Shown: one piece after another, positions 1 to 64,000 of the stretch
How the letters are laid out: every line of letters begins with the position of its first letter
How positions within the stretch are numbered: position 1 is the first letter of the stretch
Virus record (IMG/VR): IMGVR_UViG_3300037483_000361
Location: 32,881 to 96,880 of that record
Direction: 5' to 3' (one strand)
DNA length: 64,000 nucleotides
Origin: a virus
The notes under the pieces: model-generated
The model's database searches: none
Seen by the model: only the letters and a program-made list of their open reading frames with translations
What the model was told of the DNA's origin: nothing
Made by a program: the position numbers and the translations under genes

Positions 1-1754
1 TCTTCTTTGCTCATACGCTTCAACGCACCTTTGCTCTCCTTCATTTCGTCAAGAGCTAGGTTATAAAGCATATCGAAGATATTGATGCCCATAAACTGGC
101 TGAGCAAATCTTTACGTTCTGACTGGCTCTTATCAATGAACAGAGCGTTGTTATTTTGAACACTGAGACTAGTGAGAATGAAGTCTTCATAAGTCCCAAC
201 ATATCGGCGAATAACAGCATCAGTAGCTCGACGATCTTCAGCGTTAAGCGAAACTTGCTCACCCTCGTCATCAATCTTCCAGAAATCCACATCGACTTTC
301 ACATCATTATTGGGTTTTCGTATCCCTACTCGGCGAATTCCATACTCAACACCATTGATTTCAAACTTCAATTGACACCTAAATCGATTCTTGCGATTAT
401 TTATGATGTGCGAGGCTTTGAATGCACGCGGCGTCTTATCGTAAAGACAGAACATGAATGCATCAAATGCTGCAGTCTTGCCCGACGCATTAGGTGAGAA
501 CAAACCATGAACACCTTGCATAGATTCAAAATCTATGGCATTGCCCTCACCATACGAAAACATATTGCTAAACTCGAATAATAGCGGACGCCAGCGAACA
601 TTGCGTGATAAATCCTCCAAAGCAACTTTGGAGTTCAATTCCTTGTTAATCTCAAAAATTCGCTCCATCAGTTCCGAATCAACAACAGCATAATGGCGGG
701 TGAGATACTCCTCAATAAGTTTATTCTGAACATCAACATTCTGCACATCAACCATAGCAGTGCTATGATGCTGATTGCCAATTTGAAGTTGATCGTCACG
801 CATCTTATTGACGATGAACTCTTGTAGATTGAATTTCTTCTTTAGAATAGATTCAATCTTCTTGACTTTGCTTGCATCCAAATCTTTGACGAATACTCGC
901 AGTCGAGCATTCTCAGGAATGTGCGACAAGTCTGGTATCTTGCCATTTTCTATAATGAGCGTGGCAAAACCATACTTGTTCGGAACCTCATGGTGTGTAA
1001 AAGAGCGTTTCTTGACATCCCATTCCAACCAGCCGTGTCCTTCTAACTTTTCACCATGATTTTGCTGAATGAGTGAGCCAGCATAAACGATACATGGCTT
1101 CTTATTGGCCGCCTCATATTCTTGCAATGTTTGATGCCGATGAATATCTCCAAGCAATACCATGTGGTATCCATTGAATGTTTCAAGTGACACATGCCGT
1201 GACGTGACTGTAAATCCGGTGTCTGTCAGAGCCGCATCAACCGGTGCATGAAGAATGGCAACCTTGTTAGGCGACTTGCACTGTCTAACCTTCGGCCAAT
1301 CTTTGCGGTCACCGATGATAGAATAGACAGCAAGGTCGGTATCGGCAACAGTGTAAATGCCGCTATCTTTTAAATAATACAGATCGGGGTGGGAAATGTT
1401 TTCAAGAATTGGGGAGAGCGAATCCAACCGGAAAGTATTGGCCAGATTCAAATCATGATTTCCTACAACAACCAAAGTCGGTGCTATGTCGGCTAATCGA
1501 TTCAAGAAGTCCGATGCAAGGGCCACCATCTCTGGTGAGAGATCCGTTTTCGCGTGTAGCAAATCTCCGGTAAATAGAATAACGGAGTTGGCAAACATCG
1601 ACCCCTTATGAATGATCTGATCGTATAGTGCAGCGAAGATTTCTTTGTATTCTTTGTGTCGCTTAAACAACCGGATATGAACATCCGAGATATGAATGAT
1701 CGTGTCCAATTCTTGAAACGGAACCTTTATTGTTCGTGGGTTAATTTGCGCCAT
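1..1754 (-). CDS. SbcD/Mre11 nuclease fused to SbcC/Rad50 ATPase (T4 gp47-gp46-like), runs off window start
   Basis: Manual translation from ATG at 1754: IIHISDVH, VVGNHD, GDIH phosphoesterase motifs, then FSNMFSYG and Walker A SPNASGKT in the same frame. Confidence 0.88.
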   Translation of the reverse strand, partial: MAQINPRTIKVPFQELDTIIHISDVHIRLFKRHKEYKEIFAALYDQIIHKGSMFANSVILFTGDLLHAKTDLSPEMVALASDFLNRLADIAPTLVVVGNHDLNLANTFRLDSLSPILENISHPDLYYLKDSGIYTVADTDLAVYSIIGDRKDWPKVRQCKSPNKVAILHAPVDAALTDTGFTVTSRHVSLETFNGYHMVLLGDIHRHQTLQEYEAANKKPCIVYAGSLIQQNHGEKLEGHGWLEWDVKKRSFTHHEVPNKYGFATLIIENGKIPDLSHIPENARLRVFVKDLDASKVKKIESILKKKFNLQEFIVNKMRDDQLQIGNQHHSTAMVDVQNVDVQNKLIEEYLTRHYAVVDSELMERIFEINKELNSKVALEDLSRNVRWRPLLFEFSNMFSYGEGNAIDFESMQGVHGLFSPNASGKTAAFDAFMFCLYDKTPRAFKASHIINNRKNRFRCQLKFEINGVEYGIRRVGIRKPNNDVKVDVDFWKIDDEGEQVSLNAEDRRATDAVIRRYVGTYEDFILTSLSVQNNNALFIDKSQSERKDLLSQFMGINIFDMLYNLALDEMKESKGALKRMSKE

Positions 1755-1760
1755 AGGCCC

Positions 1761-2681
1761 TCATAGTAACGCCACTCGTTCCTTCGTCAAATCACCGAAG
1801 GTGAGTTTGCTAGTGGTGTTGCGAATTGCTTCGATCATTCCCCCAAAGCCAATCATACCGGGGTCTTTTCCTGGTATCTTAACAAGATATACACTCATCT
1901 CGTGGCTTAAAAGAGTTTGTGCAATCCGTAATGCATCACTGCGAGCGTCGGCATCAAGGGCCAAATAAACATCCGTTACGCCTTTGGATGTAATTGCTTC
2001 CAGTACTTTTGACTGCATCGATTTGCCGAATAACGGAATAGCATTTCGGCGAATCGCGATTGCATCCATTGGTCCCTCACATATAACTATCGGAAATTTC
2101 CATGAGATGAGCGACTCAAAGCCCACAATGTTTTTGCTGACGTGCGGATTACGATACGGCATGGTCGATTCATAATAAGATCGGCCGACAAAATAGTTCA
2201 ACTTACCAGTTTCGTCATAACTTGGAATGATGATGCGGTTGGCAAACTCACCGGTTTCGCAATAGCCAATTTGATACTTCATAATATCAGAAAGCGTGAC
2301 GTTGCGGCGATGAAGATACGCCAATGCATTTTTGTATTCGTAACTGCGACTGCTTTCCCACAAAGGTATAAACCCCATCGGGAGTGTTAATAACACCACT
2401 TCTTTCGGAATGTTGTCAAACTTGATTTTCTGGTCTAGTGCGGCTGCTAATTCCGCAAAATGCTTCTTGGAAGCATTCATTCGTTTGAGCAAACTAAAAA
2501 GGCTGCGACCTTTGGTATTACAAACCCAACAGTGCCACTGCCCCATTGCTACATTAACGGCAAGTTTTCGTCTGTGGTGGGAGCAAAACGGGCAGAACCA
2601 AGCATATTCATTTTGTTGCTGTGGTGCGTGACTCCCAAGAACATTGTCCAAAATAGACAATAATTGAATTACATCGGCCAT
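1761..2681 (-). CDS. DNA primase (Zn finger + Toprim)
   Basis: CPFC..H..CWVC Zn finger; ICEGPMDA and LALDAD Toprim motifs. Confidence 0.9.
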   Translation of the reverse strand: MADVIQLLSILDNVLGSHAPQQQNEYAWFCPFCSHHRRKLAVNVAMGQWHCWVCNTKGRSLFSLLKRMNASKKHFAELAAALDQKIKFDNIPKEVVLLTLPMGFIPLWESSRSYEYKNALAYLHRRNVTLSDIMKYQIGYCETGEFANRIIIPSYDETGKLNYFVGRSYYESTMPYRNPHVSKNIVGFESLISWKFPIVICEGPMDAIAIRRNAIPLFGKSMQSKVLEAITSKGVTDVYLALDADARSDALRIAQTLLSHEMSVYLVKIPGKDPGMIGFGGMIEAIRNTTSKLTFGDLTKERVALL

Positions 2682-2742
2682 AAACTATTTTGAATTATAC
2701 TCCGTAGTTATCAGCAATGAACAACTACGGAGTATACTGCGT

Positions 2743-3108
2743 TCACTCTAACTTGTCAAGTCTAGATTGTAATAGCTTTAGAAAAGTTTCCATTCGGAGC
2801 GACACATAGGTTTCTGACCGGTTTCTCTTAAATACAAGGAGTGCATCGGTGTTAGGAACACAATTCTCCTCGGCCTGTTCCAAAGATTGCCAGATGTTGA
2901 TCTTCTCTTGATTCTTACATTCTACAGAAAATGGAAACACCCGCTTGGCTGCCGGAGAGAGTTTCAGATCGGTGCCTGACTCGCCCATGATGGCCTTGCG
3001 GATGTCGTCCGGTTCCAGTGTATCTTTGAATTGTTCGAGTAACCTAATTTGAACATCGTCTTGCAGGCGACGGCCCTTTGCTTTTCTACTGCGCGGCGTA
3101 TTAGCCAT
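2743..3108 (-). CDS. PD-(D/E)XK Holliday-junction resolvase-like protein
   Basis: KAKGRRLQ, GESGTD, SVECKNQE motifs. Confidence 0.7.
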   Translation of the reverse strand: MANTPRSRKAKGRRLQDDVQIRLLEQFKDTLEPDDIRKAIMGESGTDLKLSPAAKRVFPFSVECKNQEKINIWQSLEQAEENCVPNTDALLVFKRNRSETYVSLRMETFLKLLQSRLDKLE

Positions 3109-3216
3109 TCATTTTGTCCTCAAATAAAAGATTGACTTGAGCGCCAATGTCTAAATACCTATGAAAACACCAACCTTGAGCACCTTTTGATTTCATTGTA
3201 ACCCCTTTATTCTTGA

Positions 3217-3705
3217 TTATCTCATCTCATCTTGCCAGTCAAGATAACAGTCCCTACATACATCGCCGCGGCCTGGGACATTTTTGAATATCTCAGGAGA
3301 ACCACACCGGGCGCATTTCTTCTTTGCGACCGTAGGTTCGGCTGCTTCGGCCATTCCGTGTTGTTTTGCCCACTGTTCGTAGTATTTCTTGTAGCGTTGA
3401 AAACGATCATAAAAGATTGGCCATGAATATCGTGCCCGCGATCCTATTCCACGAGGATGTTCCCTAAACCAGGCCTCAGCGGCTTTTAACCCAAGGCGTT
3501 TAATAACCCCAAACATCGTCTTATCGACAGGACCAATATATCCTTGATCTGTGATGTTGGGCGGATTAGATCGTGTTTTAGTAGCATCATCACCAGTGCT
3601 GGTTCGATCTATATATTTGCCCGGAACTGACTTATCAATGACGGCTTCGTTGAGCACACGGTTGATCTCTTCACGGATCATTTGCTTGAAACGTGACTGC
3701 TTCAT
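3217..3705 (-). CDS. hypothetical protein with N-terminal IREE..LxE leader
   Basis: ORF with AGGAG SD; leader shared with 18661..19200 and 33260..33529. Confidence 0.65.
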   Translation of the reverse strand: MKQSRFKQMIREEINRVLNEAVIDKSVPGKYIDRTSTGDDATKTRSNPPNITDQGYIGPVDKTMFGVIKRLGLKAAEAWFREHPRGIGSRARYSWPIFYDRFQRYKKYYEQWAKQHGMAEAAEPTVAKKKCARCGSPEIFKNVPGRGDVCRDCYLDWQDEMR

Positions 3706-3717
3706 AGAAATCTCCTA

Positions 3718-4023
3718 TTAACTCTTCGGCTGACCGATTGGTGAGAACGGAGTTTCGGGCGTGTACCGATGCAACGGCGTGGCGGGATCATACGATTGTG
3801 GAGGAACGAGGTTGTTTCGTTCGGTCGTATATTCATCCTGCGCAGCCTGTGTGAATTCTGTTGGACTGAGTTTGTCACGGCCTACGGTGAAACCACCAGC
3901 AAACTTGTGGTCACGGTCAAAGAAATCTGTACCGCCGCCGGGAATCAGCGTACGTGACTCCACCGGGCGAAGTTTCTTAGTGCTGTTGTATAAATCTACT
4001 AGATTGCTCATGCTAATCTCCAT
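3718..4023 (-). CDS. hypothetical protein
   Basis: ORF packed in operon. Confidence 0.6.
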   Translation of the reverse strand: MEISMSNLVDLYNSTKKLRPVESRTLIPGGGTDFFDRDHKFAGGFTVGRDKLSPTEFTQAAQDEYTTERNNLVPPQSYDPATPLHRYTPETPFSPIGQPKS

Positions 4024-4527
4024 TTAGAGATGCGGTACCTGTACGGTTTTAATTCGTATTTGAGGATATTTTAGTTGTAACGTGCTGACCGCGGCGATGT
4101 TTTTGGGCGAGTCGTCATAAAACTCAATGTCAGTTGCTCCTCGTCGGGTGATCAGCTCTTCAATGTAATCCCTCTTAAGATTCGGATCGGGATTGCCCAT
4201 CGTCTTAATTTTAACACCACCACGAATGCCTATTGCACGAAGGAATTCTGCAACGGGCTGCGAATCATGGCGCGCCGTCAAAATAATAACTGTTGCCGCT
4301 CCTGAATAAACGGTTGTGAGTAACAACCGCACATACTTTTCAATCATCCGTGGATTAATGAGTTCGCCTCCAAACTGCGACACATCTGTCTTATCCGACG
4401 GGTCTAGTTTATAAGTAGCAAACTCCGTCGATGACAATTCACGACGACCACGTTTTCCGGTAATGACTACCTTTGCGTCAGTCTTGACTAATGTGTCATC
4501 AAAGTCAAAAATACGAAACTTAGACAT
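4024..4527 (-). CDS. HAD-superfamily phosphatase
   Basis: FDFDDTL, ILTAR, FYDDSPKN motifs. Confidence 0.8.
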   Translation of the reverse strand: MSKFRIFDFDDTLVKTDAKVVITGKRGRRELSSTEFATYKLDPSDKTDVSQFGGELINPRMIEKYVRLLLTTVYSGAATVIILTARHDSQPVAEFLRAIGIRGGVKIKTMGNPDPNLKRDYIEELITRRGATDIEFYDDSPKNIAAVSTLQLKYPQIRIKTVQVPHL

Positions 4528-5431
4528 CGAACCGTATCACCACACTTTGCTGACTGGTTGCCAACCGCTTGAGCGGGCGAGGAACCTTTGCTACTGCCAC
4601 CAACTGCTGGCGGTCGTTGTACAAACCAATCGTTGTGATATACGGACTGAGTGTGCCACTCTCCACGAGATCGAGGACTTTTTCTACCTCTATACTTCCC
4701 GACAGAGTTTTCTTGAAGAACGACGGGTTATTCGAAAAGTTGAACTCCATCGGCTCCATTGTTGCGAGAATCGTGTATTCGTATAACTGCTGAGTTGCTT
4801 CAAAGTCAGCTTGCAGTGTTGAACCGCTTGGAAGATAGGACCCCGATTCTTGAATCAGCTCATCGCCGGTTGCACTGGTCAGGCGGTGAACAATCGCAAC
4901 TCCTAGATTATAGAAGATGTTTCCCACCACACTACCCGAACCACCAACATAAAGATGTCCCCGCGCATCATCAATTATGCTGCCCGAGCCAGCCGATGGC
5001 GTTGTCAATACAAACGAGCCTGGCCGAATTCCCTCCCCCCAAAGAGCCTGGGCGATATTCACTACATACGCGGACCCGCTCAATAAAAAATTACGATAAC
5101 CGTCGCCAGCAGCAGCAAAACGGAATGTTCCAGAAATCGATCCAGACTGTGATGCAGATTCGTAAAACAGATGCTTTACAGAGCTGAACAGAGGTTCTTG
5201 AAAAGTTCCATCTTCATTCGTTGCCGCAGTAGGTACAAAATCGTCGAGCACAAGTACCTGACTACCCGAATCGGGTCCGACCGTAACTGTAGAGAGAGGA
5301 AACTGTTTCGCCGTAGCGACATTTATCTCAGCAATTGCGGTCGAGCCCGAAATGTAGGTTACTACTTGGCTTTTATGGACTTTGAACGGACGGACGATTA
5401 CATTTTCCGAACCCAAAATCTTGAATGCCAT
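4520..5431 (-). CDS. putative virion structural (baseplate/tail) protein
   Basis: C-terminus ITTIGLYND..LVAVAK..P paralogous to next gene; structural context. Confidence 0.6.
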   Translation of the reverse strand: MAFKILGSENVIVRPFKVHKSQVVTYISGSTAIAEINVATAKQFPLSTVTVGPDSGSQVLVLDDFVPTAATNEDGTFQEPLFSSVKHLFYESASQSGSISGTFRFAAAGDGYRNFLLSGSAYVVNIAQALWGEGIRPGSFVLTTPSAGSGSIIDDARGHLYVGGSGSVVGNIFYNLGVAIVHRLTSATGDELIQESGSYLPSGSTLQADFEATQQLYEYTILATMEPMEFNFSNNPSFFKKTLSGSIEVEKVLDLVESGTLSPYITTIGLYNDRQQLVAVAKVPRPLKRLATSQQSVVIRFDV

Positions 5432-5444
5432 TTATCTCGTTCCG

Positions 5445-6521
5445 TTAAAAGTCTAACCGCACCCTAATCAACAGTTCACGGTCAAAGCTCTTGCGTGTAG
5501 GTTGACTCAACTTACCAACTGCAAGCAACTCGTTGGCATCATTATACAAACCAACTGTCGTCACGAAGACTTGTGGGTCTTGGATAAAGCCAGAATTCAA
5601 GATGACACCGTTTGCTTCATTGAAGAATGATGGGTTGTTGGAGTAGTTAAGCTCCTTGTTGCGTAAACGAACAAAGTAATGCGTTGACGCTATGTTCTCG
5701 GCCGACCGTGCCTGGAAATCCGCGGTAAGCGATGTTGGCGCGCCATTGGTTGGATCACCACCAATCATAGAATTCAGCAATACTTTTTGGTTTCCTGCCG
5801 ATCCCAAATCAGGATTAGTTGTAACTGTTGCTGCGCTTGCACTAACAGCGAACAATGCCCGTGGATTGAGAATAATAATTCCCATATCTGGATACACCAA
5901 ACCGAAGCCGCCTGATACGGAAGACGATGCTACGACGGTAGAACCAGAAACTCCTGTCAGCGAACCGCTAACAACATTGAACACTCGGCCCGAAGTGCCG
6001 AATTGCTCACCAAGAGTTTGTCCACTATCATCAATGAACGAACGCGTGATTAGGCCGCCGGCCTCATATGCTAATGTTAATGACCAGTTGCCCGGATCAA
6101 GCTTTTCCTTTAGGCGCTGACGGTGGATATTGATTACAAAGATTTCATCTGCGTTGAATGTGGCTCCATCCGAAGTTGGTAAGAAGGTAAAATGTGTATC
6201 GCCTGGATCGAGAAGAACATTGCGATACTGGAAATATACTGCTTTAGTTGCTAACAGTGCATTGTCATCATCGGCCAATACTGATGCTCCCCCACCGTTG
6301 ATATTACCATATGCGAGAGAAAATTGAATCTCTGCTAATGACGATGATGGATTGATATTGTAGATATCCCAAAAATGCTGACCGGCAGCGGAGGCGGTTT
6401 GCTCACTGGATGTGTAGAATGCTACCAAACTGCCAGTGTCGCTCGACCACAGTCCAGTCGATACTTGTGTGGGATTTGCCCGTACAATATCGTCCTCTTC
6501 AAATCTCTTAAAGACTTCCAT
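5445..6521 (-). CDS. putative virion structural (baseplate/tail) protein
   Basis: C-terminus VTTVGLYNDANELLAVGKLSQP, tail-collar-like. Confidence 0.6.
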   Translation of the reverse strand: MEVFKRFEEDDIVRANPTQVSTGLWSSDTGSLVAFYTSSEQTASAAGQHFWDIYNINPSSSLAEIQFSLAYGNINGGGASVLADDDNALLATKAVYFQYRNVLLDPGDTHFTFLPTSDGATFNADEIFVINIHRQRLKEKLDPGNWSLTLAYEAGGLITRSFIDDSGQTLGEQFGTSGRVFNVVSGSLTGVSGSTVVASSSVSGGFGLVYPDMGIIILNPRALFAVSASAATVTTNPDLGSAGNQKVLLNSMIGGDPTNGAPTSLTADFQARSAENIASTHYFVRLRNKELNYSNNPSFFNEANGVILNSGFIQDPQVFVTTVGLYNDANELLAVGKLSQPTRKSFDRELLIRVRLDF

Positions 6522-6532
6522 TGTTTATCCCC

Positions 6533-7168
6533 TTATACCGTAGGCTGTGGATTGACCACCACAGTTATTGTCAATGAAGCACCGGTTTGGTTTCCAATGA
6601 TCGTCAACTGCGTGGTGATGGCCGTTGCTACGTCACGAGGCGTGAGCGTAAACTCCAATCCCCGTGCAACAGTTGCGTTTGCAGACTGTACATCACTGAG
6701 GAATGTTGGGGTTGTTGCTTGTGCCGTCGCGGCGAGGCCAGTTCCGACCAGAATGGCTGCGTCGGAATTGTAAAGTATTGCTGTATAGCCAAACCCTGCT
6801 CCGTTGAGCCCTTGCGAGGTCGTAGGACGGATTGGGAAGGCGTTAGATCGTCCGGCTGTCAGGGTGATCAAGGTTGTACCAATCGTGATGATTGGAATCT
6901 CCTTGGTGCCTCTTGGTAGCGTGACGAGCTTGAAACGCATGTTCTGTGTTTCGTCAGGTGAAGCTTCGAGCACGGGCATATTTTCAATAATTGACCCAAA
7001 GTAATTTGTGCCGAGCGGATGAGAAGTGGTAAATAGTGAGTAATCTACCTCATCATCCCCTACGGCGAATTGGGTAATTGCAAATCCCTCGCCCTTAGCT
7101 AGCAGCTCACGACCCTTCTTAGTCAGAATCGCGTCTACTGTCAAAGTTGCATTGTTTAAATATCCCAT
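6533..7168 (-). CDS. putative virion structural protein
   Basis: LTKKGRELLA..ITQFAVGDDEVDY tail-collar-like N-terminus. Confidence 0.6.
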   Translation of the reverse strand: MGYLNNATLTVDAILTKKGRELLAKGEGFAITQFAVGDDEVDYSLFTTSHPLGTNYFGSIIENMPVLEASPDETQNMRFKLVTLPRGTKEIPIITIGTTLITLTAGRSNAFPIRPTTSQGLNGAGFGYTAILYNSDAAILVGTGLAATAQATTPTFLSDVQSANATVARGLEFTLTPRDVATAITTQLTIIGNQTGASLTITVVVNPQPTV

Positions 7169-7242
7169 GTACGAACTCCTAAAGTGGTGATGATACTAAT
7201 ACATATCATGTTACTGAAAATTAAGTAGTTTAATACCATATG

Positions 7243-10200
7243 TTAAGCATTTGGCGTATTGGGCCGAACCTCTAGTATTGGACCGGACTCGTCTGTTACG
7301 GTCTGCCGCGGCGTACCATCCTTAACGAATAGTTGTGCATCAGAGCTAAGTGTGATTTCGATAGGCGGCTTTCCATCTATCGTGGTGTCCTGTGTATTCT
7401 TGACACCCGAAAACCGGGATCGAATATACGCCGTATAGGTCGGGCGGAAAAATTTGTAGTGATTAGATGAATAACCAACAAACGGCGTCGCGGCCGTGCT
7501 CACGCCGGTCGCAAACGGAACAAGTGCGATACCGCCGGGGCCAGAATAACTGCTTCCACTAACCACGGCCATAAACAACACCGGAATTGCCACAATCCGA
7601 GCCGACACCGGCACCCAATTACGCTGATCTTTGTCTGGCGTAATATAGCTGACAAATCCAGCCACGGTTCCGGCGGCCGTCAATATTGTCGAAGTCAAAC
7701 AACGGAATTCACTACCACTAACCGTTACCATATCGTGCTCGACATATGCGGTTCCGTATACCCACGCACCTTTATCGACAAGAATGCCTTGGCGAAGACG
7801 AACCCGCTTGTAACCCGTCAATGCGAATGAACCACTTATGTGTGTGAAAAATGTAGCATTGCGGGGGTCATCCAAATCGTTTTGGGACTTGATCTCAGGA
7901 ACCATGAAATCGCCGCCAATGCTAGCCGACGGTAGCGTGAAAATAATATTGCAATCAATTGTTGGATTGAGCACATTCATCAATGCTTCGAATGTGCGAG
8001 TATCATCAATCGTAACAAGTGCTAATTCGGTCAATTCTGCGCCTGCTAATGCGAGAATGTCATTCTGATTGATTCGAGCAGTTAGTTGTGAAACACCTGC
8101 GATCAAGCTCTGCGTTGTTTGCTGCACCACCACAGCCAGCGGCGTGGTGTCGGCGGTAGCGCTCTCCGCAAACTGCTGCCCCACGAGGGCAGTGAGCTGC
8201 GTCATCGTAGCTGACCACGAGCCCGAGAGTGAGCGGTCGATGCGTGCGTCTACGTTGCGAGCGGACGGGAGCGAACCGCTCTGCTGAAGGATCGTGTAAG
8301 CATTTCTCTCGCGTCGAGTACCTGCACCCTCAAGGTTGAGCGGACGGACCAAGCGTACTCGATTGCGCTCGAGGATGGTAGGTTCAACAACAATGCCAGT
8401 GATCAACTTCGTCGAGATTGGAACAATCTTACGAGCATGATCAAAGAATGCGTCTAGCAAACCTTCCACCGAACGAATGAAGCCATTCTGATCAAATGTT
8501 GGCGCATAGTTGCTCTTGTAAAACGTGTTCAGCGCAATCAAGTCAGAATATTCGTCGGAATACAAATTGCGTGGATCGCCGATCAAATCGTTCAAATCAA
8601 AGTTTCCAAGTGATCGCAAAATGCTGTCATTGATGCTTTCTGCAAGCGTAAGATACAATCCCACTCGATTGTCTCCCTTGGTAGCATTTTTTCGATCAAT
8701 GTTCGTGCGAACCGCAGACTTGGTGCGGCTGAGTACTGGGAAGGCGGAGCTTCCAGTAATAGCAAGCGCATCGCTTCTAAATGACGACGATGGCGCAATG
8801 GTGATCTTAGCGGAACTAAACTGGCTGCCACCAGCACCAGGCGTGAAACGCTTCGTTTGTCGAGTGGTTCGCTTGTATTGATGCGGGAATGTGGATATGT
8901 TGTAAAATCCCGCGGCGACCGATGCGGTCAAAGCAGACGGATATGCCGAACCTGAATTTATGAACGGCGTCTCATTGGGCATTGATGCAGAGATAAACAA
9001 GTTTTGTGGAATGCCAAAGGAATGACGAACGAGTAAATTTTCGTTTGCGGAATCACCCTCATTACCAGCATACATGCCCGGAAACTCGGCATGGAATCTG
9101 AAGGTTTCGTCGGTGATACTTTCTCGCCACAAACGGAATTCATCAACCAACATATCGTTGCTAGCTGTGCTGTTCGCAGTGCCGATAACCACCGAATCAG
9201 AACGGAATGATGCGGTTACAGATTGTGTAACGGAAGTGTTATACACATACTCAAATACGTCATCATCAAACTGTCTGATCTCAAGAGCAATAGCGGATGT
9301 GGAAGTATCTTGCCGTAGCATGATACTATAGAAGTCACCATTATAGAACTTTGCAATATCACTCGTTGCGATATATGCTCCCAATCCATCAAGCAACGAA
9401 ATATGACCACGATGATTTTCGGCGCTCCCGGTTGGTTCAAGAATGAGCGACCAACTCGGTGATGACGACAGCAATGCGGTTGATACGAACGATCCAGTTG
9501 TCGTCATTGCGAAACGGAGTTCAATAGTGGTCGGCGTCGATGCTGAAATGAATGTGGACGCAACAAATGGAACAGTCACCGATGCAGTGGTATTGAATAG
9601 TACAGTCCGCGTCAATTCATTGAACAGCTCAAAAGAACCCGTAGTAAACAGTGGTGATGGTGTTGCGCTTTCACGTACACGCATCAACTCGGGCGGAATG
9701 CCATAGATGTTGAGTAGTGCATAAAGAGACGTGATGGTTCCCTTGGACTTAGCAATCAAGATATGATTGTGAATGAACCGCTTCCAAGTCTCAGCAATAG
9801 CTTGCTTGTACGTCTTTTGTGTAAGAGTTGCTTGGCCGACGCCGAATTCCAACAGTTCTTTGATAGCATACTGGTTTGGTAATTCAATGCCAAGAGATTG
9901 CGCTACATGCCACATCAACTCTTTAGCTAGGCCACGATCCGGGCTCGGATCACGATCATAAATGGTTGTCATGTTATCAATATACAACTTGAGCATATCG
10001 AAAAAATGACCGACCATATTCAAAAATGTCAAGAAGTCAACAGACTTATCATCTCGCTTCAAATACAACGGAATGTTGTTCACAAGCGAAGTCGCATTCA
10101 ACGCATCATACTCTTGAGCATATCCCAGCTGTGTGGTATAATAGGTGACGGACGCGGAACTCGTGACCGATGCTGGAATTCCAGCCGAAGCAGTCGGCCA

Positions 10201-11661
10201 CGATACATTGCTGATAACGATGATTGGGTCTTCCGGCAGTCCTGACAAGGACCCCGAGAAGGTGCCACTAGCAAAGTAGAGAAATCGTTCATACCCATCA
10301 AAGCCGCGAATTAGTGCTTCTCGTTGTGCAAGTAAGTCCTGTGTGGAAGTATACACTGCACTCGACGATACATGTATTAAACCACCACTAGATGAGATTG
10401 CGGCTATTACGGACATATTCTGTAATGCAATATTGCTGTTGAGTGCCTCAATCTGAATGAGCTTTTCGCGAAAAGCGGTAAGCCGGGCCGCCGCAGAACT
10501 AAAGTGAACAAACTTCGTATAGTCAGTATAATCTACATTAAGTTCTACGCCAGCAACATCTGTTCCAAAGAACTGGCGAAGTGTAGGGTCTTCTAAAGTG
10601 ATTTCATTAGAACCGGAAATTTGCAGCGATCCACTTGGAAGTAGGTCATTAAGCGTAACATTGCTGAGTTCCCTGCCGAACAATTGAACCGTTTGCGTTG
10701 ATCGATTTGGGGGCCGCAAGAAATAAACGATCTGACGTTCTGGCGTAATAATAACTACTGCATTATCTACCCACGTAGGCGACAATTCTCGTGATATCCA
10801 AACTAGAGATTTTGTGCCAATGTTCACTGGCAGCGGTCGATACAATTTTACGAGAATACCACCTTCCGCCAAATTCGTCGCATCACGTTGCCAATTAGTC
10901 AAAAGTGACTGGAAGTCGTTTCCAAAATTCAAGACTGTTTTAAGTTCACGATCTGGATCGAAATAGCCAGCAATCTTGCCAGCAGTTAGATGCTGAGCAA
11001 TATTTTCAATGGCCATCGCCATATCAATCGGCAATGGACGTATGTCAATGTGCGTTGGTGTAGTATTGGGTATACGAGTAATGACCGGCGCCGGCGGCAG
11101 AACACTCAAGAACACATTTATGGATGTATTTTGCGACGCTGGTTTGGCAATCAACTTAAGTTGTAGGGGAATTGATACTAGATTGGCCGGCGTGGCGCCG
11201 GTCATAGTAGAGATAATTTCGTTTTCGTTACGAATGGTTAGCCCACCATAGAAAATTAAGCCCTCTGCGGCAGCTGGATGTAGCTCAATGCGCCGTATCC
11301 CGCTTATTTCAAGTCGTTTGGTACTAACGGGATTTTGGTTCGTACTAGTGACGCCAAGTAATGAAAAAATTTGGCCAAAGTCAAACTCAGCTTCGCCAAT
11401 TTGCTTACCATCTTTATTGAAAACTACTATCTTATTGCCGGGAACGGTGCTGTTCTTTGCAGTAATTTGAACATAATCGATTGGCTGCTCAAAGATAATG
11501 ACGACGATTCCACTCTTTGCTCCGATGTTTGCAGCAAAATCCCCCACGGCGGGAGTAGGCAATACAGTAGAAACCGGTCGAGCCAATGGTGCAAATTTGA
11601 CTGCGTTGGTTCCAACCGTTCCATTTCCCGTTACGGAATAGAGTTTTCCTGTTGTTGCCAT
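7243..11661 (-). CDS. large baseplate/tail structural protein (1472 aa)
   Basis: KSKGT..LLNIYGIP baseplate-like motif, LamG-like VDEFRLW; S/T/G-rich. Confidence 0.6.
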   Translation of the reverse strand: MATTGKLYSVTGNGTVGTNAVKFAPLARPVSTVLPTPAVGDFAANIGAKSGIVVIIFEQPIDYVQITAKNSTVPGNKIVVFNKDGKQIGEAEFDFGQIFSLLGVTSTNQNPVSTKRLEISGIRRIELHPAAAEGLIFYGGLTIRNENEIISTMTGATPANLVSIPLQLKLIAKPASQNTSINVFLSVLPPAPVITRIPNTTPTHIDIRPLPIDMAMAIENIAQHLTAGKIAGYFDPDRELKTVLNFGNDFQSLLTNWQRDATNLAEGGILVKLYRPLPVNIGTKSLVWISRELSPTWVDNAVVIITPERQIVYFLRPPNRSTQTVQLFGRELSNVTLNDLLPSGSLQISGSNEITLEDPTLRQFFGTDVAGVELNVDYTDYTKFVHFSSAAARLTAFREKLIQIEALNSNIALQNMSVIAAISSSGGLIHVSSSAVYTSTQDLLAQREALIRGFDGYERFLYFASGTFSGSLSGLPEDPIIVISNVSWPTASAGIPASVTSSASVTYYTTQLGYAQEYDALNATSLVNNIPLYLKRDDKSVDFLTFLNMVGHFFDMLKLYIDNMTTIYDRDPSPDRGLAKELMWHVAQSLGIELPNQYAIKELLEFGVGQATLTQKTYKQAIAETWKRFIHNHILIAKSKGTITSLYALLNIYGIPPELMRVRESATPSPLFTTGSFELFNELTRTVLFNTTASVTVPFVASTFISASTPTTIELRFAMTTTGSFVSTALLSSSPSWSLILEPTGSAENHRGHISLLDGLGAYIATSDIAKFYNGDFYSIMLRQDTSTSAIALEIRQFDDDVFEYVYNTSVTQSVTASFRSDSVVIGTANSTASNDMLVDEFRLWRESITDETFRFHAEFPGMYAGNEGDSANENLLVRHSFGIPQNLFISASMPNETPFINSGSAYPSALTASVAAGFYNISTFPHQYKRTTRQTKRFTPGAGGSQFSSAKITIAPSSSFRSDALAITGSSAFPVLSRTKSAVRTNIDRKNATKGDNRVGLYLTLAESINDSILRSLGNFDLNDLIGDPRNLYSDEYSDLIALNTFYKSNYAPTFDQNGFIRSVEGLLDAFFDHARKIVPISTKLITGIVVEPTILERNRVRLVRPLNLEGAGTRRERNAYTILQQSGSLPSARNVDARIDRSLSGSWSATMTQLTALVGQQFAESATADTTPLAVVVQQTTQSLIAGVSQLTARINQNDILALAGAELTELALVTIDDTRTFEALMNVLNPTIDCNIIFTLPSASIGGDFMVPEIKSQNDLDDPRNATFFTHISGSFALTGYKRVRLRQGILVDKGAWVYGTAYVEHDMVTVSGSEFRCLTSTILTAAGTVAGFVSYITPDKDQRNWVPVSARIVAIPVLFMAVVSGSSYSGPGGIALVPFATGVSTAATPFVGYSSNHYKFFRPTYTAYIRSRFSGVKNTQDTTIDGKPPIEITLSSDAQLFVKDGTPRQTVTDESGPILEVRPNTPNA

Positions 11662-13004
11662 TATTGTATCGGTTCTCCTTCACCGTTTGTGTTGATCTCG
11701 GTCAGAATGGATGCTGCCAGTCCCACAATACGAATGCTCTGAAATCGCTCATCGTTAAGCTCGGCGGGCACTTGTATTTTCACACCTTCATTAACGAGTT
11801 GATTTGTGGCATTAACATTCAAAGCAAGCGGTTGCGACGCAGAGAAAATCGTCAATGAGGGAATTATTCCCTCTTTTACTAAGCTTACCACTTCGCTCGC
11901 TGCATTCTCCGAAGCTCGAGCTTGTGCTGCTAAAAAGTTTGCAGCAATCGCGCCCACATTAGAACCACTCTCATATCCCACGGCCTTAATGATCTTGAAC
12001 TTTGTGTCGCCCCGAACACTGTCTGCAACTACGAGGCGTGGCTCAACACGAGCAATGCGATTCGTCTGAATGCCTTCGAGGAATGGTAACACGTCAATGA
12101 CGTATACACGGCGCAACGTTAGTGAACCAAATGATGGCGGGATCGAACGAGCATCAAGCAGCAGTTGATTTGTCGACGACAGGGTATCGTCGGTTCCTGT
12201 AGGATTGGCCGCGTCACATGGATTGGTTGGGATAGGCGGATATGAACGACCATCCACTTCCGTGCGCCAGCCGGCCGGCGGTGAGCCCGGAACAAGTGAA
12301 TCGGCCGAATACATCGTTCCGTCCACTGTGATTTCGACTCCGTTGCGCCAATATGGTGCGATGATCGGTACTTCGACAGACTGCGTAACGTAAACCGGAA
12401 TTTTGACCACAGGCGGTCGAGGCGGTTCGAGCGGCACATCATCATCTACCGGAACGCTACCAGTAATAATCACGCCATTCAAGTCCTGTGGCGGTGCAAT
12501 CGTGCGATCAATAAAAATCGGCGATGTCAACACATCTCGCGGAGCAAAATCAAAAATGATTGCATCATCGGTTCCCGGCGGGATCAAAGTATTTGCTTGT
12601 GCTTCGCTGAACGAAACCACAACGTTGATCAGTCCTTTTCCGGTGCCAGTTCCAAAGGTTCCGCTAGCAGGAGCAGATAATTGAATCGGATGTGTTTGTG
12701 TGTCACCTACAAAGGGAATATCAAAAACATTTCCCAAACTAGATCGTAAATACGGTGGTAACGTCAACGTGCAGCGCAATGCTGTATTGATGGAGCGATT
12801 CTGAATACTGAAAATATACGGCTTGATTTTAGGATCAACCCCCACATCAAATACGAAGTGTGAAAACTTTTCTCTATTAGGCACTATATAGAAAGTATCC
12901 GTGATTGTATACGCACGAAATGTATTCACAGGGTCTTGGAATGAACGGACAAGCCGCATCGGTCTATGGTCGCCAGAAATTAATCCAATAATAGGTGCTG
13001 TCAT
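11661..13004 (-). CDS. hypothetical, probably structural
   Basis: 447-aa ORF translationally coupled to neighbour. Confidence 0.6.
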   Translation of the reverse strand: MTAPIIGLISGDHRPMRLVRSFQDPVNTFRAYTITDTFYIVPNREKFSHFVFDVGVDPKIKPYIFSIQNRSINTALRCTLTLPPYLRSSLGNVFDIPFVGDTQTHPIQLSAPASGTFGTGTGKGLINVVVSFSEAQANTLIPPGTDDAIIFDFAPRDVLTSPIFIDRTIAPPQDLNGVIITGSVPVDDDVPLEPPRPPVVKIPVYVTQSVEVPIIAPYWRNGVEITVDGTMYSADSLVPGSPPAGWRTEVDGRSYPPIPTNPCDAANPTGTDDTLSSTNQLLLDARSIPPSFGSLTLRRVYVIDVLPFLEGIQTNRIARVEPRLVVADSVRGDTKFKIIKAVGYESGSNVGAIAANFLAAQARASENAASEVVSLVKEGIIPSLTIFSASQPLALNVNATNQLVNEGVKIQVPAELNDERFQSIRIVGLAASILTEINTNGEGEPIQ

Positions 13005-13010
13005 CTATCC

Positions 13011-13826
13011 TTATAATGTCAGAGTCTTAAGTGACGGCGCTATTCTCACCAAAGGAGCCATCGGCGCAACATATACTCCATCAGAACGAAGAATGTAATT
13101 TACCGGCGGAAATCCTTCTCGAACCACAATCGTGCCAGAGGTGCCATCCTTCCAGGTCGGCGTTGGTGCTACTGTAGGTGCTGATGCCGGCGGTGGCGTT
13201 ATAGGCGACGCAATATTAATAACAGGAGTAGTAACAAAAATGATATCCTCTTGATCCTTTGCTATCGTGACCGTTCCAGCCGCGAGCGTCACAAGAATAT
13301 CCGATTGAACAACTCCCTCTGGCAATTTATTCAATTCTGCCTGAAGAAATTGTATATCAACCTGGCGCCCTTGCTGCGGCTGTAATTCAAAACTATCCGA
13401 AGCAATATTCTGACCGACAACAAACTTCAATGGCAGTGGACCGGTTAATTTTACAATCACCGACATATTTGTGGATTGATTAAAAAACGTAAGCCGGTGT
13501 GGCTCCAATGCCACTCCGCTTCCTATCACATAAGATCGTTCAATGCGATCTAATACTGACGGCGTAATATTTACAACTTGTCGTAAATCAACCGAATTGG
13601 TCGGTCCAGACCCCGGAGGCATATAACAACCCCGTGCCGTTAAAATCCAATCATCGGGCGGGGGTCCTTGCCGTTTTCGACCATCTTCACAACTTATCCA
13701 CGAACTAATATCCTCATTGGGTATATCAACAATTGGTTCTTCTGGTGGACGGGGGGTCGTTGGCGCGGTTGCTGTCGGGCCACTAGGCTGCGGCTCATCG
13801 GGCTCAAACGATATTGGGGAACTCAT
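13011..13826 (-). CDS. hypothetical Pro-rich protein, probably structural
   Basis: 271-aa ORF in operon. Confidence 0.6.
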   Translation of the reverse strand: MSSPISFEPDEPQPSGPTATAPTTPRPPEEPIVDIPNEDISSWISCEDGRKRQGPPPDDWILTARGCYMPPGSGPTNSVDLRQVVNITPSVLDRIERSYVIGSGVALEPHRLTFFNQSTNMSVIVKLTGPLPLKFVVGQNIASDSFELQPQQGRQVDIQFLQAELNKLPEGVVQSDILVTLAAGTVTIAKDQEDIIFVTTPVINIASPITPPPASAPTVAPTPTWKDGTSGTIVVREGFPPVNYILRSDGVYVAPMAPLVRIAPSLKTLTL

Positions 13827-14848
13827 AATGTCACTCCAAGCCTGACTGGTCTGACAGGCGATGTGAATATTGGTGAATTAGTAGTAGTGGGTGTAATTGC
13901 AGTGCCATCACTATCATTAATTTGTAGTCTTCGATCTACCTCACCAGTGCTAACCATTGCAATTAATACTTTGGTCACGCTTTTTCTAATAAACTCTTGT
14001 AGTTCTGAGTCTTGAATTTGTAGATCGCCGATATCTGCTTCCAACTCATTCAACACTTGCTCTCGAATTCGAGGAAGAGAAGCATCATAGATCGATTGAA
14101 AATGTGGTTCAAGTCTTGATCGTTGTAATCGAGCCGCAGTAGTCAATTCCGTTGCTTTATCTGCATCCAATGCCGCCACCGCAGTCTTAAAGGCGGCATA
14201 AGAAACATCAACGCCTTGCCCCCCATCAGTGATAGACGAAAGTGCTACCCCAAACGTCTCATCTATGATTGCTTGCGCAACAAATCGAGGAACCGAGGGT
14301 TCGACAAACTCATGTATTTCCGATACCATTTGTGCATCGTTTTCAACAGAAACAAGGCGTAATTCCGTTCGTGAGGGTGAAATCTCACTAATAAAAAGTC
14401 GGCGATTATTACCGCCCGCTTCTTGGCCAACCTCATCTCGAAAAACATTAGCAACAAGATTATATCGTCCCGGCGGAAGGCCTATGGGAATCCCGGTCAT
14501 TGGGTCGGCAGGGCCCATCTGTTTAAGAATGCGAACCAAATCCAGCTGAAGAACATCAGGCGTCTTGTCCTGACCAATACCAACCTGTTGGCTGGGCACA
14601 AATGCTATTAGTCGTAATGCATCATTTTCTGGACGAATATTAATATGGCCAACAATGTTGTTGAGTTCATCATAAGCATAAACTTCAATAATGTCCCGGG
14701 CAGTTTGGCCGAAAACTACTTCCTTCTCTTGTGGAAGGTCACCAACATCCGTACGTCGAACGAGTGCCAGGTCCTGCTGCGAAAGACGACGAGGGCGGCT
14801 GTTCGGAACATTGACAATTGGGTTTGGAAAATTCTTAGAATTGGCCAT
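13823..14848 (-). CDS. hypothetical structural protein
   Basis: LFISEISPSRTELRL motif; overlapping start/stop. Confidence 0.6.
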   Translation of the reverse strand: MANSKNFPNPIVNVPNSRPRRLSQQDLALVRRTDVGDLPQEKEVVFGQTARDIIEVYAYDELNNIVGHINIRPENDALRLIAFVPSQQVGIGQDKTPDVLQLDLVRILKQMGPADPMTGIPIGLPPGRYNLVANVFRDEVGQEAGGNNRRLFISEISPSRTELRLVSVENDAQMVSEIHEFVEPSVPRFVAQAIIDETFGVALSSITDGGQGVDVSYAAFKTAVAALDADKATELTTAARLQRSRLEPHFQSIYDASLPRIREQVLNELEADIGDLQIQDSELQEFIRKSVTKVLIAMVSTGEVDRRLQINDSDGTAITPTTTNSPIFTSPVRPVRLGVTL

Positions 14849-15231
14849 TATACAAACTCTCTAAATTCAATATCGATAATCTTGTTCACTTGCTCCGGGC
14901 GAAATACATCGTGCTTCATAAGAACGGACGCATACGTTGCCTTGCTTCCGTTTTCATCAACAGCAAGTGCACTGGACAAATCTCGTTGTGTCTGTTCTTT
15001 CTCGGGATCAAAGACATTTGCGCGGTCGATCAATTCTTGTAATGCACTATCGACTTGTTCACGAAATCGTTCGTCAAGTACAAACTCTATACTTCCCCTC
15101 TGTTCACCAGCGACAAAGTTATCTATGACAAGAATCGTGCGAGAAATCTTAGGCGGCTTAGCGTCAGCGGGCACTTGGATGCTAGACCGAACGACAGGCG
15201 CATCACCGCTCAAATCAAATATCTGTGTCAT
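14848..15231 (-). CDS. hypothetical protein
   Basis: coupled ORF. Confidence 0.6.
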   Translation of the reverse strand: MTQIFDLSGDAPVVRSSIQVPADAKPPKISRTILVIDNFVAGEQRGSIEFVLDERFREQVDSALQELIDRANVFDPEKEQTQRDLSSALAVDENGSKATYASVLMKHDVFRPEQVNKIIDIEFREFV

Positions 15232-16256
15232 TATACTACTCTAAAAGCGTTTCCCGTGTGCATCACTTCAAACCCCCACGGTTTTGTAACTTGAACCAAT
15301 ACTTCATATGTGCGACCGATAAACATGTTTTCAATCTTCAAATCAAAGTAACTTCCGGTATTGTCAGCACTGAGGAGTGAGCCTGTATCAAATGGAATGA
15401 CCATTGCTTTGGTCGCTACATCTTGAATGCCAATGTATGAACCGGAGGATAGATAGTATTTGGCACCATAACGAGACACGTCGGCAAAAGACTTAATCGG
15501 ATGTATCGGTCGAGCGCTAAAGCGAATACGTTGCATTGATCCAGACGCAAATGTCTGTTTGAGTGCCGGAACATACACGTCGTATTCATCGGGCGTAGAA
15601 ACCAAGTTACTTGCCGGTGTAATACTCATTGTTTGTGAGTTCCACACTGCTTCTATTGTCGGCGGATAGATCGTATGCGTATTACGTGAAAAGAATTTGA
15701 TATTAGACAATACTTTACTATTCGTTTCGTCTGATTCTGGCAATTTAAACAATAAACCGTAGTTTATACTGCCCGTAATCCATCCCCTAACGACACCGCT
15801 AATATCGATGCGAATGTCCGTTGGTTTGAATCCGAAACTATGCGAGCCGATTAGCGATCCCGTTGAACCACCCAATGTAGCCCAATTAGTATTGATTGCA
15901 TCTCTTGTTCGCCACGTTACCCCATCGTAGGGATTCACAAGGTCTTGAGCAAAAAAGCCCGTTCCTTCATCCCATAGTTGTGTAATAGGATAAATCTCGA
16001 TATATTGTGAACGATGAAAATTAGTGGCGTCGGCGACCCGCAAATTCAGATAAAAAGTCGAGCCCAACGGAACACTACCAGACAAATCATTGGCAATGTC
16101 GAATTGCACCAGCCCATGAACCGATCCACTAAATGCGCGCGTTTTACCAACCTCAACGATTTCATCGAAGCCAGTATTGCGATACGGATATTGTTCGTAG
16201 AGCGACGCATCCATTGATGGAATTATGAACTTTCGTGCCATTATATGTATCTCCAA
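15231..16256 (-). CDS. DNRLRE-like domain structural protein
   Basis: DASLY..NTG, WDEGTG, DGVTW, NYGLLFK, FFSRNT pattern. Confidence 0.6.
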   Translation of the reverse strand: MEIHIMARKFIIPSMDASLYEQYPYRNTGFDEIVEVGKTRAFSGSVHGLVQFDIANDLSGSVPLGSTFYLNLRVADATNFHRSQYIEIYPITQLWDEGTGFFAQDLVNPYDGVTWRTRDAINTNWATLGGSTGSLIGSHSFGFKPTDIRIDISGVVRGWITGSINYGLLFKLPESDETNSKVLSNIKFFSRNTHTIYPPTIEAVWNSQTMSITPASNLVSTPDEYDVYVPALKQTFASGSMQRIRFSARPIHPIKSFADVSRYGAKYYLSSGSYIGIQDVATKAMVIPFDTGSLLSADNTGSYFDLKIENMFIGRTYEVLVQVTKPWGFEVMHTGNAFRVV

Positions 16257-16272
16257 TTCTATAACTTACGAT

Positions 16273-18276
16273 TTACTGCAACGCGCGGCCAATAATATCT
16301 GAGTCGGGAAATCGCACTTCAAAGATCATCGGGTCTAGTGATGGAAAAATGATTTGCAAGTTCTCATCAAGAGCATTTCCCGCTATGTCATAACGGAAGT
16401 TTTCATAATCTCCGCCATCTTTGAAAGCGTATCTATTAAAAACTTCAAGTTCCACAACACTCTGTACGCCCTCGACGGATGCCAACGTAAGATACAAATC
16501 ATTCAATACAATGGGTTGGTTAACATCCCACCGAGAGATGTCAAAGAAATTCTTAACTGCATCGATGGCATTTGCCAATACGACATTCACATTCTTGTTC
16601 TTGTACACTACAACTTTAAACTTGATGCCGATATTAACTACAAAAGCGTCAAGAATCTGAATATCATCAGTCAACATCTTGAATTGACTAAGATATCGTT
16701 TCAGATTGAGTTTCACTTGATCATTCAATCGGCGAAGTCGTTTGTTGTTGTCAAATCCTAAAACATAAATGTTAATCAGTCGTGGGTTACCAGCATTCTG
16801 AACTAATACATCTGTAGAAGAAATGGGTGCTATGCTATTATCCACGCGAACATCGGCCAAACGAGAATTCTCAACTGCTGCTAACTGATCGTCCTGAATG
16901 ACAAAAGATTTTGCAATACCACCAAAACGGGGCGACATCGCATGAACGCGTGCTTTATAGTCTGCTACGGTAACCAACCGGTTTTGTGAATTGAAAAATG
17001 CTAGAGTCGATTGACGAATTTCTTCAACTGAATCTTGACCCTTACCGCCCGTGGCCGGATCGGGATTATTGACCGCGAGCGAACGAATTGCATCGTCAAA
17101 CAGTGGTTGCTCTTCTACGCTAAACACATCACGATCATTAGACACCGAAACTTGACGGATGCGAGTGATTGTGTTAGCAGGAACATTGCTCTCTATGCCA
17201 CCGCCGGTAACATAAGTAATGGTAAGTGCAGTATTAGACGGCGCCAAACCGAAGGAATTGCTCGATAGAAAGTCTGCCGGGTCCAACGAAGTAGAACCTA
17301 ATCGAGTTTGAAATTCATCCGAAGCAATCTTGCTTGCGTCGAGTGTAATCAACTCATCCTCATCATGTAAGACCCCCGAACCAAAGATAATTTCCAGTTT
17401 GAAATCAGAATTATACCGGCTAACAAATCGGCGAGCAGTCTTCTTAAATTTGATAATCTTCGAAGGACCAAGACTAACTTCATTGCCAACCGAACCCATT
17501 AGTGAAGCGATATTTGTCTTTTCATCAATGATCACGTCCTGTGCCAGATAGTCAACTTCACTCCATTCATTTCCATTCGAATCAACAATGCTCAAAATAC
17601 CCAGCACATTCTCATCAGAAAGTTGAATTTTACTGAATCGAATTGGGTCTGTAAAGATACGAGCAATAGTCTTAATTACTCCAGCTTCAAGCTTAACCTT
17701 CTTGCGAACAAGATAGGTCAGTGGGTTATTATTGCCATCAATAGAAAATACAGTAACTTTGCGATTGTCTGCATCGCCGGCACCAAAATCAATATCCTCT
17801 ACATTACGAAAGTCAACTTGGCCAAATTCTTGAGAACGTTGAAAAACACTATTAGCTGCGATCTTGAGATAGAATCGAGAGTCGGGCGCAAAGCCCGAAC
17901 CGCTTGCTAAAGCAGGAACCAATTGAAACATATCTGCTATGGTAGAGGCGGCGGCGGCTGGCTTGGGCTTATATCCAAACGCCTGCGCAATACTGATAAT
18001 GCTTTCATTTTCTTGAGCGAAATTTACAAGGTTCTCTCGAAACTGATTGTCGATGTAGTAGGAAAGCACATCACCAATATATGATGTCATTTCAATAAAC
18101 ATCATACCCGGCGATGCTTCGTTGAAGTCTGTATAGCTGTCAGGAAAATAAACCTTAGCAAAATCAATCAAGCTTTGTCGAAACTCAGGAAATGTTTTGT
18201 TGAGGAAACGAATCTCCTTTGAGATCGGCGCAAAGTCTTTTGACAGGCGTGGTATATTAGCTATATGTGTAGCCAC
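16273..18276 (-). CDS. baseplate wedge subunit (T4 gp6/baseplate J-like)
   Basis: YTDFNEASPG, FGSG, YVTGGG..SN, QNRLVT..DY motifs. Confidence 0.85.
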   Translation of the reverse strand: MATHIANIPRLSKDFAPISKEIRFLNKTFPEFRQSLIDFAKVYFPDSYTDFNEASPGMMFIEMTSYIGDVLSYYIDNQFRENLVNFAQENESIISIAQAFGYKPKPAAAASTIADMFQLVPALASGSGFAPDSRFYLKIAANSVFQRSQEFGQVDFRNVEDIDFGAGDADNRKVTVFSIDGNNNPLTYLVRKKVKLEAGVIKTIARIFTDPIRFSKIQLSDENVLGILSIVDSNGNEWSEVDYLAQDVIIDEKTNIASLMGSVGNEVSLGPSKIIKFKKTARRFVSRYNSDFKLEIIFGSGVLHDEDELITLDASKIASDEFQTRLGSTSLDPADFLSSNSFGLAPSNTALTITYVTGGGIESNVPANTITRIRQVSVSNDRDVFSVEEQPLFDDAIRSLAVNNPDPATGGKGQDSVEEIRQSTLAFFNSQNRLVTVADYKARVHAMSPRFGGIAKSFVIQDDQLAAVENSRLADVRVDNSIAPISSTDVLVQNAGNPRLINIYVLGFDNNKRLRRLNDQVKLNLKRYLSQFKMLTDDIQILDAFVVNIGIKFKVVVYKNKNVNVVLANAIDAVKNFFDISRWDVNQPIVLNDLYLTLASVEGVQSVVELEVFNRYAFKDGGDYENFRYDIAGNALDENLQIIFPSLDPMIFEVRFPDSDIIGRALQ

Positions 18277-18286
18277 AACTATCTCC

Positions 18287-18661
18287 TTAGAATTCTATAA
18301 CTATAGTTGCAGTGATAACCGTGTTAATGCGTAAACTAAAAGTTATCTCAACTAGTGTGAAATTGCGGTCTTCGTTGCGTGTAACAATTTGATCTTCAAT
18401 ATTAAGAAACGGCATCCATTTGGACACAGCACTGACAATTGATTGCTTGACGTTTTGTTCATATTGTTCGTCCATTTGTGTAAAAACAAGCAAGTGAATG
18501 TCACATCCAAACGTAGGCTGAAAAACTCTCTCACCCTTGCGAGTCAGAAGCAAATTGATAAGATTGGACTTGACTTGTTCAATGGGCGTGAATGCCTGCG
18601 CAAAAAAACCGGTCTTGCCCCGCGTAATCGGTAAAGTGATCCCCAGTGCTATATCTGCCAT
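18287..18661 (-). CDS. baseplate wedge subunit gp25-like
   Basis: NLINLLLTRKGERVFQPTFGC motif. Confidence 0.88.
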   Translation of the reverse strand: MADIALGITLPITRGKTGFFAQAFTPIEQVKSNLINLLLTRKGERVFQPTFGCDIHLLVFTQMDEQYEQNVKQSIVSAVSKWMPFLNIEDQIVTRNEDRNFTLVEITFSLRINTVITATIVIEF

Positions 18662-19200
18662 TAACTTCTCGATTTCATGCCAGGGCGCCAATTAGATTTC
18701 TGTTCTGCTGCTTCGAGCACCTTCTTTGCGTTCTTACCAAGTGCTTGAACTATCTGTGCTGGAACTTCAGCGCCGGCGGGCATTGCTGGAATATTGGTGA
18801 ATTGAGGGTCATATGCTTCATCAACTTCCGACGGAATTGCTTCGGACACTTTTGTATTATAATCTCGTAGATGCGCTACGCCGGCTGCTAGCTCATGTTC
18901 CATTAGACCACCAACAACCGGAACTCCCGCAATCTTTCGGATAGGCGGTACAGCGGCAGACCGTAAGCCTGGCTTCATATCTCCATAACCAAACATCGCG
19001 GCCAACTTCGTTCTGTCCAGAGGTGCGGCTGGTTTGCGTGGCTTGCGGGATTCTGCCACAACGCGCCGTTTGGCTGGCGGGCGCGCAGAACCTTGAGCCA
19101 AGACATCTCGAATTGCCTCTGAGATAAGTTGGGGAAGTATCTCGTATAATTCTTTTCTAACTTCTTCTCGAACCATTTTTCTGAGTTCTTCTTTATTCAT
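18661..19200 (-). CDS. hypothetical protein with N-terminal VREE..LxE leader
   Basis: ORF with SD. Confidence 0.65.
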   Translation of the reverse strand: MNKEELRKMVREEVRKELYEILPQLISEAIRDVLAQGSARPPAKRRVVAESRKPRKPAAPLDRTKLAAMFGYGDMKPGLRSAAVPPIRKIAGVPVVGGLMEHELAAGVAHLRDYNTKVSEAIPSEVDEAYDPQFTNIPAMPAGAEVPAQIVQALGKNAKKVLEAAEQKSNWRPGMKSRS

Positions 19201-19209
19201 AACATCCTC

Positions 19210-20553
19210 TTAGACTACAAAATTGGTTTGCGACTCAAAGGGAGCTTTCTTAGACCCAGCTACCTTAGTTCGAAGAGTTTGAAGAGCGGCCACCACAGCA
19301 GGAGACAGCGGCCCAATACCAATAGTTGGTAGTGTGTGCGACGTAGCGTTCTTCAAATGTGCATCAATAAACTCCAAAAGAAATGCACGAAGGTCTTCGC
19401 CGCGAACAAGTGGTTGCGCTTCATTATCCAAACTTCCAATGAAAATTTTTGGTGCTACAATTGCGTAAGTATCATTGCTTCGTTCAATCGTCTTTCCCGT
19501 TACTTCGGAAGTTTTGCTTGCGCCTACCTTCAATAAGTAATCAGCACCTACAGTTATGAGGTACTTTTGGCCAATTTCTATTTCACGATTAACCGCTGCA
19601 TAACTTCTATAATTCTTTTCTGTATCTACAGTATGATCCTGCATTGTACTGAAATGCGTACCAAGAAAAGTGCTCACCAAAAGTTTGTCAGCTCTGGTAT
19701 TAAGAACAATGCGGTCGGAATTAAGAATGATCTGATTGCCATCCAAAGTGCCCGGAGCAGTTGCCGATTTGAAATGAGTTTGACCACGAATTGTGGCGAA
19801 AGTTAGTGGAATCGTTTGATTCGCCACCATCCATATCGATGACCGATCTTCGTTAATATCTTCATCAATCAAACTATATGGACTATCCGTGCTGCGTTGT
19901 GCATTAGGATTCGGGCCACAACGAAGAAGAAGAGTTGGGCTTAATTCTACATCTGGCGTGGAACCTAGTCGAATAGACTGCCCGGTGCGGCCTTCGTAGA
20001 TGATGTCGCCCTCACGAGAGCGGAGGCGGTAGACCGTCGGCTTGTCCTCGAAGTAGGCGCCGAGGCGGTCGCTCTCTTGCTGCTGGTCGTCGCGCACGGG
20101 CGCGCCCGAGTCGGACACACGGGACATTTCAGAAGTTTGCTGCTCAGTGCTCGGCCGAGCCTTGAGACCATCGTTGAGACCGAAGAGCGGCTGCGCGGTG
20201 ACGCGGTTGGACACGTTGAGCCGGCGGGTGTAGTAGAATCGATTCAGCGCTGGCATGACTAAAACGATTTCGTTCAAAAGCGGATAATCTGTGACATTAG
20301 AAGACATCGGAAATGCCCACGTCAAGTTGCTAGCTTGCTCAAACGCATCACTACTCAACATGCGAACCTTCACTGCGCCGACATTGTAACCATCAGTATC
20401 ATAGTCGGGATGTTGATCATTAACAACCACATCAACAACAATTGCTTCTTCTAATTGAAATGTTTCTTGGTATGATGTGCCAAAAGAACCCTGATTAAAC
20501 GGGTTGGCTTGTGTAAACCGGAAAGTATAATTGGCGCGTTTGACTCTGGACAT
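19210..20553 (-). CDS. baseplate hub/spike protein (gp5/VgrG-like)
   Basis: N-terminal OB-like PLLNEIV, EGRTGQSIRLG, beta-helix-like C-terminus. Confidence 0.6.
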   Translation of the reverse strand: MSRVKRANYTFRFTQANPFNQGSFGTSYQETFQLEEAIVVDVVVNDQHPDYDTDGYNVGAVKVRMLSSDAFEQASNLTWAFPMSSNVTDYPLLNEIVLVMPALNRFYYTRRLNVSNRVTAQPLFGLNDGLKARPSTEQQTSEMSRVSDSGAPVRDDQQQESDRLGAYFEDKPTVYRLRSREGDIIYEGRTGQSIRLGSTPDVELSPTLLLRCGPNPNAQRSTDSPYSLIDEDINEDRSSIWMVANQTIPLTFATIRGQTHFKSATAPGTLDGNQIILNSDRIVLNTRADKLLVSTFLGTHFSTMQDHTVDTEKNYRSYAAVNREIEIGQKYLITVGADYLLKVGASKTSEVTGKTIERSNDTYAIVAPKIFIGSLDNEAQPLVRGEDLRAFLLEFIDAHLKNATSHTLPTIGIGPLSPAVVAALQTLRTKVAGSKKAPFESQTNFVV

Positions 20554-21005
20554 TATTGCTTCTTGATCTTAGAAACAGCTTCTTTCGTTTTTTCGGTGAG
20601 CTGACGCACTTCTTCATCGGCGGCGATTGCTTCTTCAAGTTCGGTAACTGCATCAACAGCAGCTTCTTCCGCAGATGCTTTTACTTCATCAAGTAGCGTC
20701 CGCTTTTCTTCCTCCGTCAACAATTCTTCCAGGGCGTGACCCGTTGCGTGGGTTTCTGCAGTCATTAAGCGCTGGATGATAGTGGCCATTTTAACAAGAT
20801 GTTCGTCGTTTTTAACTGCCACGTCCATAAACTCCCGAACGAGCGGTGCTACTACAGCAGCGTCGTGGGGGGACGTAATCATTTTGGATAGGGTGTCCAT
20901 AAGCATTTTGATCTGCTCTCGTTTATTCGCAGCGTGCTCATGAATTTCACGCATGATGTCTTGAAAATTCTTTCCCTCAAAAACTTCAGGGTTTCGCATA
21001 GTCAT
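20553..21005 (-). CDS. conserved helical hypothetical protein
   Basis: ORF with GGAGG SD. Confidence 0.6.
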   Translation of the reverse strand: MTMRNPEVFEGKNFQDIMREIHEHAANKREQIKMLMDTLSKMITSPHDAAVVAPLVREFMDVAVKNDEHLVKMATIIQRLMTAETHATGHALEELLTEEEKRTLLDEVKASAEEAAVDAVTELEEAIAADEEVRQLTEKTKEAVSKIKKQ

Positions 21006-21040
21006 AATGTAACCTCCCTAATATACATAGTTTGAAGCAC

Positions 21041-21067
21041 AAAAATGGCGTCCGATTAGGACGCCAT
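21041..21067 (-). terminator. intrinsic terminator
   Basis: ATGGCGTCC-TAATC-GGACGCCAT followed by T tract. Confidence 0.8.
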
Positions 21068-21074
21068 GGATGGT

Positions 21075-21791
21075 CTAGTGGTAGATGAAATATTGCGATT
21101 GATCTGCTATGGTTCCTTTATCTCTGAACTCTGCTCGATGGGCATCAACGTATTCAGACATCTTGTTGACCACTCTAGTAATGTTACTAGTCTTATATCC
21201 AGTCATTTCTCGAACCATCAAATACAAAGCTTTTTTATTGAAATTATCAATTCCCTCTGCCCGGCGAAACAGCATAAGAATCGCCTCGACAATTTCCTGA
21301 TCCTTGGATTTCTTAAAAACACGAGCAAGATTGTGATCCCAATATTCTAACATCAACCGAACAAATTCCTTAGCATCTTTCCGTGTATCATTTTGCCGTT
21401 CATCGGTCGAAAGAACATCTTCAAGCGGTGCTTGGCCATCTTCGGAATCGGAAAAATAGACCGATCTTTTCTCATGCTTGTATCGATTGTTGTTGTTGAG
21501 AATGAGATAATTCTTTGCGATCACCGACAAATAGGAAAATGCTTTGCCCTTACCTTCCGAATACTTGGAAAGGTTGAGAACCAAAAACGAAACCACTTGA
21601 TCCTTCACATCTTTAAACGAACTATCCATATATGGAAATTTGAACCGATTAATGATGTTCTCGGCTAACTTATCCAGCGGATAGTAAATATGCTCCCGAA
21701 AGATGCGATTGCGTTCATCGGAATCATCACAATTGTTATATTGAATTATGGCGTTTTCGGTTTCTTTAGTAAAATAATTCTTACTGCTCAT
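21075..21791 (-). CDS. late-transcription sigma factor (T4 gp55-like)
   Basis: NYFT..E N-terminus, KLAENII, KY..GKGKAFSYLS.IAKN region-2-like motif. Confidence 0.7.
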   Translation of the reverse strand: MSSKNYFTKETENAIIQYNNCDDSDERNRIFREHIYYPLDKLAENIINRFKFPYMDSSFKDVKDQVVSFLVLNLSKYSEGKGKAFSYLSVIAKNYLILNNNNRYKHEKRSVYFSDSEDGQAPLEDVLSTDERQNDTRKDAKEFVRLMLEYWDHNLARVFKKSKDQEIVEAILMLFRRAEGIDNFNKKALYLMVREMTGYKTSNITRVVNKMSEYVDAHRAEFRDKGTIADQSQYFIYH

Positions 21792-22062
21792 TGGATTCGT
21801 CCATTGCTTCTTCCACACCAATGAACTTTGCATAATCCGCGACAATTTCTTTCAGTGAGCGAAATACTAGCCCGACCTCATCATCCGCAGCAAACGCGCC
21901 ACGTTCATCAAGGTCTCTCATATCTTGATATGCGTGGTGCGCCGCAATATAGGACTGGTCTAGGAAATTCTCTGTGATTTCTGCTTTTCGTGAAAGGTTC
22001 CATGTCGCGAACCCCAATACACAGTTCAATAGGAAGGAAATAATTAGTGCGGTTAAAATCAT
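21781..22062 (-). CDS. small membrane protein
   Basis: N-terminal TM segment. Confidence 0.55.
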   Translation of the reverse strand: MILTALIISFLLNCVLGFATWNLSRKAEITENFLDQSYIAAHHAYQDMRDLDERGAFAADDEVGLVFRSLKEIVADYAKFIGVEEAMDESNEQ

Positions 22063-22092
22063 TGTAAACCTCTATATTGTAAACTACAACTA

Positions 22093-22713
22093 CTAGTCCA
22101 ACATGTCAAGCGTATATCCCGAGAATTTGGAAAGATATTCTCCAACCGAGGTACCATTGCCATCAATCGTTCGTGGGCGGATAAGTCGTCCGTTAACCGA
22201 AATAGTATATGCTGGATCAAAAAATGCTCTAAGACCATGCGGACCCACAAGATGTGCTCCTGCTAGAAGTCCCGATTCCGTAATATAAATTCCTTGATAC
22301 CATCTGCCATTAAATCTACCAATGATATCATCAATATTTATACGATTGTCTCGGAGATACTGCGCCATTGCGCTATCTTGTAGTGCAGCATTTCCAAGAA
22401 ACTCTTCCCGAGTAACCTTGAATTGCTTACCCATCGCCCATAATGTACGAGGACTAAACTGATACTTGCCAAGATTTCCATAGCGATTGACTACAGTATC
22501 ATTACCACGAGATTCGCGTTCCGCAATAGCGGCCATAAACACATACAAGTCGCCGCGATCCGACACCGGCGGCCTAATGATATGAGCGGTTTCAAGTACC
22601 TTAATGGTTCCCATCTCATTAAGAATACTGCTGCCCCTTTGATATTGAACGATGGACAACAGCCATAGTAACGGCACAAAAAGACTATATACTACATGCG
22701 TCGTTGCTTTCAT
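22093..22713 (-). CDS. lysozyme-like/lytic transglycosylase with N-terminal anchor (endolysin candidate)
   Basis: IAERES.G...VNRYGNLGKYQF, LAGAHLVG. Confidence 0.7.
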   Translation of the reverse strand: MKATTHVVYSLFVPLLWLLSIVQYQRGSSILNEMGTIKVLETAHIIRPPVSDRGDLYVFMAAIAERESRGNDTVVNRYGNLGKYQFSPRTLWAMGKQFKVTREEFLGNAALQDSAMAQYLRDNRINIDDIIGRFNGRWYQGIYITESGLLAGAHLVGPHGLRAFFDPAYTISVNGRLIRPRTIDGNGTSVGEYLSKFSGYTLDMLD

Positions 22714-22732
22714 ATATATCCTCATAATTGAG

Positions 22733-23386
22733 TTATTCAAGCTCCACATTGTCCTGAAGGATTTGGGCATAGAATGCATTCTGTGCTTCCTGGCGGTCAA
22801 TGTGCTTGTGGTGTAAGAGAGCGAATGTTTCCTCGGCGGGAAGATGACTAAAAGCGTCAAACCCATCGATGCGTTCATGCACTCGGCCAATCCACATAAT
22901 CTCTGGACTGTTACGATACAACCGTGTTTGATAATCCGGCCACATAATCCATCCCCGATCATTAACACGCCAATTCCATTCTCGAATATGCTCATCCGTC
23001 AATCCCATAACGGTATTCACTCGCGGGACCAAAAACAAATCTACTTTAGAATTGGCGTTGAGAATGTCGTGAAGATTATCCAGCAGGTCGGGCGACAAGG
23101 TTTCATCAGCATCGATCTGAAAGATGTAATCGCCCTTACAGAGAGCGTTCAAATAACTTTTGTGTGCTCCGAAATCACGTTCGAGAGCATGCTGATACGA
23201 TGTGACGTATGAAAGACTTGCATACTCTTCAAGAATGCTTACGGTATCGGCGTCCGTCGAAAAATCATCCAGAATGACGATTTCGTCATCGGTGTCATTC
23301 TCTTCAATAAAATCACGAAGTTGCGCTAGTAAATCGCCGAGCCGCTCACCTTCGTTATGTACGGTTACTGCAAATGATATTCGCAT
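22733..23386 (-). CDS. glycosyltransferase family 2
   Basis: TVHNE, ILDDFS, IFQIDADE, PDYQTRLY. Confidence 0.85.
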   Translation of the reverse strand: MRISFAVTVHNEGERLGDLLAQLRDFIEENDTDDEIVILDDFSTDADTVSILEEYASLSYVTSYQHALERDFGAHKSYLNALCKGDYIFQIDADETLSPDLLDNLHDILNANSKVDLFLVPRVNTVMGLTDEHIREWNWRVNDRGWIMWPDYQTRLYRNSPEIMWIGRVHERIDGFDAFSHLPAEETFALLHHKHIDRQEAQNAFYAQILQDNVELE

Positions 23387-23423
23387 AAAACCCTTTTGTA
23401 ACAATTACTCTATAAGTATATGA

Positions 23424-24605
23424 CTATTCTTTAGAAGTGTCAAGCGTAGGCTTGATGTGCATGCGATAGTACTCTACAGCATCCGGGTGTCTTTCCCACT
23501 CGGCTCTACGTCCTTTCCAATCATAGCCAGGACGTTCAAAGAACGGATGTTCGTCATAGTTGATCAGATGTTTCGGCTCTCGCTTGAAAATGTGACTAGC
23601 TAACTGGTCGGCGTGACGCATGTGCATAATGCGGTCAGGCGTGTCCGGCGTACCATGTACGATTTCTTGCTGAATGGCGTCCGCGTCTTTGCCGGTCACG
23701 GTCGGCGTTGCGGGGATCGCCGCCAACATGGACTTCGTGCGCTCGTGTGCAACGGAGACACGATTCGCAGACATACGTTTGCGTAAGTTAGAAAACGGCC
23801 GTGCCATGACTTCCATTCCCGGATCGATTTCGTCTGCTTGACCTTTGCGTTCACGCATGACGATATTGTTGTAAGCCAGGATGAGCGATACAGCAAGGGG
23901 ATCAAACACAAAAACGATAACCAATACGAACCACTTCACCACCGTATCCAATGGAACATTCAACGCTCGAGCGATGTAAACGAACGTACCAATCTTGCTA
24001 TTCGTATTCAGTTCGGCATTGAGACCAACCTTAACCGTCTCTAAACTATCTCGCTCGGATTGAGCCGTTGTAATAAAGAGTTGATTAGTGCGGCGTTCTG
24101 CATCTAACTGCGCGATTTCATTCCTGAGATTAGCAAACGCACTGCGTTGACTGAGTTCCGTATTGCCTGCCAATACATTGTCGAGTGACCGTTGCGCTTG
24201 TGCTTGGCGTCCTCCCAATGTGTTATTGTCGTTTGCCCACCGAGTGATGTTGTCGTTCAAAGTTGTTTGCCGGGATTCAACCGCGGTAATTTGATTAAGC
24301 GTATTCTGTGGAACTGACGCGATTGAAGCATATGCCGCAGAAAGATACGCGTAGATGCCCAATGATGTGATCATCATGAGAACAACTACACCTGAAATCA
24401 AGTAACCCTTGAGAGGCCGAGGCGTTCCTTTCCAATACCGATACAAGAATGATGCTGCTACCAGCTTTCCAACTTCTAGTGAGGCCGCCATAACAAGCAC
24501 CGCATAGAATTTTCCCGAAAACAGCGTAGCAATGCCGGTGACGGAAAAGAAAGCTGCGCAGAGCGCAATGAAAATGGCTGAAAACCAGACGATGAATTTA
24601 AACAT
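23424..24605 (-). CDS. membrane protein with coiled coil
   Basis: 3 N-terminal TMs, coiled coil, IVFVFDPLA TM. Confidence 0.7.
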   Translation of the reverse strand: MFKFIVWFSAIFIALCAAFFSVTGIATLFSGKFYAVLVMAASLEVGKLVAASFLYRYWKGTPRPLKGYLISGVVVLMMITSLGIYAYLSAAYASIASVPQNTLNQITAVESRQTTLNDNITRWANDNNTLGGRQAQAQRSLDNVLAGNTELSQRSAFANLRNEIAQLDAERRTNQLFITTAQSERDSLETVKVGLNAELNTNSKIGTFVYIARALNVPLDTVVKWFVLVIVFVFDPLAVSLILAYNNIVMRERKGQADEIDPGMEVMARPFSNLRKRMSANRVSVAHERTKSMLAAIPATPTVTGKDADAIQQEIVHGTPDTPDRIMHMRHADQLASHIFKREPKHLINYDEHPFFERPGYDWKGRRAEWERHPDAVEYYRMHIKPTLDTSKE

Positions 24606-24636
24606 TATGTACTATAAGTAGTCCGCCGAACTACTC

Positions 24637-25260
24637 TTAGGTCCACATGCTTCCGCGAACTTGAATCAGGCGAATGAGCTGTTCATTGTCTTCCGTAGTA
24701 AATAGTTCCTCTTCATTGAACGCCTTAGTTCCTGCGGCGGCGGCCTCGGGGTCTGGTTCAACACTGCCGCCCTCCCGAATGGTGATGATCGGATCAGGCA
24801 GAGCATTCCACGGATCGATTCTCGCTGGGCGAACATCCTTGTACCACAAATACAAATCTTTGATGATGGCAGATGACTGAGACTGATGTGGGGAATCATC
24901 CCCCAACTGAACTTCCCACGCCAAATAACGGAGGCCAAGTTCTCGGCCATTCTTAATCGGAACCCATCGATGATACCAACGAGCATGGCCTTCCGTAAGC
25001 AACTGCATCCACGCCAATTCCTTTTCCACATAGTCTACGAGAATCTGAAAACAGGCCTCGAAAACACGAGTATCAGAATCGTACCATTCGCCACGACGGA
25101 GAGCATGCATGCATACTACATTGTGCCGCCTAAGCAGATTGATGATAGTGCGCCGCAACTGAATAAGGTACCAATGAATGGTACGAATCACGGGAAAATC
25201 GTACCAATACGAATCTTTTCGATTCAAAACATTGGGGGAAATGGCTCGAACTTTGGTCAT
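24637..25260 (-). CDS. hypothetical protein
   Basis: ORF with SD. Confidence 0.6.
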   Translation of the reverse strand: MTKVRAISPNVLNRKDSYWYDFPVIRTIHWYLIQLRRTIINLLRRHNVVCMHALRRGEWYDSDTRVFEACFQILVDYVEKELAWMQLLTEGHARWYHRWVPIKNGRELGLRYLAWEVQLGDDSPHQSQSSAIIKDLYLWYKDVRPARIDPWNALPDPIITIREGGSVEPDPEAAAAGTKAFNEEELFTTEDNEQLIRLIQVRGSMWT

Positions 25261-25272
25261 GTTAAATGCCTC

Positions 25273-25926
25273 TTAGCTGTTGAGTCTCCACTGGTCACGT
25301 TCACCAATCGTAGACATATGATCTGCGAAGTGCAACACATAGTGCAGATTGGTGTGAAACGCCTGCGGCGGATACGAATAACTAATGAAATATGGTTCGT
25401 TTCCCTTGGAGTACAAACCATCATGAACCAGAATAGCCTTCCATTCCTTTGGGGTGATCGCGACGCCGAAGTGGTTTAGTAAATGTAATGAGCGATCTGG
25501 AACCGCCATGAACGTCAGATCGGTATTATGCTTATACAGCTCGCCACGATTTTCACGATGCCAATCGGATGTTTGCGGAACATAATAGGGGAGATCTAGA
25601 TCGCCCAGCTTCCCTAGATCATGAAACATGGCGGTAAAAATTGCTTCTTCTTTGGTGAAATCAATTTGCGCACCACGTTTCTTGAGAATAACGGCGACTT
25701 GAATCACACCCTCAATGACGTTGTGAACGTGATCCAGATACCCACCAGGATAGCAGTTATGATAATGTGCCATCCCGGAGGCTGGTGCCGACACCATGCG
25801 TTCTGCAAAGTGTTCGAACAACTTCTCAATTTTTGCAAACCGTTCCGGTGAAAAGTTGTCTTTTGCGATCTGTATCATTTTCTCTAACTGATCGACCGCG
25901 GTTGGTTTTGCTACGGATTTGGTCAT
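25273..25926 (-). CDS. HD-domain phosphohydrolase
   Basis: APAS..HYH..GGYLDH, FHDLGK, HDG, HFAD. Confidence 0.85.
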   Translation of the reverse strand: MTKSVAKPTAVDQLEKMIQIAKDNFSPERFAKIEKLFEHFAERMVSAPASGMAHYHNCYPGGYLDHVHNVIEGVIQVAVILKKRGAQIDFTKEEAIFTAMFHDLGKLGDLDLPYYVPQTSDWHRENRGELYKHNTDLTFMAVPDRSLHLLNHFGVAITPKEWKAILVHDGLYSKGNEPYFISYSYPPQAFHTNLHYVLHFADHMSTIGERDQWRLNS

Positions 25927-25931
25927 ACCTT

Positions 25932-26552
25932 TTACTCTCCATTATTAGGTAACTTGAGCGTTCCAGACGAAGCCCAGAGTTGCAGAATCGTTGGCGCTCG
26001 TGGCTTCAACTTCGTATCTACGAGATACTTAGAAATCCATTCCGCGGTTTCTTTAGACGCTTTTCGCGTCTCGAAAAGTGCCGCAGTTTTAGCCTGTTCG
26101 TCAAGCTTGAAATACAAGTCTTCCATCTCAGACAAAAGATAGTCAGCCTTGATGTTATTACACTTGCGGCAGGCGGTGACAACATTAGTCCACGAAGTCT
26201 TGCCATTTCGTGTTTCTGGAACGATGTGGTCACGAGTCAAATACTCGCCTGGCTCCAACTGCTTGCGCATACGACCACAGTACTGACACGTATACCTGTC
26301 CCGAAGGAACAAGTTACGTTGGGTCAGCTGCGCTGGTACCCTTGATGCCGGGTGACTCCTAATCATTTCCTTCATGCGAATCTGCGTTGGAAGTGGAAAC
26401 TTCTTCGTTGCCGTTCGCACGGAACCATTAGGGTGAGCTTCTGTAAGGAAGGCCCGGCCCTCAATAACGAGCCGAAGGCCCCGCTTAGCAGAGATCACGG
26501 ACAATGGTTCATAGGATGTATTGAGAACCACGCATCGCGTGTTTTCTAACAT
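25932..26552 (-). CDS. HNH endonuclease (McrA-like)
   Basis: VLNTSYEPL, RDRYTCQYCG, TRDHIVP, ACRKCN. Confidence 0.88.
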   Translation of the reverse strand: MLENTRCVVLNTSYEPLSVISAKRGLRLVIEGRAFLTEAHPNGSVRTATKKFPLPTQIRMKEMIRSHPASRVPAQLTQRNLFLRDRYTCQYCGRMRKQLEPGEYLTRDHIVPETRNGKTSWTNVVTACRKCNNIKADYLLSEMEDLYFKLDEQAKTAALFETRKASKETAEWISKYLVDTKLKPRAPTILQLWASSGTLKLPNNGE

Positions 26553-26573
26553 GAATTAACACTTTCTCCAAAC

Positions 26574-26957
26574 TTACTCGGTTTGAGTGTTGTGGATTAC
26601 ATCTTCTATCTTGATTTTCGTAAGTAAATCCCTGCACTTCGCCGCATCCTCATACATCTCTTGGGGAATAAAAAAGTCCATTGCTTGATCCAGAATAACT
26701 ACAAATTCTTCTCGGCGAGCGGCAGCGCGGAACCCCGTATTCCCAAACCTGAACAAGTCTACTCGTGAGGCGTGTCGGGCTAGCCCCTTAGAAATTTCGG
26801 ACATGATATACCGAAACATCAAGCCGCGATTATCCGTGAGAAATTTCTTAAGCGTGCCAGATGATGTAGTGGGAAGTGTTATCACAATCTCAACCTCCTG
26901 TTTTCGTTCCGTTTTGCATAAATTCCTTCTCGTAGTTTGGATACATATAAAGTTCAT
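26574..26957 (-). CDS. hypothetical protein with UvrB/C-like motif
   Basis: EMYEDAAKCRD; start uncertain. Confidence 0.55.
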   Translation of the reverse strand: MNFICIQTTRRNLCKTERKQEVEIVITLPTTSSGTLKKFLTDNRGLMFRYIMSEISKGLARHASRVDLFRFGNTGFRAAARREEFVVILDQAMDFFIPQEMYEDAAKCRDLLTKIKIEDVIHNTQTE

Positions 26958-27585
26958 TTATGTCTAGTATTCGACAGGTGCCAACGACGAGTGACCTGTG
27001 CATATGTCCACAAATCAGCGGCGGAAGTCCTAGGCGGCGCCAAAGAGTTTCAATAGCAACTGCCGATGGATCAATCCACGTTGCGGGATGTCCATAGTAA
27101 AGTAGTGTAGACTTGGTGAAAAATCCTTGCACGATTGAGTTTGGTGGTGCATGCGTCACCAACAAGTCTACATGATCAACGCCATCCATGCGTGCTAAGT
27201 CTGCATCGGTGATGACTTCCGCCGAGAACCACGACAATCCAGGCTGACGATACACCTTATCGATTGAGCTTGCCCCACCCATAAACCCGATTTTCATGCC
27301 CTCGATGTTGAGAACTGTTCCGCGTGGAACGTAAATCGCACCTTCCCAAAACTCAGTCGGAACTCGAATGCCGCTGAAATAGGGAAAGTATTCGTGATTG
27401 CCATCAATTACGTACATGGGACGCTCAAACTTGAGCTTTTCCCATATACTGTCCCACAACTTATATGTGTATGGCCAGAAGCCAAAGTCTCCCACTTGGA
27501 TCAACGTTGCGTCCCGCGGAACATGCTCCAATATGCTCGGAAGCCATTCAAATCCTCCATGCAGATCACCAATAAAAACAAGCAT
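26890..27585 (-). CDS. metallophosphoesterase
   Basis: GDLHG, GDFG, GNHE, THAP, GHMH. Confidence 0.88.
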   Translation of the reverse strand: MLVFIGDLHGGFEWLPSILEHVPRDATLIQVGDFGFWPYTYKLWDSIWEKLKFERPMYVIDGNHEYFPYFSGIRVPTEFWEGAIYVPRGTVLNIEGMKIGFMGGASSIDKVYRQPGLSWFSAEVITDADLARMDGVDHVDLLVTHAPPNSIVQGFFTKSTLLYYGHPATWIDPSAVAIETLWRRLGLPPLICGHMHRSLVVGTCRILDINELYMYPNYEKEFMQNGTKTGG

Positions 27586-27588
27586 GTG

Positions 27589-27870
27589 TTATTGTCTTTC
27601 TGTCTTTCGTTTTGCCATTTTCTTATTATGACCGACAACATAATAGGTTCCAATTCCACTACCAAATGCGTAGGCAATGAGAATCAATATGTTGTTGCCA
27701 CTTTCTGACCAAAGCGTTAACGTAAGTGCGCTGGCGAGAAGGATAACGATGATATCCCACATTGCGGCGATGCGTTTACTATAGCTGGATACGGCGGCGA
27801 GATACTTGCCCCAACCCCACGCTAATGGGATTCCTGCCAAAAATGCTAGAACTATCATCCAAATCAACAC
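27589..27870 (-). CDS. small 3-TM membrane protein
   Basis: hydrophobic segments, basic C-tail. Confidence 0.6.
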   Translation of the reverse strand: MLIWMIVLAFLAGIPLAWGWGKYLAAVSSYSKRIAAMWDIIVILLASALTLTLWSESGNNILILIAYAFGSGIGTYYVVGHNKKMAKRKTERQ

Positions 27871-27904
27871 TACATTGCTCCTCGCATGAGTCTCACCTTA
27901 TTGA

Positions 27905-27933
27905 AATTTACTACATTTGTAGTCGTTTGTCAA
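27905..27933 (-). promoter_or_regulatory. sigma70-type promoter
   Basis: TTGACA-17-TAAATT. Confidence 0.75.
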
Positions 27934-28041
27934 GGGGTCTGACCGGGGTTTTGGTGTCCCTAAGTCCTTACCTGGCCTTACTATAAGTAGCAAGCCAGAC
28001 GCAAACCTGGCGCATTCTGGCTACATTCGACGGATAGCACC

Positions 28042-28076
28042 AAACGGCCCCGGGCCCTTACGAGCCACGGGGCCGT
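28042..28076 (-). terminator. terminator-like hairpin closing the RNA island
   Basis: ACGGCCCCG..CGGGGCCGT then TT. Confidence 0.55.
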
Positions 28077-28106
28077 GGAACCGACCACCATACAATTACA
28101 AGACAA

Positions 28107-28595
28107 CTACTCGACCGAGAGTTCTTCTGGCCCGGCCGATGAAACGGGATGGTCACCAGAATCGTCTCGGAATCGGCCGACAGTAATGCGTTGGTAAAGA
28201 CGATGCTTACGCTTACGATCTTCCCACTCATCCTCATCAACTTCGTAATACTCATATGTCGTCTGACCGATGGCATGTGCAATCAACTGCAATGCATCTT
28301 CGATGTTCGCTACATAGAGTTCCTGAGTCGCACCGGCGAAAGACACCTTACCACCCGGCATTTCAACCATGTAGCCGCCACTGTCAAGACACAAAACGCT
28401 GATACGATCAATCTTCACCGGATGACGAACACGAACAACGCCGATGGTCTCTTCGTAAGAAGCGTTATCCCGAGGCGGAATAATCGGTATTTCGATCTTC
28501 CGCATCTCGGTGGGCGCATTCATCACGATCTTCGAGCTGCCCAAATCTTCAGGCTGCGCAACGATGGCGTTGGTCTCCGGTGCTACCGTTTTCAT
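28107..28595 (-). CDS. hypothetical protein
   Basis: GAGG SD and ATG just after tmRNA. Confidence 0.6.
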   Translation of the reverse strand: MKTVAPETNAIVAQPEDLGSSKIVMNAPTEMRKIEIPIIPPRDNASYEETIGVVRVRHPVKIDRISVLCLDSGGYMVEMPGGKVSFAGATQELYVANIEDALQLIAHAIGQTTYEYYEVDEDEWEDRKRKHRLYQRITVGRFRDDSGDHPVSSAGPEELSVE

Positions 28596-28616
28596 AGTAA
28601 CCTCTTTCGAAAATAG

Positions 28617-28963
28617 TGGAGCTGGCGGCATCGAAGCCGCGTCCAGCAAAAAATACAACCTTGACTTCTCCGTGCGCAGTCACCTGTAAAGGTTTCACGC
28701 TTGTAGAACAAATGACAAATCTACTTTGCGTTATCCATCATCTGCAACAATATGACCGATGGCATGTCACACCGTTAGTCGGTTGTGCTGTCGTCCTAGC
28801 CTTGCTCCACGACTATCAGCTCAGTAGGACGGCTGCTAACGATTAAGCAGCGAGCTTAAGTGGTTCTGCACTTATCAGTTTGACACAGAGATTACGAGAG
28901 GTAGTGTCATCTCTCGGCACGCTTCTCTCAGTTTACTTTAGCTGTCGAATCCAGTTCAGCCCC
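28617..28963 (-). ncRNA. ssrA: tmRNA, tag peptide (A)AEPLKLAA* at 28843..28869
   Basis: 5' GGGGCTGAACTGGATTCGAC, 3' GCGGCTTCGATGCCGCCAGCTCCA with G3:U70; ATAAGT-GCA resume context; LAA stop. Confidence 0.93.
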
Positions 28964-28969
28964 GAGATA

Positions 28970-29425
28970 CTACTCCAACTGTTTGTCTATCATCTTCCAC
29001 AGATTTTCAAACTCACCTTTCTTGTAAAGAATAGACTTAAACGTTGGGTGTTGCTTTCGATACATATTAATCTTTGCTCCTGCCGTGACGTTTGCCAACC
29101 GGTCACACAACTTCACAAACACCGCGGATTTGCTAGCCCGGATGCGTTGGAACGTTGCTTCTTTTGACTCACGATTGGAAACCAAGTCTACGATGTTTGC
29201 AATGTTGGAACCAAATTGCTGTTGAAGTTCTGCTTTGGTGACAGAAGTATCTTCAAGAACATCATGCAACCATGCGGCTGCTTGTTCATCAGTTGAGCCG
29301 CCAAATCGTCGAGCGAGCGTATAGACTTGCGCGAGATGGTACGTATAGGGCGTCCCTACGCCGTATTGTTGGCCGCCGTGTGCTTTGATGGCGAACTTGG
29401 CTGCCTCTTTAATCACATCGTTCAT
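28970..29425 (-). CDS. small alarmone (ppGpp) hydrolase-like HD protein
   Basis: AHGGQ..PY..HL, AAWLHDVLEDT, VKLCDRLAN. Confidence 0.8.
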   Translation of the reverse strand: MNDVIKEAAKFAIKAHGGQQYGVGTPYTYHLAQVYTLARRFGGSTDEQAAAWLHDVLEDTSVTKAELQQQFGSNIANIVDLVSNRESKEATFQRIRASKSAVFVKLCDRLANVTAGAKINMYRKQHPTFKSILYKKGEFENLWKMIDKQLE

Positions 29426-29427
29426 AG

Positions 29428-29501
29428 AGCTACCTCGGGGAGTTGAACCCCGGACCTCATCTTTACCAAAGATGCGCTCTGACCACCTGAGCTAAGGCAG
29501 C
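29428..29501 (-). tRNA. tRNA-Thr(GGT)
   Basis: cloverleaf, loop TTGGTAA. Confidence 0.9.
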
Positions 29502-29502
29502 G

Positions 29503-29578
29503 TAGCGGGGCAAGGAGTTGAACCTTGTACACCATTCACCTTATGAGGGTGATGAGCCGCCGTTGCTCGATCCCCGCG
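29503..29578 (-). tRNA. tRNA-Met(CAT), initiator-like C1:U72 mismatch
   Basis: loop CTCATAA. Confidence 0.8.
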
Positions 29579-29596
29579 GCAATTAACCTGTATATA

Positions 29597-29670
29597 TGGC
29601 AGGGGTGGGATTTGAACCCACGACCTCCGCATTATGAGCGCGGCGAGCTACCGGCCTGCTCCACCCTGCG
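29597..29670 (-). tRNA. tRNA-Met(CAT), initiator-like C1:C72 mismatch
   Basis: loop CTCATAA. Confidence 0.88.
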
Positions 29671-29675
29671 TCGAA

Positions 29676-29870
29676 TTAAATTCTATCGAACATTTTACTC
29701 ATATCGTCAAACATCCGGTTCATATGATCGAACAACTTGTCCATTTGCTGTTCAATCACTCTTTGTTTTTCTGGCGGGAGCTTAACATCATTTGCTGATC
29801 CCATCTTCTTATCGGGTGAATCCGAAATGGTCACGGTGACAGTTTTGAACATAGATGATGGACTCCTCAC
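29676..29870 (-). CDS. hypothetical protein
   Basis: short ORF, start uncertain. Confidence 0.45.
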   Translation of the reverse strand: MRSPSSMFKTVTVTISDSPDKKMGSANDVKLPPEKQRVIEQQMDKLFDHMNRMFDDMSKMFDRI

Positions 29871-29896
29871 TGCCGCTAATGTCTGGTTAAGATTGA

Positions 29897-30187
29897 TTAG
29901 TTACTTTGACTAACTTTTTCGGGGTGCAAACTAACAGGGCAACACGGTTCAATACAAACGGATGCTGCTGCTTCGTCATGATATGTGGTAGTCTGCCCAT
30001 TCCCCTTTACATCTTTGACGGTCGTCCTTAAGCGGCGACCGTCAGTTGTTGGACGAGTAATTTCTATAGTTGCTGTCTCTGATCCTACATTATATCCCAT
30101 TGCTACGCGGACAGCAACATCCCCTACATTTACGATGATTTGATCACCATCATCGAGATCGAATACATTTACCTTTCTTGTTTTCAT
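29897..30187 (-). CDS. hypothetical protein
   Basis: GGAG SD. Confidence 0.55.
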   Translation of the reverse strand: MKTRKVNVFDLDDGDQIIVNVGDVAVRVAMGYNVGSETATIEITRPTTDGRRLRTTVKDVKGNGQTTTYHDEAAASVCIEPCCPVSLHPEKVSQSN

Positions 30188-30229
30188 ACTTTCTCCCTAC
30201 GACATGCATGTCGCAGCGGAGTCCATCAG

Positions 30230-30313
30230 AGGAAGCAGTGGGACTCGAACCCACAAGACCTTGCGGTCATACTTGCTTTCGAGGCAAGCTCCTAATCCAG
30301 CCGGGTTACTTCC
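30230..30313 (-). tRNA. tRNA-Ser(CGA)
   Basis: long variable arm, loop CTCGAAA. Confidence 0.88.
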
Positions 30314-30965
30314 GTTCAATTGCTAATCCGTTTCTTCTGACTCCTTTGCGTGACCAATGTTCATCATCTTCTTCAAGCACCTTGATGAATCCAGGCTTCA
30401 CGATCTTCCCGCGAAAGTATCCATGCTTTGCGTACCGCTTGACCACAACACCCTCGGCGAGAGCGCCATAAGCGGACTTGACCGGAACGATACTGTGAAG
30501 CTCATCCGCGGTGAACGCTCCACGGGCGACGAGCGGAACCATATGAAAGCCGTGCTCCTGGCAAAACTCTGCTCGTTCGTTGTAATTCAACCATGATCCA
30601 TTATCCCGGATGTCAAATACGAGAAAGTACTCGGGAAGGCGGTCATAGACGATGTGATGAACGGCATATAGCAATTCACCATAAATCAAATATCCCCCCG
30701 GGACACTCATGATGCGGTCATAGGCGACTGTGTTTGCCCAATTGTAGAAGTAGTCAAACTGCTCGTGGACAGATGGGCCAACTAACGAGTTTCGCTTTTG
30801 GAGTGAGAATCCCTTAGAGTGACGAATGATGCCAGTATTGGAACCATCCATCTTCTCTTCGACAACCACTTCGCCGGCCAACAGTCGCTTGAACGTTGTG
30901 TTGTCCAAGTTGTATTTGCTGGTCACTGGAAAGACGTGATATGTCTTTTCATATTTTACGAACAT
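30306..30965 (-). CDS. ATP-dependent RNA ligase (Rnl2-like nucleotidyltransferase domain)
   Basis: EEKMDGSN (KxDG), YGEL, FLVFDI, EGVVVK, GKIV. Confidence 0.85.
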   Translation of the reverse strand: MFVKYEKTYHVFPVTSKYNLDNTTFKRLLAGEVVVEEKMDGSNTGIIRHSKGFSLQKRNSLVGPSVHEQFDYFYNWANTVAYDRIMSVPGGYLIYGELLYAVHHIVYDRLPEYFLVFDIRDNGSWLNYNERAEFCQEHGFHMVPLVARGAFTADELHSIVPVKSAYGALAEGVVVKRYAKHGYFRGKIVKPGFIKVLEEDDEHWSRKGVRRNGLAIERK

Positions 30966-31012
30966 GGCTTGAGCCTTTCAAGATAACCTCTAATGAACGC
31001 TAACTGCCAAGA

Positions 31013-31097
31013 CGGAAGCGGAGGGACTCGAACCCCCAACGGTGATTAGCCGTTACCAGTTTTCAAGACTGGGCCCTCATCCAGCCGGATCACTTCC
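31013..31097 (-). tRNA. tRNA-Ser(TGA)
   Basis: long variable arm, loop CTTGAAA. Confidence 0.9.
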
Positions 31098-31266
31098 AGT
31101 CCGATATTTTTGAATCGCGTCGGTATACGACGAGTTTCACGTCGAGCGCGATATTCCCCCGCTACCATCACAAATTTAGCGTGCTGTGCTGCACGGCTGG
31201 CGTGGTAAAATTTTCCACTTCCCCGGCACCAATCACTCTGACTTTATCCAGCGGAGTGATACGCTG

Positions 31267-31353
31267 TTATTTCTTGTGGCGGCGCTTCCATTGAGCTCTA
31301 CGCTTTGCGGAGCCCTTCTTGCGGCGGCCGCGATGCTTTTTTGGGTAAGGCAT
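31267..31353 (-). CDS. 28-aa highly basic peptide MPYPKKHRGRRKKGSAKRRAQWKRRHKK
   Basis: GAGGA SD, ATG..TAA. Confidence 0.6.
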   Translation of the reverse strand: MPYPKKHRGRRKKGSAKRRAQWKRRHKK

Positions 31354-31372
31354 GTCAGTTCCTCAGTTATAA

Positions 31373-31455
31373 CGGAAGTGACAGGACTCGAACCTGCAAG
31401 GGCTTTCGCCCGTGCCTCATTTCCAGTGAGGTTCCTCACCACTCGGATCACTTCC
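31373..31455 (-). tRNA. tRNA-Ser(GGA)
   Basis: long variable arm, loop CTGGAAA. Confidence 0.9.
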
Positions 31456-31532
31456 ATAACCACAGCGTTGTCTTGCGGAAGCGTATCCGCCCACCAATCG
31501 TGATGGGACTAAACGCTCGCTGCGGTCACTTC

Positions 31533-31982
31533 CTAAATATGAATCAGCGTCACACCAGCTTCACGGTACAACGATTCTGCCAACTGCATGTCATCCATCC
31601 AACGAGCCATGAATGAGTTTGCCGGATCAAACACAGGCGATACAACCGTTGAAATGCCCGCTTGGATGACATGAACAGCACATCGTGAACAACTTTGCCC
31701 CGGCCAATTGTAGAGCGTGTAACCGTCTAGACGTTCTCGTGCATTCAAGATTGCGTTCATTTCACTATGAATGACTCGCTTATACTTCTCATCCCGGTTA
31801 TTGAGAAACTCGGGTGTGTCCGCAATCTTGCGTGGGAATCCATTGAATCCCACCGATGCTATCGTTTTGTCAGGACGGACAATCACCCCACCAGTTTTCG
31901 TTGAGGGGTCCTTTGAAGCAGTAGCTACATGTGCTGCTAATTGTAAATACCACACATGCCACCAATTTGGATCACGATGCAT
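31533..31982 (-). CDS. dCMP deaminase
   Basis: SKDPSTK, GFNGFP, HSEMNA, CSRC. Confidence 0.9.
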   Translation of the reverse strand: MHRDPNWWHVWYLQLAAHVATASKDPSTKTGGVIVRPDKTIASVGFNGFPRKIADTPEFLNNRDEKYKRVIHSEMNAILNARERLDGYTLYNWPGQSCSRCAVHVIQAGISTVVSPVFDPANSFMARWMDDMQLAESLYREAGVTLIHI

Positions 31983-32391
31983 GTTTTAACTCCTGCAATC
32001 TATTTGCTAACCACTTTCTCTGTTCAATAATGTCTAGTGGTATTCCAGCTTTACCACTGTTAGTCTTTGATTTAGTTTGCTGAATTGCAATTATCAATAA
32101 TGCTTGCTCCGCTTTCTCTTTTAGAAATGGAGCCAAAATTTGACAAACCTTTGCTGCTTCATTATCAGCCACCGACCATCTATACAACTGCTTATGATGT
32201 TTTTGTCGTCGTTTTTCACAAGCAAATTGACCACCAAATATTTTATGGAGCCACTCTATAGTAGGCCGATGTGAATTAGTGCAAGTAACAGCTGCTTTAC
32301 AATAACGATCTTTGGATGAATAAAAGCATCCTTCACCATCCAAAAACCCTGCCGCATATGCTAGTATAGCTTCATCCAACTTATCTGTCAT
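31972..32391 (-). CDS. free-standing LAGLIDADG homing endonuclease
   Basis: YAAGFLDGEGC; lower GC than flanks. Confidence 0.85.
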   Translation of the reverse strand: MTDKLDEAILAYAAGFLDGEGCFYSSKDRYCKAAVTCTNSHRPTIEWLHKIFGGQFACEKRRQKHHKQLYRWSVADNEAAKVCQILAPFLKEKAEQALLIIAIQQTKSKTNSGKAGIPLDIIEQRKWLANRLQELKHAS

Positions 32392-32412
32392 AACCTTTCC
32401 TATGATGATTGA

Positions 32413-32488
32413 TGATCGCTACTGGATTCGGACCAGTGGCCTCTTGCGTGTCGAGCAAGCGCTCTGAACCAGGCTGAGCTAAGCGATC
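32413..32488 (-). tRNA. tRNA-Val(GAC)
   Basis: loop TCGACAC (C33). Confidence 0.85.
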
Positions 32489-32812
32489 TTATAGTTCGTG
32501 ATTCCAAAGAATTTTTGCGTCTCCATAGGCACGCTCGAGTCCTGCGATCCGTTCACGGCGTTCGGACTGTTCCTGTTCTGAAATTCTCATATCTCCCATC
32601 TCATCTAAGTCTCTGCGTACTTCTGCAACAAACTCAGGATCGGGGCCGCGCTGGCGATAATATTGAACGGTGCCTTCAATGCGGTTGAGAAGATCGGTCC
32701 AATATTCGCCGGCCGATTCCCATCTGCGTCGAATCAAAAACGCGTTCGTCCATTGATACAATCGAATGCCAAGCAAGGTGCCAAAAACACCAATAAATAA
32801 CCCTAGAAACAT
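32489..32812 (-). CDS. membrane-anchored hypothetical protein
   Basis: GGAGG SD, N-terminal TM. Confidence 0.6.
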   Translation of the reverse strand: MFLGLFIGVFGTLLGIRLYQWTNAFLIRRRWESAGEYWTDLLNRIEGTVQYYRQRGPDPEFVAEVRRDLDEMGDMRISEQEQSERRERIAGLERAYGDAKILWNHEL

Positions 32813-32827
32813 ATAACCTCCGTTGAG

Positions 32828-33178
32828 TGGCGACCGCATAGCCGGAATTTTGTTTTAAGCCATCATCTGTCTCACGAATAAACCGTGGTCATTTCTGACT
32901 GCCGCTACCCGACTTCACAGGGCGAAAGGATGGGCCCTCAGTCTGTTTGCGTTGCATTCTCACTCGTAGTGCGAACGAAGTTGGATGTCTCTGGCCACGC
33001 TGTATTCCAAGCGTAGAAACATTCTAAGGGTCGTCCACCAGAGCTTGCCGACGCCAATAGTCCACCCAACTTCTCCTACGTCCCTTCACGAATGTCCCGA
33101 GCTTCCTCAATAACATAAACTAGGATTTCGATTCCGACTCAACGGACTAGTCTTGTTACTGCGATGGCCGGGTCACCA
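32828..33178 (-). ncRNA. rnpB: RNase P RNA (divergent)
   Basis: P1 TGGTGACC/GGTCGCCA; GAGGAAGCTCGG (CR I); AGACAGATGATGG (CR IV); ACAAAATTCCGGCTA (CR V). Confidence 0.8.
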
Positions 33179-33179
33179 G

Positions 33180-33254
33180 TCCGTTCGGGAGGATTTGAAC
33201 CTCCACATGCTGCTGTATCAGAGCAGTGCCTTCACCGGGTTTGGCTACGAACGG
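33180..33254 (-). tRNA. tRNA-Ile(GAT)
   Basis: loop CTGATAC. Confidence 0.85.
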
Positions 33255-33259
33255 ATAAA

Positions 33260-33529
33260 CTACGACTTCTTCTTTCTACTCTTTTCTCGGCGGCCGCGAT
33301 TCTTCGACTCTGCTTCAAAGCCGCTAATCTTGCCGCCTTTATGCGACGCATCTTTGCCGTCGCCATTACCATAGGTTCCCCTTTTGCGATTATACTGATT
33401 GAGTTCTGCTCGGTATTTCTTCATCTTCTTTGATGACTGAAATTTCCGATACTCGTCTTTGTAATCGCGATCTTCGAGAAGTTTGCTGACTTCTTCTTGA
33501 ATGATTTCTCTCAATTCACTTAGCTTCAT
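33260..33529 (-). CDS. small basic HNH-like protein with IIQEE..LLE leader
   Basis: RDYKDEY..GDGKDASH..NRGR. Confidence 0.6.
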   Translation of the reverse strand: MKLSELREIIQEEVSKLLEDRDYKDEYRKFQSSKKMKKYRAELNQYNRKRGTYGNGDGKDASHKGGKISGFEAESKNRGRREKSRKKKS

Positions 33530-33530
33530 A

Positions 33531-33616
33531 CGGAAGGTAAGAGATTCGAACTCTTACACCCTTTCGGATGCATCGTTTAGCAAACGAGCCCGGCACACCA
33601 TCTCCGGCGACCTTCC
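33531..33616 (-). tRNA. tRNA-Ser(GCT)
   Basis: long variable arm, loop TTGCTAA. Confidence 0.85.
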
Positions 33617-33618
33617 AA

Positions 33619-33812
33619 GCAGTAGAGCGGACTTTTGTCAGGCCAATATATGAGCGAGCAATTGCCAACTGTGAGTAGACGCTCGTTTATTACCTTCTCA
33701 ACTCAGGCGAGCGGTCGCTTCACAATCGGGCATTTGCACCAACTTTTACTGGCGTCCGTTGAGGGGACCGTGGCGATTGGAGCTTCTATTTCAGCCCTTT
33801 TCACTCTACTAC
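33619..33812 (-). ncRNA. ~194-nt long imperfect hairpin RNA (6S-like size and shape)
   Basis: GTAGTAGAGTG/CGCTCTACTGC closing stem plus nested helices. Confidence 0.45.
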
Positions 33813-33814
33813 AG

Positions 33815-33888
33815 TATCCCCGGAGGGATTCGAACCCCCAACCCCGAGCTTCGTAGGCTCGTGCTCTATCCAGTTGAGCTACGGAGAT
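33815..33888 (-). tRNA. tRNA-Arg(ACG)
   Basis: loop CTACGAA. Confidence 0.9.
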
Positions 33889-33889
33889 A

Positions 33890-34835
33890 TGAAGGGCTGA
33901 GACTACACCCTTTTCCAGTGCCACCTTTGTCAGATTATCCTACAGTGTCCCCACCATAGGTTCCCGACGTATCCACCCCTCCACGAGAGGTCTGACACCA
34001 AGACTGCTTTTGTTAAAGCGGTAGCGATTCCGCTGTCGCGACAGGCGCGCTCGACGTTTCGAATTCCGTCAGTCTTGCGGACTGTAAATGGGCGCTAACC
34101 CAAACGTGCATTTTCACATCAACGGTGCATCTCTCTTGGGGAGAGATTCCCGCCTCTGTTGTCCCGAAGGACCAGAGGATTAAGCCTCTTTTCCTCCCGT
34201 CACCGAGTCGGTCTTTCCATTTTTGGTGCTTAGCGTAGGAGTTGAACCTACAACCATTAGTTTAGCATACTAGTGCTCTACCATTGAGCTAGATAAGCGA
34301 CTTACCCGTGAAGTGCCGACTCTGTAGTTGCCAATCTCTTTTGGAGATCAGAATGCCACACTTCACTGCTGACTTTCGTTGTCACTACTCATCCAGACTT
34401 CAAGAGACATAGGCCAATTAACTCCGCTTGCTAGTGGTCCAGCGAGGACCGGCGGAATTGACCCTTCCCTATGATCATACTATCGAGCCCTTGTGATACC
34501 ACACTCGGACCAAACAATAACACTCCTTGCTAATCTACCGTCGCGTAGGGGTATATAGGGAGTCCAGCACCACCTGTCAATCTTCTCCTACGGCCGTTCC
34601 CGTTACCCTTAAGGGCCATTCACGGCGGTTACATAGAAGTTTTTCCCCTAACTACGCTTCCGGCCTATCTCCAACACTCGCGTGCTGAAGCTGTGGCCTC
34701 GCGGCCACAAAGGCGGAGCTTGCTTGGATGAACCGACCGGAATCGGCGCGGGTTGGTAAGCCTCACCGCTTTACACGTCTTGCGACGTGCTGTTCTTTTC
34801 CCCGAAGGGACGGGGCGCCAAACCGCCCCGTAAAC
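33890..34835 (-). ncRNA. giant ornate ncRNA, GOLLD-like, with embedded tRNA
   Basis: ~945 nt without a credible ORF; many GNRA/UUCG hairpins on minus strand; own promoter. Confidence 0.6.
34224..34298 (-). tRNA. atypical tRNA (GCT anticodon, short variable loop, encoded CCA) inside large ncRNA
   Basis: canonical D/T arms, loop ATGCTAA, stem mismatches. Confidence 0.6.
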
Positions 34836-34838
34836 CTG

Positions 34839-34886
34839 TTGTCAAAGATCGATACTAAATCTACTGCCTTACTGCGTATTTGTCAA
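34839..34886 (-). promoter_or_regulatory. sigma70 promoter plus boxA-like element
   Basis: TTGACA-17-TAGATT then GATCTTTGACAA. Confidence 0.7.
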
Positions 34887-34896
34887 GTGCCTATAA

Positions 34897-35445
34897 CTAG
34901 AGAGTCAATAACACTTTAGCGATGTTTTTGCTATCATCGATGCCGCGGTGAGCGGTTCCGTCAAACGGGATACCAAGATGTTCAACCGCCTTGCCGAGAC
35001 CACAACTGAATCCGTGCTTCCAACAAAACAGAGACTTCACATTCAAGTGATTGTTGTTGAACGGATTTGCTACCTGCTCACGAAGGCATTGCCGAAGGAT
35101 GATGTCTCGATCATAACAGCCCCAGCTTGCCCACATGTTCCGGTCACATCGATATTGCTTCTCTAAAAGTTCGAGTGCCTTCCTAAACGAATAGCCGTGT
35201 TCATCGACATACGCAGGCGTGAGCGTCGTTAATGCCGTACAGAACGGGCTAATCGCCGACGTAGTAGGTCGAACGATAATAGCTCGCGACTCAACAATCG
35301 TTTTCTTGTCTAGTTCGATAACTGTCAAACCAAACTCGATGATTTCGGAGTCACGCTTCTGCTGATCGGTGAAATTGCCCTGAGCGTCATGCTCCCAGCA
35401 TGTTGCTTCAACGTCAATGACCAAACAAATTTTTGGAGTGCTCAT
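34897..35445 (-). CDS. DEDDh 3'-5' exonuclease (ERI-1/KapD-like)
   Basis: IDVEATC, EIIEFG, WG.YD, HRGIDD. Confidence 0.88.
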   Translation of the reverse strand: MSTPKICLVIDVEATCWEHDAQGNFTDQQKRDSEIIEFGLTVIELDKKTIVESRAIIVRPTTSAISPFCTALTTLTPAYVDEHGYSFRKALELLEKQYRCDRNMWASWGCYDRDIILRQCLREQVANPFNNNHLNVKSLFCWKHGFSCGLGKAVEHLGIPFDGTAHRGIDDSKNIAKVLLTL

Positions 35446-35463
35446 ATAACCTTTTGCTAGTTA

Positions 35464-35619
35464 TTACTCCGTTGGAATTTCTGGTTTATCCGAATCATCA
35501 CCATTGCTGCGAGGCCGACCAATGCCGAGCCGTGAGGACGAGCTCTTTCGCGTTTTAACCAAAACAAATATTCCACCGGCCAATAGAGCTAGCGCTATCA
35601 AACCTCCAAGAAATTCCAT
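35464..35619 (-). CDS. 51-aa single-TM protein
   Basis: GGAG SD; MEFLGGLIALALLAGGIFVLVK. Confidence 0.55.
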   Translation of the reverse strand: MEFLGGLIALALLAGGIFVLVKTRKSSSSRLGIGRPRSNGDDSDKPEIPTE

Positions 35620-35623
35620 TGTG

Positions 35624-35851
35624 TTATCTCCCTATAAATGATTCTACAAACCCACGATAACTGATCAACGGATGCGTTGCGTCGCCAAACGTCATCTCAA
35701 CTCCGTTGCTAAACTTCACGATGATATACTTGTGTGGACCCCATACATATCGGTCCACAATTGCACCCATCATTCCTACAGGAACCTCTAGAGTCATGCC
35801 CTTGCCTGTTCCGTTGTAGATGTTCTTACGTGCTTGGACCACTTGATTCAC
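35624..35851 (-). CDS. hypothetical protein
   Basis: short ORF. Confidence 0.5.
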   Translation of the reverse strand: MNQVVQARKNIYNGTGKGMTLEVPVGMMGAIVDRYVWGPHKYIIVKFSNGVEMTFGDATHPLISYRGFVESFIGR

Positions 35852-35961
35852 TTATCAGGCGAAGATCGGTAATGTGCAGCGGAACATATTGGGAATAAAC
35901 ATATTCGTTCCAATTACGTGCTCTTGCCCACTGCGTAAGATATTCAACGAGAGTGACTTGC

Positions 35962-36357
35962 TTAATCATGCGACTTCAACGCCTGATGGCGTGCCTCTAT
36001 CATTGGTCCAATGTCGGCCATAATCTGAGAATACGATGACGTGAAGCCGCTTTTATGATCCTTGACTCGATTATCTGGCTCATGATACGTGCGGATGCAC
36101 TCATTAGAGATGACGTGCTCCTTCCGTTCTTGAGCCTTGACATGCGAGACGATCTTATCTGCAAGACGACGAAAGGCGATCTTGCGATTCTGTCCTTGAC
36201 TTCGTGTCTCACGACATTCAGCAAACAATCCCGTGTCAAGATGGGTGATGCGAACGCCACTATCCGATTTGTTCTGATGCTGACCGCCGGGGCCGCCAGA
36301 ACGAAATGTGTCGATTCGAAAGTCTTTGCGTCGTGCTTGAAATATGACTTGTTTCAT
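35962..36357 (-). CDS. class I release-factor-like GGQ peptidyl-tRNA hydrolase (ArfB-like, no codon-recognition domain)
   Basis: RSGGPGGQHQNK, VRITH, RSQGQNR, IRTYH..NRVKDH. Confidence 0.85.
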   Translation of the reverse strand: MKQVIFQARRKDFRIDTFRSGGPGGQHQNKSDSGVRITHLDTGLFAECRETRSQGQNRKIAFRRLADKIVSHVKAQERKEHVISNECIRTYHEPDNRVKDHKSGFTSSYSQIMADIGPMIEARHQALKSHD

Positions 36358-36358
36358 A

Positions 36359-36432
36359 TACCGCTCGAGGGATTCGAACCCTCAACCTTTCGCTCTTGAG
36401 GCGAACGCCTCTGCCAGTTGGGCTACGGCGGC
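36359..36432 (-). tRNA. tRNA-Leu(CAA), short variable loop
   Basis: loop CTCAAGA. Confidence 0.85.
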
Positions 36433-36434
36433 CA

Positions 36435-36556
36435 GTGACACAAGCTACCTTCCCGATATTTTACCGCGGGCTTCTACCGTCTGCATTATGTGTAATATAC
36501 AAACGATTTACGACTGCCTCGGGACCGTCCTGTTTGCCACATCCTCACTCGTGTCA
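36435..36556 (-). ncRNA. unnamed stem-closed RNA
   Basis: TGACACGAGT/GCTTGTGTCA termini filling a tRNA spacer. Confidence 0.4.
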
Positions 36557-36630
36557 TACCCCTAGCAGGATTCGAACCTGCGACCCTTCCGTTAGGACCG
36601 GAATGCTCTAATCCTCTGAGCTATAGAGGC
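36557..36630 (-). tRNA. tRNA-Arg(CCT)
   Basis: loop GTCCTAA. Confidence 0.88.
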
Positions 36631-36633
36631 GTA

Positions 36634-36707
36634 TGTCATCGGAGGGAGTCGAACCCTCAACAACTGCGGTCTGAACGTAGTGCGTCTGCCAATTGCGCCA
36701 CGATGAC
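36634..36707 (-). tRNA. tRNA-Leu(CAG), short variable loop
   Basis: loop TTCAGAC. Confidence 0.85.
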
Positions 36708-36714
36708 AAAAATA

Positions 36715-36770
36715 TAGTGGTCTCCGTGCATGCTCCGGCGAGGGCGTGCTCAATGTGCCAGAGACCACTA
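36715..36770 (-). ncRNA. unnamed small hairpin RNA
   Basis: perfect 10-bp TAGTGGTCTC/GAGACCACTA. Confidence 0.35.
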
Positions 36771-36781
36771 GGGTTGTAAAG

Positions 36782-36853
36782 TTGGCCCACAGGGATTCGA
36801 ACCCCGACACTCAGCTTCAAAGGCTGATGTGCTATCCGTTACACTATAGGCCA
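36782..36853 (-). tRNA. tRNA-Gln(TTG)
   Basis: loop CTTTGAA. Confidence 0.9.
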
Positions 36854-36857
36854 GTAA

Positions 36858-36929
36858 TACCCCCGACAGGACTCGAACCCGTTCTAAAACGTTCGAAGCG
36901 TTTTGTGCTGTCCATTACACTACGGAGGT
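36858..36929 (-). tRNA. tRNA-Arg(TCG)
   Basis: loop CTTCGAA. Confidence 0.88.
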
Positions 36930-36940
36930 AAGACTACTAG

Positions 36941-37012
36941 TAGCGGCCGTGGGAGTCAAACCCACTACAAACGGCTTATGAAACCGTCCCCTAATCGGTC
37001 GGGCTGACCGCC
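36941..37012 (-). tRNA. tRNA-Met/Ile2(CAT)
   Basis: loop TTCATAA, paired 1:72. Confidence 0.75.
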
Positions 37013-37016
37013 ATGC

Positions 37017-37114
37017 TGATAGATTGATGTACGAAAGTCTGCGTAGCAGAACAATCTCGGCCGGAAACCATGTCCTAGGAGTATGGACTCAGCGATGTCA
37101 CCACCAATCTATCA
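37017..37114 (-). ncRNA. unnamed stem-closed RNA
   Basis: 13-bp TGATAGATTGGTG/CATCAATCTATCA termini. Confidence 0.4.
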
Positions 37115-37187
37115 AGCTTCTCGCCGGATTCGAACCGGCCCTCCAACTTTACGGGAGTTGTGTGCTAGCCGCTGACACTAGAGAAGC
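37115..37187 (-). tRNA. tRNA-Thr(CGT)
   Basis: loop CCCGTAA (C33). Confidence 0.85.
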
Positions 37188-37294
37188 ATTATTCTGTACA
37201 AGCAATAGCCGCCTGAAACAAGGTCATAATGTATAAGGCGGCTATCAAAAGGAATGTTGGGATCACAACCCAAAACAACAGAGTTCTGATCTGC

Positions 37295-37654
37295 TTATTC
37301 ATCAACCACTTTTGATGCTACCTTCTTTGTAGACTTTTTGACGGCCTTTATCGGTTCCACCACTTCCACTTCTGCGACCGGCGCTTCTACAGGTGCTTCT
37401 GCGACGGACGACTCTGCCGGCACTTCTGCGGGCGGCGTTTCTACTTCAACCGATATTTCTGTTGGTACTTCTACAACCGGTGCCTCTTCTACTGCGGGTG
37501 CGACGGGCGACGGTGCCACGTAGGGTCGGAAATGAGATTGTGGAGCGGCGAATCGGCGACCGGACTGTGTAACCACAGTCAGAGTTCCTGCCCGTTCATT
37601 CCGTCCAATTACTTCGGCAATTTCACCACTTCCTACTAGAACATATTCTCCCAT
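37295..37654 (-). CDS. hypothetical protein with acidic Pro/Val/Glu linker
   Basis: GAGG SD. Confidence 0.6.
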   Translation of the reverse strand: MGEYVLVGSGEIAEVIGRNERAGTLTVVTQSGRRFAAPQSHFRPYVAPSPVAPAVEEAPVVEVPTEISVEVETPPAEVPAESSVAEAPVEAPVAEVEVVEPIKAVKKSTKKVASKVVDE

Positions 37655-37759
37655 TGAATTTACCTCTTTTATTGGTTCAGATAACCTACGACTTCTTGAT
37701 TCAATCGGTTCACCACTCAAATTTGCTAATGATGTGATCATTTCTATTCCTCATTAAAA

Positions 37760-37835
37760 CAGGTCCGGTGGGAGTCGAACCCACAAGAATGGTCCGTTTT
37801 GGAGACGGATGGCCTTCCTATTGGCCCTCGGACCT
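37760..37835 (-). tRNA. tRNA-Trp(CCA)
   Basis: loop CTCCAAA. Confidence 0.85.
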
Positions 37836-37895
37836 AAGACGTGCTTCTTCTTTACGATGACATAGTTTTGGAGACTATCAATACCCGTATTCAAG

Positions 37896-37969
37896 GGTGA
37901 CCAACCGGTTCCGACCCGGTACCTCAAGGTTCACGGCCTTGAATGCAGAGCCACTACACCATGATCACC
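37896..37969 (-). tRNA. tRNA-His(GTG)
   Basis: G-1:C73, loop CCGTGAA. Confidence 0.8.
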
Positions 37970-37985
37970 ATGTTATTTTCGCTGA

Positions 37986-38378
37986 TTATTGAAGCATCAA
38001 TCCCAGCGCGATGCCGAGTAATCCGCCGAGAAAGGGAGTCAACGCATCCATCTTGTTGTCTAGGGTCATCGGCTCACCAGTGAACATCTTTTCCTTATGC
38101 CAGTACCAACCCACACCCATGCCGGTGACGAAAGCGGCCGTCAGGAGTCCCAACAACTCAGCCAGTGTGCCAAACGTTGCAAGTAACCCACCGAATATCA
38201 TAACATCAAATCCTAGGGTCAATAGGATCAGCCCGTGGGCTACCCACGTTCGCTCGTCCCGCTGCCACGTCCATTCTTCGATCCGCTGATAGAGCGAGCG
38301 GAGTGGACCAGCAGCGATCAATACGACCACAGCCGCTGTGGACAACGCCACAACACGAGCAATCAACTCAGCAGACAT
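37986..38378 (-). CDS. membrane protein
   Basis: 4 hydrophobic segments, SD. Confidence 0.65.
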   Translation of the reverse strand: MSAELIARVVALSTAAVVVLIAAGPLRSLYQRIEEWTWQRDERTWVAHGLILLTLGFDVMIFGGLLATFGTLAELLGLLTAAFVTGMGVGWYWHKEKMFTGEPMTLDNKMDALTPFLGGLLGIALGLMLQ

Positions 38379-38403
38379 TCCTTTCTCCCCGGTTCAACAA
38401 TTA

Positions 38404-38477
38404 TGGACGCGATGGGAATCGAACCCACCCCACCGACATTGCAAGTGTCAGTCGCCACCCTTGGAACATTCACGCCC
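38404..38477 (-). tRNA. tRNA-Ala(TGC)
   Basis: G3:U70, loop CTTGCAA, atypical D arm. Confidence 0.85.
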
Positions 38478-38482
38478 GTCAA

Positions 38483-38555
38483 TGACTGAGGAGGGATTCG
38501 AACCCCCGACGCCGAGCTCTTCAGGCTCGCGCTCTACCCGCTGAGCTACTCAGTC
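38483..38555 (-). tRNA. tRNA-Phe(GAA)
   Basis: loop CTGAAGA. Confidence 0.9.
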
Positions 38556-38575
38556 TTAGATGGTAAACTTTTCCC

Positions 38576-38749
38576 TTATTTCCGGCGTGACAAAGATTGT
38601 TGGCGTTCTAGTTCTTCTATGTAGGAACTCAACTTCGTTTTTGTTCGTGAAAATTCTGTACCGGAACCCGGCGTTTCCGTATTGTTATATAAGTCTGCCT
38701 TGTCAAGTAAATCTTCGATCAACGCTTGCGCTTTCTTACTTAGTGCCAT
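38576..38749 (-). CDS. 57-aa hypothetical protein
   Basis: AGGAG SD, MALSKKAQ.. Confidence 0.55.
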   Translation of the reverse strand: MALSKKAQALIEDLLDKADLYNNTETPGSGTEFSRTKTKLSSYIEELERQQSLSRRK

Positions 38750-38765
38750 ATGATTCTCCTAAAAT

Positions 38766-39047
38766 CTAAATTGGGAAAATGCGTTCGCCGCCCAGTATGC
38801 TACGATCTGGCGTGCGTTCAACTTCCTTCTTCCATTCTTGCCACTTCTTGTATTCTTCAGGATTCTCGGTGAGCCACTTGAAGTGTCGCTCCGGGGTCCT
38901 GAGTCGAGCACACAATTCAGAACAAAATCTCCCGCCACCATATATCTCTGGTGCTCGTTGATCGACGATGATTGGATGGTCACAGCACTCACACTTTCTC
39001 GGCGAGGCTCGCTGCGACCCTATGAAATAATTATTGGGCTGGAACAT
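38766..39047 (-). CDS. Zn-finger hypothetical protein
   Basis: CECC..FCS..C. Confidence 0.55.
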   Translation of the reverse strand: MFQPNNYFIGSQRASPRKCECCDHPIIVDQRAPEIYGGGRFCSELCARLRTPERHFKWLTENPEEYKKWQEWKKEVERTPDRSILGGERIFPI

Positions 39048-39492
39048 TTCTTACAATCCATCTTTGCTGCTTAGCAGTTTCTCGTTTATGACAATTGGCA
39101 CATAATACATCACACTTCTCCATCTCTCTAACTATTGACTCTTTCCAAACATCTTCCTTAGTAGTATTGAATGCCGCCAGTCTAGCCACCGAATCTATTT
39201 TGTCTTCTTTATTCTTATGGTGAAAATCTAAAACTATGCGATCTTTTTCTCCACATAAAACACACTGCTTATGGGTGAGTAGTTCGTACACAAATCGCTG
39301 TCTCAAATTACGATATTTTGTAGCCGAATCTATTTCTTGCTGTCGATGTTCAATATACCATTTACGCCTATACTTACTACGACACTCTTTACACTGTGAG
39401 TCCATCCATAAACGATTTTTTCTATGATAAAGTTTCCTAATTCTAAACTCTAGTTCGTCCTTTTCACAGAGACATTTTTTACATAATTTCAT
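39031..39492 (-). CDS. HNH homing endonuclease
   Basis: CVLCG, LDFHH, CDVLCANCH; low GC. Confidence 0.8.
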   Translation of the reverse strand: MKLCKKCLCEKDELEFRIRKLYHRKNRLWMDSQCKECRSKYRRKWYIEHRQQEIDSATKYRNLRQRFVYELLTHKQCVLCGEKDRIVLDFHHKNKEDKIDSVARLAAFNTTKEDVWKESIVREMEKCDVLCANCHKRETAKQQRWIVRNVPAQ

Positions 39493-39552
39493 AAGCGTTC
39501 CTCCAATAATACATATTAAAGAACGCTCCGAAAACAATATGTTTGGAACATA

Positions 39553-39640
39553 TGGCAGTAGAAGGAATCGAACCTTCCGCGCCCACTTAAGGGTCCTGAT
39601 CTACAGTCAGGTGCAACCAACCAATAGTTGCCTCACTGCC
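39553..39640 (-). tRNA. tRNA-Tyr(GTA)
   Basis: long variable arm, loop CTGTAGA. Confidence 0.85.
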
Positions 39641-39709
39641 CTGCGTGAGTCACGCCAGACGGTAAACGTCCAGCCACCCACTCTCTACCTCTGCGAGTAG
39701 AGCTCTCGC

Positions 39710-39913
39710 TTAGCGAGTTTTGATTCGCTTGGTGCGAACCGAAATCCAATACACATACGCCTCGTGCTCAGTCATACCATTGCAACGAACGAGATTGCGA
39801 ACCTTGTGCTTCTCCAATCGTCGTTCCGCCCAATATCGAGCGTGAGAGAGGCTTCGAGCTTGACGCCCATGTTTGCGGTTCTTCTTGCCCCCGCGATGGA
39901 CTTTCTCGGCCAT
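39710..39913 (-). CDS. small basic protein (GGKKNRKHGR)
   Basis: GGAGG SD. Confidence 0.65.
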   Translation of the reverse strand: MAEKVHRGGKKNRKHGRQARSLSHARYWAERRLEKHKVRNLVRCNGMTEHEAYVYWISVRTKRIKTR

Positions 39914-39962
39914 GACATTTCCTCCCGGTTAGGGACTAAATACTTGTCATGGTCGTGCTCCT
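39908..39962 (-). promoter_or_regulatory. mini-uORF MTSI* in hairpin occluding downstream start
   Basis: AGGAG-ATG ACA AGT ATT TAG; CCATGACA/TGTCATGG pairs both ATGs. Confidence 0.55.
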
Positions 39963-39985
39963 TGGATTGAGGTTTATACTTCTAG

Positions 39986-40066
39986 TGTTCCTACCGGGAG
40001 TCGAACCCGGATGCCCGAAGGCCTACGTTCTCAACGTAGTGTGTATGCCCATTCCACCATAGGAAC
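39986..40066 (-). tRNA. tRNA-Leu(GAG), long variable arm
   Basis: loop TTGAGAA. Confidence 0.88.
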
Positions 40067-40070
40067 TTAA

Positions 40071-40145
40071 TGCGAACGGAGGGATTCGAACCCACACTGT
40101 TTAGGCCCTCGACCTAACGCCTCCTGCCAATTGGGCTACATTCGC
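40071..40145 (-). tRNA. tRNA-Leu(GAG), short variable loop
   Basis: loop TCGAGGG (C33). Confidence 0.8.
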
Positions 40146-40150
40146 AATTA

Positions 40151-40222
40151 CTGCTCCACTGCGACTCGAACGCAGATTTCAAGTTTCAGAGACTTGTGTC
40201 CTTGCCATTGGACGATAGAGCA
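40151..40222 (-). tRNA. tRNA-Gln(CTG)
   Basis: loop CTCTGAA. Confidence 0.88.
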
Positions 40223-40560
40223 CTGTAACTTCGCTCGCGGTGACAGTTAGCACACACAACATCACATTTAACCACTTCATCTTTCAGCCGCTTCCAACCA
40301 GAGTTAACTAGATTTCCTACCTCTGTCTCCTTGAGAGAAGGGTCACGATGATCGAAATCAAGTTGATAATATCGGTACTTCTTTTCACAATCTTGACAAC
40401 CACGTTGCTCTTTATATTCAATTAACCACTGTCGTTTTGCACGACGAATTCGGTTGTTTCGTTCTCGGTAATATTGCTTATTTCTCTGGTAGTGCGATTG
40501 ACATTCCGTTCTATGTCGTATCTTCGATGCTTCGCTATTTCGATCTGATCGTTTATTCAT
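40186..40560 (-). CDS. HNH homing endonuclease
   Basis: CQDC, LDFDH, CDVVCANCH. Confidence 0.8.
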   Translation of the reverse strand: MNKRSDRNSEASKIRHRTECQSHYQRNKQYYRERNNRIRRAKRQWLIEYKEQRGCQDCEKKYRYYQLDFDHRDPSLKETEVGNLVNSGWKRLKDEVVKCDVVCANCHRERSYSALSSNGKDTSL

Positions 40561-40585
40561 AACTGCGTATTTTGACTTCAGTGAA

Positions 40586-40752
40586 GGTTGGTGTTCCCGA
40601 CATTACGACCCTCATAGACTATTGCGCTCATCACGCAAGGCAGTCGGGACACGGCGGAATAAGTGTGTCTCCCAATACCTCAATTGGCTTTATCGGTAAA
40701 GGGATGAAGCTATGAGCTCCTCTAGAGCGAAGCCAATCGCTCAACACCAACC
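40586..40752 (-). ncRNA. unnamed pseudoknot-capable RNA
   Basis: GGTTGGTGTT/AACACCAACC termini; CTCATAG/CTATGAG cross-pairing. Confidence 0.45.
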
Positions 40753-40753
40753 A

Positions 40754-40827
40754 AGCAACGAGTCAGATTCGAACTGACGAATATAGGTTTTGCAAACCTA
40801 CCCCTTAAGCCGCTTGGGTATCGTTGC
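40754..40827 (-). tRNA. tRNA-Cys(GCA)
   Basis: U73, loop TTGCAAA. Confidence 0.9.
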
Positions 40828-41047
40828 GAATGTTCCGTCTCTCTTTCTATCTGCTACGCTTACAGAACGGGAAGGTAGCTCTTAAGCCCGAAAGAGTGAG
40901 GCCCTAGTCATAATCACGGCCGTACGTCAGACTAGGAATTGAGTACGAGCCATTTCATAACGTGGCGGGGTCTGCCGACCCTCTTAGAAACGGAGGGCGG
41001 CAGCCACATCCGATCCTATCCCGACACCAAATACGAGACCACAATAA

Positions 41048-41121
41048 TGCCACCGGTGGGATTCGAACCCACAAGACTATCGGTTAAGAGCCGATTGCTT
41101 TCCCGGATAAGCTTCGGAGGC
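41048..41121 (-). tRNA. tRNA-Lys(CTT)
   Basis: loop CTCTTAA. Confidence 0.88.
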
Positions 41122-41129
41122 GTATACTA

Positions 41130-41158
41130 AATATACCTAATATTTCCTATTTTGTCAA
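41130..41158 (-). promoter_or_regulatory. sigma70-type promoter
   Basis: TTGACA-17-TATATT. Confidence 0.75.
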
Positions 41159-41190
41159 CCCCCAATAAGTTGTTGATATTACATACGTTA

Positions 41191-41424
41191 TCAATCGTGG
41201 CCGTTCTTTTTCTTTTCACAAACAAGATTGCCATGATGATCACGATGCGATCTACACACCAACGTATCGGTCACGGTTACAGTTATCGTGTCATGGACAG
41301 TGACCGTATCACGACAAAATGTCACTTCTGTAATCGCAGTCGCTGATTTTTCACATGCTGTGGTGGCAATGAGGGCCATCGTATAAACAACTAATGCTAC
41401 CACTGCCCCTGCCCCTAATTTCAT
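41191..41424 (-). CDS. small lipoprotein
   Basis: signal peptide ending ATTAC. Confidence 0.6.
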   Translation of the reverse strand: MKLGAGAVVALVVYTMALIATTACEKSATAITEVTFCRDTVTVHDTITVTVTDTLVCRSHRDHHGNLVCEKKKNGHD

Positions 41425-41425
41425 A

Positions 41426-41611
41426 TTATCCTCCCTTTACTGCTTTGATAATTTGAACGGCTTTGTCTGCAAAACTGGATAGCATGTCGGGGTCTAACTG
41501 TCCCCACAATAAGCCGCCGCCCACAATTACAATGAGCCAAAACCACCACTGTTTTAAAAGACCAAAAATACCTTCAACAAGCGCTGTGCCAATACTCTTC
41601 TCTTCGGACAT
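41426..41611 (-). CDS. small single-TM protein (holin-like)
   Basis: one TM. Confidence 0.5.
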   Translation of the reverse strand: MSEEKSIGTALVEGIFGLLKQWWFWLIVIVGGGLLWGQLDPDMLSSFADKAVQIIKAVKGG

Positions 41612-41614
41612 TCA

Positions 41615-42238
41615 TTAGAACCTCAAAGTGAAAATGCTCAACATAGACCTTGATTGCCGAAAGGACGATTGCTCATAACCTACGTAAACTCTTGAAGTAG
41701 CAGAATTCTCTCCGAGAATCCACCCCGTACCAAACCCTGCTGCAAATCCGGCGGTCGCCCATAACCCCTTACCCCACTCTGGTTCCAATACCGAACGAGA
41801 CTTCGTGACAAAATGGGTCACCGTGTCATAGAGTATGACCGTATCCCTTACAAATCGTTCGGGCCCAAGAACCATAACCGTATCGCGAACAACCATCGGA
41901 CCCATTACTAGCACACTATCCAACTGCTTTTGCGTTGCCGTAAGCGTGACCAATGCGGTGTCCAACGATGCATGGGTCTTGCGCGCGGCCCGCTGCGTTG
42001 TACCAAGATGCGACCGCAGTGTCTTTATTGTATCGCCACATGCCACGGCCTGCGTATATGCAACAACAAGCAAATGCTTGTATACGGCTGTGCTATCGGT
42101 CTGCGATTGTAACTGCTGCGTAAGTGCCGTGTTGGCCTTGCGTGCACCCATCCATTCACCGAACAACGTGCCTGTAGCGGCAAGTAGTAACACAACCACT
42201 ACAGCCGCTCGTATACGTGTTTTTGTAGATTGATTCAT
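41615..42238 (-). CDS. membrane-anchored coiled-coil protein (spanin-like)
   Basis: N-terminal TM, coiled coil, Gly-rich C-terminal TM. Confidence 0.5.
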   Translation of the reverse strand: MNQSTKTRIRAAVVVVLLLAATGTLFGEWMGARKANTALTQQLQSQTDSTAVYKHLLVVAYTQAVACGDTIKTLRSHLGTTQRAARKTHASLDTALVTLTATQKQLDSVLVMGPMVVRDTVMVLGPERFVRDTVILYDTVTHFVTKSRSVLEPEWGKGLWATAGFAAGFGTGWILGENSATSRVYVGYEQSSFRQSRSMLSIFTLRF

Positions 42239-42293
42239 ATGAAGCGTTCTCTGTTAAATATAAAAACGGCGGAGAAAAGAGCGAATTCTCTAA

Positions 42294-42368
42294 TACCCCG
42301 CCAGGGACTTGAACCCTGAACCTATCGCTTAAGAGGCGATTGCTCTAAACCAGTTGAGCTAGCGAGGC
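42294..42368 (-). tRNA. tRNA-Lys(CTT)
   Basis: loop CTCTTAA. Confidence 0.9.
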
Positions 42369-42376
42369 GAGAGTGA

Positions 42377-42447
42377 TGGGACGCCAGGGTATTGAACCCT
42401 GTTCTGCGAGTTAAAAGCTCGCTGCATCACCTTAATGCTTGCGACCC
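42377..42447 (-). tRNA. tRNA-Lys(TTT)
   Basis: loop CTTTTAA. Confidence 0.85.
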
Positions 42448-42494
42448 GTATAAACACGGAAACTAACGAGTCGTTTTCGTTTGATTTGCGTCAT
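42432..42494 (-). CDS. 20-aa uORF MTQIKRKRLVSFRVYTGRKH ending inside tRNA-Lys(TTT)
   Basis: GAGAGG SD; stop in D loop. Confidence 0.4.
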   Translation of the reverse strand: MTQIKRKRLVSFRVYTGRKH

Positions 42495-42615
42495 ACGGGT
42501 CCTCTCGATCTAGCAGTTGAATAAATTTGCGACTTTTTGGTAATGTTGCCATCTTGACGATAACACGAAGTATCTTGCGTGACCACTCTCGATCACGGAA
42601 CATCTCATCGTTCAT
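42463..42615 (-). CDS. 50-aa hypothetical protein
   Basis: AAAGG SD, MNDEMFRD.. Confidence 0.45.
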   Translation of the reverse strand: MNDEMFRDREWSRKILRVIVKMATLPKSRKFIQLLDREDPYDANQTKTTR

Positions 42616-42633
42616 GAGGCAACCTTTCTATAG

Positions 42634-42708
42634 AGCGAACAGCGGGATTTGAACCCGCGACATTCTGCTTGGCAAGCAGACATTCTAACCGGGCTGAATT
42701 ATGTTCGC
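42634..42708 (-). tRNA. tRNA-Gly(GCC)
   Basis: loop TTGCCAA. Confidence 0.88.
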
Positions 42709-42718
42709 TTGTAACCTA

Positions 42719-43180
42719 CTAATTTCGGCGTCTTGACGGCGGCGCTTGTCGTGCCGGCGGAGACTGCCGTGGGGCTGGCCGCTGAGGCGTTGCTTGCGGT
42801 GCCGGACGACGATCTCGCGGTGCTGCGCGTGGCGCCGGTCGCTCCTGCGGTCGTTCTCGTGGCTGAACCGCTGGCGGTGCATCGTGCTGCCGAATCACAT
42901 AACGATTCGGCGGTGCTGCCCGATGAATTTCTCTTGGGTGTACCGGGTAATCGTACCGCGGATAGTAATACCCGTGATAATAGTACACCGGATAATACAT
43001 ATCGCGGTAGTAATACATCGGCCTGTAGTGCCAATCCCGACCCCAACTTGTGTAGACCCACACCACGGACACCGACACCGGTGCATAGTATGGTTCCACA
43101 TATGCTACTTCGTATTGCGATGCCGGGATACAACTCGACATCAACAATGCCGCAACAACCAAACCAAGAATTCTCTTCAT
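42719..43180 (-). CDS. lipoprotein, Tyr-rich then Pro/Arg-rich
   Basis: lipobox MSSC, GAGG SD. Confidence 0.65.
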   Translation of the reverse strand: MKRILGLVVAALLMSSCIPASQYEVAYVEPYYAPVSVSVVWVYTSWGRDWHYRPMYYYRDMYYPVYYYHGYYYPRYDYPVHPREIHRAAPPNRYVIRQHDAPPAVQPRERPQERPAPRAAPRDRRPAPQATPQRPAPRQSPPARQAPPSRRRN

Positions 43181-43216
43181 AGGAATACCTCTTGGTGAAA
43201 ACACAGCAGCCTGGAG

Positions 43217-43290
43217 AGCGTCTTACCAGACTCGAACTGGTACCATGACTTTGGAAGAGTCACATGCTAACCATTGAACACCAAAGACGC
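43217..43290 (-). tRNA. tRNA-Gly(TCC)
   Basis: loop CTTCCAA. Confidence 0.88.
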
Positions 43291-43292
43291 AA

Positions 43293-43381
43293 ATGGACGT
43301 AGTTTTGAAATACCGTTTTGACCCACGGCTCAACGGGGTTTCCTGCAAGACAAATCTGAAAGCCGGCGTTTCTACGTCCAT
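43293..43381 (-). ncRNA. unnamed stem-closed RNA
   Basis: 10-bp ATGGACGTAG/CTACGTCCAT termini. Confidence 0.35.
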
Positions 43382-43433
43382 ACCCCTTCATTATAATGAA
43401 TCATGAGGCGCTTATTGCCAGCCGATTTGTCAA

Positions 43434-43514
43434 TACCCTTGGAGGGATTCGAACCCTCACTCCTTGCGGAACCAGCTCCTAAGGCTGGCGTGTCTGCCAT
43501 TCCACCACAAAGGC
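43434..43514 (-). tRNA. tRNA-Leu(TAG)
   Basis: long variable arm, loop CTTAGGA. Confidence 0.9.
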
Positions 43515-43602
43515 AAATGAAGTAGTTTTGATCACGCAGGTCATACTTCAAACTGCGGCCTTTCGGCTATGTCTACATCTATAAGTAGTCCCTAAAACTA
43601 AA

Positions 43603-44091
43603 TTACACCCGTCTGCGGATGTCAACTTTGTCATTCCACTTACGGTCGAGCATGGCGTTCGGTAAAGAGGTCAGTCGATATTTTGCCATCACTAAACTTC
43701 GGCCCATTGTCGTAACCATTTGCTCGTCCCACGTTTCCCGCGTCTGTTCTAGTTCGCCACTATCATCGCCGACGTGCTGAATAAGGCGGTCAGTCATAGA
43801 ATTAAGAGACCATGTTACACAGTGACAAAGTTCATGAACAACGAGTTCTTCAACATCAAAGTCGCACGTAATTTCGTCAAATATATTGAGAATGTAGAAG
43901 TTAAGTTCGGCCTTGAAATACTTAGGGTCAGCCCAACAGGTTGCTACATTTGCCTCACGCCAAAACGTTGTCTTGATCTGCCAATGACCTAACCCCAAAA
44001 GGGGCTGCCAGTCTTTCTTCAATTCTAGTATTGCTAGTTTGGCAGTGCTACGATCTTGAATCCACCGTTTACTTTTGAGTATTCGATTCAT
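43603..44091 (-). CDS. HExxH metallopeptidase-like protein
   Basis: LVVHELCH. Confidence 0.6.
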   Translation of the reverse strand: MNRILKSKRWIQDRSTAKLAILELKKDWQPLLGLGHWQIKTTFWREANVATCWADPKYFKAELNFYILNIFDEITCDFDVEELVVHELCHCVTWSLNSMTDRLIQHVGDDSGELEQTRETWDEQMVTTMGRSLVMAKYRLTSLPNAMLDRKWNDKVDIRRRV

Positions 44092-44109
44092 ATCTCCCTC
44101 ACGAAACTA

Positions 44110-44182
44110 TAGCCCCAAGGAGAATTGAACTCCTGTTTCCGGCTTGAAAGGCCAGCGTCCTAGTCCACTAGACGACGGGGCT
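44110..44182 (-). tRNA. tRNA-Glu(TTC)
   Basis: loop CTTTCAA. Confidence 0.88.
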
Positions 44183-44221
44183 GAATTGCCGCCCCGGGTG
44201 GAGCGACAATGTGTTTCGTGC

Positions 44222-44497
44222 TTAGTTCTGCGGGCGGTATGTCCACACGCAAATTCGGCGCGCCTTAGCTTCGGGACGCTTCGATGAAGCGGTGCGGTCG
44301 ATCCCAAACGGACCATTCTGCAAAACCGTCTGGATGACGCTCAGCCGATTACCACGGTAGTCACGCTGATCCAAGAGGGTGTGAATGTCGTCAGCAGTGA
44401 TGCCATATGACGAACGACGCAACGTTCTAGATACTAAACTATCACGAATCTCGCGGAGCATGGCTCTGCGATTCGTATTTTCTACTTGTTCAAACAT
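44222..44497 (-). CDS. hypothetical protein
   Basis: GGAGG SD. Confidence 0.6.
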   Translation of the reverse strand: MFEQVENTNRRAMLREIRDSLVSRTLRRSSYGITADDIHTLLDQRDYRGNRLSVIQTVLQNGPFGIDRTASSKRPEAKARRICVWTYRPQN

Positions 44498-44539
44498 ACA
44501 ATAACCTCCAAAATTATGAAACCTTCTCCCACAGTGGGA

Positions 44540-44610
44540 TGGAGACTAAGGGAGTCGAACCCTTGATCCTTCCGTGCAAAGGAAGAGTTATCCCATTTAA
44601 CTAAGCCCCC
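44540..44610 (-). tRNA. tRNA-Ala(TGC)
   Basis: G3:U70, loop TTTGCAC. Confidence 0.88.
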
Positions 44611-44627
44611 ATTAAAGGCAACGCAGT

Positions 44628-44656
44628 AATTTACTGCTAATCTTGGAAGTTGTCAA
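44628..44656 (-). promoter_or_regulatory. sigma70-type promoter
   Basis: TTGACA-17-TAAATT. Confidence 0.75.
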
Positions 44657-44697
44657 GTCCCGCCATAGAATCTATTTGTAATGCTATGTCGGTATTT

Positions 44698-44955
44698 TCA
44701 AATCCTGACGGGCTTACGTGTAAACTCGTCAAAGTGAAGGGACACGGCCGGAATCAACTGGTCAATAGTATCATCAGCTTTCTGCCCAAGCTTGATGCGA
44801 GGGTCTTGTAGAAAAGCCGCCAGAAACGTCGGCGTATCCGTTCCCGATGGAAGCAACTTTTCAATCCGATCCAATCGCACCTTGATCCAAGGTTTGCCAT
44901 AACGGCGGCGATTCTGAATCATCGCCTTGATTACATCGTCAATGAGGGTTTTCAT
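44698..44955 (-). CDS. hypothetical protein
   Basis: ORF. Confidence 0.55.
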   Translation of the reverse strand: MKTLIDDVIKAMIQNRRRYGKPWIKVRLDRIEKLLPSGTDTPTFLAAFLQDPRIKLGQKADDTIDQLIPAVSLHFDEFTRKPVRI

Positions 44956-45373
44956 GATGAAACTTCTCCACAGCCTTCAAGGCTCTCAATAACCAGTTGT
45001 CATTCTTGTGTGAGTCCAGCGTTGCATCGTAGAACGGAACCACAAATGCTCCATGTCCACTCTTCTGAACATGTGCAACCAGCGCCTCCATGTCATCGAT
45101 ATAAAACTTCGGCGACTCTTGTATCACCGGCGGTTCTGACTTGTCTGCATATCCGAAAACATACTGATCGAGATTGACTTGTGCATTAAGTGCATACGTC
45201 AAATGAGTCGAAACCATGTTGATCTTGCATTCAGCGTATTGAGCTCCGCCGGCGGACCATATAATGATCTGATACCCTGCGGCATAGAGCCGTTGAAGTA
45301 GCTCGATAACATGCGGTCGCGGGTTATCGTTTTGGTCGATGAGCGTTCCATCGACATCTATGAACACGAACAC
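44939..45373 (-). CDS. HAD-superfamily phosphatase
   Basis: FIDVDGTL, IWSAGG, YIDD; GTG start after tRNA. Confidence 0.8.
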   Translation of the reverse strand: MFVFIDVDGTLIDQNDNPRPHVIELLQRLYAAGYQIIIWSAGGAQYAECKINMVSTHLTYALNAQVNLDQYVFGYADKSEPPVIQESPKFYIDDMEALVAHVQKSGHGAFVVPFYDATLDSHKNDNWLLRALKAVEKFHHENPH

Positions 45374-45390
45374 AATTGAACCTTTCGTAA

Positions 45391-45463
45391 TAGCCCATAG
45401 GGGAATTGAACCCCTCTTTTCAGATTGAGAATCTGATGTCCTGAACCGATAGACGAATGAGCC
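45391..45463 (-). tRNA. tRNA-Glu(CTC)
   Basis: loop TTCTCAA. Confidence 0.9.
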
Positions 45464-45464
45464 G

Positions 45465-45790
45465 AGGATGTGGCCCCACACCGCGCGTGCGAACTTATCG
45501 GAAGGTACCGAACGAAATACCTTCACCACTAGAGTTACGGCCTTACGACCGTCATTAGGTTCTACCTAGGAGCGTGGTATTTTGTACTTCCCCACAGCAC
45601 CGATGGTGGCCCACTGTCGGAGATTCTCTGTCCATTCCTGTGGGAACATTGGACAGGCTACTCCGTAGGCGACCGTCGCTTTCCACGATGCTAGATAGAA
45701 CCAAGATGGCGGGAGTCCAGCCGTCAGACTGTTCAGGGCTTGCAGGACTCGAACCCACATGTTGCCATTTGACGGACCCTTAACTCCCAT
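45465..45790 (-). ncRNA. unnamed multi-domain RNA with a T-loop hairpin
   Basis: GTGGG-TTCGAGT-CCTGC; 12-bp GGTTCTATCTAG/CTAGGTAGAACC. Confidence 0.45.
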
Positions 45791-45796
45791 AACAAG

Positions 45797-45870
45797 TCGG
45801 GCGGAATGGTGATGGCCCATTATAGCCGGCTCTCATGGCCGGAGTCCTCACTCCTTAGACGACTGCCCGA
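45797..45870 (-). pseudogene. tRNA-like cloverleaf with aberrant T loop (GCCATCA) and anticodon loop CATGAGA
   Basis: Glu/Asp-type D arm, four stems. Confidence 0.5.
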
Positions 45871-45872
45871 TA

Positions 45873-45947
45873 TAGCCCCGCGGGGTGTCGATCCCCGTTC
45901 TCCACCTTGAAAGAGTGGCATCCTAGCCAAACGTAGACGATGGGGCC
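45873..45947 (-). tRNA. tRNA-Glu(TTC)
   Basis: loop CTTTCAA. Confidence 0.85.
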
Positions 45948-46570
45948 AAACATGCTGGTATACGTATTTTATTAGACATTTGCATCTCAATATTAGACCC
46001 AACCGCCTTCAATTTCAATGGGTCATTTTCATTGAGATAGAACTTTCCTTTAATCTCAACCCAATAATCGTGTTCTGGTAGGTAAAAATCGGGCCAATAC
46101 TTCCTTGACTTTCCATATTTGTCTCGGTATGGAAAAAACTTCGTAGTATTCTTCTCCCACCGTATTCCATGCAAATCCATCAGCTCGGCAAACGTTCTTT
46201 CTGCACCGCAATCCATCCAAGACCCTTTGTAGAAACTTCGAATCTTTCTAGTAGAGTTGGGCCTGTATCCGCCTTGGCCCGGACGTTTTCGGGCGCATGC
46301 ATCCGAACAATATTTCCTATGACGTTTCCAATACAAAACCATAAACTCTACATTGCAAGTTGGGCATATTTTGGATACAACTGGATTAGATGTTTTGTGG
46401 TAGATTGCTCCCCCCACTTTATAACCTGCCATTCGGCTGGATAGTCTACTCTTATGGCGCGCAGACCACGTTCTACTATTAGCACATGACCGAGAACAAA
46501 ATCGACCACTACTATATTTTCCACAAGGTGCTGAAATCTCTATACCACATTTTTCACACTTCATTGACAA
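45923..46570 (-). CDS. Zn-finger + PD-(D/E)XK endonuclease (homing-type)
   Basis: FCSRSC, YCS..C, YWPDFYL..WVEIKG. Confidence 0.75.
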   Translation of the reverse strand: MSMKCEKCGIEISAPCGKYSSGRFCSRSCANSRTWSARHKSRLSSRMAGYKVGGAIYHKTSNPVVSKICPTCNVEFMVLYWKRHRKYCSDACARKRPGQGGYRPNSTRKIRSFYKGSWMDCGAERTFAELMDLHGIRWEKNTTKFFPYRDKYGKSRKYWPDFYLPEHDYWVEIKGKFYLNENDPLKLKAVGSNIEMQMSNKIRIPACLAPSSTFG

Positions 46571-46624
46571 ATCCTCCTACTAAATAAGTAGTCGAACCCT
46601 TGTCTAAAAGCGTGATTTTCTACA

Positions 46625-46698
46625 CGGGTCGTAGGGGAATCGAACCCCTCTGGTGTCCTCCGTGACAGGGAGGCGGCCGGCCTTTGGCCCAACGACCC
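46625..46698 (-). tRNA. tRNA-Asp(GTC)
   Basis: G73, loop CTGTCAC. Confidence 0.85.
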
Positions 46699-46776
46699 AA
46701 CTTGGCGGGGAAGGATGTCAGTTCATCCTCCGAAGAAAATCAGGCGCTCGCCAGAACGCTTCCCCAAGTTTTACTA

Positions 46777-46849
46777 CGGAACCACGGGGAATTGAACCCC
46801 AATCCCCTACGTGACGAGCAGGTATCCTAAACCATTGAACGATGGTTCC
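46777..46849 (-). tRNA. tRNA-Asp(GTC)
   Basis: G73, loop TCGTCAC (C33). Confidence 0.88.
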
Positions 46850-46850
46850 A

Positions 46851-46933
46851 GTAAGGGAGTGTCCTTCCAGTTAGACGACCGTTCCTCGAAAGAAACGGGG
46901 TAGACTCGAACCACCATCTCCCCCCGCATTTAC
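46851..46933 (-). ncRNA. circularly permuted tRNA-like RNA (T arm - UUCG-capped acceptor - D arm)
   Basis: GGTGG-TTCGAGT-CTACC, CCGTTTCT-TTCG-AGGAACGG, TCGTCTAACTGGAAGGAC. Confidence 0.7.
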
Positions 46934-47036
46934 CCCTATGTGAGCTCCACCGAATTGCTTCGGCTTGTAGGCGTGAGCAGGTAGACTTTCCATTAACGCC
47001 TCGTTGTATTGATCCTCACACTAACCATGATGTGAA

Positions 47037-47288
47037 GGATGCACTGAAATGGGTTTTATTTCCCGTACGGAGCCGCACCCCATACGTTCTTTATCGGCGT
47101 GTAGATTGAGTCCCCTTGCGACCGAACAACTGGCCTTGAGGCTTTCTAGAATGCCTCTAGCAAGGGCGTCGTGTAATGGTCCGCACGTTTGAGACTCTCG
47201 CCCCGCGGTACACAGTTTCACTTGCAGCCTAGCTCGCTACTCCTGTCCCATCGCCCCACTTCAACTCGCCATCAGTTTTTATGCATCC
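47037..47288 (-). ncRNA. unnamed ~250-nt structured RNA
   Basis: GGATGCA/TGCATCC termini, internal hairpins, no credible ORF. Confidence 0.4.
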
Positions 47289-47290
47289 AG

Positions 47291-47365
47291 TCGGGAAGGT
47301 GGGATTTGAACCCACGATCTCCTGCTCCCAAGGCAGACGCGCTGGCCAGGCTACGCTACTTCCCG
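47291..47365 (-). tRNA. tRNA-Pro(TGG)
   Basis: loop CTTGGGA. Confidence 0.9.
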
Positions 47366-47366
47366 A

Positions 47367-47528
47367 TTACTTCCACGTCTTGCGAATCTCTTCGGCAACA
47401 AAGTTCGGGTTGCCGGGGATCGTGCAAGCACATTTGCTAGGTTCATACGTTCCATTCATCACAAACTGCCAATGGCTGATCTTGGCGCCTAAGTGACACT
47501 CACAAGAACATTCTGTTTTCTTATCCAT
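47367..47528 (-). CDS. small Cys-rich protein
   Basis: CSCECH..CAC. Confidence 0.45.
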   Translation of the reverse strand: MDKKTECSCECHLGAKISHWQFVMNGTYEPSKCACTIPGNPNFVAEEIRKTWK

Positions 47529-47542
47529 ATTGATTTCTCTAG

Positions 47543-47618
47543 TCGAGCGGGTGGGATTTGAACCCACGTATTCTGCGATCCGAACGCAGCAAGGGAAGCC
47601 GGGCTCCTTTACCGCTCG
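47543..47618 (-). tRNA. tRNA-Pro(CGG)
   Basis: loop TTCGGAT. Confidence 0.85.
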
Positions 47619-47789
47619 TTATTGCGTCTTTTCTACTATTGCCGCCAACTCCTGAATGCGCCTCTGCATCAAACTGATAAGATCACGGCCGAGTGAGTCT
47701 TGTAGACACTGCACAATACAATTGGTGAGAAACTCGATCTCTTCCACAACTGTATTGAACAACACGGTGCGATCAGTAGAATCGCTCAT
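47619..47789 (-). CDS. small hypothetical protein
   Basis: AAGGA SD, MSDSTDRT.. Confidence 0.5.
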   Translation of the reverse strand: MSDSTDRTVLFNTVVEEIEFLTNCIVQCLQDSLGRDLISLMQRRIQELAAIVEKTQ

Positions 47790-47800
47790 ATTTTTCCTTT

Positions 47801-48190
47801 CTACTTCTTATACCGACGGCGATTCACTTTGAAGAGTTCAAACGTGCTGAGCAACTTGTCTGACTCTTCACTCATGAGCGGACCAACACCGATGGCGGTC
47901 ACGATCTTCTTGCCGGTGAAGTCGGGCGGAAACACATGACCTTCATCCACCACCACGTAGTACGGAAGGCCAAACGCCCGAAATTTTTGTTCGAGCCGGC
48001 GAATTTGCCGAAGTGACGCCTTCAAAACGATCCGCGTTCCCATCGAACCGTTCGGATGATACAGCGTCAGTCGTTCCGGGCCAATGCGTTGTGCTTCCAA
48101 GGTCGTATGAACGAACGCGTGTCCGGCTTGCGCTGCGGCTTTTCCAGCATCCATAAAGATGTCGGATCGCAACACTGCATACATTTTCAT
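47801..48190 (-). CDS. peptidyl-tRNA hydrolase type II (Pth2)
   Basis: GKAAAQAGHA, IVLK, VVDEG, TAIGVGP. Confidence 0.85.
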   Translation of the reverse strand: MKMYAVLRSDIFMDAGKAAAQAGHAFVHTTLEAQRIGPERLTLYHPNGSMGTRIVLKASLRQIRRLEQKFRAFGLPYYVVVDEGHVFPPDFTGKKIVTAIGVGPLMSEESDKLLSTFELFKVNRRRYKK

Positions 48191-48208
48191 AGTACAACCT
48201 TTCTTTAG

Positions 48209-48283
48209 TACCCCCGGTGAGACTTGAACTCACAACCTATCGCTTAAAAGGCGAGTGCTCTAAACCAATTGAGCTACGGAGGC
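48209..48283 (-). tRNA. tRNA-Lys(TTT)
   Basis: loop CTTTTAA. Confidence 0.9.
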
Positions 48284-48360
48284 ATATCGTGCAACCCGGT
48301 ACCAGGCGGAGTCATATTTTATAGTGACCTATCCGTTAGTGCACGCCACTGAATTTTCAG

Positions 48361-48436
48361 TCTAGGTGGCTGGATTCGAACCAGCGTGACCCTGCTTCCA
48401 AAGCAGGTAAGGTAAACCGGACTCCTTAACACCTAG
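48361..48436 (-). tRNA. tRNA-Pro(TGG)
   Basis: loop TTTGGAA (A37). Confidence 0.85.
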
Positions 48437-48906
48437 CTATTAAGATGCTGAATGATCCTATCAGCGATCTCTGCGGTCAATCCCCCATGTTCAAAACTGG
48501 TCTGGAAGAATGATCCATCTTCTAAATCCGCATCTTCTTCATCATCGATGACCGCAATTTTTTCTATCTTTTGGTCGTTCCACCCAAAGGTCAACGGCCA
48601 TTCCCTTTGGAGCCAATCAAGAATCTCCACACGACGAGGCGTGTCTAGTGAGAGTGACTTTACAACCGTTTTTCCAATTATGGAACCACTTGCAATGACT
48701 TTGTTTAGGTGCGCACGGCCCTCATCAGAAAGTCGCCACGTACTGGAAAGAACGATCTTTGCTCCGGTTATGTGTAGAATACGGTTGAGCTGAAAGCAAC
48801 AATCCGTATCCAACACCCAACACGTCAGCGACCCATCGGGAAGTTTCCATCCCGGAGTATGGTCGTGATTGAGCACGCCGTCAACATCAAGAAAGATCAG
48901 TTTCAC
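48433..48906 (-). CDS. HAD phosphatase, Swiss-Army-knife RNA-repair type
   Basis: IFLDVDGVLN, IVLSSTWR, EI.DWL, AVIDD, GLT. Confidence 0.8.
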   Translation of the reverse strand: MKLIFLDVDGVLNHDHTPGWKLPDGSLTCWVLDTDCCFQLNRILHITGAKIVLSSTWRLSDEGRAHLNKVIASGSIIGKTVVKSLSLDTPRRVEILDWLQREWPLTFGWNDQKIEKIAVIDDEEDADLEDGSFFQTSFEHGGLTAEIADRIIQHLNS

Positions 48907-48924
48907 ATAACCTCACAACTTAAA

Positions 48925-49031
48925 TGGTACCGCGCGACAAGTCTCCATCCGTGCATGGAGAGGCTATGGGGTGCAGTGGTCTTTCGACTTGCTTTCCGCC
49001 TGCCGATGTCGCACGTCGCCTCGCGCGGTAC
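48925..49031 (-). ncRNA. unnamed stem-closed RNA
   Basis: 11-bp GTACCGCGCGA/TCGCGCGGTAC termini, GNRA loops. Confidence 0.45.
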
Positions 49032-49045
49032 TTCGTTGAATGACT

Positions 49046-49118
49046 GACCGATGGGTGGGAGTCGAACCCAACGTTACTGGTGCGAACCCGGCCGTCCTGT
49101 CCACTAGACGACTATCCC
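49046..49118 (-). pseudogene. degenerate tRNA
   Basis: intact D and T arms, mismatched acceptor and anticodon stems. Confidence 0.55.
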
Positions 49119-49195
49119 ACTTCTTTTCCATTGTTGAACCGACAACTTCCAAGAAGCACGTGCAAAGGTGGTTCAACCTTTGCCGATCAGTCAAA

Positions 49196-49267
49196 CTCAC
49201 TCGCCCGGATTCGAACCGGGAAGAGCTGGTTAACAGCCAGCCATGATAACCGTTTCATCACGAGTGA
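49196..49267 (-). tRNA. tRNA-Asn(GTT)
   Basis: loop CTGTTAA. Confidence 0.88.
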
Positions 49268-49271
49268 AAAG

Positions 49272-49346
49272 TGTTCGGTGGGGGATTTGAACCCCCGCAT
49301 CCTGCATGTGAAACAGGCGCTCTTAACCGGACTGAGCTAACCGAAC
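49272..49346 (-). tRNA. tRNA-Val(CAC)
   Basis: loop TTCACAT. Confidence 0.88.
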
Positions 49347-49347
49347 G

Positions 49348-49493
49348 TGGTGACCCAATCGAGGGCTTGCACCCCACACTCCGTCCGAAACAGTCTATCT
49401 CTGACGTTTACCGCGTCTAGAATACCGGGGCGTGCACTCTCCCTCTTCATGTCGCGCGGCGAGCAGCTGGGCTCTTAGTAACCAGCTTGGGTC
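49348..49493 (-). ncRNA. 146-nt tRNA-like RNA with acceptor stem, encoded ACCA and large insert
   Basis: GACCCAA/TTGGGTC-ACCA, D-like and T-like hairpins. Confidence 0.55.
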
Positions 49494-49497
49494 CTAA

Positions 49498-49571
49498 TGG
49501 ACACCATCGGAATCGAACCGACCGCATCGACGCTGCCAGCGTCAATCGCCACCCTTGGGACATGGGTGCCC
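49498..49571 (-). tRNA. tRNA-Ala(GGC)
   Basis: G3:U70, loop CTGGCAG. Confidence 0.85.
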
Positions 49572-49630
49572 AAAACGCGGACCGTAGTGCGTTGCTACGG
49601 CGTCCCGTCGAGCATGCTCGATATTGTCTA

Positions 49631-49704
49631 TGGACGCAAAGGGAATCGAACCCTTCTCACGGTACGTGCGAGGCACCATCGCCACCCTTGGTACATGTGC
49701 GCCC
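49631..49704 (-). tRNA. tRNA-Ala(CGC)
   Basis: G3:U70, loop CTCGCAC. Confidence 0.85.
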
Positions 49705-49859
49705 AAACTTGGGGCTCCTAGAGTTTGCCTCTAGCGTAATCGGATACTTTCGACTTCCACTCCAAAATACTCGGGAAGTGAAAACTAATCAGAGTTGGCG
49801 AGACTCACTTGCCGGGTGCCACCCGACTGGCTCAATTGGGCCATGCTTTCCCTTCCCTA

Positions 49860-49933
49860 ATCCGGTGACAGGGCTTGAACCTGCATCGCGTGAGTTAACA
49901 GCTCACTGCTCATGCCATTTGAGCTACACCGGA
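49860..49933 (-). tRNA. tRNA-Asn(GTT)
   Basis: loop CTGTTAA. Confidence 0.88.
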
Positions 49934-50018
49934 GAGACTAGAGTTGGCGCCCTCAACGATCTCCTTTCAAATCGTTTCAAACGGGCGCCAACCATAAGCG
50001 TGAATCTAAGGATACTTA

Positions 50019-50047
50019 AATATACCTACTATTTCGTAAAGTGTCAA
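50019..50047 (-). promoter_or_regulatory. sigma70-type promoter
   Basis: TTGACA-17-TATATT. Confidence 0.75.
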
Positions 50048-50080
50048 GGGGTCTTAAGTCGTTATAGCCCAAGGGGATAC

Positions 50081-50121
50081 AAAAAGAAATCCTCTCGTTC
50101 CGTTCGGTGGGAGAGGATTTC
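50081..50121 (-). terminator. intrinsic terminator (attenuator 3:4 stem)
   Basis: GAAATCCTCTC..GAGAGGATTTC-TTTTT. Confidence 0.8.
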
Positions 50122-50147
50122 AAGGTCACCAAAACTGCTGCATCGGC

Positions 50148-50237
50148 TTAACTCAAAATCGCACCCCACATCATATCCGCGGCCTTCGGCTCTGGATTTA
50201 CGGGCTGGTTATTTGGTTCTCGGTTAAGCTGAAACAT
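50148..50237 (-). CDS. 29-aa leader peptide MFQLNREPNNQPVNPEPKAADMMWGAILS
   Basis: AGGAG SD; precedes terminator; alternative pairings. Confidence 0.65.
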   Translation of the reverse strand: MFQLNREPNNQPVNPEPKAADMMWGAILS

Positions 50238-50263
50238 GTAGATGACTCCTGTTACGGTGTTGC

Positions 50264-50271
50264 TATAAGTA
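50264..50271 (-). promoter_or_regulatory. putative phage late promoter TACTTATA
   Basis: same intergenic motif at 23411, 24613, 27982, 43580, 56669, 61500. Confidence 0.55.
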
Positions 50272-50292
50272 GTGAGTAACGAGCTAAACGCG

Positions 50293-50811
50293 TTAGCTCG
50301 CAGTTGTAGCCCCGTACGGGGGCAAGTTCAATCGGCGACGAATGTGGTCCAACGTCTGATGGCGGGAGCCTGGGGGCAATTGATCGGCTTCATTAATCAC
50401 TCGTGCAACCATTTCCTCGTCTACCGATGCGGGCGATGTCGGCAAGCCCCGTTCATAGGTCGTGATCCACCGCGGGTCAGCAGACCGCGGTTGTACCGGC
50501 AACTCCAATTCGTAAGAAAGAATATCCTTCAAAATTTGTAACCACGTTTCTTCGTTGAATGGACCATCTGCTAGATCATTGCCACGGTGCCAATCTTCTC
50601 CTGCTCGCCAGCGGCGGCTAACCGCTATACAACCAAGATAGCCAGGCGTGAACGAAATGCTATAACGATTTTTGCTAGTCCAAAGACACAAGCGGCCGCG
50701 CTGTACACGATCTTCTAGACTGTGAAAAATCTTTTGAGAATCTGAATACCGACCCAAATCTCGTTCAACCCATTGCCGCACTTGCATTACTACATCTTCT
50801 TCTTTTAACAT
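50293..50811 (-). CDS. hypothetical protein
   Basis: GGAG SD. Confidence 0.6.
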   Translation of the reverse strand: MLKEEDVVMQVRQWVERDLGRYSDSQKIFHSLEDRVQRGRLCLWTSKNRYSISFTPGYLGCIAVSRRWRAGEDWHRGNDLADGPFNEETWLQILKDILSYELELPVQPRSADPRWITTYERGLPTSPASVDEEMVARVINEADQLPPGSRHQTLDHIRRRLNLPPYGATTAS

Positions 50812-50847
50812 ACATTCTCCGGGCGGATAGAGCCCAATTAAATGAAG

Positions 50848-50920
50848 TCCGCACGGGAGGACTTGAACCTCCAACCTTTGCCTTATAAGAGCACTGCTCT
50901 AACCATTGAGCTACGCACGG
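50848..50920 (-). tRNA. tRNA-Ile(TAT)
   Basis: loop CTTATAA. Confidence 0.88.
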
Positions 50921-50979
50921 ATATTATTTCCAAATGTCCATTCGGCATTAAAGCCACGGCCTTTGCTGATCTGGCAGCC

Positions 50980-51216
50980 TCACAGTAACTCTTGAGGATG
51001 ATAGTCAATTGAATCCCCTAATAGACGAAACCCCCAAACTATACTCCACGGATCATTGTCTAGAACTACTCTACGTTCAATTCGTTTCAACCACACCCAT
51101 TGCCAACTATTGTTGGGGCGTTTTACTTGTACTGGATGCCAAGCAAACCAACTTTCCCAAGAGGTTCCCCCATAGCCCGGCAAATCTCTGTAATAATCGT
51201 CAGCTTTGTACGACAT
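50980..51216 (-). CDS. Trp-rich hypothetical protein
   Basis: WFAWHPV..WVWL. Confidence 0.55.
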   Translation of the reverse strand: MSYKADDYYRDLPGYGGTSWESWFAWHPVQVKRPNNSWQWVWLKRIERRVVLDNDPWSIVWGFRLLGDSIDYHPQELL

Positions 51217-51244
51217 TTTAGCCTTCCCATATCTAGGGGTTACA

Positions 51245-51532
51245 TTACGGCTGAACTTCGAGAAGTGCCTGTTCGGGGAATGACCGAATGTCATTCGCCA
51301 TCGTATCAGGAACAACGTACAGCGTTTCCTTCAATGCCTCAGCGATCTTCTGGAGCTTGCTTCGTTCTTCAGTAATGCTGAGCGCTCCATACCAGAACTT
51401 GCCAAGGATGTGGGTGTAAAGACCCACGGTTTCGTACTGCGGATCGTCAAAGCGGAACATCCGACCCTGCGGACCAAGATGCTCTTCAACGATTTTGATG
51501 CCTTCGGACATTGCTATGGTATCGAAAAACAT
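51245..51532 (-). CDS. hypothetical protein
   Basis: GAGG SD. Confidence 0.55.
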   Translation of the reverse strand: MFFDTIAMSEGIKIVEEHLGPQGRMFRFDDPQYETVGLYTHILGKFWYGALSITEERSKLQKIAEALKETLYVVPDTMANDIRSFPEQALLEVQP

Positions 51533-51560
51533 ATACCCTCTTTTGCTGAAAATAACTGCT

Positions 51561-51860
51561 CTAGTCTACGAATCTAGACCAGCGAATTGTATTCTTGCGG
51601 TGCTGTGCTCGTGTCATGACTTGGCGTTCCATCTTTGCCATGTCTTCTTCATCTCCCCACTCGGGCCACATTTCTGTACTGACGAACCAATCGTTACCAT
51701 CACTATCAAAGGCCAGCACAAGCCAATCGTCGAGCGCGTCAATAGTCAGCCCTGGAATTTCACTGCCGAGTTTGGTAATCACACTACCCTCGGTAAGCAA
51801 TTGCTTGTATGTTCTCATACTATTAAATAGTCTGGAGCGTGCCTTGGACATCTCGTTCAT
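51561..51860 (-). CDS. hypothetical protein
   Basis: ORF. Confidence 0.5.
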   Translation of the reverse strand: MNEMSKARSRLFNSMRTYKQLLTEGSVITKLGSEIPGLTIDALDDWLVLAFDSDGNDWFVSTEMWPEWGDEEDMAKMERQVMTRAQHRKNTIRWSRFVD

Positions 51861-52179
51861 TGACAAGTTCAACGAAATGCTTGCGACAACGATTCGGACA
51901 ATCAGGAAGCGACTTGCGCCGGTATCCCTTCTCACCACATACTTCACAGACCTTCGAAGAACTGCGTTCGAATGTCCATGCGAGGCGGTCCAGTATGTCT
52001 TGCATCAGCGGATCACCCGTCAATGCTTTAACGCTTAACATACCGATTCGGTGACCAACCTCGGTAACTTCAATCTCATAGTCCGTTGCTTGCTGAAGAA
52101 GTTTGACCGCATCAAAGTACTTGCGGACAATCGGCCACCAACCCATACCGACTTGTTTTAGTGCTGTTTCTGATTTCAT
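51823..52179 (-). CDS. Zn-ribbon hypothetical protein
   Basis: GWWPI..CEVCG..RC..H. Confidence 0.6.
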   Translation of the reverse strand: MKSETALKQVGMGWWPIVRKYFDAVKLLQQATDYEIEVTEVGHRIGMLSVKALTGDPLMQDILDRLAWTFERSSSKVCEVCGEKGYRRKSLPDCPNRCRKHFVELVNERDVQGTLQTI

Positions 52180-52182
52180 AAA

Positions 52183-52254
52183 AGCGGCCCTCACGGAGTT
52201 AAACCGAATCTTCTTTACTGGATAGTAAAGTGTGCATCGCTACACCAGAGCCGC
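52183..52254 (-). pseudogene. tRNA-Gly-like with 8-nt anticodon loop
   Basis: GCGGCTC acceptor, U73, loop CTATCCAG, weak T stem. Confidence 0.5.
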
Positions 52255-52257
52255 GAG

Positions 52258-52493
52258 TGACGGTAGGTTGAATCGTCGTTCAACTATGCTGACCTTTCGC
52301 GACATCGCCTCCACGGCGAGGCTATACCTTCCCAATCCCGAATGTCCAGAGTCGTAGTCGCTCGGGGCTCGTTGCCTCTCAGACAACTACCGGTCGGTCC
52401 CGGCTGTCAGTCTTGACCCCACCACGCTTTGCGCCGTTCTCGAATACTTTGCGTGGCTACCTTTCAGTGTGTCCATCCACACCGCTACCGTCA
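52258..52493 (-). ncRNA. 236-nt tRNA-shell RNA
   Basis: TGACGGTAG/CTACCGTCA termini flanked by D-like and T-like hairpins. Confidence 0.55.
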
Positions 52494-52497
52494 ATTA

Positions 52498-52689
52498 CTA
52501 TGCTTCGATAAACGTGCGAGTGACCTGCACCTTACCGACACTCACCAACTCGTAAACTGCACAGTCTTCCGTCACCTCGACTTCCGGCATCTCGACATCG
52601 GTTAAAAAGTAAACCTCTTCGTCGTCGTCGATACCAGTGTCCCGGCGTACATACAGTTGTTTTGGAAACTTCACTTTCTTTGCACCCAT
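52498..52689 (-). CDS. hypothetical protein
   Basis: AGGAGG SD. Confidence 0.6.
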   Translation of the reverse strand: MGAKKVKFPKQLYVRRDTGIDDDEEVYFLTDVEMPEVEVTEDCAVYELVSVGKVQVTRTFIEA

Positions 52690-52721
52690 TGTGCCTCCTA
52701 ATAGAATTGATAAAATTGGGC

Positions 52722-52863
52722 TGGTGGTAGGCCGGATTCCCCACTCCGGCACCTCTCCATCTAGCAGCGGCTTCCCTTTAGTTGGCACCTTCAGGTCGCC
52801 TTTTGTGCTGCCTCTAGCCTAAACGCTAAAGCCTTACCCACTTGTGCCACAGTGCTACCACCA
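52722..52863 (-). ncRNA. 142-nt tRNA-shell RNA
   Basis: TGGTGGTAG/CTACCACCA termini, same layout as 52258..52493. Confidence 0.5.
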
Positions 52864-52875
52864 ATTTCCCACCAT

Positions 52876-53039
52876 TTCCCGTCTGACCATTAAGATCAGT
52901 TCCGGTGATGACTCGCGCCAACACCAATACACCACGCAGAGGTACTGTACCGCTCGCTCTCTGCCGTTCGCCGATACAGGCGGTACCGATCAGCTTTTAC
53001 GTTGTGGTCCAGCTACACTATGTTGTAGCGACACGGGAA
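52876..53039 (-). ncRNA. 164-nt tRNA-shell RNA
   Basis: TTCCCGT/ACGGGAA termini with flanking hairpins. Confidence 0.45.
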
Positions 53040-53044
53040 TAAAG

Positions 53045-53313
53045 TTTGTCTGTAGTGAAGAAGAAAATAATTCGACGGATCAACAATCACCTGACAATCA
53101 TCACAGTATCACAGGCTAGTTTCACACCCACATACCATCAATTATCATATGCCGAAGCATTCGTAAATATTGGGGTGGGTTTATCAACCAGCGATCCGTG
53201 TACAATATGGTTTCAAGTCATATCGAAATAATTGTCGCCTACCTTCTACTTGTCGGTAGCCCGTGCCACTCGAACGAGGAGAGTGGTCGGTACTGCCTAT
53301 CACTACAGACGAA
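53045..53313 (-). ncRNA. ~270-nt stem-closed RNA
   Basis: GTCTGTAGTGA/TCACTACAGAC termini. Confidence 0.45.
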
Positions 53314-53316
53314 TGT

Positions 53317-53931
53317 TTAGATTACGTCTGCTGCTACGAGGGCTGCGGCGAGACTACTTGGTAGTTCACGCGTGACCGACGTGTTGATGCGTTCGAGCCG
53401 ATCCTGTAGTTGGTCGATCCTCTTTCGAAGGACACGTTGCTCCAGCTCGAGCGCTTTGATCTGCTCGTCGGTGAGCGCCGACACTGTGAGGTCTGCTGAG
53501 GCGACGTTCACCCGACCGTAGATGTCGTGTGGTGCTGTTGCAGTGCGAGCAGCCATGATGCGTGCGTCGAGCTGCTCCTGCGTCAGCCGTTCAGATGCCA
53601 ATGCGACATCCGTAGCAGCCTTCAGTTGTTCATACTGCGCCTCAAGCGACCGCTGTTCGGTGACCAGTGCGTTGACGCCAGCCGTTTCGTTCACCGAACC
53701 AAGCAGTGTACGAACCGTTCCGCGAACCGTGGTTAGCGTACGAATCTTATCGATGAGTTCGAGCGCTTCTTGACGGTTTACGGTCAAACGGTTTGTAGAC
53801 ACGTCCACAGGATCATGAACGTTAATCGCGATGTACATCTTCGTGCGAAGTTGCTGACGCACCTCTTTGACTTGCGCGTCGAGCTTGCGCACAACTTTGG
53901 CGAGCGTGCGGAGAGATAGTTCAGTAGACAT
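53317..53931 (-). CDS. coiled-coil hypothetical protein
   Basis: GAGGA SD, helical. Confidence 0.65.
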   Translation of the reverse strand: MSTELSLRTLAKVVRKLDAQVKEVRQQLRTKMYIAINVHDPVDVSTNRLTVNRQEALELIDKIRTLTTVRGTVRTLLGSVNETAGVNALVTEQRSLEAQYEQLKAATDVALASERLTQEQLDARIMAARTATAPHDIYGRVNVASADLTVSALTDEQIKALELEQRVLRKRIDQLQDRLERINTSVTRELPSSLAAALVAADVI

Positions 53932-53971
53932 GGTTTCCTCGTTCTGTTGTGGGATATAGACTTTGGTACAG

Positions 53972-54044
53972 AGCCATCGGCGGGACTCGAACCCGCGTAT
54001 ACTGAGGTACAAGCTCAGCTCCGTTGCCGCTGGGACACGATGGC
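53972..54044 (-). tRNA. tRNA-Thr(TGT)
   Basis: loop CTTGTAC. Confidence 0.88.
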
Positions 54045-54467
54045 CTAATATGATTTACCTGCTTTATATCGTTGGCGCCGTGCATGCCTACCATTTCCTG
54101 CATTCAGTTTTTTATATGTTGGTGTCAAGGAGTGACAGTTGGGACAGATCAATTCAAGGTTGTCCAAATTTTTGTTTTCAGAATGTCCATCACGATGATT
54201 CAACTCAATAGGAACCTTCTCAGTAATTGGATTTCTTTCTGCCCACTTACACTTCATGCACTTCTCTCCGTTCTTACGGATAAGATAGGATTTCAGTATC
54301 CTGTCGTCGAACAAAAACGGATTCCCTTCTACATTCACATCAACCTGAGAAGAGTTACATTTGGATTGACATCCTCTAGAGTGACCACCCAAACTAGCAA
54401 CGGTTTGAAATATTTCTAAACAGTACTTACAGTGATACATGTTTCTTATTGACGACCTACTGTCCAT
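54045..54467 (-). CDS. HNH homing endonuclease
   Basis: CMKC, IELNHRDG..N...NLELICPNCHS. Confidence 0.85.
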   Translation of the reverse strand: MDSRSSIRNMYHCKYCLEIFQTVASLGGHSRGCQSKCNSSQVDVNVEGNPFLFDDRILKSYLIRKNGEKCMKCKWAERNPITEKVPIELNHRDGHSENKNLDNLELICPNCHSLTPTYKKLNAGNGRHARRQRYKAGKSY

Positions 54468-54709
54468 TCATCCCGGAAGCCTTCATCCGTCTTATGGACA
54501 AAGTTAAACGTTTCGCCGGTGTTGACGGACTTCGCGGTGATCTCCACATATGCGAAATCGAATCGTTCTGCAAGCTGTTCAGCGCCGCGCTTGATCAAAC
54601 CGGGAATGTTTTCACGAAACTCTCGAATCTGCTCCATGCCCTTCGGGTATTCGTCTCCATTCACCTTAAACACCTTAAACGTCATGTTCCAAATATCTTG
54701 CTTTGCCAT
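54446..54709 (-). CDS. hypothetical protein
   Basis: GGAG SD. Confidence 0.55.
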   Translation of the reverse strand: MAKQDIWNMTFKVFKVNGDEYPKGMEQIREFRENIPGLIKRGAEQLAERFDFAYVEITAKSVNTGETFNFVHKTDEGFRDEWTVGRQ

Positions 54710-54729
54710 ATAGACTCCAATTAGAAAAC

Positions 54730-54966
54730 CTATTGCCTAGGACGATTACCGTCCCATGCATTAATTGTTTCAAGTGGGCGATACCACTCTGCTGGATCGG
54801 GAAGTTCATCTTTCCCGTTCGGGCCTTCAGGTTCGTGGCCCGTAAATGCTATGTTCCAGGCTTGACGCAGCTCTTGCCACTCAGGATGATCGTCACAATA
54901 CTTGCATTCGCCTGGAGCGTGAAGAACTCGTGGATCACAATGCGGAAATTGTTGTATTACATTCAC
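54730..54966 (-). CDS. hypothetical protein
   Basis: FPHCD.RVLHAPGEC.YCD. Confidence 0.6.
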   Translation of the reverse strand: MNVIQQFPHCDPRVLHAPGECKYCDDHPEWQELRQAWNIAFTGHEPEGPNGKDELPDPAEWYRPLETINAWDGNRPRQ

Positions 54967-54985
54967 ACGTACAACCTTTGAAAAA

Positions 54986-55060
54986 TACCCCCGGTGGGAT
55001 TCGAACCCACACTGAAATGATCTTAAGTCATTTGCCTCCTGCCAGTTGGGCTACGAGGGC
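54986..55060 (-). tRNA. tRNA-Leu(TAA), short variable loop
   Basis: loop CTTAAGA. Confidence 0.88.
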
Positions 55061-55065
55061 ATATA

Positions 55066-55198
55066 AGCCGAGTGGATTCGCCTTTGTTCTCCACTATCAG
55101 TCACCGTCCGCTGAGGCTGGTACAAGCTCCACGAAGTCTTGGTTTGTTAACCAACCGCCGGATTCGTGATCGTGCGACGGACTGCCGTTTTGTCGGCC
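55066..55198 (-). ncRNA. unnamed stem-closed RNA
   Basis: GGCCGA/TCGGCT termini, nested helices. Confidence 0.35.
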
Positions 55199-55207
55199 CA
55201 CATGAAG

Positions 55208-55288
55208 TGTCACAGGAGGGATTCGAACCCTCATATCCGAAGATACTAGTTCTTGAGACTAGCGCGTAAGCCGTTCCGCCACTGTGAC
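55208..55288 (-). tRNA. tRNA-Leu(CAA), long variable arm
   Basis: loop CTCAAGA. Confidence 0.9.
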
Positions 55289-55291
55289 CAG

Positions 55292-55669
55292 ATTGAGGGG
55301 AGTGTTACAGAAAGTTGTCCGATTCAAGGTCGGCAAAGGCTATAAGGATTCGTGATAACATCGGAGTCAGAGGGACTAACTCATTCTCCTTGAGTAAGGT
55401 GCCGGTAGCACACCCACCAAATTATCACTCTATCGCTGTCAATCCTACGTATGTCAAGTAAAAGTAGTCAACTCTACTCAACAGGAACGTTCGCCACTCA
55501 CTATTGGCCAAGGATCATCATCCTCGGACTGTACCACGCTAACTGCATACACAGATACAACCAGTTTTGTCTTGTTAGCTCCGTGGTTATGCTCACCACG
55601 TCCTGCCCTACGAATGCTACCTTCAAGTACTACTTCATTATATCAACTAATACATTAACTAATCTCAAT
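55292..55669 (-). ncRNA. ~380-nt ornate pseudoknotted RNA (ROOL-like candidate)
   Basis: long-range pairs AAGTAGT/ACTACTT, GGTAGCA/TGCTACC, GTGATAA/TTATCAC, AGGATT/AATCCT. Confidence 0.5.
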
Positions 55670-55756
55670 TGTAATATTGGCGTCGTTTATCCTCCCGCTA
55701 CAGAGCAAGCATTTGTGAGCTGCCAAAACTCAACTGCGGTACCCGATTCCCCCCAA

Positions 55757-55769
55757 TTTTCAAAGAACA
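55757..55769 (-). promoter_or_regulatory. boxA-like element
   Basis: TGTTCTTTGAAAA. Confidence 0.5.
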
Positions 55770-55843
55770 TACCCGCTGAGGGATTCGAACCCCCGGTCTT
55801 CTGGATGTAAACCAGACATGTTTGACCACTACACCAAGCGGGC
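55770..55843 (-). tRNA. tRNA-Val(TAC)
   Basis: loop TTTACAT. Confidence 0.9.
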
Positions 55844-55848
55844 GTACA

Positions 55849-55953
55849 GTGATGTTGGCAGTGGAGCGCTGAGTTTCTCTGGACTCATCCACATTTGCGG
55901 CTCGGTCGTCACTACCAGAGAGTGTCAACCTACTAGGCTTAACTCAACATCAC
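55849..55953 (-). ncRNA. unnamed stem-closed RNA
   Basis: GTGATGTTG/CAACATCAC termini. Confidence 0.4.
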
Positions 55954-55959
55954 ATGCGC

Positions 55960-56133
55960 TTACTTCTCTTCGAAGGACTTGATCCATGTGAGAAGCCAAT
56001 GCGATGCTTCTTCGTGGGAACATTCCATGTCTCGTTCAAGATAGGGAACGGCGCCCCACATATTCGTGACGCCGCTTTTTCTCAAGGATTCGAGATACCT
56101 GAACACATCGTCTTGATTGAGTTTCAATTTCAT
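55960..56133 (-). CDS. conserved small phage protein
   Basis: YLESLRKSGVTNMWGA.PYL. Confidence 0.65.
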   Translation of the reverse strand: MKLKLNQDDVFRYLESLRKSGVTNMWGAVPYLERDMECSHEEASHWLLTWIKSFEEK

Positions 56134-56147
56134 GGCGAGCTCCCAAG

Positions 56148-56220
56148 TCTCCCCGGCGAGATTCGAACTCACAAATCAAGGATAGAAGCCTTGCAGTTTG
56201 TCCAGTTAGCCTACGGAGAG
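56148..56220 (-). tRNA. tRNA-Arg(TCT)
   Basis: loop CTTCTAT. Confidence 0.88.
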
Positions 56221-56448
56221 AGAAATTACCACTCTACTTCTTTCCAAAACATCCAAAAACAAATCATGGTCCACAAACCCATCTCCCAATGGCCAGTTAG
56301 AAAAAATCCAACCATAAGAACTGCATTGGGCGGGCCGGGCACCGTAAAGTCAAAAGCTCTCCGATATTTATTCATGTTTGAGGCGGTTCTAAGACGCGCC
56401 CGGCGAAGATAATTTGCGAGTAGCCCTGACTAGAAAGTGCCCAACCCA

Positions 56449-56622
56449 TTACATCTTCTCGAAGGTGTCGAAATTGAGTTCGTCCAGTTCATCCACTTCC
56501 AATGTGTGAATGACCCTTCGAATTGTAGATCGTGTTGGACGACTCTTCTTCACAGTCTTATCGGCCTGTTGCTCATCCCGTTCTTTGCGGGGGAGCGGCC
56601 GATCCTTCAATGTCTTGCTCAT
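56449..56622 (-). CDS. 57-aa hypothetical protein
   Basis: AAGGG SD, first ORF after promoter. Confidence 0.5.
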   Translation of the reverse strand: MSKTLKDRPLPRKERDEQQADKTVKKSRPTRSTIRRVIHTLEVDELDELNFDTFEKM

Positions 56623-56672
56623 ACCCTTCTCTACGTTGAGATTGCGGTTGCCTGCGCCGGCCTCACACTATA

Positions 56673-56701
56673 AGTATACTACTTTGTTGAGAAGTTGTCA
56701 A
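56673..56701 (-). promoter_or_regulatory. sigma70-type promoter at head of RNA island
   Basis: TTGACA-17-TATACT. Confidence 0.8.
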
Positions 56702-56751
56702 GCGGTATTTTGCTCGTCTAACTTCATACATGACACAATAGTAGAAAGTGT

Positions 56752-57522
56752 TTATATATCTACCAGTGCGGCGCGGAGCAAGTGCAGCATGATCCCTTCT
56801 GCTTTTTGAGTATTCGGTTCCGCAGGAAGTGGTGATCGTTCCTTGGCCGATTCCATACGAGCTCGGAGACGTTCTGCCTCGGCCTTGACCTGCTCAAGCG
56901 TCCACTTGCCCTGCTTGACGGCGAGCAACTCGTCTGCGTCAGGTCTGAGCACGGCCATCACACCGGTCTCCACGAACTCCGTACCCATGCGATACAGGCG
57001 GAGTAGGTGAGACGCGTTCTTCGTGTCGTACCCGAACTGCGTGACGAGCTTGCGGCGCTTCTCGCCCATGTACCCACTGGTCACGTTGAGCGTCATGCGT
57101 CGCAACTGGTCGTAGGCGTAACCCGAGAACGAATGGTACGCCCGAAGAGACGAAAAAATATCACGGTTGTTCTTAAGTTGCGTAAACGCAGGCGTCGTCA
57201 GCTCTGGATCATAATCCTCATCCCGATACCACAACGTTTCCAGTACGCTAGGGTTGTTTTTGAGGAGTAGCCCAACATACTTGCGAAGTGAGTAGACCAC
57301 TACGTCTACGGCGTCATCCTGAAACGTCCAGTTATCGAACGTGCTCAGTCCGAGCAACTTCTCAATCGGCGGAATGACCACGACAAAAAAGTCATCATCG
57401 CTGACGCTCGTGGCCGTTCCATACACCCGCGACCCGCGCCGGCAGGCCATGATGGCCGAACGCTCAAGGTCAAACCCCAACCGGTCATTAAACATAGCAA
57501 TAACATGATTTGGAAATTTCAT
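56752..57522 (-). CDS. Pol-beta-superfamily nucleotidyltransferase (RlaP/YcgL-like)
   Basis: RGSRVYGT...SDDD, LLKNNPSVLE, YDTKNASHLLRL. Confidence 0.8.
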   Translation of the reverse strand: MKFPNHVIAMFNDRLGFDLERSAIMACRRGSRVYGTATSVSDDDFFVVVIPPIEKLLGLSTFDNWTFQDDAVDVVVYSLRKYVGLLLKNNPSVLETLWYRDEDYDPELTTPAFTQLKNNRDIFSSLRAYHSFSGYAYDQLRRMTLNVTSGYMGEKRRKLVTQFGYDTKNASHLLRLYRMGTEFVETGVMAVLRPDADELLAVKQGKWTLEQVKAEAERLRARMESAKERSPLPAEPNTQKAEGIMLHLLRAALVDI

Positions 57523-58172
57523 TGTAGTGTCCACGGGTCTAATCCTGCTGTTTGAGGGCGGGGCGTCCATGCATCAAAGACTTTTTGTAAGTCTCTCACA
57601 GCTTTTTTGTAGGGCATGATGTTCAGTCCCCATTGTGCAAGTAAATTGGGGGATTCAAGTAAATACGCATGTGCTTCATCTACCCATGTCACTGCTCCGT
57701 ATGCGTATTTCTCTAAAATCTGAAAGATGGGAAGTAATGGACACTTTCCCAAAATGGATAGTACTTCGGCTTCGTAATCGTGCTCTGTCCCGAATAATGC
57801 ATGTGCCAATTCATGCTTCAGTGTGCGAAGATTCCCATTGACTGTTGCAACGAGATATCCTTCATAAGGAACATGATTGGTTACCTGAAGCAATGTGCGT
57901 TCACTCTTGGTGAGTGGATTGAATCGCCCCGCTGCGAATGGTACCATAATGCGTGCAGGAATGTTATACCCCTCCCAATCTCGATAGTAGGTGAACGCAC
58001 CATAGGTCTTGCGATACCATGCAGCATACTGACGAATGCTAAACACTTGACCGACAAACCGAGGGCTTTCATAATATTCTTGAAACCGGCAAAACATTTT
58101 TCCCATTTCGATTTCTGAGTTAAAATCAATCCACGAAATTTTTGGCGTCACGTTTATCAGTTTGAATGCCAT
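57519..58172 (-). CDS. HExxH hypothetical protein
   Basis: RFQEYYESP, LKHELAHA. Confidence 0.6.
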   Translation of the reverse strand: MAFKLINVTPKISWIDFNSEIEMGKMFCRFQEYYESPRFVGQVFSIRQYAAWYRKTYGAFTYYRDWEGYNIPARIMVPFAAGRFNPLTKSERTLLQVTNHVPYEGYLVATVNGNLRTLKHELAHALFGTEHDYEAEVLSILGKCPLLPIFQILEKYAYGAVTWVDEAHAYLLESPNLLAQWGLNIMPYKKAVRDLQKVFDAWTPRPQTAGLDPWTLQ

Positions 58173-58566
58173 TAATTAATTCCTTAAGTTCGGTTACGGC
58201 CGTTGCCAATGCATCTCGGGCAGTCGGCCCTTCTGGTTCAATTTTCTGGATGATATGTAATGCCATCGCGACGCCTTCTACCTGACGTATTCGTGAACGT
58301 TCTCGCATGTGTCGCAACTCCTTAAACGTACCGTCGAGACGCTTGCGTTGATATTCGATTTCTTGGAACATTTCGGTCACGCACAAAATGATCTCTAAGA
58401 ACAGCTCGGCGTAGAGCCGTTCTTTCAGAACGGAAGAATCGGATGATGTGAGGGTGAAGTGATGACCGTCAGGATCGATTAAGTTGATTCCGTCTTGTAG
58501 GTGCCATTCGCCTTTGGGAACCAATCGTAATAATTCTTGAAGTCTACTGAAGCTTGGAATAGACAT
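58126..58566 (-). CDS. hypothetical protein
   Basis: ORF. Confidence 0.55.
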   Translation of the reverse strand: MSIPSFSRLQELLRLVPKGEWHLQDGINLIDPDGHHFTLTSSDSSVLKERLYAELFLEIILCVTEMFQEIEYQRKRLDGTFKELRHMRERSRIRQVEGVAMALHIIQKIEPEGPTARDALATAVTELKELINGIQTDKRDAKNFVD

Positions 58567-58728
58567 GAGCAGCTTTTCTTTTTGCTACTTTTTCTTTGTA
58601 AGAAAAGAATGTAGGCACAACATATCTATCTGTGGGCCCAATGTAACACAGATGCTTTTCTTATTTCGCATGCGAACCTGCTTGTTAATATGTAGTAGGT
58701 ATCCGAAAATCGTGAAATTCGTAAAATA

Positions 58729-59151
58729 CTATTCTACTTTTAGACCGTTGCTAGCGTCTCGGGTTGGAATTCCAGCCTTCTTGAGCCGGTTTACCATATC
58801 CCGCGTTCCCTTGCTGTTGGTCAAGTCATGATGAAAGAAAAGAGCCAAGTCGATATCCGGGTTCTCATTCAACATTTTTTGATTACGAATGACGCCTGCG
58901 GGCCTACCAACCATTTCCTTACAGCTCTTTGGACACTGTTCAGTATGCCGCCAATGCGCGGGATACGGCTTTACTACCATTCCAATTCTCTCAGCCACTT
59001 CAGCTGCCATGCAATCGGCGCCACGGGCGGCGCCATGGATGATAGTGATTTTTGAAGGATCGATTTCGAACTCTTTCAATACGTCAAGTAAAGCATCAAT
59101 GACGGACTGATAATCGTTCCACTCTCTATCGCCCGTGATCAAGAGTTTCAT
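58729..59151 (-). CDS. SLOG/YspA-like (DUF2493) protein
   Basis: ITGDR, IIHGAARGAD, AG.IRNQKM, SKGTRDM. Confidence 0.8.
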   Translation of the reverse strand: MKLLITGDREWNDYQSVIDALLDVLKEFEIDPSKITIIHGAARGADCMAAEVAERIGMVVKPYPAHWRHTEQCPKSCKEMVGRPAGVIRNQKMLNENPDIDLALFFHHDLTNSKGTRDMVNRLKKAGIPTRDASNGLKVE

Positions 59152-59156
59152 TTGTC

Positions 59157-59426
59157 TTAATCCTGATAAGGCGGCTTTTTCATTTCCTTGAAGATCGACC
59201 GATGATCCGCGTCAACAATGAGCGAGTCTTTGGAACGATCCACATATGCATGATCTGTTTTCTTTCCTCGCGTCATGCCGCGCTTTTTCATTTCCTCACT
59301 CATGTTATCAAGCGATGCCTGTCGATTCTTGCGAGCGAGCGCCTCAATTTGTTTAGGATTCAGGTCTTTGAATGTTTTTCCAGTCATAGAATTTGATTGC
59401 TTGGGATAGGGTTTAGTGCGCGACAA
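59157..59426 (-). CDS. hypothetical protein
   Basis: ORF. Confidence 0.5.
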   Translation of the reverse strand: MSRTKPYPKQSNSMTGKTFKDLNPKQIEALARKNRQASLDNMSEEMKKRGMTRGKKTDHAYVDRSKDSLIVDADHRSIFKEMKKPPYQD

Positions 59427-59980
59427 AATTCGTCCAAATATGCTAAGTAATCTTGTACATACACATGCTCTGGTAGAACGAGAATGAATGGAACATCTCT
59501 TGCTGCTTGGATAGAGGGAAGTTGAAATACGTAATACTCCTCACTGAAAAGATACCGGCCGAATTCTATCATTTCGCTCGCGGGAGCGGTTGGATCATAG
59601 AGAACATCTGCTACATCGTAAATCACTTTCTTAGTCGTGCGAATCATGGAACATTCAGATCGAGTGAGCATGATCCGTGGCCACGGCCGTGGGATAGAGC
59701 ACTTGATTGGTACCAATATCTCTGCACCCTGCGGAACGATATATCGCTTGGAAAATGGTTTTCTCGCACCTAGATCATATCCCAGCGCGGCAAGATGATG
59801 CGTCAATTCTTCTATGCGAGCGATCACTTCTACCTCGTGACGATATGGTGCTGCAGGAGGACAAGCTGCTGGGAGCGGGGGCGCATTAGGAACCGACACT
59901 ACAGAACCCCGCCTATCCAATTGTTCTTGAATCGTTTTGGATATGAAATCGAATTCGTTTGAGTCGTTTGAGATTGACAT
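59384..59980 (-). CDS. hypothetical protein
   Basis: coupled ORF. Confidence 0.55.
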   Translation of the reverse strand: MSISNDSNEFDFISKTIQEQLDRRGSVVSVPNAPPLPAACPPAAPYRHEVEVIARIEELTHHLAALGYDLGARKPFSKRYIVPQGAEILVPIKCSIPRPWPRIMLTRSECSMIRTTKKVIYDVADVLYDPTAPASEMIEFGRYLFSEEYYVFQLPSIQAARDVPFILVLPEHVYVQDYLAYLDEFCRALNPIPSNQIL

Positions 59981-60288
59981 TAAATGAGCTTACCATTTTT
60001 ATGTGTAATCGGGGGCTGATTACTGCTATGTGCATGAGCGCCAGGACCGGAAGCAACGCCGGTAATGGCAGAGTTTGGCTGGTGGGCGGGGATAACTACG
60101 ACTGTATAATGTGTGAGTGCTTTGAAGAGCACATTGGCAAATGCCGTGGCCATCGTTATGCGTTCCACTTGTTTCTGTTGCGTGTTCACATCTTTGTCGA
60201 AATTGAGTCCGAGATTTCCCGCAAGTGAACGATCTGCACTTTCCAATGCGTCGTAGAATTCCTGGGCGAGAATGCGTGCGTCAAGCAT
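59980..60288 (-). CDS. hypothetical protein
   Basis: coupled ORF. Confidence 0.5.
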   Translation of the reverse strand: MLDARILAQEFYDALESADRSLAGNLGLNFDKDVNTQQKQVERITMATAFANVLFKALTHYTVVVIPAHQPNSAITGVASGPGAHAHSSNQPPITHKNGKLI

Positions 60289-60289
60289 A

Positions 60290-60763
60290 TTACTTCTCTT
60301 TCTTCCACTCATCGCCAGGGAGGTCCGGTATATCATCGTCATCGTCATTCTCGTCGTCATCGTCTTTGATATTTTTTTCGAATGCTTGACGCAACTTGTC
60401 GATGTCCTCTTCCTTCGCGACGCGATACCGTGGGTCTTGTGAGATTTTATGCATCAGTTCTTCAAATGTGTCAGCTACATGTCGGCCATCTTCGGTGACA
60501 AATTTACCTTCCTTCTGAATGATGCCCGTTGCGCCAATGATTGAGGCGTCCTGTGGACCGGGCGCGCCCTCCGAGGTGATCGTTTGGAAAATTGCGGTGA
60601 GCAGACGTTCCACAAAGATACCACGAGCCGCCATGATCTTTACTAGCACTTCCGTCGAACTTATGGACTTGTAAAGAAAGAATACAAGCGTGAGAAGCAC
60701 CAGTATTGCGACCAGCGTGGTAAACAATGCTCCTATTGCGATGGCGAGAATGAAGAGTTCCAT
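60290..60763 (-). CDS. membrane-anchored protein with acidic tail
   Basis: N-terminal TM, GAGG SD. Confidence 0.6.
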   Translation of the reverse strand: MELFILAIAIGALFTTLVAILVLLTLVFFLYKSISSTEVLVKIMAARGIFVERLLTAIFQTITSEGAPGPQDASIIGATGIIQKEGKFVTEDGRHVADTFEELMHKISQDPRYRVAKEEDIDKLRQAFEKNIKDDDDENDDDDDIPDLPGDEWKKEK

Positions 60764-60778
60764 TATAACCTCGTTATT

Positions 60779-61114
60779 TTAGCCAATTCCAAACCCAAAT
60801 GCACGAGCGTACATAGCAGGAACGGGCATTTCAACATACGTTTCCAATTCAGCATTCCACTTGAACCACCAACGATCTCGTATTGTTTGTTCAGTTTCAG
60901 GATACAACATATCCAGCGTCACCCTTTCGACTACTGCGTAAAGATTGTATCCTCGCTCGGCAAGGTCCATATCATTGTGTTTGACAGCTTGAACGGCACG
61001 CTCAAGACTTGTGAAAACGCCGGGCGTGCGGGTATAATACGGTTGATCTGGATCAGAGTCGTTAAAGACCGTAACCGTATAGATAAACTTATCTTCGGTC
61101 ATTTTGCTGCTCAA
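60779..61114 (-). CDS. hypothetical protein
   Basis: ORF. Confidence 0.55.
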   Translation of the reverse strand: MSSKMTEDKFIYTVTVFNDSDPDQPYYTRTPGVFTSLERAVQAVKHNDMDLAERGYNLYAVVERVTLDMLYPETEQTIRDRWWFKWNAELETYVEMPVPAMYARAFGFGIG

Positions 61115-61277
61115 TGGTGAGCCCTTTGATTTCTTCTTGAAGTAGCTGACTAATCTCTACTGCGATGCGTTCAGCTTCCATTTCGGTCAGTTGATGCATC
61201 GAGTCGGGGTCTTGCGCTATCTCTTTTGCAAGATGCGGGCTACTCATTTGGAGCCTGCGGAACAGATCGTTTTTCAT
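61089..61277 (-). CDS. hypothetical protein
   Basis: ORF. Confidence 0.5.
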   Translation of the reverse strand: MKNDLFRRLQMSSPHLAKEIAQDPDSMHQLTEMEAERIAVEISQLLQEEIKGLTIEQQNDRR

Positions 61278-61485
61278 AAGCAGCGTCTCCGTTGTAAGTG
61301 TCCTTGACGTATTGACGCACCCATTGGAGCCACATGTCTTGGTTGTAAGACTTGAATTTCTTGGCGTGTTGGGGTGCCACTTTTATTACTACTGACTCGC
61401 CCGTGATCCGTGCCTGAAAGTCGATGCCGTCAAGCCAAGGATCAACCTCAGACCCGTGGATAATGCAGACCGTGGGTTTGGTCAT
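61240..61485 (-). CDS. hypothetical protein
   Basis: SD. Confidence 0.55.
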   Translation of the reverse strand: MTKPTVCIIHGSEVDPWLDGIDFQARITGESVVIKVAPQHAKKFKSYNQDMWLQWVRQYVKDTYNGDAAYEKRSVPQAPNE

Positions 61486-61516
61486 ATTCCTCTATCTCCT
61501 ATAAGTAGTTTCGTTC

Positions 61517-61699
61517 TTAGAATGGAAGATCGATGTCAGCTTCATCAGACGGTGCCAGTTGAAAAAGTTTTTCAACTTCTGACGTTACATCTCCCAAAGT
61601 ACTGACACTGAGCTTGATAGCTTCGGCCCGAGACGCACCTGCTGCCATCAACCGCATGGCGCCTGCGTGAATGAGTTGTATCATTTCATCTTGTGTCAT
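61517..61699 (-). CDS. hypothetical protein ending DLPF
   Basis: SSB-like acidic tail. Confidence 0.55.
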   Translation of the reverse strand: MTQDEMIQLIHAGAMRLMAAGASRAEAIKLSVSTLGDVTSEVEKLFQLAPSDEADIDLPF

Positions 61700-61708
61700 A
61701 TTTCCTTC

Positions 61709-62170
61709 TTATGTGTGCGTTCTGCCGTTCGCGGCCGCAGTCATATGCTTACACTCTTGCCGACGAAACCGATGTGCGGGACACGAACATGATATAGGAA
61801 CATTGTATTCATTAAGTGTGACCGTATACACATTGGATTTGGAACCGTGAATCAGAGCCGTCTTGACTGATTTGTCGGTATTCGCCTCGACGACATGAAC
61901 CTCTCCGGCATACAAGTAATGAACTTCACTGGCCATTGAACCCTTGGTCCATAGTCCATTCACGTCAAACTTCCACGGGAGGTTCACACGATTCGATGAT
62001 GGAATTCCTTCTTTGTGATGCTCACTAAGGGGAGAAGCCAACAGGCGCTCTTTGGGAAGATCGATGGTGCGTTGCATCACAACAGCATCCAATGAACCAT
62101 AGAGCCTACCCGTGACTTTGTTTCCACGTTGAAGGAACACTTGTTGCCCCTTCAAAATACGATATGGCAT
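61709..62170 (-). CDS. SWIM Zn-finger protein
   Basis: YTV..CSCP..FR..CKH. Confidence 0.7.
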   Translation of the reverse strand: MPYRILKGQQVFLQRGNKVTGRLYGSLDAVVMQRTIDLPKERLLASPLSEHHKEGIPSSNRVNLPWKFDVNGLWTKGSMASEVHYLYAGEVHVVEANTDKSVKTALIHGSKSNVYTVTLNEYNVPISCSCPAHRFRRQECKHMTAAANGRTHT

Positions 62171-62172
62171 AT

Positions 62173-62499
62173 CTACCTCACCCTCAGTTCCTTCTTGAAC
62201 TCGTCGATGTGACGGCACTGCCGGCGGTAGATGTAGCCGTGACACGTGCAAGTATGGTGTCCGTCCGTACGGACAGTGACCGTGTAGGTATCAGAGCCCT
62301 TCGAGCTCCGAACCTTCCGAGTATACGACTCGAGCGGTTGGGGCTTGCGCCTGACTGGCGGTGTCCACACCACGTCAGTAAGGACCGTGCCTCGCGGAAC
62401 AGCAACCCACGAACGCCCAGAGATTGCATAGAGCTGACCACTGAGTTCTGCAAGAACAGGCGGATACGGTCCCTTAATACTAACCGATTGCGGCAGCAT
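62173..62499 (-). CDS. SWIM Zn-finger protein
   Basis: YTV..CTC.GY.YR..CRH. Confidence 0.7.
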   Translation of the reverse strand: MLPQSVSIKGPYPPVLAELSGQLYAISGRSWVAVPRGTVLTDVVWTPPVRRKPQPLESYTRKVRSSKGSDTYTVTVRTDGHHTCTCHGYIYRRQCRHIDEFKKELRVR

Positions 62500-62779
62500 T
62501 GTCAACCCCCGTAAGAACTTCAAGTGCATTGCGATGAATGTCACTCGGCCGCACAGGCGGTTCCCACTCATCCTCACTCAGACCCGCACCACGTTCGATT
62601 GCTCTCGCAAGTGTGCTGGCAAGGTTGGGACATCCACGGAGACTGCACACCCGTTTACCCATAAACTCCGCCTTCGCGTGCATGCCACCGCAGTTGCACG
62701 GCGCATCCAATGCTTCTTGGATTTGCTTGATGAATCGTGCATCATGCATGGTCAACCTCCCCGTGCGGCATCTGTTCAA
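62480..62779 (-). CDS. hypothetical protein
   Basis: ORF. Confidence 0.45.
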   Translation of the reverse strand: MNRCRTGRLTMHDARFIKQIQEALDAPCNCGGMHAKAEFMGKRVCSLRGCPNLASTLARAIERGAGLSEDEWEPPVRPSDIHRNALEVLTGVDNAAAIG

Positions 62780-62918
62780 TCACTTTATCGGGGCTAATCC
62801 AGAACTGATGACCGCTGATCGTTTCCACGGTCAAGTCGCCACCATTGCGCTTGTCGATTGCCACTATCATCACAAGCTCGTTAGTATGCTTGACCCAAAC
62901 ACTCTGGCCGCATTTCAT
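62742..62918 (-). CDS. small hypothetical protein
   Basis: ATGA-coupled ORF MKCGQSV.. Confidence 0.45.
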   Translation of the reverse strand: MKCGQSVWVKHTNELVMIVAIDKRNGGDLTVETISGHQFWISPDKVIEQMPHGEVDHA

Positions 62919-63637
62919 AGTCTGACCACCTTGGTCAATCGGGTTTCCTTGATGCCGCGGAATGTCTCGTGGCGTTTCACGGTTCCCTTGATGGTGACCG
63001 TCTCGTCCACTAGAAACAGAGTGGGCAACTGGCCGTCGAACCAACACACCCGATCCGTCGTTCCGACAACGGTGCCTTTGATCATGCTGCCCGGCTCACG
63101 ACGCGCCACCACGGTCCACCTCGATGGGCCTGCCGATACGTTACTGATAAGTTTGACTACCACTTTCAGTGTGATGGGATCGGTAGGAACACCAACCCAT
63201 TCACTTTTATCGGCTGGCAGATGGTGAGCGCGGGTGCTTCTATAGGCAGCGAGGATGCTGCATGCCGTCGCTACCTCACGTGCGGTGTGCACCCTTCCCG
63301 CAATTGCGATTGCCGCGATAACTAGTTGATACTCAGTAGGCTCCACCATTGTCGTTGAACCAATTCCGACCATTGCCGGGCTACTTGTTTTTGCCCACTC
63401 GATTGCCTTTTCGACTTCCTCTTTGTATTTCGGATCGAACAAGTCGATTCCCTGCACCTTCGCCTCGGCGAGAAGGTTCGCACGATGTTCAATGCCGACC
63501 TGCGTCAGGTCCAACATGTGTTGCACCCAATGCGCGGTTGACCAAACAGCGCGTTCTCGGCTCTTGGAAGCAGACATCCACCCATAGACCGCGATTTCAC
63601 AGGCGGTACAGAGTAGAATCTTGTCGAGCGGATACAT
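62915..63637 (-). CDS. hypothetical protein with C-terminal OB-fold
   Basis: IKGTVKRHETFRGIKETRLTKV. Confidence 0.6.
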   Translation of the reverse strand: MYPLDKILLCTACEIAVYGWMSASKSRERAVWSTAHWVQHMLDLTQVGIEHRANLLAEAKVQGIDLFDPKYKEEVEKAIEWAKTSSPAMVGIGSTTMVEPTEYQLVIAAIAIAGRVHTAREVATACSILAAYRSTRAHHLPADKSEWVGVPTDPITLKVVVKLISNVSAGPSRWTVVARREPGSMIKGTVVGTTDRVCWFDGQLPTLFLVDETVTIKGTVKRHETFRGIKETRLTKVVRL

Positions 63638-63646
63638 ATGCGTTCC

Positions 63647-63892
63647 TTAGCGAGCTTTCCACACTAGGATGTTTGACGGATATCCGTCGTGATTGATGAG
63701 CGAGTCCATCACTTCGGCGCGCTTCATGCTGACATCAAAGAACACCGTGTCGATTCGGTAATAGTCTTTTTCTCCACTGACTCGAACCAACGGTGCCTTT
63801 ATCGTAGCATGCGGAAGCCGAACTGTTCGTATCGGTCCATTGTGGTAGCTTGACGGAACCACTAGGTCTACGTCCCATGCTTGCGTTTTCAC
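63647..63892 (-). CDS. hypothetical protein
   Basis: IDTVFF..SLINHDGY; GGAGG SD. Confidence 0.6.
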   Translation of the reverse strand: MKTQAWDVDLVVPSSYHNGPIRTVRLPHATIKAPLVRVSGEKDYYRIDTVFFDVSMKRAEVMDSLINHDGYPSNILVWKAR

Positions 63893-64000
63893 TTGACAAC
63901 CTCCATCGTGACCCGAATCTTCGTGCCGGTCGGGAGCGTCTTAAACGACTCAACCATGTCGTGAAGAGGAACAAAACTCTCACGAAACGACGGGCTCGCG

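What the first reader, a model, noticed from the sequence alone, without database searches (positions are those of the whole stretch)
46851..46933. Circularly permuted tRNA mimic with a UUCG-sealed acceptor stem
The order is anticodon-stem 3' strand, variable loop AGAT, canonical T arm, 8-bp acceptor stem capped by UUCG, Asp/Glu-type D arm, then anticodon-stem 5' strand. This gives a complete tRNA elbow with no CCA end and no anticodon loop. The topology matches the tRNA-like module of bacterial YrlA Y RNAs, but no Ro-binding bulged-C helix or Ro gene is visible. It could be an uncleavable decoy for tRNA-targeting toxins, or a permuted pre-tRNA needing the phage ligase. Its 3' end would be set by RNase P cleavage of the adjacent tRNA-Asp.
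Basis: partly seen in the sequence, partly recalled or inferred. Interest (0 to 1): 0.75.

Follow-up and report, generated by a model that had tools for sequence, protein, structure and literature searches.

The report
Sealed back-to-front tRNA mimic in phage
Inside a phage's 52-gene tRNA cluster lies an ~80-base element with every part of a tRNA except the anticodon loop and a free end, wired back to front like the tRNA-shaped half of bacterial Y RNAs; it has no Ro protein gene or Ro-binding stem, and I found no relatives to show it is conserved.

Summary
On the minus strand at 46924-46850 the order is closing-stem strand, short variable region, canonical T arm, 8-bp hairpin capped by UUCG, UC, Glu-type D arm, A, closing-stem strand. 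The element ends 1 nt before tRNA-Asp(GUC). Rejoining the two halves around any 7-nt loop gives a tRNA that ARAGORN accepts. A strict scan finds this one site in the window and none in 400 shuffles.

The design is that of the tRNA-like module of YrlA Y RNAs, but the element fails the YrlA membership tests:
- Rfam scores it 19.3 bits against a cut-off of 69, no better than tandem-tRNA junctions.
- It has no long basal stem, and the GNCGAA(N)G motif is absent from the stem.
- Its T and D stem sequences differ from the YrlA consensus.
- No TROVE/Ro60, vWA or RtcB gene lies in the 96.9-kb record, which is about 54% complete.

The neighbours are RNA-repair and ribosome-rescue genes: PTH2, HAD-SAK, RNA ligase, RlaP, an RF-1-domain protein and tmRNA.

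No homologue was found in any reachable collection, so conservation and function are unproven. This scan has already reported similar Ro-less permuted tRNA mimics in other phages.

Best reading (about 0.4): a Ro-independent, tRNA-shaped ligand released by tRNA processing. Relic and 3'-domain readings remain open.

The parts
46916..46925 (-). G-run GGGGGG followed by AGAU. This is the 5' strand of the closing stem (equivalent to the anticodon-stem 3' strand) plus the variable region. The register is ambiguous.
46899..46915 (-). T arm GGUGG-UUCGAGU-CUACC, with G53:C61, U54, U55, C56, R57 and A58.
46879..46898 (-). Acceptor-like hairpin: 8 bp (7 bp plus A-1:U73) closed by UUCG (46890-46887). It has no free ends and no CCA.
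   Evidence: Pair probabilities are 0.82-0.97 in the 440-nt context.
46861..46878 (-). Linker UC (positions 8-9) and D arm GUCU-AACUGGAA-GGAC, of the tRNA-Glu type.
46850..46860 (-). A26 equivalent, the closing-stem 3' strand CUCCC(UU), and a short tail ending 1 nt before tRNA-Asp.
46777..46849 (-). tRNA-Asp(GUC). Its 5' processing by RNase P would create the 3' end of the element (inferred).
46926..47289 (-). ORF-poor spacer of about 360 nt between tRNA-Pro(UGG) and the module. It may form one RNA with the module. GCAU (47284-47281) pairs with AUGC (46929-46926) in the MFE fold.
   Evidence: no promoter or terminator match inside it. It has no Rfam hit and no paralogue or homologue.
47290..47365 (-). 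tRNA-Pro(UGG). Its 3' processing would create the 5' end of the spacer RNA (inferred).
47801..48190 (-). PTH2 peptidyl-tRNA hydrolase gene, the nearest upstream protein gene. It was used as the anchor for the comparison with other phages.

Best explanation
The element is a tRNA-derived, circularly permuted copy of a complete tRNA body of the Glu/Asp type. It has the same design as the effector (tRNA-like) half of YrlA Y RNAs, but it stands on only a 5-7-bp closing stem, with no Ro60-binding module.

It is most likely transcribed with the tRNA array. Its 3' end would be made by RNase P cutting at tRNA-Asp. Its 5' end would be either the 3'-processing site of tRNA-Pro (giving an RNA of about 440 nt) or an unknown cut.

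Folded into an L shape with an intact D/T elbow, but with no anticodon loop and no CCA end, it can neither decode nor be charged. It would therefore act as a tRNA-shaped ligand. It could be a cofactor, tether or competitive decoy for a protein that recognises the tRNA elbow or body, among the phage's own RNA-repair and ribosome-rescue enzymes or among host factors.

Shown: sequence, fold, tRNA completeness, genomic context. Inferred: transcription, the processing sites, stability, and any binding partner.
For: - The fold and all tRNA core positions are present.
- The Rfam YrlA model aligns over its full length in the right register.
- The element is not a fresh copy of any tRNA in the array. 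The best match is the adjacent tRNA-Asp, at only 74% and 70% identity of the two halves, yet every stem is intact. Against that tRNA, four stem positions differ on both sides while keeping the pair (my reading of the sequences).
- Orphan T arms are rare in this array, 3 of 51.
- No promoter-like or terminator-like site separates it from the flanking tRNAs, apart from a terminator-pattern match that is the T arm itself.
- The context is RNA-repair and rescue genes: PTH2, HAD_SAK_2, RNA ligase PF09414, RlaP, HD, RNase_T, an RF-1-domain protein and tmRNA.
- The same permuted design recurs near PTH2 in other phages. L011 and L051 have it beside TROVE genes. L020 has two copies between tRNA-Leu genes in a 347.5-kb record, 90% complete, with no TROVE hit.
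- L011 has the order PTH2, tRNA-Pro(CGG), Y-like RNA, Ro60. The window has PTH2, tRNA-Pro(CGG), tRNA-Pro(UGG), module.
- Published work shows that YrlA modules fold like tRNA and are expected to bind an elbow-recognising factor (10.1101/312249; PMC4201824).
Against: - No homologue of this element was found anywhere I could search, so there is no covariation or conservation.
- There is no expression data.
- No partner protein is identified.
- The most stable register leaves a 2-nt variable region, which is too short for a canonical tRNA core.
- The Rfam score is no better than that of tandem-tRNA junctions.
- The record is only about 54% complete.
Confidence: 0.4

Rival explanations
1. Non-functional relic. 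Two tandem copies of one tRNA with a 5-nt spacer were truncated. This left the 3' half of copy 1 and the 5' half of copy 2, which pair automatically. The element is tolerated because it sits in a processed spacer.
For: - Tandem same-acceptor tRNAs do give this pattern; 3 such false positives turned up in my scan. Chen et al. warn about dimeric tRNAs (PMC4201824).
- The phage has duplicated tRNAs, including two tRNA-Asp genes next door.
- No conservation could be shown.
- The UUCG loop has a U-A closing pair, so it need not have been selected.
Against: - All 22 stem pairs and all core positions are intact, although the best match to any tRNA of the array is only about 72% identical.
- Making it needs two precise truncations at the anticodon loops.
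- The flank closes into a 7-bp stem.
- tRNA debris is otherwise rare in this array.
Confidence: 0.25
2. The module is the 3' domain of a single spacer RNA of about 440 nt (47289-46850), released by tRNA 3' and 5' processing. Its compact tRNA-like fold mainly caps the 3' end against exonucleases, or guides processing, while the upstream 360 nt carry the function.
For: - No ORF over 66 aa and no promoter or terminator match lie in the gap.
- In the MFE fold the upstream 360 nt close on themselves (GCAU/AUGC) right beside the module.
- The module keeps its fold in that context.
- The window also holds GOLLD with a nested tRNA.
Against: - The upstream domain's fold is not significant (z = -1.3).
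- It has no Rfam match.
- It has no paralogue or homologue.
- A simple hairpin would suffice as a cap.
Confidence: 0.18
3. A genuine Y RNA that binds a Ro60/Rsr protein encoded in the missing half of the phage genome or by the host.
For: - The record is about 54% complete.
- Ro60 genes occur in 83 GenBank phages and in 3 of 42 PTH2 loci.
- L011 shows a PTH2, tRNA-Pro, Y RNA, Ro60 cassette.
- At the position the Rfam model aligns to the motif, the element reads GGUAAAUG against the consensus GGCGAAUG.
Against: - Y RNAs are normally adjacent to Ro60, but here the neighbours are tRNAs and a nuclease-like ORF.
- There is no long basal stem, and the outer helix has probability about 0.
- The motif is not met in the stem. 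The only exact GNCGAAG (46964-46958) lies in a GNRA hairpin, and one such match is expected by chance about once in five in 440 nt (my estimate).
- T and D stems and the linker differ from the YrlA consensus (10.1101/312249).
Confidence: 0.1
4. A permuted pre-tRNA. The ends would be joined by the phage RNA ligase to create an anticodon loop, and the sealed acceptor would be opened by RNase P, yielding a working tRNA.
For: - A phage RNA ligase, RlaP and HAD phosphatases are present.
- The 3' tail UUACU plus the upstream GC could formally make a 7-nt loop, and ARAGORN accepts such a construct.
Against: - No anticodon loop is encoded.
- The formal product would have anticodon ACU on a body without the long variable arm of tRNA-Ser.
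- No circularisation pathway for tRNA is known in bacteria or phages (my knowledge).
- The 5' cut site is undefined.
Confidence: 0.02

Closest known systems
YrlA (Y RNA-like A; Rfam RF02553; Chen et al. 2014 PMC4201824; Wang et al. 2018 bioRxiv 10.1101/312249)
   Same: The order is the same: variable region, T arm, closed acceptor-like stem-loop, two-nucleotide linker, D arm, all on a stem that replaces the anticodon arm. All tRNA core positions are present. There is no CCA end and no anticodon loop. YrlA genes are sometimes encoded next to tRNAs and RNA ligases.
   Different: - It scores 19.3 bits against a gathering score of 69.
- It has no long Ro60-binding stem.
- GNCGAA(N)G is not met in the stem.
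- The linker is UC, not UA.
- The D stem is GUCU/GGAC and the T stem GGUGG/CUACC, not the conserved YrlA stems.
- No Ro60 gene lies nearby or anywhere in the 96.9-kb record.
Mycobacterium smegmatis YrlA (PMC4201824)
   Same: Its acceptor-like stem has full tRNA length (7 bp; 7+1 here). That length is the stated determinant for RNase P cleavage and later CCA addition.
   Different: That RNA is bound by Rsr and encoded beside rsr. Cleavage of the present element has not been tested.
Phage Ro60 with Y-like RNAs (Thermus phage phiLo Yrl1/Yrl2, PMC12135203; loci L011 and L051 here)
   Same: They are phage-encoded tRNA-like or Y-like RNAs in regions rich in tRNA and RNA-repair genes. L011 shares the order PTH2, tRNA-Pro(CGG), module.
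   Different: Those RNAs sit directly 5' of a TROVE+vWA gene and have long stems. Here there is none.
Ro-less permuted modules in phage tRNA arrays
   Same: They are sealed, permuted tRNA bodies between tRNA genes in a phage with no detectable TROVE gene.
   Different: The L020 copies carry a conserved two-stranded handle of about 25 nt per side and lie 42-43 nt from the next tRNA. The present element has no handle and abuts the tRNA. There is no sequence homology between them.
b7a-tRNA / Ro-independent tRNA-like partners of RNA ligases (Burroughs and Aravind 2016, as cited in 10.1101/312249)
   Same: This is the idea of a tRNA-shaped RNA serving RNA-repair enzymes without Ro60.
   Different: b7a-tRNA resembles an ordinary, unpermuted tRNA and goes with a Band-7 protein. 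The Band-7 protein was not looked for here.
Spacer-derived RNAs of tRNA operons and RNase P-defined ends (E. coli 3'ETS-leuZ; MALAT1/mascRNA; from my own knowledge, the latter also mentioned in 10.1101/312249)
   Same: The RNA's ends are set by tRNA-processing enzymes.
   Different: Those RNAs are not permuted tRNA bodies.

Membership tests
YrlA (Rfam RF02553) | Covariance-model score at or above the gathering score of 69 bits. | tested here: not met
   It scores 19.3 bits, E = 0.34. Tandem-tRNA junctions score 17-30 bits. A Ro-adjacent phage YrlA-like RNA (L011) scores 43.4 bits.
YrlA (Rfam RF02553) | Encoded adjacent to a Ro60/Rsr (TROVE) gene. | tested here: not met
   The 96.9-kb record has no TROVE or VWA_2 hit, and tblastn with two phage Ro60 proteins finds nothing. 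Caveat: the record is about 54% complete.
YrlA (Rfam RF02553) | GNCGAAN0-1G motif in the 5' strand of the basal stem (PMC4201824). | tested here: not met
   The aligned position reads GGUAAAUG, matching 4 of 6 specified bases. The only exact match, GCCGAAG at 46964-46958, lies in a separate GNRA hairpin, and a match is expected by chance about once in five in 440 nt.
YrlA (Rfam RF02553) | tRNA-like domain in the order V, T, closed acceptor-like stem, D, with conserved tertiary nucleotides. | tested here: met
YrlA (Rfam RF02553) | Conserved T-stem and D-stem sequences and a UA linker (10.1101/312249). | tested here: not met
   The Rfam consensus is GCGGG...CCCGC, UA, GCUC...GAGC. Here the sequences are GGUGG...CUACC, UC, GUCU...GGAC.
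YrlA (Rfam RF02553) | Binding by Ro60/Rsr. | not testable with these tools
   This needs immunoprecipitation or a gel-shift assay.
Phage Y-like RNAs with the 'helix plus ACNGCAA' handle (earlier notes of this scan) | Conserved handle motif ACNGCAA at the base of the stem. | tested here: not met
   There is no ACNGCAA on the minus strand between 46700 and 47400.
Canonical tRNA (Rfam RF00005) | Contiguous cloverleaf with an anticodon loop and free acceptor ends. | tested here: not met
   Neither ARAGORN nor the Rfam tRNA model calls a tRNA at 46850-46938. It is recognised only after the halves are re-permuted in silico around an added loop.
Permuted tRNA genes (Cyanidioschyzon merolae type; my knowledge) | All tRNA parts, including the anticodon loop, are encoded, and the acceptor linker is removable. 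| tested here: not met
   The anticodon loop is absent; the closing stem runs straight into the flanks.

The most novel reading that the evidence does not exclude
The element is a free-standing, Ro-independent phage Y-like RNA. tRNA processing would excise it from the array, and RNase P might open its full-length acceptor hairpin between 46886 and 46885, as in M. smegmatis YrlA. It would then work as a tRNA-Glu-shaped cofactor or unconsumable decoy for the phage's ligase/RlaP/HAD repair set, or against a host factor that recognises the tRNA body. That would be a new class of phage counter-defence RNA.
Probability: 0.15. Interest if true: 0.7.

Novelty: new variant of a known kind. Interest (0 to 1): 0.4.

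Why it matters
If it is functional, the tRNA-shaped half of Y RNAs can work without Ro60, as a stand-alone module cut out of a phage tRNA operon. That would link tRNA arrays, RNA-repair enzymes and tRNA mimicry in the contest between phages and host tRNA-targeting defences.

It would also give a compact, testable substrate of about 80 nt for asking what binds the tRNA elbow in such systems.

As it stands, it is one more orphan example of a design this scan has met repeatedly. Its value lies mainly in adding to that series and in the clean, fully tRNA-complete architecture.

Tried and rejected
Homologue searches that failed:
- blastn of 46400-47400 against GenBank phages hit only tRNA-Pro.
- IUPAC patterns of the T-loop-to-D-loop core gave only chance matches: viral contigs, JGI metagenomes, GTDB genomes.
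- A 23-mer of the adjacent tRNA-Asp in viral contigs found nothing.
- blastn and nhmmer of the 440-nt spacer against 42 PTH2-bearing phage loci found nothing.
- A self-search of the genome found no paralogue.
- The closest PTH2 relatives (P0003 at 77%, P0004 at 70%) lie on Logan/ENA contigs.

Readings considered and rejected:
- Tandem tRNA junction: no tRNA is callable on either side of the hairpin, and the hairpin is closed by 4 nt.
- A second permuted module in the upstream 360 nt, as in the 'double mimic' RNA noted earlier in this scan: none found.
- ACNGCAA handle family: motif absent.

Not tested or uninformative:
- DUF7873 as a partner protein could not be tested, because its accession was unknown to me.
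- The search of G001 and G002 with the L011 Ro60 protein was uninformative. It missed even the known TROVE gene of G002.

Full report
**Setting.** The window is bases 32881-96880 of a 96,880-bp IMG/VR phage record that CheckV rates about 54% complete. Between 28.6 and 56.2 kb, all on the minus strand, ARAGORN finds 51 tRNAs and a tmRNA. Rfam adds a GOLLD RNA and one more weak tRNA. The proteins interleaved with them are RNA-repair and ribosome-rescue types:
- PTH2 (47801-48190)
- HAD_SAK_2 (48433-48906)
- a HAD/PNKP-like phosphatase (44939-45529)
- RNA ligase PF09414 (30306-30965)
- RlaP (56752-57570)
- HD (28970-29425)
- RNase_T (34897-35445)
- an RF-1-domain protein (35962-36357)
- a cytidine/adenosine-deaminase-fold protein (31533-31982)

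This is the jumbo-phage RNA-repair set described by Iyer et al. 2021 (PMC7824862). A baseplate-wedge match points to a T4-like myovirus.

**The observation.** The element lies on the minus strand. In order it has:
- a run of six G, then AGAU
- the T arm GGUGG-UUCGAGU-CUACC
- an 8-bp hairpin CCGUUUCU-UUCG-AGGAACGG
- UC
- the D arm GUCU-AACUGGAA-GGAC
- A, CUCCC, then UUACU, which ends 1 nt before tRNA-Asp(GUC) at 46849

RNAfold returns this four-way junction both for the element alone and within the whole 441-nt spacer. In tRNA numbering, U8, A14, A15:U48, G18 G19, A21, G53:C61, U54, U55, C56 and A58 are all in place.

Three checks back this up. When the two halves are rejoined in silico around any 7-nt loop, ARAGORN calls a canonical 75-nt tRNA. 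A strict scanner that demands perfect stems and these positions finds one site in the real window and none in 400 shuffles. A looser scanner finds about 0.06 per shuffled window.

- Nearest-neighbour thermodynamics favour the register GGGAG/CUCCC extended by two G-U pairs (probability 0.95). That leaves only AU as the variable region. The proposed outer helix GGUAA/UUACU has about 0. The G-run allows slippage, so tertiary contacts could select the 4-nt register. This is unproven.
- The UUCG loop is closed by U-A, not C-G.

**Origin.** The D arm with its flanks (UC-GUCU...GGAC-A) is that of both tRNA-Glu genes of the window. The acceptor strand GGAAC and the xGAU variable region resemble the adjacent tRNA-Asp. 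No tRNA of the array is closer than 74% and 70% to the two halves. The element is therefore not a recent copy, yet every stem pair is intact. Only three perfect T arms on this strand lie outside ARAGORN's tRNA/tmRNA calls or the Rfam-only tRNA. They are the candidate, a missed tRNA-Ser(CGA), and one further odd tRNA-like element. The array is thus not littered with debris.

**Is it a YrlA?** The Rfam YrlA model aligns over its full length with T arm, closed stem and D arm in register, but scores only 19.3 bits against a gathering score of 69. Junctions of tandem tRNAs score 17-30 bits, the false positive Chen et al. warned of. The published family features fare as follows:
- Adjacency to Ro60: not met. 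The record has no TROVE, vWA or RtcB, and tblastn with two phage Ro60 proteins finds nothing.
- GNCGAAN0-1G motif in the basal stem: not met. The aligned position reads GGUAAAUG. The single exact match, at 46964-46958, sits in an unrelated GNRA hairpin and is within chance.
- Conserved T and D stems and a UA linker: not met (10.1101/312249).
- The tRNA-like topology and tertiary nucleotides: met.

So it works like the effector half of a YrlA, but it is not a member of the family as defined. It also lacks the ACNGCAA handle that earlier agents of this scan found on other phage Y-like RNAs.

**Comparative evidence.** I found no homologue of the element or of the 440-nt spacer:
- GenBank phages
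- IMG/VR
- JGI metagenomes
- GTDB genomes
- 42 PTH2-bearing phage loci
- the phage itself

Conservation and covariation therefore cannot be judged.

**The same design elsewhere.** My scanner found six non-tRNA modules in 795 kb:
- the candidate
- one in L011, and two in L051, each directly 5' of a TROVE+vWA (Ro60) gene
- two paralogous copies in L020, between tRNA-Leu genes, in a 347.5-kb, 90%-complete record with no TROVE hit

The L020 copies carry a conserved double-stranded handle; the candidate does not. L011 has the order PTH2, tRNA-Pro(CGG), Y-like RNA, Ro60. The window has PTH2, tRNA-Pro(CGG), tRNA-Pro(UGG), 360 nt, module, tRNA-Asp. This is compatible with descent from such a cassette with loss or relocation of Ro60. 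That is an inference only.

**Mechanism.** No promoter-like site lies in the spacer. The only terminator-pattern match on this strand inside it is the T arm itself. The flanking tRNAs do not encode CCA. The simplest reading is co-transcription with the array. tRNA 3' processing at tRNA-Pro and RNase P at tRNA-Asp would release a 440-nt RNA whose last 75-85 nt are the module, or a shorter species after a further cut.

The product has a tRNA elbow and an acceptor/T stack but no anticodon loop or CCA. It can only act by being bound. I put a Ro-independent tRNA-shaped ligand (cofactor, tether or decoy) at about 0.4.

M. smegmatis YrlA, which has a 7-bp acceptor-like stem, is cut by RNase P and gains CCA (PMC4201824). 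This element has 7+1 bp.

The rivals are:
- a relic of truncated tandem tRNAs (0.25)
- a structural 3' domain of a longer spacer RNA (0.18)
- a true Y RNA for a Ro60 encoded elsewhere (0.10)
- a permuted pre-tRNA needing ligation (0.02)

**Novelty and score.** YrlA RNAs, including phage ones beside Ro60, are published (PMC4201824; PMC12135203). Ro-independent tRNA-like partners of RNA ligases were proposed in 2016, as cited in 10.1101/312249. Searches of the held literature gave no description of sealed, permuted tRNA bodies inside phage tRNA arrays without Ro60. This scan has noted such elements several times on other DNA.

I rate it a new variant of a known kind, with interest 0.4. The object is clean and real, but it is an orphan without evidence of conservation, expression or a partner.

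Noticed in passing
window 30227-30314 (-): A tRNA-Ser(CGA) with a long variable arm that ARAGORN and Rfam (gathering threshold) did not list. It has a 7-bp acceptor GGAAGUA/UGCUUCC, anticodon loop CUCGAAA and a perfect T arm. The stop codon of the RNA ligase ORF (30306) lies inside its 5' end.
   Followed up: partly
window 33894-34366 (-): GOLLD RNA (159.4 bits, gathering score 150) with a tRNA-Ser(GCU)-like gene (34224-34298) nested in its 5' part.
   Followed up: no
window 45728-45947 (-) and 49045-49120 (-): These are further non-canonical tRNA-like elements carrying the same Glu-type D arm (UCGUCUA...GGAC). One is a weak Rfam-only tRNA (45873-45947, 32.7 bits). Another is a cloverleaf-like fold at 45797-45872 with a non-canonical T loop. 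There is also an orphan perfect T arm at 45742-45758, and one more element near 49111.
   Followed up: partly
window 31533-31982 (-) and 33814-33888 (-): A deaminase-fold protein (dCMP_cyt_deam_1 / MafB19-deam) is encoded in the array that also holds tRNA-Arg(ACG). It may be a phage TadA-like A34-to-I editing enzyme.
   Followed up: no
window 35962-36357 (-), 28614-28963 (-), 47801-48190 (-): A full ribosome-rescue kit sits in one array: a short RF-1-domain (ArfB/ICT1-like) protein, tmRNA (tag AEPLKLAA) and PTH2.
   Followed up: no
L020:19662-19804 and 19888-20028 (+): Two paralogous RNAs of about 140 nt lie between tRNA-Leu genes of a 347.5-kb phage with no TROVE hit. Each has a permuted tRNA body on a conserved handle (5' CUCGGGUCGUU.GAUUGGGUUAU, 3' AAACCAGUC.GCCUUUUUAUCCGAG). 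By my memory of the human Y1 sequence, the handle loosely recalls the metazoan Y RNA stem.
   Followed up: partly
L010:9890-9964, L011:10355-10430, L027:9859-9932, L029:9766-9842 (also L020:8385-8462): A tRNA with anticodon CUA (amber-reading; ARAGORN labels it 'Pyl') lies within about 170 nt of the PTH2 gene in four of the six PTH2 loci I ran ARAGORN on: just upstream in L010, L027 and L029, just downstream in L011. It is 1.5 kb upstream in L020 and absent from L051. In the window, tRNA-Lys(UUU) lies just upstream of PTH2.
   Followed up: no
L011:11100-12763 (+): A phage cassette in the order PTH2, tRNA(CUA), tRNA-Pro(CGG), ORF, terminator, promoter, Y-like RNA of about 330 nt (YrlA model 43.4 bits), TROVE+vWA gene. 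The Y-like RNA is much longer than the Rfam YrlA model.
   Followed up: partly

Follow-up and report, generated by a model that had tools for sequence, protein, structure and literature searches.

A putative leader-peptide attenuator ahead of a block of tRNA genes in an uncultured phage

The stretch of DNA analysed here (64 kb, hereafter the window) is the final part of a 96.9-kb viral contig of IMG/VR with a completeness of ~54%. ARAGORN found in the window 51 tRNA genes and one tmRNA gene, every one of them on the minus strand, and Pfam searches placed among the tRNA genes a Pth2 peptidyl-tRNA hydrolase, HAD phosphatases of the RNA-repair type, a nucleotidyltransferase and baseplate genes. 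The nearest GenBank phages (XacN1 and others) are related only by ~30-36% identity in one protein of the structural region. The tRNA genes are ordered along the array (28616-57500) in amino-acid clusters, e.g. Asn/Ala/Val/Pro/Lys/Asp/Glu first and then Leu/Gly/Lys/Cys/Gln. The locus described here lies between a conserved hypothetical gene and fourteen tRNA genes, among which genes for HAD phosphatase and Pth2 are dispersed (Pfam). The upstream gene is a member of an unnamed family in which a RAGEDWHRGNDLADGP core is invariant. Contigs of viruses and metagenomes hold >100 homologues of it, several adjoining tRNA genes, and the C-terminal half of its product is unique to this phage.

From the upstream gene to the first tRNA gene there is a promoter-like motif, a Shine-Dalgarno sequence, a short ORF, an intrinsic terminator and a sigma70-type promoter (Table 1). 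An earlier note, made from the sequence alone, had described all of these elements, and each one was found on the minus strand at the position that it gave. The note had read the arrangement as a ribosome-dependent attenuator whose leader codons mirror the tRNA genes behind it.

Table 1 Features of the locus and of its surroundings (positions in the window)
Feature	Position	Strand	Remarks
Upstream gene, conserved hypothetical with RAGEDWHRGNDLADGP motif	50293-50874	-
Promoter-like motif TACTTATA	50264-50271	-	26 nt 5' of leader ATG; 12 exact copies on one strand
Shine-Dalgarno AGGAG	50246-50250	-	8 nt ahead of ATG (50237)
Leader ORF MFQLNREPNNQPVNPEPKAADMMWGAILS	50148-50237	-	29 codons; stop TAA 50150-50148
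Segment 1 GCTTAACCGAGAA	50217-50229	-	Pairs with segment 2 and stop region; window fold without ribosome, P12 0.90
Segment 2 GTGGGGTGCGATTTTGAG	50152-50169	-	Last six codons, upstream antiterminator strand; pairs with 50124-50107
Segment 3 CTTGAAATCCTCTCCCAC	50107-50124	-	Downstream antiterminator strand, overlaps terminator 5' arm
Intrinsic terminator	50081-50121	-	11-bp stem, 14-nt loop, T5; -18.4 kcal/mol, z -4.65
Terminator arms and T-run	50121-50111 (GAAATCCTCTC) with 50096-50086 (GAGAGGATTTC); T5 50085-50081	-
Sigma70-type promoter TTGACA-N17-TATATT	50019-50047	-	3' of terminator; 11/12 positions match
Hairpin near 5' end of transcript of the 50047 promoter	49943-49991	-	Just before tRNA-Asn; -30 kcal/mol, z -6.4
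tRNA-Asn	49933-49860	-	First tRNA behind leader; ARAGORN
Fourteen tRNA genes: Asn, Ala, Ala, Val, Asn, Pro, Lys, Pro, Pro, Asp, Asp, Glu, Ala, Glu	44110-49933	-	ARAGORN
Copies of TACTTATA in the window (first base)	61507, 56676, 50271, 43587, 27989, 24620, 23418, 4417	-
TTGACA-N17-TAnnnT promoters (about ten)	62505, 56701, 50047, 44656, 41158, 34886, 27933, 23443, 22109, 2759	-

A search for homologues of the upstream gene provided 109 loci, 29 viral and 80 from metagenomes; the loci of its two closest protein relatives, P0003 and P0004 (27-kb contig), are not among them. Only one of them was syntenic, a 1.6-kb metagenome contig (L032), and all the statements about conservation made below rest on this one relative. 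Its order is tRNA-Ile(tat), gene, small ORF, terminator, promoter, tRNA-Asn and tRNA-Ala(cgc). An nhmmer search with the leader against all the fetched loci and the window retrieved L032 and the leader itself only, with no paralogous leader in the window. Exact-pattern scans of IMG/VR with the terminator, the ORF core, the 5' hairpin and the tRNA-Ala gave no relative, and blastn against the phage collection matched the tRNA-Asn only. No ORF-terminator module was seen in the more distant loci in which the upstream gene stands next to tRNAs, and the tRNA island of the distant relative XacN1 contains two terminators and no leader module. The conserved layout of leader plus terminator that the earlier note proposed to look for is present in L032 and absent from the tRNA island of XacN1. 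The upstream gene differs from that of L032 by 27% at the DNA level, far above its flanks, and its 3' half is unalignable. The tRNA-Ile(tat) (50847-50920) is 27% divergent and tRNA-Ala(cgc) (49631-49702) only 1.4%, so that evolutionary rates or recombination histories appear very uneven within one array. A conserved block, CAGTCGGGTGGCACCCGGCAAGTGAGTCTCGCCA (49790-49830, minus strand), stands inside the indel-rich spacer between tRNA-Asn and tRNA-Ala and may be a structured spacer RNA.

The coding strand of the 96.9-kb contig has 12 copies of the motif TACTTATA (1.7 copies expected) and the opposite strand has none, and nearly all the copies precede genes or tRNAs. Because of this one-strand excess and of the position before genes and tRNAs, the motif is probably a phage-specific promoter element. 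The counterpart in L032 reads TATTTATAAT. The usual flanks are (a/g)cTACTTATAg, and in two copies the motif overlaps the -10 of a TTGACA promoter. The TTGACA-type promoters share an extended pattern and have the same orientation throughout; they are probably the host-polymerase promoters of the phage. Many of them carry AGTA immediately 5' of the -10, and GACCCC precedes some. The one at 50047-50019 starts 34 nt past the T-run of the terminator, and both hexamers are the same in L032. In the class of attenuators with which the locus was compared the controlled genes need read-through, with no strong promoter after the terminator; here this promoter intervenes. Since a strong and conserved predicted promoter separates the terminator from tRNA-Asn, expression of the tRNAs would be independent of read-through. 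The hairpin near the 5' end of the predicted transcript has 1 difference in 49 bases in the comparison with L032, far below its surroundings, and might protect the 5' end of the tRNA precursor or serve in its processing.

The terminator is real. In a scan allowing larger loops it was the sole strong intrinsic terminator (50121-50086) of the 29-kb tRNA island (28616-57500), and the same scan gave none closing the tRNA block behind the leader. In L032 all the 11 pairs of the stem are kept, with one compensatory change (U-A to C-G) and one A-U to G-U, and the energy of this 3:4 pairing is -18.4 kcal/mol in the window and -20.0 in L032. The stability was retained after 23 random substitutions in 1.1% (0.011) of the trials for the terminator, in 9% for the antiterminator and in 31% for the 1:2 domain. 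From the stop codon to the end of the U-tract there are 63-68 nt, a spacing close to that of trpL. The entire 195-nt stretch folds better than shuffled sequences (z -2.2), and the 1:2, 2:3 and 3:4 pairings named by the earlier note were all located in the window at the positions it indicated. Rfam searches at E up to 10 returned no leader family, T-box or riboswitch, only the tRNA-Asn and chance matches.

The antiterminator (2:3) duplex has an energy of -16.2 kcal/mol, against -10.4 +/- 2.4 for shuffles (P 0.02), and of -16.6 in L032 (P 0.03). The 2:3 domain reaches -22.6 kcal/mol (z -3.35), which none of 200 shuffles equalled; in L032 its energy is -21.7 (z -2.36). The signal requires three bases 5' of the terminator arm and four bases of the loop; the strict 11-nt 5' arm alone did not pair significantly with the upstream sequence (P 0.73). 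The sixteen 3' bases of segment 2 are the same in L032. The inner helix (GAUUUUGAG with CUUGAAAUC) conserves 9 of 9 pairs in both phages, and the outer one (GUGGGG with UCCCAC) goes from 6 to 3 pairs in L032 with no compensation. The 2:3 pairing that the note expected to be conserved is so in its inner helix and only in part in the outer one, as far as L032 goes, and its retention there, taken alone, is weakly significant (P 0.09). The 1:2 domain has similar energies (-22.9 kcal/mol in the window and -22.6 in L032), with a z of about -1.8 that is not significant alone, and in L032 this energy is held through a different register; the two helices that the note had named drop from 7 to 5 pairs (GCUUAAC/GUUAAGC) and from 6 to 3 pairs, and the equilibrium fold of L032 prefers 2:3. 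Nor does L032 preserve the long-range helices seen in the fold of the window, one of which closes over the Shine-Dalgarno.

The leader ORF keeps in L032 the AGGAG, the ATG, the TAA, the frame and the length of 29 codons, with no indel. The spacer between AGGAG and ATG has 9 nt in L032 and 8 nt in the window, therefore the sole nearby indel falls outside the ORF, between those two elements. Actually, no indel is found from the ATG to the terminator hairpin and the adjacent spacers are full of them. The ORF accumulated 14 substitutions, distributed 4/5/5 over codon positions 1/2/3, of which 10 are nonsynonymous and 4 synonymous (counted by hand), and its divergence (15.6%) is like that of the alignable tRNA spacer (14.9%). 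By this comparison the leader peptide is evolving almost neutrally, without detectable purifying selection, and it has no PHROG family and no tblastn match in phages; it is therefore unlike a conserved small protein. The lack of third-position bias fits a situation in which the act of translation would matter and the peptide would not. Retention of the open frame is weak evidence alone, since an ORF would stay open after 14 random substitutions with a probability of 0.29. An ORF in an alternative frame, from GTG 50169, is not kept, its start being lost in L032.

The note had suggested folding the transcript with and without a ribosome. When the full-length transcript was used, the terminator was in the minimum-energy fold at every position of the ribosome, therefore any switch must be kinetic, as is also the case for trp attenuation. 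We then folded the transcript cut before the 3' arm of the terminator, with a ribosome mask of 29 nt. In the window, the fold without ribosome has 1:2 (P12 0.90) and lacks 2:3. The probability of 2:3 is 0.87-0.99 when the A site is at codons 3-15, and 0 from codon 24 to the stop, where the ribosome hides segment 2. The default fold of L032 already contains 2:3, which persists when the ribosome stalls as late as codon 22 and disappears from codon 24 to the stop. The dependence of 2:3 on the position of the ribosome thus came out in the cut transcripts, and the terminator was never lost in the full-length ones. The logic common to both phages in these models would be that a finished leader allows termination and a lagging one prevents it; in silico, antiterminator and terminator have one strand in common, and the finishing ribosome masks the antiterminator. 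As a switch score we took the drop in sequestration of the 5' arm between a ribosome stalled at codon 8 and one at the stop. The window scored 0.68 and L032 0.89, values reached by 0 of 400 dinucleotide shuffles in either. Among 37 real ORF-terminator pairs from all the fetched loci, 1-2 attain a comparable score (empirical P ~0.03-0.05), therefore the honest false-positive rate is of a few per cent and not <0.3%.

Regarding the codons, the earlier note had counted 15 out of 17 for N, A, V, P, K, D or E, which is correct, and the twelve tRNAs located before the promoter at 44656 do carry exactly these seven amino acids, as it said. The next two tRNAs past this promoter, Ala-tgc and Glu-ttc, are also within the set. 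The match of individual codons to anticodons that it described is looser, with the reader of GAA, Glu(ttc), located at 44110-44182, beyond 44656. GTA (Val13) is not read by the Val(cac) of the block, and the gene of Val(tac) sits upstream of the leader. The seven amino acids make up 41% of the residues in the proteins of the phage, versus 15 of 17 in the leader, ten of them consecutive. We compared the leader with random peptides over all the nested sets given by the order of the downstream tRNAs and all the lengths of the scanned peptide segment; the corrected P was 0.003 in the window and 0.06 in L032, and the best set was exactly the seven. Out of 1,217 small ORFs in the contig one other does as well, antisense within a gene, and 0.5% of the 29-residue stretches in real proteins of the phage reach the level of the leader (at least 14 of 15 residues in the set). 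When the start point was slid along the order of the 51 tRNAs, the seven best starts were all inside the 14-tRNA block. In the comparison with L032, four substitutions changed in-set codons and three of them leave the set (P8S, N10I and A20T). No run of regulatory codons is conserved, with Asn-Asn becoming Asn-Ile and Ala-Ala becoming Ala-Thr in L032.

The same composition test was applied to phage phiCbK (GenBank JX100813.1, 46500-53500, our locus L115), in which annotated terminators are directly ahead of three tRNA blocks, with a short ORF before each. For gp083 (45 aa), before the block Pro, Pro, Lys, Lys, Leu x3, Ser x2, the best set was KLPS (corrected P 0.001), and for a 32-codon ORF before Phe, Val, Ile, Ile, Val, Gln, Gln it was FIQV (corrected P 0.0008). 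In the third, a 20-codon ORF before Glu, Asp, no set stands out (corrected P 0.55). A match in two of the three modules raises the prior that such modules are real. Like the locus described here, they consist of a short ORF and an intrinsic terminator before a tRNA block, the ORF being enriched, in two of the three, in the amino acids of the block. Unlike it, one of their leaders is seemingly leaderless and no TTGACA-type promoter was noticed between terminator and tRNAs in the printed sequence; furthermore, they have no sequence similarity to this locus and the phages are unrelated.

Taking sequence and fold models together, it is an even call whether the element is a translation-sensing (leader-peptide) transcription attenuator. 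Transcripts starting at or upstream of TACTTATA, if this motif is active as a promoter, would carry the 29-codon leader and the leader would be translated. A fast ribosome would reach the stop codon and cover segment 2, the 11-bp terminator would form and transcription would end at 50081. A ribosome delayed before the last third of the leader would leave segment 2 free to pair with the 5' arm of the terminator, with read-through into the tRNA array. The array would also be transcribed from the sigma70-type promoter at 50047-50019 and, because it has this promoter of its own, the switch would be a translation-dependent supplement and not the sole control. A more specific version, in which the leader gauges how far the tRNAs encoded behind it are available, is possible and we put it forward tentatively. 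Shortage or cleavage of the tRNAs of the block, e.g. by host anticodon nucleases, would stall the ribosome and open the terminator, boosting the array and the RNA-repair genes once the sigma70 promoter no longer suffices. The timing that this implies, ungated early transcription and gated late read-through, is reasonable to suppose. The interpretation of the earlier note is therefore partly supported: the anatomy it described is real, statistically unusual and found in L032 as well, and the leader is enriched in the amino acids of the tRNAs next to it; the changed register of 1:2 in L032, the lack of codon runs, the in-set substitutions that leave the set and the intervening promoter do not agree with it.

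The probabilities expressed here were judged reading by reading and do not sum to one; the gauge of tRNA supply and the response to general stress (see below) are versions of the attenuator, and the reading as a non-coding RNA is compatible with it. The locus could also be an ordinary operon boundary, with a small ORF, real or spurious, and a terminator that shields the tRNA promoter, the pairing and the composition being coincidental. A terminator followed by a promoter is the commonest layout at such boundaries, and the promoter found here is strong and conserved. The ORF diverges like the alignable spacer (15.6% vs 14.9%) and would stay open after 14 random substitutions with a probability of 0.29, a similar "switch" appears in 1-2 of 37 real ORF-terminator pairs and 0.5% of the 29-residue stretches of real proteins match the leader in composition. 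However, several independent oddities would have to coincide: the z of -3.35 of the 2:3 domain, a switch score that none of 400 shuffles attained in either phage, a composition that fits specifically the adjoining tRNA block (corrected P 0.003) and the absence of indels from ATG to terminator despite the indel-rich neighbouring spacers. The peptide, with neither detectable purifying selection nor family, is also unlike a conserved small protein. We consider an operon boundary a plausible account that falls well short of probable.

If the codons were meaningless, the element could still work as a general switch of translation stress, in which any global slowing of ribosomes (starvation, ribosome-targeting toxins or host shut-off) raises read-through, as happens in attenuators induced by antibiotics. 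The antiterminator of L032 forms with stalls anywhere up to codon 22, single-codon runs are absent and there is no preference for retaining in-set codons (in 3 of 4 changes the new codon is outside the set), all of which would suit such a switch, as would the tRNA array of Anabaena that, in the text matched by our term search, is induced by translation inhibitors (PMC8421152). Against it, the composition matches the adjoining block (corrected P 0.003), with the best starts inside the block, and the same match appears in two modules of phiCbK. We consider this reading improbable, and find equally hard to favour a non-coding RNA of ~185 nt running from TACTTATA to the terminator, with a structure functional in trans or in processing or stability and an incidental ORF. 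The short unit is indeed bracketed by a promoter-like motif and a terminator, the 195-nt stretch folds at z -2.2 compared with shuffles and substitutions are even across codon positions; besides, an attenuator RNA once released can act in trans, as described for Sinorhizobium rnTrpL (PMC6614838), so that this role and attenuation are compatible. But no Rfam family matched, L032 lacks the long-range helices of the window, the well-spaced AGGAG, ATG and stop are all conserved, and the only helices kept, 2:3 and 3:4, are mutual alternatives rather than one fold.

Phage tRNA arrays are now discussed as counter-measures to host defences that cleave tRNAs. To our knowledge, the regulation of the tRNA arrays of large phages is essentially unknown, and we know of feedback from decoding speed only for amino-acid, synthetase and resistance genes. 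If the attenuator is true, the phage would gauge decoding speed and adjust its own tRNA supply, and if the gauge reading and the phiCbK modules are both true there would be a general and undescribed phage feedback on tRNA genes. The locus would then add a case from an uncultured phage that is not related to phiCbK, and one that unusually combines a constitutive promoter with gated read-through; phiCbK offers a cultured system for testing the idea. Leader-peptide attenuation as such is already known, and a use of it before tRNA genes was not found in print: full-text literature searches and searches for terms inside PMC8421152 retrieved no published attenuator before phage tRNA genes. As far as the matched parts of that article show, the long accessory tRNA array of Anabaena 7120 is cryptic and is switched on when translation is impaired (PMC8421152). 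It is chromosomal and not viral, and the term search of the same text gave no mention of an attenuator, a leader ORF or a terminator (PMC8421152).

Among the known systems, the closest in architecture are the leader-peptide attenuators of enterobacteria (trpL, hisL, pheL, leuL and the multivalent thrL and ilvL), with which the locus shares the short ORF, the mutually exclusive antiterminator and terminator and the masking of the antiterminator strand by a ribosome at the stop codon. The leaders are also of comparable length (28 codons in leuL and 32 in ilvL, 29 here), the spacing from stop to terminator is similar and the multivalent flavour is that of ilvGMEDA and thr. The enterobacterial attenuators control biosynthetic enzymes, whereas here tRNAs and RNA-repair genes of a phage would be controlled; in addition, here there are no tandem regulatory codons, seven amino acids are involved, a strong promoter follows the terminator and no Rfam leader family is matched. 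T-box riboswitches are likewise a choice between terminator and antiterminator that reports on the tRNA pool. However, a T-box binds uncharged tRNA directly, without an ORF, and controls synthetase and amino-acid genes, and the Rfam search gave at this locus no match to the specifier loop, T-box sequence and stem I architecture of a T-box. Finally, in the attenuators based on stalling (ermC-type, vmlR (PMC9226507), the uORF of whiB7 (PMC10274678) and mgtL/mgtP) slow translation of a leader switches on the downstream genes, as proposed here. They sense drugs or the supply of alanine or proline and control protein-coding genes of bacterial chromosomes, and the mgtL/mgtP leaders do so with proline codons (PMC3641672), of which the present leader has four.
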